Source: a bacterium (GTDB lineage Bacteria > SZUA-182 > DTGQ01). Taken from it: 11,526 nucleotides of DNA. The DNA lies in the NCBI GenBank assembly GCA_040752695.1, contig JBFMGO010000148.1, positions 1 to 11,526 on the forward strand, written 5' to 3'. The position numbers and the translations under genes are program-made. This document shows positions 1 through 11,526 of this stretch, one piece after another; position 1 is the stretch's first letter, and the number at the start of each line of letters is the position of its first letter. The notes beneath the pieces were generated by a model. That model made no database searches, had not been told where the DNA came from, and was given only the letters and a program-made list of their open reading frames with translations.

Positions 1-1254
1 TGTTTCCAGATCAATACCAGGATACCTGCGAAGGTGAAGACGCACCACCGAAAGAGCCCGCTCCCTGTATCATCAGAAAACTCCCCGGACTCATCGACAG
101 AGGAAATCCTTCAAGAGGCACGCGGCGCGCTTGCCCGCGGTGACTTCAAAGTGTGCATCGTTATCCCTGAAGGCACTTCCCACAACTTCGACATCCTGGC
201 CAGGCAGCTCATTACCGGCCTTGTTCCGGCGGCTGGCGGGTCGGGCTCAAGCGGGGCCTTTGCCGCCGGGGTACCACAGCCGCCGCAAGAGCCTATAGCC
301 GCGCTAAAGGAAAAGGCCCTGGCTAGAGTTCAGGTTATCCTTGATCCTGCTATCCCTGAAGTATTCAGGGAGACTATCATGAATGCCTTAAGCCGCAGCG
401 TAACCATGACCGAGATGGAAATCATACTCGACGGCCTTTCCCAAACCATCGAATCAGCCGTCGGTGCGGCAGCCCGGCCCTTTGGAGTCCCTCCTTCGCT
501 TTCCTCTTCCCCTTCATCCGGTGGATTTCATCTGGCTGATTTCATGAAACATGACCTGAACCATGCCTCCAAATATAATGGGATTCTGGTCGAAATCAAG
601 GAAGATTATGTATTTGACGCAGGCAAAAGCACGCCGCCTACTTCGACCCAGCAGAATGTACCTGCCTGGACCATGTTTGCCATGTTCTTCATCGTGGTCC
701 CCCTGTCCGGTTATCTTATCAATGACCGGCAGCAGGGTATACTGAAGAGGATGATGGTTGCGCCGGTCAGCTACTTTACGATTCTGCTGGCCAAGGTAAT
801 GGTATACCTGGTAATATGCCTGTTGCAGTTTTCGCTTATGCTCCTGGTGGGATTTAAGATTCTGCCCCTTTTTGGAGTCCCTAGACTGGAAATAGGCTCA
901 AATCACCTGGCCCTTTTGCTGGTTGCTGCTGCTGCCGCTCTGGCTGCCATAGGGTTCGGTCTTGCGGTTGGAACCATCATGCAAAGCCAGCAACAGGCTT
1001 CAACGTTTGGCGCCGTTACCATCATCATTGCGGCTGCCCTGGGAGGAGTTATGGTCCCTGTGTATGTGATGCCGGAGTTCATGCAAAAAGTGAGCATTCT
1101 TTCACCCCTGGCCTGGGGCCTCAACGCCTTTCTCGATGTCTTTCTTCGCCACGGCACTCTGACTTCCGTACTGCCCAACGTTGGGCGGCTGATGGGTTTT
1201 TTCGTTGTCACCATGTTATTATCATTTGGCTATTCTGTATGGCAGCGGGACTGA
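1..1254 (+). CDS. ABC-2 type transporter permease, 5'-partial
   Basis: The frame is open from base 1 (CFQINTRIPAKV..., no stop before the GTG at 34) to TGA 1252-1254. It contains a VxIPxG extracellular-domain motif (CIVIPEG), then PTSTQQNVPAWTMFAMFFIVVPLS, NDRQQGILKRMMVAP, several TM helices and AALGGVMVPVYVMPEFMQKVSILSPLAWG, all typical of ABC-2 permeases. Confidence 0.92.
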   Translation, partial: CFQINTRIPAKVKTHHRKSPLPVSSENSPDSSTEEILQEARGALARGDFKVCIVIPEGTSHNFDILARQLITGLVPAAGGSGSSGAFAAGVPQPPQEPIAALKEKALARVQVILDPAIPEVFRETIMNALSRSVTMTEMEIILDGLSQTIESAVGAAARPFGVPPSLSSSPSSGGFHLADFMKHDLNHASKYNGILVEIKEDYVFDAGKSTPPTSTQQNVPAWTMFAMFFIVVPLSGYLINDRQQGILKRMMVAPVSYFTILLAKVMVYLVICLLQFSLMLLVGFKILPLFGVPRLEIGSNHLALLLVAAAAALAAIGFGLAVGTIMQSQQQASTFGAVTIIIAAALGGVMVPVYVMPEFMQKVSILSPLAWGLNAFLDVFLRHGTLTSVLPNVGRLMGFFVVTMLLSFGYSVWQRD

Positions 1255-1301
1255 CCGCTGCCTTGGGAATTTCCCGTTTTACCGGGGCACAAAAGGGGAT
1301 G

Positions 1302-1345
1302 ATAAACTCACATGAAGGGGATAAATTCACATGAAGGGAATAAAC
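1302..1345 (+). repeat. 19-bp tandem duplication of the RBS/start region of the ACP gene
   Basis: ataaactcacatgaagggg (1302-1320) and ataaattcacatgaaggga (1321-1339) are 17/19 identical, followed by a partial third copy ataaac (1340-1345). Each full unit contains an ATG (1312, 1331). Confidence 0.85.
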
Positions 1346-1666
1346 GAGCAAGAAAAGCTTCATTGTGTTGATGCTGATGATACTCACGGCACCGAGCCTG
1401 GGACCGCTGGCATGAGATTGGAAGATGAACTGAAGAAGCTGATTATCTCGGGACTTCAGGTAAAAGACGTGCAGCCGGAAGAATTGGATGATAGTGCTCC
1501 CATCTTTGGAGAAGGCTTAGGACTTGACTCTCTGGATGCTATTGAATTAGCTGTGATTTTGAAAAAACACTACCAGGTGGAAATAAAAAATAGAAACATA
1601 GCCAGAGATATCTTTGTCTCGGTGAAAAAAATAGCTGATTATATCAGAGAGCATCGACGGGGGTGA
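1331..1666 (+). CDS. Acyl carrier protein (aryl-polyene/type II PKS-like ACP)
   Basis: Phosphopantetheine attachment motif PIFGEGLGLDSLDAIEL in an acidic ~85-aa core. The start is ambiguous: ATG 1331 (AAGGGG 10 nt upstream) or ATG 1412 (MRLEDELKK, canonical ACP length). Confidence 0.93.
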   Translation: MKGINEQEKLHCVDADDTHGTEPGTAGMRLEDELKKLIISGLQVKDVQPEELDDSAPIFGEGLGLDSLDAIELAVILKKHYQVEIKNRNIARDIFVSVKKIADYIREHRRG

Positions 1667-1731
1667 GAGGGGGATTTTCGGCACAATGACCCCCATCCAA
1701 TAGCTGGCCGCTTGATTCCTTCGGCTTGAAC

Positions 1732-2706
1732 TCAACCTTTCTGTTTTTGCCAGACATTGTGAAATAAAAAGCACTGGTATGGATATCGGTCTACATACGC
1801 ATCGAGAATGGCAGCATAGTCTTGCACCCATTTTTGCAATTGCCGGGTTTTGTTTTGGCCGCTCTCGTAGCGGGGATACAGCACGTTCGATACATCGATG
1901 ACATAGCTTTTGTCTTTCGTTTTCATCGATAGTAAAACGACAACGGGACATTCTACGGCAGCAGCGATACTGAAGGCACCATAGGGGAACCAGGCTCTTT
2001 CTTTCAGAAAGGAAACCTCGAGGGCCTTGAATCCATAGCTGCGGTCACCCATGATCGATACGATATGGCCTTCCTTCAATACATTGATAATCTTGAGAAT
2101 CCCTCCAAGCTCCTGCTCAGGAGAAATGAATTTAATGCGTTCTTGCTCCTCGCCTATGGGCAGAGAATTTTTGAGCGCCTGATTATCTTCAGGACGCATG
2201 AGCAGGTAGACGTCTCTTTCCATTTTTCCCAAAGAGGTCATAGCCAGTTGCCAGTTACCGGCGTGAGCTGTCAAAAGGATTATCCCCTGCCGGGGATTGG
2301 CCTCCTGCCCGCCGGAAGGGAGAGGGCCGGGGTGATGAGACTGAAGAAGAGAGAGGAAATGATCATATCCCTGCAATTTGATATCGAACGTTTTTTCTTT
2401 TGAAAGAATGGCGTTAAGATCGATCAGTTGCCTGCCCTGGTTTACGAATAGCCGGTAGATGTGCAAACGCTTCGTGAAAAAACCGCAGCCTGGAAACCTT
2501 CGTTCTACATAGGCTGAAGAAGCACTGACAGCAGATGTATCGAAAATCAGGTAATACAGGCAGACTACATATAATAAACCATAGGCTCCCCGCAACCCGA
2601 AAAGACGCATGAATGTCTTGAAGAACCAGAAACCGGCAGCGTTTCCCCTTTTCTTAGCCGTTATTTTCCGGTTATCCGGCACGCTGGACGGTTTTGTTTG
2701 CTCCAT
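1732..2706 (-). CDS. LpxL/lysophospholipid-type lipid acyltransferase (324 aa)
   Basis: GIILLTAHAGNWQ catalytic-His block, GHIVSIMGDR, FPYGAFSIAAAVECPVV and C-terminal YPYQCFLFHNVW match lipid-A-acyltransferase-like proteins of aryl polyene clusters. Start reassigned to ATG 2706 (MEQTK), which follows GAGGAGAGGA and lies 16 nt past the upstream stop. Confidence 0.88.
   Translation of the reverse strand: MEQTKPSSVPDNRKITAKKRGNAAGFWFFKTFMRLFGLRGAYGLLYVVCLYYLIFDTSAVSASSAYVERRFPGCGFFTKRLHIYRLFVNQGRQLIDLNAILSKEKTFDIKLQGYDHFLSLLQSHHPGPLPSGGQEANPRQGIILLTAHAGNWQLAMTSLGKMERDVYLLMRPEDNQALKNSLPIGEEQERIKFISPEQELGGILKIINVLKEGHIVSIMGDRSYGFKALEVSFLKERAWFPYGAFSIAAAVECPVVVLLSMKTKDKSYVIDVSNVLYPRYESGQNKTRQLQKWVQDYAAILDAYVDRYPYQCFLFHNVWQKQKG
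2282..2335. repeat. REP-like palindromic element remnant inside the acyltransferase
   Basis: Hairpin atcccc-tgcc-ggggat (2282-2297) plus gggagagggccggggtga (2318-2335). It is translated as HHPGPLPSGGQEANPRQG directly before the GIILLTAH block. Confidence 0.7.
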
Positions 2707-2722
2707 GATCGAGATCCTCTCC

Positions 2723-3913
2723 TCATACGGCTTCTTTTCTTCTTTGTAATGCAAAGGTAGCGACAAATACGACAAAACCCACGACAATCGCAGCAACAGG
2801 TGCGATAATGAGCGATCCCAAAAGCCATTCCCATAACCGTTCAGTAAATTGGTTGAAAATTACCCGTGCGGAAAACTCGGTCAGCCAGCGGCCATAGCGA
2901 AGGTAATAGCCCAGTTCGATGCAGGCTGCCGGGATAAAGGGAGGCATGGCCAGGTGCTGGATATTGATCGCCATTATCTTGTTCAAGTGCAGGCGGGTTG
3001 CTACATAGATAATCACCAGTGTGTGGATTGAAATAAGGGGCAATACAGCTAAAAACATGCCTACAGCCGCCGCCGCCGCCAATCCTCCGGGGGTTGCGTT
3101 TTCCTGGAGCAGCAGCCTGAGCATTTTTACCGGATGGAACAGGATGCTCATCTCGAACCGGCTTTCCGCAGAAGAAACGCGCCTGCGGTGAGGGATGGGC
3201 AGGAGTCTTCTTGTGACCAGCCGGGTGTGCATCCAGGAGATGCGGATATTGTCCTTAAGCGGCCTGAAGCTTGAAACACGTAATTGAGGCTCAGGATAAA
3301 AGACATCGATATCGACTGTCTTCAGCCGTAATCCCGCCCAGACCGCCCTGGCCAGGATCTCTGCTTCGAAGTCGTAACGAGAGCCCTTGAAGGCCATCTG
3401 CATAAGATATCGCACAGGGTAAGCCCGAAAGCCGCTTTGACAATCGTCAATAGAGACACCCGCCTCGATCCGCAGCCAGAAATTGGCGAATTTCCTTCCG
3501 AACCGGCTTTTGCCGGGAATCGTATCCCCGCCCGCAAGAGAGCGTGGAAGAAATTTCCTGCACCCTATCACCATAACCGCATCATCCTCCTGAAGGAGGG
3601 GGATGAACTTTTCCATATCGCGCGGATAGTGCTGACCGTCCGCATCGATCGTAATCATGAAACGCCCGCCGCAAGAGTCTACGTATTTTAACGCGGTAAG
3701 AATCGCTTCCCCCTTGCCCCGGTTTTTTTCGTGCCGGAGGACGGTAACATCGCACCCGCTCAAGAGGGCGGAAACATCGCAATCCGTGCTGCCGTCATCG
3801 ACGACCAAGACATGTGACAGAAATGAGCGGCATTCTGTGACTATACGTTCAATCGTATTTTTATTATTGAATACCGGAATAACACACCATATATGTTCCG
3901 TAAACGAAATCAT
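2723..3913 (-). CDS. Glycosyltransferase family 2 fused to a C-terminal DUF2062-like membrane domain (396 aa)
   Basis: VIPVFNN, VVDDGSTD, NRGKGEA, TIDADGQH (DxD), DCQSGFRAYP and YDFEAEIL are GT2 (DPM-like) motifs. The hydrophobic C-terminal region (TPGGLAAAAAVGMFLAVLP...RLHLNK...WLLGSLIIAP) resembles DUF2062. ATGA overlap with the upstream gene. Confidence 0.9.
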   Translation of the reverse strand: MISFTEHIWCVIPVFNNKNTIERIVTECRSFLSHVLVVDDGSTDCDVSALLSGCDVTVLRHEKNRGKGEAILTALKYVDSCGGRFMITIDADGQHYPRDMEKFIPLLQEDDAVMVIGCRKFLPRSLAGGDTIPGKSRFGRKFANFWLRIEAGVSIDDCQSGFRAYPVRYLMQMAFKGSRYDFEAEILARAVWAGLRLKTVDIDVFYPEPQLRVSSFRPLKDNIRISWMHTRLVTRRLLPIPHRRRVSSAESRFEMSILFHPVKMLRLLLQENATPGGLAAAAAVGMFLAVLPLISIHTLVIIYVATRLHLNKIMAINIQHLAMPPFIPAACIELGYYLRYGRWLTEFSARVIFNQFTERLWEWLLGSLIIAPVAAIVVGFVVFVATFALQRRKEAV

Positions 3914-5292
3914 TGCCTTTTCCGGGATCTGCGGTCCTTACTCGAAAGCAGCATGTCCCATAACGATCCGACGTACCCCATCTGATGGAGAAGCTGCACG
4001 TTACTGTCGAGGGAGTCGGGAGGGTAGATGCAATACCGGTCACCTGAAAAAGCGCTGGCCAGTGTCTCTTCCAGCCAGGTTTTCTCAACTGCCGGAGAAA
4101 TATAATAAACCGGATCGAGTAATTTTTGTTCCGGTTCGAGCATGCCTTCCCGGCAGGCTGTCTCAAACAGAGCCGTGTGCGGGAGAACGCGTATGCCCAT
4201 GAAAATAAAAGAAACTGTCCGCTTAAGGCCCCTGATATTTTCGATGCCTTCTGCAACTGTCTCTTTCGTTTCGCCGGGGCAGCCAAACATAAAGTAGTGC
4301 GCAGTGGCTACGTCATGCCTGGCAAACAGGTCATTACAGGCTGCGATATCCTTAAATAAAAAGGACTTGCCGAGTTTTCTCAAAGGAATATCCGAAGGTG
4401 CATCAGCCCCTATTTCCGCTGCCTTAAGGCCGGTCTTTTTCATCAGTGCCACCTCTTCGTCGTCCAATCCGGCTGGCGTAAAAAAGGCGGTCCAGGGAAC
4501 ACACAGCCTTCTTTTCTCCATCTCGCGGATTATGGGAAGGTGGTGCTTTTGGGTATCGTTAAAGACCGAATCGGTGAAGAAGATATAGTGCACTCCATAC
4601 TCATCCATCAGCATTTGGATATCGTCTACCACCGCCTGAGGATCGCGGCAGCGGATTATCGACCCCTCCAAGAAAGGGTATGAGCAGTAGGTACAGCGCT
4701 GTGAGCATCCACGTTTTGTCTGAACAGCAGCCATGCCGCCGTTTTGCAAATAGAATTTCATAAGATCGGGATCGTAACCGGCAGAGGAGATCTCAACTCC
4801 CATCAGGGAAGCGGCAGGCCGTATGAGCCTATCTTCGATCCGTCCGGATGCGGGATCAGAATAGTCTCCCTGCGCGAGCCTGTCCACAAAATCGACGAGC
4901 GCGGATTCACCCTCTCCGACAATTCCATAATCCGCACCGGACTCGGCTAAAATCTCTTCGGGCAGAATGGAAAAACCCGATCCGCCAAGCACGACCGGGA
5001 CACTTGTGTGCTGCCGGATGCTTTGTACGATATTCTTGACCACGCCAATATACTTTTGCTCATGAAGAAAATTGACATTATCGATATTGCGGATCGATAT
5101 GCCGATGAGAGCGGGACGAAAGGAATGAATGGTATCGGCCAGGGCATCCAGCGACTGGCCTTGTTGGAGGTAATCGAATTGGCATACCTCGTGCCCGGCT
5201 TTCCTGAGCGCTGCCGCGATCTGGCTCAATCCGAGAGGATAGACAGGATAGGGTGTCGTAGCGCTATTAGATGAAATAAGCAAGATCTTCAT
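3910..5292 (-). CDS. B12-binding radical SAM protein, lipid-biosynthesis ('ladderane-cluster') type (460 aa)
   Basis: N-terminal cobalamin-binding-type domain (KILLISSN...PYPVYPLG, IGISIRNIDN, VVLGGSGFS, GIVGEGE), then QTKRG-CSQRCTYC (CxxxCxxC), FFTDSVFN and YFMFGCPGET. Recalled as resembling TIGR04072; not verified by search. Confidence 0.9.
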   Translation of the reverse strand: MKILLISSNSATTPYPVYPLGLSQIAAALRKAGHEVCQFDYLQQGQSLDALADTIHSFRPALIGISIRNIDNVNFLHEQKYIGVVKNIVQSIRQHTSVPVVLGGSGFSILPEEILAESGADYGIVGEGESALVDFVDRLAQGDYSDPASGRIEDRLIRPAASLMGVEISSAGYDPDLMKFYLQNGGMAAVQTKRGCSQRCTYCSYPFLEGSIIRCRDPQAVVDDIQMLMDEYGVHYIFFTDSVFNDTQKHHLPIIREMEKRRLCVPWTAFFTPAGLDDEEVALMKKTGLKAAEIGADAPSDIPLRKLGKSFLFKDIAACNDLFARHDVATAHYFMFGCPGETKETVAEGIENIRGLKRTVSFIFMGIRVLPHTALFETACREGMLEPEQKLLDPVYYISPAVEKTWLEETLASAFSGDRYCIYPPDSLDSNVQLLHQMGYVGSLWDMLLSSKDRRSRKRQ

Positions 5293-6605
5293 GAGCCTTC
5301 TTCTCTCCCCGGCGGGCAGGATTCCTTCCCTCCTGAAAAGGGGAGATCCGATCGGTTCCCTCCCCAGGTACGGCCAGGGGCCAATTGAACTTTCCGGTAG
5401 GTTCCGTCTTCTTTTTCCTTCTCTATGACTTTGAGAAACAGTTTGGCCATCTTCAATTCCTGGCTGCAGGTATGATAAAAAGTTTCCCAGGCGTATTCAT
5501 ACATCCTCTGGAGTGAGTCAATGCTCATTTTGGCAGGCTTGAATACGACCTCCCCGGTAGTATACCGCTTCCAGTCATTGTGGAGGATACGGTTTTCCTT
5601 TTCCAATTGTTCTCTGATCGGGGTGTGGGGAAAAGGAGTGAGGATGGTAAATTCTGCCAGATCCAGGTTTATTTCGAGGAGAAAATCCACGAGCCGTTTG
5701 ATGTAATCCTCGTCATGGGAGTCAAGACCCAGAATGACCGTTCCCTCGACTCCGATCCCGCGCTCTTGCAGCCTTTTGACTTTTCTCCGGATGTGGTCCG
5801 AAGTATCCACGATGGCCTGGTACACGTACCAGCAGCCAGCCTGTGCGGCCAGATCCAGTATTTCGTCATCGTCCTTGATAGGGTGGCAGATCCATTTCTT
5901 TCGCAAGGGCTTGATCGCCTTAAACAGGGACTTTTCCCATTCGTCATCCTGGGACAGAGAATTATCGACAAAAAACAGATGATTATTATCGATACTCTCA
6001 AGTTCTTCGACGACTGCTTCTATAGGCCGAGGTCTGAAGTTCCGGCCCCCCAAAAACGGCGTACAGCAGGGAAAGCAGTTGAACCGGCATCCCCGTGAGG
6101 CATGCACCAGGTCTACCATCTGTACGCCCCGGAAATTATACAGCTCGCGCTTCAGGATGCTGCGGCGGGCGGTTTTGATCAGGGCCGTATCGGGAGGGTC
6201 CGAGCGAAAATCGTACATTTTTTTCAATTTTCCCTTTTGGAAATCGTCCATGATCCGGTCAAAATGGCCTTCCGCTTCACCCGAAAAGACAGCGTCGGCA
6301 TGGGAAACCGTCTCCCCGGCATGAAGCATGGCGGCAATGCCGCCAAAAATGACCGTCTTACCATGTGCGCGGTACCAGTCGGCTATCTCCCAGGCACGGG
6401 GTATCTGACAGGTCAGCATGACGGACAGGGCAACGAGGTCCGCATCGTCGCTCAAATCCAATGGCTCGACATGTTCATCGCAAAAGTCAATCTCGATATC
6501 TTCTCTCACTGCTGCCGCAAAGCACACCGGTCCGTGAGGCGGCAGGTTAAATTCTGTCTGGTGGCGCAATTTAGGCCATTGAGGATAAATCAGCTTTATT
6601 TTCAC
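5289..6605 (-). CDS. Second B12-binding radical SAM protein (438 aa, GTG start)
   Basis: B12-binding-like N-terminus (DEHVEPLD, DLVALS, VIFGG, ADAVFSGEAEG), ASRG-CRFNCFPC (CxxxCxxC), FFVDNSL, ILGLDSHD and ILTPFPHTP. Starts 6 nt after the CLF stop and overlaps the next gene by ATGA. Confidence 0.9.
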   Translation of the reverse strand: MKIKLIYPQWPKLRHQTEFNLPPHGPVCFAAAVREDIEIDFCDEHVEPLDLSDDADLVALSVMLTCQIPRAWEIADWYRAHGKTVIFGGIAAMLHAGETVSHADAVFSGEAEGHFDRIMDDFQKGKLKKMYDFRSDPPDTALIKTARRSILKRELYNFRGVQMVDLVHASRGCRFNCFPCCTPFLGGRNFRPRPIEAVVEELESIDNNHLFFVDNSLSQDDEWEKSLFKAIKPLRKKWICHPIKDDDEILDLAAQAGCWYVYQAIVDTSDHIRRKVKRLQERGIGVEGTVILGLDSHDEDYIKRLVDFLLEINLDLAEFTILTPFPHTPIREQLEKENRILHNDWKRYTTGEVVFKPAKMSIDSLQRMYEYAWETFYHTCSQELKMAKLFLKVIEKEKEDGTYRKVQLAPGRTWGGNRSDLPFSGGKESCPPGREEGS

Positions 6606-6611
6606 TATCCC

Positions 6612-7316
6612 TTACCTTGTCTCTTTCTTTTTTAAAGGAGCCTTTTGGATTTTTAGAGGAGCCTTTTGGGCTCCTTCTATTATTTGATCTATATTCGATG
6701 CCTGCCCGGCAATAGCCTCTATGGTATCAAACCCGAATCCCTTTCCCGGCGGTTCCGCTCCCCCTTCTTGTAAAAAAAAACAGAGGGCCTCTTCCTCATC
6801 CGCCTTTACTGCCAGTACCTTTTGGACCTTTTCACCAAGGAGCATTCCCTTTGCATACGACAAAAGGGAAGGGATTGCACGGTGTTGAAAACCCATGTAT
6901 ATGACCGGCCCCTGACAGCCAAAATGAATGGCTGCCTCGGCTAAAGGGCTTGAAGGGAGAGTATAGATAAAGAGGTTGCCCCGTGCCAGTGTCCTGCCGG
7001 ATTCAACGTAATCTTTGAAGTACGCGATGTTCGACGAAAGGGCTCCAGCCTCGTTGGTCCCCAAAAGGCCGATATCCTGTTTTTGCCCTTCGGCATAGAT
7101 TATTCCGGCATCATAGATGGCCAGGCCCAGAGCGCAGCATGTCATTTTGGATACACGGTCAAACCTTCCAAAATTTTTTACCGGATATGAAAATACCCCT
7201 TCTCCGGACAGTTGGGCATGGATCGATTTTCTCTGAGGGAAAGGCCGGCTCAGGGCTTTGACCACGCACCCGTATTTTTTTCCCGTTATCCACCCGATGC
7301 CATTAATATCAATCAT
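6612..7316 (-). CDS. Ketosynthase N-terminal-like / chain-length-factor-like protein (234 aa)
   Basis: FGRFDRVSKM, IGLLGTNEAG and LFIYTLPSSPLAEAAIHFGCQGP align with the KS N-terminal half. There is no Cys at the catalytic position after GP and no HGTGT/GH motifs. SD GGTGAGG upstream; directly follows a full KS. Confidence 0.8.
   Translation of the reverse strand: MIDINGIGWITGKKYGCVVKALSRPFPQRKSIHAQLSGEGVFSYPVKNFGRFDRVSKMTCCALGLAIYDAGIIYAEGQKQDIGLLGTNEAGALSSNIAYFKDYVESGRTLARGNLFIYTLPSSPLAEAAIHFGCQGPVIYMGFQHRAIPSLLSYAKGMLLGEKVQKVLAVKADEEEALCFFLQEGGAEPPGKGFGFDTIEAIAGQASNIDQIIEGAQKAPLKIQKAPLKKKETR
6629..6670. repeat. 21-bp in-frame tandem duplication in the CLF C-terminus
   Basis: tttttaaaggagccttttgga and tttttagaggagccttttggg (19/21 identical) encode QKAPLKI-QKAPLKK. 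Confidence 0.85.
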
Positions 7317-7359
7317 GACGCTTTCGCCTCACCATCTCTTCTTACCATTATCGTTCGTA

Positions 7360-7411
7360 TCATTATCCCTGGAATCATTCGTAATCCCTTCATTATCCCT
7401 GGAATCATTCG
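7360..7411. repeat. 22-bp exact direct repeat (30-bp period) in the KS-CLF spacer
   Basis: tcattatccctggaatcattcg at 7360-7381 and 7390-7411. In addition, ttcgtatcatt occurs at 7354-7364 and 7428-7438. Confidence 0.9.
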
Positions 7412-7433
7412 CCTTTCGCATTCACCCTTCGTA

Positions 7434-8654
7434 TCATTCCTCCGTGCGATACTCTTTCAGAACCAGGGCTGCATTTAATCCGCCGAATCCGGAGTTGGTG
7501 GAAACCGTTACCGTTCCATCGAGCGAATGAGGCTGTGAAAAAACCCACCCTTTGGCTTCTTCATCAACACAGCGCATATTTACGGTCGGCGGAATCATTT
7601 TTTCTTTTAAAGCCTGGAAGGCGACAATCACCTCCAAAAGCCCGGCTGCTCCCATGGTGTGCCCTGTCCCCCCCTTGATGGAGTAGGTTGGAATGGCCCG
7701 GTTTTGGAAAGCCTTTTTAAAGGCTTTCATCTCCATGGCGTCGTTGTATACGGTGCCTGTTCCGTGAGCGGATATGGACCCTACGGCACTTTCGGGAATG
7801 CTGGCTGACTGGAGGGCTTTTTCAACAGCCAGAGCAAGGCCGCAGCCATCCCGGCAGGGCCCTGTCATGTGGTTGGCATCACCGGTCATTCCCCATCCGG
7901 CAATTTCTCCGATAATGGGTCTTTCTTCCCGCATCGCTCTTTCTTCGCTCATGAGCAGGATAAAGCCGGCAGCCTCACCAAGACTCAGTCCTTTTCTGTC
8001 CCGATCGAAAGGACGGGCCATGTCTTTATCCAGGGCCATTAACGTAGAAAAGCCGGCCATAACGAACTCGCTTACGCTGTCGCAGGCCACAACGAGAAGG
8101 CAATCCTGCTCGCCATTGCGTATCAGGGAGGCTGCCTGGGCAATGGCTGCACTCGATGAAACACAGGCTGCGGAAACGATGAGCGGCATGTTCCGGCTTT
8201 TACTCCTGGTTACCACCCCTGACCAATGCACTACTTTGGCGAGCAGACAGTCCAGACGGCTTTCTTTCGCCGTTCCCTGAGTCCCTCTCAGAACGGATTG
8301 CTCGAGAAAATCGATTTCCCCGGTGGTAGTCGCCAGTATCAAAAGGCTGTCATCGGGGATAAGACCAAGATCCGAGGCCTTCGAAAGAAGCGGAATAAGC
8401 ATGTTCATGACGAATGATTCCCCCGGGCCTGCCTTCAGATCCGGTATGGTGGCCGCTTTGTCGGTTAAAAAGTGTCTGGTTGAAAAGCGATCCAGGGGCC
8501 TGATAGCGCTTTGCCCCGAAAGAAGGCCCTGCCAGCAGGCATGAACGCCCCACCCATAGGGAGTTACCAGATCACAGGCTACGGCCACGGCTTTTCGATA
8601 TCTCCCTTTCCCCTGCGGGGAGAGCGAGGGGGTGAGAGGGGCTAGGTGAGGCAT
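7434..8654 (-). CDS. Beta-ketoacyl-ACP synthase (FabF/FabB-type KS)
   Basis: Catalytic triad intact: SAACVSS (Cys), SAHGTGTVYND (His), KGGTGHTMGAAG (His). Also RPFDRDRKGLSLGEAAG and NSGFGGLNAAL. Start placed at ATG 8654 (AGGAG upstream) rather than 8687. Confidence 0.95.
   Translation of the reverse strand: MPHLAPLTPSLSPQGKGRYRKAVAVACDLVTPYGWGVHACWQGLLSGQSAIRPLDRFSTRHFLTDKAATIPDLKAGPGESFVMNMLIPLLSKASDLGLIPDDSLLILATTTGEIDFLEQSVLRGTQGTAKESRLDCLLAKVVHWSGVVTRSKSRNMPLIVSAACVSSSAAIAQAASLIRNGEQDCLLVVACDSVSEFVMAGFSTLMALDKDMARPFDRDRKGLSLGEAAGFILLMSEERAMREERPIIGEIAGWGMTGDANHMTGPCRDGCGLALAVEKALQSASIPESAVGSISAHGTGTVYNDAMEMKAFKKAFQNRAIPTYSIKGGTGHTMGAAGLLEVIVAFQALKEKMIPPTVNMRCVDEEAKGWVFSQPHSLDGTVTVSTNSGFGGLNAALVLKEYRTEE
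8602..8641. repeat. REP-like GC-rich palindromic element inside the KS 5' end
   Basis: Hairpin ctttcccc-tgc-ggggagag (8606-8624) followed by a gggggtgagagggg tail. It is translated as PLTPSLSPQGKG ahead of the KS core. Related sequence occurs at 2318-2335 (15/18) and 1659-1672 (14/14). Confidence 0.75.
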
Positions 8655-9112
8655 GAAAATTCTCCTGCCTGCCACCGGCTGCGGCATCGCTCAAGGATTT
8701 CAGGAGAGATGAGGCATGCCTCTTTCGTGATTCCATCGACAAACATCTGTATGGTATATCCTGTGGAGGCGAACTTTCCATCCTCTTTGATCAGTGAATA
8801 TTCAGTATGCAGCCTGGCCCCTTCGCTCCATATAAAGGAGGCAGTAATGGTAAATTCCTCATCGAGATACAAAGGGCGGTGATAATCGATATGTAACTGC
8901 ACGATGGGCGCGTGGATATTGGCGTCATGAAAATCCCGGTAGGAAAGGCCGCAGTGCCTGCCGAGTTCAGCCCACCCTTCTTCGAAGTAGGCCGGATACC
9001 TGCCGTGCCAGGCAATTCCCATAACATCAACTTCGCTGAACTTTACCCGCCGTTTGATTTGAATCAAAAGGGGAGGCGGTGCCCCTTCGACAGGCTGAAA
9101 ATATCCTTTCAT
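8642..9112 (-). CDS. Acyl-CoA/acyl-ACP thioesterase, hotdog 4HBT/YbgC family (156 aa)
   Basis: RVKFSEVDVMGIAWHGRYPAYFEEG and APIVQLHIDYHRPL motifs. ATG 9112 overlaps the upstream stop (ATGA 9109-9112); the GTG at 9124 is an alternative start. Confidence 0.9.
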   Translation of the reverse strand: MKGYFQPVEGAPPPLLIQIKRRVKFSEVDVMGIAWHGRYPAYFEEGWAELGRHCGLSYRDFHDANIHAPIVQLHIDYHRPLYLDEEFTITASFIWSEGARLHTEYSLIKEDGKFASTGYTIQMFVDGITKEACLISPEILERCRSRWQAGEFSCLT

Positions 9113-9594
9113 TTTACGGCGCACGATGTTTCATCCTCATGGGAAAAATGTACCTTTATATGGAGCTCGGCAATTTTTCTCTCTTCACTCGTTATGAAAA
9201 CCTTTATCAGGGAGTCTTCTGCCGGGAGCCCGTGCTGTTCTGTAACGGGCACCTGCCGGTCTGCCGGGGGCGTCTTGCCTTCTGGCGGCAGGGGTTCTTC
9301 GCCTTTTTTCTTCCCCTCCCGCCAGGAAAAAATTACCTCCTGCCCACAGGAAACCGGAGAGAAGAATTTTGCCATAACGATTTCCTTTAAGGTGACCTTT
9401 TTTTTCTTCCACGCTTTAAGAATCAGCAAAATTGCCTGAATCTTACATACGCCCGGCAGGATGGGCCGATCGGGAAAGTGCCCTTTAAAGCCGATGAACT
9501 CCGGAGGAAAAAGAAAACCCGCTTTCCCTCCCTCTTCGGAGATTTCCCATAAGCCGAGCATGCTTTGTTCGATTTCCTTCTCGAGTTTACTCAC
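9109..9594 (-). CDS. FabZ/FabA-like 3-hydroxyacyl-ACP dehydratase (ApeI-like) with an internal insertion
   Basis: FIGFKGHFPDRPILPGVCKIQ active-site motif and AKFFSPV. The GTG start overlaps the upstream stop (GTGA 9591-9594). Confidence 0.85.
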   Translation of the reverse strand: MSKLEKEIEQSMLGLWEISEEGGKAGFLFPPEFIGFKGHFPDRPILPGVCKIQAILLILKAWKKKKVTLKEIVMAKFFSPVSCGQEVIFSWREGKKKGEEPLPPEGKTPPADRQVPVTEQHGLPAEDSLIKVFITSEERKIAELHIKVHFSHEDETSCAVK

Positions 9595-10277
9595 GAGCGG
9601 ATTTCCTTTAAGCGGACAATGAATTGGTAATGGCGCTGATGATGGTTGAAAATAATACCGCCTGGATATAATTTACCATCTTTTTGCTGGTATTCATAAT
9701 AAGAAATACTCCAGAGGCGGCGATTCTGCTTGCAGCAGCGCTTTTCGACCAGAAGGCTGTCAGCTCCGGCAAATATATACTCGATGGTGCCTTCTTCATC
9801 CGGCTGACTGAAAATGATCCGGTATTTTTCTTTTTTTACCCTGGCTTCGGGAACTGGAACGCGGTCGAAATAGATCCGCCTGATATCATCGGCTACTGCC
9901 TGGGCGAAATTACCATGACGGGTAAATTCTTCAAGAGCGAACCTGCATTCGACGCTCTTTTTGTCTGCGGCCAGTTCGAATAATTTTACCCCCATAGGGT
10001 TCATGCCTGCAACCGTGAAAGCTTTCTGCCGGCTGTCAAGGGCAGTATACCCGATTGCCGAAAAGGTATGGCGGCCATAGGTGAAGACAATCGTATCGAC
10101 AACCTGAAAGGTATCGGGAATAAGCCGGGCGAACCTCTCCCGGACCGTACCGGGGTCCACCCCCTCAAACGGCACATACGATACCGTTTGAAAGGGAATC
10201 CTGCCAGGACCGCAGCCGTTTTGCAACAGCAGTAAAAGGCACAGGAATGTGGCTGCACTCGGGAGAATTTTTATCAT
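9591..10277 (-). CDS. Probable lipoprotein, DUF3261-like (228 aa)
   Basis: ATG 10277 overlaps the MMPL stop (ATGA) with AAAGGA upstream. MIKILPSAATFLCLLLLLQNG-C looks like a signal peptide II with an imperfect lipobox. VAGMNPMGVKLFEL and DDIRRIYF resemble the lipoproteins that follow the exporter in aryl polyene clusters. Confidence 0.65.
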   Translation of the reverse strand: MIKILPSAATFLCLLLLLQNGCGPGRIPFQTVSYVPFEGVDPGTVRERFARLIPDTFQVVDTIVFTYGRHTFSAIGYTALDSRQKAFTVAGMNPMGVKLFELAADKKSVECRFALEEFTRHGNFAQAVADDIRRIYFDRVPVPEARVKKEKYRIIFSQPDEEGTIEYIFAGADSLLVEKRCCKQNRRLWSISYYEYQQKDGKLYPGGIIFNHHQRHYQFIVRLKEIRS

Positions 10278-11526
10278 ACTGTTCCTTTTATCCACCGGGG
10301 ATAGAGGGCAGGGACGATGGTCAGCGACGAGATGTATCCTGAGAACACCCCTGCCACCATGGTCACTCCGATTGAAAACAGGACCGGATGCCGGGCGAAT
10401 AACAGCACCCCGGCACCAATGAGCGTTGTAAGAGCGGACAGCGTTATCGCCGTGGCCGTACCCGTTTTTAATGCGCGCCTGCACGCATAAGCCATGAATA
10501 TGCCATAGTCACTGGTCAGGCCGACGACGATCATGGCAGCCATGACATTTACCGGATTGAGACTGAGCCCAAGGACCGGCATTATTCCCAATGCCACCGC
10601 AAGACCCGTGACAACGGGGACAAAGGAAAGTATGGTCAACCGTATGCTCCTCAAAAGGAAGAAAGTCAGACCCGTAATCAGTAAGGCTGCAATTGCCGAC
10701 AAATACACAATTTCTGAAAAGACCGATTGAGAGAGCACATGAGAGAGGTTTTTGCGCGATACGATAAAGGTTCCCGGATACCGGTCGCACAAGGTCTTGA
10801 GCGCTGCAATATCGTTGTCATTATCGGGGAAAAAGGTCAATACCCGGTGCCCGTTCTCTCCTTTCATGATAAAACGCTCTTTCACCCTTCTCAAGGAGGG
10901 GGAGAAAATCCCGGCCCCCTTTGATTCATCCCGAACGGCCACTCCTTCATACAGGCTCTCGAAGAAGGGCGAAAAGGCATCTTCCGAGAAATGATATTTC
11001 CGGCCATGCTCAAGGAGAAGATTTCTCAATTTTTCTTCATTGCCCTGTTTCCAGAAATGAACCCATCTTTTAGCGTTTTCTTCCCTTGTTTTTTTTGACG
11101 GCAAAAGCTGCGCTATGCTGCACAGTTTATCCTCACCGATGCGGGCTTTCGCATCGCGGTAAAGATGCTCGTTGCGCTCAAGAGCTTCCTCCAGATTGTT
11201 CCCTGTGGCTACCAGCACAGCCGGATTTTCCTCTCCTCCCCATATCTTTTGAAATCTCCTCTCGGCCTGCAAAACACCCGGATCACTTCCATCGAATTGC
11301 CTGATGTCGGTGCTGAAACTCAGGCGGGAACACAGAACGAGAGCACAGAGGATGGTTATTCCCCAAAGGATAATTTTCCCTCTGTCTGATAGGTATGTAT
11401 GAGGGCCGGATGAGCCAAACGGCATGCAGTCGCCCTTACCCTGGAGGCAGGCGTCCTTGCCCTGGACATGGCTGTTATCGTTCCTTGAGGATACTAAAAG
11501 ATGCGGTAAAACGAAAAAAGATGCAA
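10274..11526 (-). CDS. MMPL/RND family lipid exporter, 5'-partial
   Basis: The frame stays open from the window end (ASFFVLPHLLVSS...) through the ATG at 11425 to TGA 10274-10276. It has a TM helix, a periplasmic domain (FSTDIRQFD), then a multi-helix TM bundle with the MMPL signature IVVGLTSDYGIF and ALTTLIGAGVLLFARHPVLFSIG. Confidence 0.9.
   Translation of the reverse strand, partial: ASFFVLPHLLVSSRNDNSHVQGKDACLQGKGDCMPFGSSGPHTYLSDRGKIILWGITILCALVLCSRLSFSTDIRQFDGSDPGVLQAERRFQKIWGGEENPAVLVATGNNLEEALERNEHLYRDAKARIGEDKLCSIAQLLPSKKTREENAKRWVHFWKQGNEEKLRNLLLEHGRKYHFSEDAFSPFFESLYEGVAVRDESKGAGIFSPSLRRVKERFIMKGENGHRVLTFFPDNDNDIAALKTLCDRYPGTFIVSRKNLSHVLSQSVFSEIVYLSAIAALLITGLTFFLLRSIRLTILSFVPVVTGLAVALGIMPVLGLSLNPVNVMAAMIVVGLTSDYGIFMAYACRRALKTGTATAITLSALTTLIGAGVLLFARHPVLFSIGVTMVAGVFSGYISSLTIVPALYPRWIKGTV
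11424..11465. repeat. 21-bp degenerate in-frame tandem duplication in the MMPL linker
   Basis: On the minus strand ccagggcaaggacgcctgcct and ccagggtaagggcgactgcat (17/21) encode QGKDACL-QGKGDCM. Confidence 0.75.

What the first reader, a model, noticed from the sequence alone, without database searches (positions are those of the whole stretch)
1732..11526. Aryl-polyene-type lipid assembly line carrying two tandem cobalamin radical SAM enzymes: candidate pathway for an uncharacterised radical-modified membrane lipid
Seen: nine complete genes plus a partial MMPL on one strand, most junctions overlapping (ATGA/GTGA at 10274, 9591, 9109, 5289, 3910), with two B12-binding radical SAM genes placed between the KS/CLF pair and the GT/acyltransferase. 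Established: MMPL exporter, lipoprotein, dehydratase, thioesterase, KS/CLF, GT2 and LpxL-like acyltransferase are the chassis of aryl polyene lipid clusters, whose characterised enterobacterial examples lack such a radical SAM pair. FASII plus B12-radical-SAM clusters were proposed as ladderane candidates in anammox bacteria and also occur in non-anammox anaerobes, where to my knowledge the product is unresolved. Inference: an ACP-bound polyunsaturated chain is methylated, cyclised or cross-linked by radical chemistry, transferred to a glycosylated lipid anchor and exported.
Basis: partly seen in the sequence, partly recalled or inferred. Interest (0 to 1): 0.85.

Follow-up and report, generated by a model that had tools for sequence, protein, structure and literature searches.

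The report
Flexirubin-like lipid cluster, four radical enzymes
This is the middle part of a widespread, long-catalogued gene cluster of likely oxygen-avoiding bacteria that probably builds a pigment-like outer-membrane lipid, using radical enzymes whose chemistry and final product nobody has yet shown.

Summary
In detail: nine genes, a partial MMPL and all five 4-nt overlaps. The window is a whole contig. By gene order in a same-genus genome it is the middle of a ~30-kb aryl-polyene plus dialkylresorcinol (flexirubin/arcuflavin-type) cluster whose ends lie on contigs C67 and C43. The cluster has four radical SAM genes, not two. Gene 3910-5292 is TIGR04072 (610 bits, cut-off 360), the Kuste3342 type. 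It keeps TsrM's Arg69, lacks Glu273 and is most likely a ring methylase. Gene 5289-6605 has no curated family and unknown chemistry. The pair is syntenic across phyla but separable, and occurs without darB. On C43 a third B12-type enzyme sits where the aromatase DarA normally sits: 33 of 33 darB genomes carried one or the other, never both, but this is one event on the DarB tree. Ladderanes are unsupported: no anammox marker, and papers favour another Kuenenia cluster. The cluster type has been known since 2009, product unknown. This scan noted both the pair and the DarA swap on other genomes; I found neither characterised in the held papers. Verdict: uncharacterised variant of a known kind, interest 0.5.

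The parts
10274..11524 (-). C-terminal half of the MMPL/RND exporter (ApeM-like); the N-terminal half is at the end of contig C67
   Evidence: G002 MMPL residues 29-391 match C67 to base 3, and 398-792 match from window 11521
9591..10277 (-). DUF3261 lipoprotein (ApeN/LolB-like)
   Evidence: PF11659 34.2 bits (cut-off 22.3); ApeN = DUF3261 in PMC8253772 Table 1
9109..9594 (-). ApeI/FabZ-like hotdog dehydratase; its likely ApeP-type partner is the C-terminal domain of the rSAM/SPASM protein on C67
   Evidence: PF22818 22.2, below 28.5; ApeP-like domain, below cut-off; the two hotdog halves are fused in one ORF in G094 (L142:3903-4799)
8642..9112 (-). 4HBT-type acyl thioesterase (ApeK-like)
   Evidence: PF13279 61.5 bits
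7434..8654 (-). Ketosynthase with intact Cys164-His297-His332
   Evidence: the three residues are invariant in 18 of 18 aligned homologues
6612..7316 (-). Short chain-length-factor-like protein: N-terminal half of the KS fold, no catalytic Cys
   Evidence: no HMM hit; profile A5 vs PDB FabF E 1.7e-14
5289..6605 (-). rSAM2: B12-type radical SAM enzyme of no curated family, CxxxCxxC 173/177/180; chemistry unknown
   Evidence: motif invariant in 39 of 39; 56 of 401 genomes of G041's phylum at E<=1e-100
3910..5292 (-). rSAM1: TIGR04072 B12-binding radical SAM enzyme (Kuste3342 type); Arg68 aligns to TsrM Arg69, Val243 to TsrM Glu273; likely C-methylase
2723..3913 (-). GT2 glycosyltransferase fused to DUF2062 (GT part of ApeJ-like function)
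   Evidence: PF00535 77.2 and PF09835 45.8 bits
1732..2706 (-). LpxL-like acyltransferase (likely start ATG 2706 behind a GAGGAG site)
   Evidence: PF03279 49.5 bits; fused to GT2 in L017
1331..1666 (+). Acyl carrier protein PRK09184, last gene of the converging dar operon (darC position)
   Evidence: NF006617 76 bits (cut-off 70); same position in G002 and G004; Azoarcus darC
1..1254 (+). ABC-2 permease of the dar operon (5' end cut; darI position in Azoarcus naming); upstream genes rSAM3-darB-darG-darH are on contig C43

Best explanation
[quoted passage not shown] Shown by sequence: gene identities, conserved order, active-site residues, and the continuation on C67 (FabG, CrtI-like oxidoreductase, FabF, ACP, PlsC-like acyltransferase, FlxY-like CoA ligase, rSAM/SPASM-hotdog fusion, LolA, MMPL N-half) and on C43 (rSAM3, darB, darG, darH; divergent ACP-KS-CLF). 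Inferred by analogy to APE, flexirubin and arcuflavin: (1) the FlxY-like ligase loads an aryl acid starter of unknown identity; (2) KS/CLF pairs, FabG and the ApeI/ApeP-type dehydratase extend it without enoyl reduction to a polyene; (3) rSAM1 methylates an sp2 ring carbon through methylcobalamin, probably by a radical route because the SAM-blocking Glu of TsrM is absent (about 50%); (4) rSAM2, usually next to the short CLF and kept where rSAM1 is lost, modifies the ACP-bound chain (methylation about 45%, ring formation or other C-C chemistry about 40%); (5) DarB condenses two acyl-ACPs to a carboxy-cyclohexanedione, and rSAM3 replaces DarA, either aromatising the ring (about 50%) or methylating it or its acyl precursor (about 40%); (6) thioesterase, PlsC-like, GT2 and LpxL-like enzymes attach the chain to an anchor, and MMPL, LolA and DUF3261 export it.
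For: Chassis: every ApeC-R function of the E. coli table except ApeG has a counterpart. Flexirubin-specific models score highest for C67 genes or their G002 orthologues: FlxY 457.8/520, FlxB 295/340, LolA2 94/125, all below cut-off. The dar arm is over cut-off: StlD/DarB 551/450, DarG_fam 133/70, DarH 447/300 (DarH scored on the G002 copy), in the Azoarcus order with rSAM3 in the darA place. One-contig clusters with both arms occur in G002, G323, G239, G440 and G094. 25 of 29 darB genomes carry rSAM2, against 56 of 401 overall (kin are not independent). rSAM1: its best curated relatives after TIGR04072 are BzaD (214 bits) and TsrM (151 bits); the only strong PDB sequence match is TsrM, E 7e-36; the model (pLDDT 91) matches TsrM at Z 36.4, rmsd 3.1 over 453 residues, next entry OxsB at Z 27.7; Arg68 is invariant in 41 of 41. 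Known APE and flexirubin head groups are ring-methylated, and no class I methyltransferase was found among the cluster ORFs of G000/G002. DarA or rSAM3: exactly one in 33 of 33 darB genomes. The host looks anaerobic and cobamide-competent: no COX1 match, CobS present (96.6% complete).
Against: No product, expression or enzyme data exist. No aryl-starter gene was found: no PF00221 ammonia lyase in the genome and no chorismatase among the cluster ORFs, so an aryl head is assumed. The TsrM Glu273 equivalent is never Glu (V/L in 32 of 32; V/I/L in 29 of 30 with one not parsed), so rSAM1 is not a TsrM-type non-radical enzyme, and 25% identity to TsrM does not fix a substrate. Kuenenia's shared cluster and G375 carry class I methyltransferases together with the TIGR04072 enzyme, so it is no strict stand-in for ApeB. 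The DarA/rSAM3 exclusivity is a single change on the DarB tree, and the two profiles were built from those loci, so only the absences are a test. A 48%-identical rSAM3 paralogue lies in a locus with a KS gene but no darB (G000:C98), which argues for an acyl substrate. The three contigs are joined by synteny only, with no exact overlap. A CrtI-like oxidoreductase and a SPASM enzyme have no assigned role.
Confidence: 0.5

Rival explanations
1. One reading: both window enzymes remodel a non-aromatic, ACP-bound unsaturated chain (methyl branches, small rings or cross-links), giving a radical-modified acyl glycolipid rather than an aryl-polyene pigment.
For: No aryl-starter enzyme found. rSAM2 follows the short CLF in most loci (CLF within 2.2 kb upstream of rSAM1 in 20 of 24 loci) and stays in G181 where rSAM1 is absent (L151). 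The SPASM enzyme is fused to a dehydratase half. rSAM1 lacks Glu273, so radical chemistry is open.
Against: A FlxY/PaaK-type ligase is in the cluster. The export and anchor genes are those of aryl polyene clusters. rSAM1's nearest characterised relatives are methylases. The 2026 review names only ladderanes and Jaw5 as acyl lipids proposed to be rSAM-modified.
Confidence: 0.25
2. The pair in the window works on the resorcinol/cyclohexanedione ring and stands in for DarA.
For: The host has darB and no darA; darB genomes are rich in rSAM2 (25 of 29).
Against: rSAM2 is present in both DarA-type (12 of 15) and rSAM3-type (13 of 14) darB genomes. darB was not found in 151 genomes of G042's phylum, nor in 350 of 351 of G043's phylum, although loci from these groups carry the pair. 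G017 and G018 carry the pair without darB.
Confidence: 0.06
3. The cluster makes ladderanes or their precursors.
For: TIGR04072 is named rSAM_ladder_B12, and Kuste3342 was a ladderane candidate. By eye, the N-termini of Kuste2803 and Kuste3608 resemble rSAM2's broad subgroup (not aligned).
Against: The host shows no anammox marker. D. psychrophila has the Kuste3342/3343 homologues and no ladderanes. Cluster I is the consensus locus. kuste3342 is weakly expressed, FPKM 6.5 against 64.7 for kuste3608. 78 of 401 genomes of G041's phylum pass the TIGR04072 cut-off.
Confidence: 0.03
4. The three contigs do not form one cluster in this organism (binning or orientation artefact), so the window's operon works without the dar arm.
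For: No exact overlap at either contig end, and the ABC ATPase gene is missing from the assembly.
Against: MMPL is split with only about 6 residues missing; darH and the permease are cut at the facing ends. Most genes are 54-86% identical to, and collinear with, one contig of the same-genus G002. GC is 0.49-0.51 in all three pieces.
Confidence: 0.07
5. The cluster is an anaerobic route to polyunsaturated fatty acids or C31 hydrocarbons, as proposed in 2009.
For: D. psychrophila makes C31:8 and C31:9 hydrocarbons and has the shared cluster.
Against: Heterologous expression gave no new fatty acids, though Kuste3342/3343 were not detected as proteins. Dedicated anchor and export genes point to an exported lipid. 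Recalled, not checked: C31:9 is made by the Ole/Pfa route.
Confidence: 0.04

Closest known systems
NCBIfam TIGR04072 (rSAM_ladder_B12) and the Kuenenia kuste3335-3352 / Desulfotalea shared lipid cluster (Rattray 2009, PMC2649909; Javidpour 2016, PMC4790861)
   Same: rSAM1 is a TIGR04072 member (609.7/360). The Kuste3342 N-terminus reads like rSAM1 and Kuste3343 like the SPASM enzyme on C67 (by eye). Also shared: PaaK-like ligase, CrtI-like oxidoreductase, GT, FabF/CLF, FabG, FabZ, ACPs. Product unknown in both.
   Different: Kuenenia's list has only those two radical SAM genes (no tandem B12 pair), two SAM methylases and no dar genes. The Kuenenia-like order ligase-SPASM-rSAM1-FabG-ACP is a separate subtype (G375, L144) that scores 415-436 bits and has no rSAM2 match.
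Flexirubin (Chitinophaga pinensis flxA-Y plus darAB, PMC3992019) and arcuflavin (Azoarcus BH72 arc plus dar, PMC3949708)
   Same: Polyene-type FAS II arm, FlxY-like ligase, FlxB-like reductase, LolA, exporter, GT, acyltransferases; dar operon order darB-darG-BtrH-ABC ATPase-permease-ACP.
   Different: No darA (a B12-type rSAM in its place), no FlxA ammonia lyase, no class I methyltransferase found, four radical SAM genes; the host is an uncultured, probably anaerobic member of a 20-genome phylum.
E. coli CFT073 aryl polyene cluster apeA-R (PMC8253772)
   Same: KS/CLF, two ACPs, ApeI/ApeP-like dehydratases, ApeK thioesterase, ApeL/M/N export trio, ApeD and ApeJ-like anchor enzymes.
   Different: apeA-R lists no radical SAM gene and methylates with the class I enzyme ApeB; no dar arm; ApeA, ApeB and ApeG counterparts were not found here.
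TsrM (PDB 6WTE/6WTF) and BzaD (TIGR04385)
   Same: Closest structure and closest curated families to rSAM1; lower-axial Arg conserved.
   Different: 25% identity; Glu273 replaced by Val; both family scores far below cut-off (151/500, 214/450); substrate unknown.
Anammox Cluster I (kuste3603-3608), consensus ladderane candidate
   Same: KS/CLF heterodimer logic, CrtI-like enzyme, a B12-type radical SAM enzyme.
   Different: A six-gene anammox-specific cluster without anchor or export genes; the host has no anammox marker.

Membership tests
TIGR04072 (rSAM1) | HMM score over the curated cut-off | tested here: met
   609.7 vs 360 bits, full length
TIGR04072 (rSAM1) | Lipid-biosynthesis gene neighbourhood | tested here: met
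Cobalamin-dependent radical SAM enzymes (rSAM1) | B12-binding domain plus CxxxCxxC | tested here: met
   PF02310 72/32.1; C196, C200, C203 invariant in 41 of 41
Cobalamin-dependent radical SAM enzymes (rSAM2) | CxxxCxxC motif | tested here: met
   C173, C177, C180 invariant in 39 of 39
Cobalamin-dependent radical SAM enzymes (rSAM2) | B12-binding domain | tested here: inconclusive
   PF02310 27.6 bits, under the 32.1 cut-off; profile aligns with rSAM1 over 363 columns
Cobalamin-dependent radical SAM enzymes (all) | Actual cobalamin binding and turnover | not testable with these tools
   needs purified protein; AprD4, a structural neighbour, shows that the fold alone does not prove methylase chemistry
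TsrM-type non-radical methylase | Arg at the lower axial face of cobalamin (Arg69) | tested here: met
   Arg68, gap-free local alignment to 6WTE (numbering counted by hand); invariant; role from PMC8992657
TsrM-type non-radical methylase | Glu ligand on the unique iron (Glu273) | tested here: not met
   Val243; V/I/L in all parsed homologues
Aryl polyene cluster | Active KS plus Cys-less CLF, ACPs, ketoreductase | tested here: met
   FabG on C67
Aryl polyene cluster | ApeI/ApeP dehydratase pair | tested here: inconclusive
   both Pfam hits are below cut-off; fusion of the two halves in G094 supports the pairing
Aryl polyene cluster | LolA + RND/MMPL + DUF3261 export trio and GT/acyltransferase anchor genes | tested here: met
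Aryl polyene cluster | Aryl-acid activating ligase | tested here: inconclusive
   FlxY model 457.8 bits, cut-off 520; substrate untested
Aryl polyene cluster | Class I SAM methyltransferase (ApeB) | tested here: not met
   none among the cluster ORFs of G000/G002 (opposite-strand shadow ORFs not scanned)
Aryl polyene cluster | Aryl-polyene product; antiSMASH arylpolyene/ladderane rule | not testable with these tools
   no antiSMASH and no lipid data
Flexirubin/dar pathway | DarB/StlD ketosynthase | tested here: met
   NF005293 551/450; the narrower NF053539 scores 471/550
Flexirubin/dar pathway | DarA aromatase | tested here: not met
   no match of profile A2 in G000 (hmmsearch --max best E 8e-4, partial); A2's first row is named 'dialkylrecorsinol condensing enzyme' by the Atlas; genome 96.6% complete
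Flexirubin/dar pathway | darG, BtrH-like darH, ABC transporter, ACP | tested here: met
   (the ATPase gene falls in an assembly gap; present in G002)
Flexirubin/dar pathway | FlxA tyrosine ammonia lyase | tested here: not met
   PF00221: 0 matches in G000
Anammox ladderane Cluster I | Anammox host | tested here: not met
Anammox ladderane Cluster I | Orthologues of kuste3603-3608 | not tested
   no Kuenenia sequence was available as a query

The most novel reading that the evidence does not exclude
Anaerobes make an undescribed flexirubin-like outer-membrane lipid by a radical-SAM route. A B12-type enzyme replaces the aromatase DarA and aromatises the DarB ring by radical oxidative decarboxylation, while rSAM2 and the dehydratase-fused SPASM enzyme build or cyclise the head group or chain on the carrier protein. 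That would be new C-C radical chemistry on acyl-ACP and a tractable model for the unsolved anammox enzymes.
Probability: 0.22. Interest if true: 0.85.

Novelty: new variant of a known kind. Interest (0 to 1): 0.5.

Why it matters
The cluster is common in anaerobes (rSAM2 in 56 of 401 sampled genomes of one phylum; also Omnitrophota, Lentisphaerae, Kiritimatiellae). It has been tied to ladderanes since 2009 and has no known product; similar clusters are reported as 'ladderane' clusters in non-anammox genomes. Reading it as an aryl-polyene/resorcinol lipid gives concrete masses and chromophores to look for. The DarA/rSAM3 swap gives a two-enzyme test with a known substrate (the DarB carboxy-cyclohexanedione), and cultured sulfur-cycle bacteria carry rSAM3. 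A 2026 review lists almost no radical SAM enzymes acting on acyl lipids, so any activity found would be new enzymology.

Tried and rejected
rSAM2-rSAM1 fusion suggested by an 877-aa open frame in G144: the two genes are in different frames, rejected. Obligate pair: 13 of 56 rSAM2 genomes had no TIGR04072 match listed and 40 of 83 TIGR04072 genomes no rSAM2 match (only 4 candidates scored per genome, many incomplete MAGs), so no complex job was sent. Direct contig overlap: none. Sequencing runs: none was listed, so no read evidence on expression or on the contig joins. Metagenome scan with rSAM3: one weak partial hit only. DarA in NCBIfam: 0 of 14 proteins hit; Pfam and PDB gave only weak flavodoxin hits, so the identity rests on the Atlas name and the position. 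Plasmid darB loci L068 and L069 had no annotated darA. Weak DarA-profile hits (61-81 bits, partial) in 4 rSAM3 genomes: I looked at one (G397) and it lies among unrelated genes about 6.5 kb away; the other three were not inspected. The rSAM3 model (pLDDT 85.5) only confirms the class B fold, with no clear best match. The rSAM1 tree was the quick version and adds nothing on function. Promoter/terminator scan of 1200-2000: nothing above chance. The BspA effector model hit on DUF2062 (19.8 bits, cut-off 300) is ignored as noise. A cluster-member look-up for names could not be made. Paper searches with no hit: aryl polyene + radical SAM + flexirubin, darB + radical SAM + cyclohexanedione. Dialkylresorcinol + radical SAM listed two cyanobacterial papers on other enzymes (listing only). 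TIGR04072 occurred in none of the 16 papers listed.

Full report
OBSERVATION. The window is the whole of contig C148 of a 6.05-Mb, 96.6% complete genome. Family scans confirm the names. The KS keeps Cys-His-His (18 of 18 homologues). The 234-aa gene after it has no library hit, but its profile matches the N-terminal half of FabF without the catalytic Cys, so it is a short CLF-like protein. The two radical SAM proteins are distant from each other (BLAST finds only an 80-residue stretch at 29%). rSAM1 (3910-5292) is TIGR04072, 609.7 bits against a cut-off of 360. rSAM2 (5289-6605) passes no NCBIfam cut-off, and its B12-binding score is under the Pfam cut-off.

HOST. The genome belongs to a phylum with 20 genomes in the collection. 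Ribosomal protein L2 finds unnamed 'bacterium' records at 84-94% and deltaproteobacteria-like records at about 72-76%, with no Planctomycete among the named hits of the best 120. No COX1 and no HZS_alpha match, one CobS match: probably an anaerobe that can finish cobamides, and not anammox.

THE CLUSTER IS THREE TIMES LARGER. Homologous loci showed further genes, which tblastn placed on C67 and C43. The same-genus genome G002 holds nearly everything on one contig: FabG, CrtI-like oxidoreductase, FabF, ACP, PlsC-like acyltransferase, FlxY-like CoA ligase, rSAM/SPASM fused to an ApeP-like hotdog domain, LolA, MMPL, then the window's genes, then a converging operon rSAM3-darB-darG-darH-ABC ATPase-permease-ACP. 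In G000 the MMPL is cut between C67 and C148 with about 6 residues missing; darH is cut at the end of C43 and the permease at the start of the window; the ATPase gene is absent from the assembly; no exact overlap joins the contigs. C43 also has a divergent ACP-KS-CLF set, which other genomes place right after LpxL. DarB scores 551/450, DarG_fam 133/70 and DarH (G002 copy) 447/300. The order is that of the Azoarcus dar cluster, with rSAM3 where darA stands. The window's plus-strand permease and ACP are therefore part of the system.

SYNTENY OF THE PAIR. Of 35 GTDB loci found with rSAM1 (Omnitrophota, Verrucomicrobiota, Lentisphaerae and others), rSAM2 is directly upstream in 30 of 32 with enough flank (one miss has it at 360 bp, the other has only 310 bp of flank), GT2 downstream in 28 of 34, the CLF upstream in 20 of 24 and the KS in 18 of 21. 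In 401 genomes of the phylum of G041 (reached through a locus titled Thermodesulfobacteriota), 78 pass the TIGR04072 cut-off; of the 24 scoring 540 bits or more, 22 have rSAM2 directly upstream, one does not and one is at a contig start. rSAM2 is in 56 of 401. The enzymes are separable: 13 of those 56 had no TIGR04072 match listed, G181 has KS-CLF-rSAM2 without rSAM1, several genomes keep them 6 kb apart, and a Kuenenia-like subtype has ligase-SPASM-rSAM1-FabG-ACP with no rSAM2 (G375). Only four candidates per genome were scored and many genomes are incomplete. In the host's own phylum 7 of 20 genomes pass TIGR04072 and 3 of 20 have darB.

WHAT rSAM1 LOOKS LIKE. After TIGR04072 the best curated models are BzaD (214 bits) and TsrM (151 bits), both under cut-off. 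TsrM is the only strong PDB sequence match and the best structural match of a pLDDT-91 model, Z 36.4 against 27.7 for the next entry. In the alignment Arg68 falls on TsrM Arg69 and Val243 on Glu273 (my count). PMC8992657 says Arg69 blocks the lower face of cobalamin and Glu273 blocks SAM from the cluster. Arg68 is invariant in 41 of 41 homologues; position 243 is never Glu. Inference: a TsrM-like cobalamin site with an ordinary radical site, best suited to C-methylation of an sp2 carbon. Ring methyls are the usual tailoring of APE and flexirubin head groups, and I found no class I methyltransferase in this cluster. Against this: Kuenenia and G375 have both kinds of enzyme. That BzaD methylates a ring carbon is recalled; the paper read only calls it a methyltransferase of the benzimidazole pathway. 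rSAM2 has no informative relative; its high conservation (58-83% outside one 49% homologue) and its position next to the CLF suggest a core step on the carrier-bound chain, which is inference only.

THE DarA SWAP. In the same 401 genomes 29 have darB. The gene directly upstream is a ~305-aa flavodoxin-like protein in 14, an rSAM3 orthologue (52-57% identical) in 14, and cut off in one. The Atlas names the first kind 'dialkylrecorsinol condensing enzyme' (score 0.98), the annotation of Azoarcus darA. Over 33 darB genomes (these 29 plus G000, G002, G004, G043), full-length DarA is in 14 and in pieces in G134; none of these 15 has rSAM3 (best 263 bits). rSAM3 (627 bits or more) is in the other 18, none of which has full-length DarA; four have partial 61-81-bit hits. 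The profiles were built from these loci, so only the absences test the idea. On a DarB tree the label changes once, with rSAM3-type DarB nested among DarA-type (quick tree, weak root): one replacement, long retained. A 48%-identical paralogue lies in a darB-free locus of the host beside a KS gene, so rSAM3 may act on an acyl chain or methylate the ring instead of aromatising it. The window's pair is not the DarA substitute: rSAM2 is in 12 of 15 DarA-type and 13 of 14 rSAM3-type genomes, and darB was not found in 151 genomes of G042's phylum or in 350 of 351 of G043's.

MECHANISM. See Best explanation. Shown: genes, order, residues, distribution. Inferred: aryl starter, polyene, ring methylation by rSAM1, chain chemistry by rSAM2, ring chemistry by rSAM3, anchor and export. 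The weakest link is the aryl starter, since no ammonia lyase was found.

COMPARISON WITH THE LITERATURE. Rattray 2009 described the Kuenenia/Desulfotalea cluster and found no ladderanes in D. psychrophila (abstract, first parts of Results and Discussion, passages; figures not held, so the Desulfotalea gene order was not seen). Javidpour 2016 lists the genes; Kuste3342/3343 were not detected on expression and no new lipid appeared (passages, sections 6 and 7, supplement rows). By eye, the supplement's Kuste3342 begins like rSAM1 and Kuste3343 like the SPASM enzyme, so Kuenenia's list lacks the tandem B12 pair. Recent work favours Cluster I for ladderanes, without direct proof (passages of PMC10139942, bioRxiv 10.64898/2026.05.19.726425 and PMC13459092; preprint supplements not seen). 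Flexirubin, arcuflavin, DarA/DarB and E. coli APE: first fifth of PMC3992019 and passages of PMC3949708, PMC6836626, PMC13748660 and PMC8253772. Also passages of PMC13331322, PMC8123684 and bioRxiv 10.1101/2022.12.20.521206. Searches that found no description of radical SAM enzymes in APE or dar clusters; the library lacks most subscription papers.

EARLIER NOTES OF THIS SCAN. Eight notes on other genomes describe the same pair, one the SPASM-hotdog fusion of this genome, and three the DarA swap (a related one). I stated my reading before and found the swap. The notes agree but are not evidence.

VERDICT. Real, conserved and chemically unexplained, but a known cluster type. It works like a flexirubin/arcuflavin pathway and is not a member of it (no DarA, no FlxA); rSAM1 is a member of TIGR04072 and not of the TsrM family. 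Novelty: new variant of a known kind. Interest 0.5; 0.85 if new radical chemistry is shown.

Noticed in passing
G000:C43:2530-3831 (L049): Third B12-type radical SAM gene directly before darB, in the darA position; mutually exclusive with darA in 33 of 33 darB genomes examined.
   Followed up: yes
G000:C67:2031-3521 (L048): rSAM/SPASM enzyme fused to an ApeP-like hotdog domain; separate genes in G323, and the hotdog is fused to the ApeI-like half in G094.
   Followed up: partly
window 7360-7411: Perfect 22-nt direct repeat (spacing 30) in the KS-CLF gap; the same gap holds an AAA ATPase plus a 170-aa gene in G002 and a lipoprotein-like gene in G004, so it may be an insertion hot spot.
   Followed up: no
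window 1301-1338 and 6629-6669: Short tandem duplications (19 nt before the ACP start; 20 nt at the CLF 3' end). Several window proteins carry short insertions or tails missing from homologues, e.g. the dehydratase is 161 aa against about 125.
   Followed up: no
G000:C98:4176-5633: rSAM3 paralogue (48%) between two similar ~250-aa genes (unscanned; they look like enoyl-CoA hydratases) and a KS gene, with no darB.
   Followed up: partly
G000:C19:15500-62100 and C22:18900-57100: Two other contigs rich in B12-type radical SAM genes and KS genes, including TIGR04072-like paralogues at 218-308 bits.
   Followed up: no
L002, L004, L006, L007, L009, L010, L013 (downstream of LpxL): Omnitrophota/Hydrogenedentota versions add ACP-KS-CLF, a second ACP, a 435-aa protein of no family, an FAD oxidoreductase, another B12-rSAM and an AMP ligase instead of the dar arm.
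   Followed up: partly
L140:10402-16102 (G440): An epimerase/reductase, PLP aminotransferase, GNAT and hydrolase block is inserted between the rSAM genes and GT2, suggesting an amino-lipid anchor in that genome.
   Followed up: no
L148:7737-9824, L149:1-1626 (G140); L146 (G205): Rearranged subtype with rSAM1 and rSAM2 about 6 kb apart and a fused KS-CLF; G140 also has two further short radical SAM genes and a Dak2/DegV (fatty acid kinase) fusion.
   Followed up: no
L017:1744-3789: GT2 and LpxL fused in one 681-aa ORF; in this genome rSAM3 has moved away from darB but stays divergent to ACP-KS (L155).
   Followed up: partly
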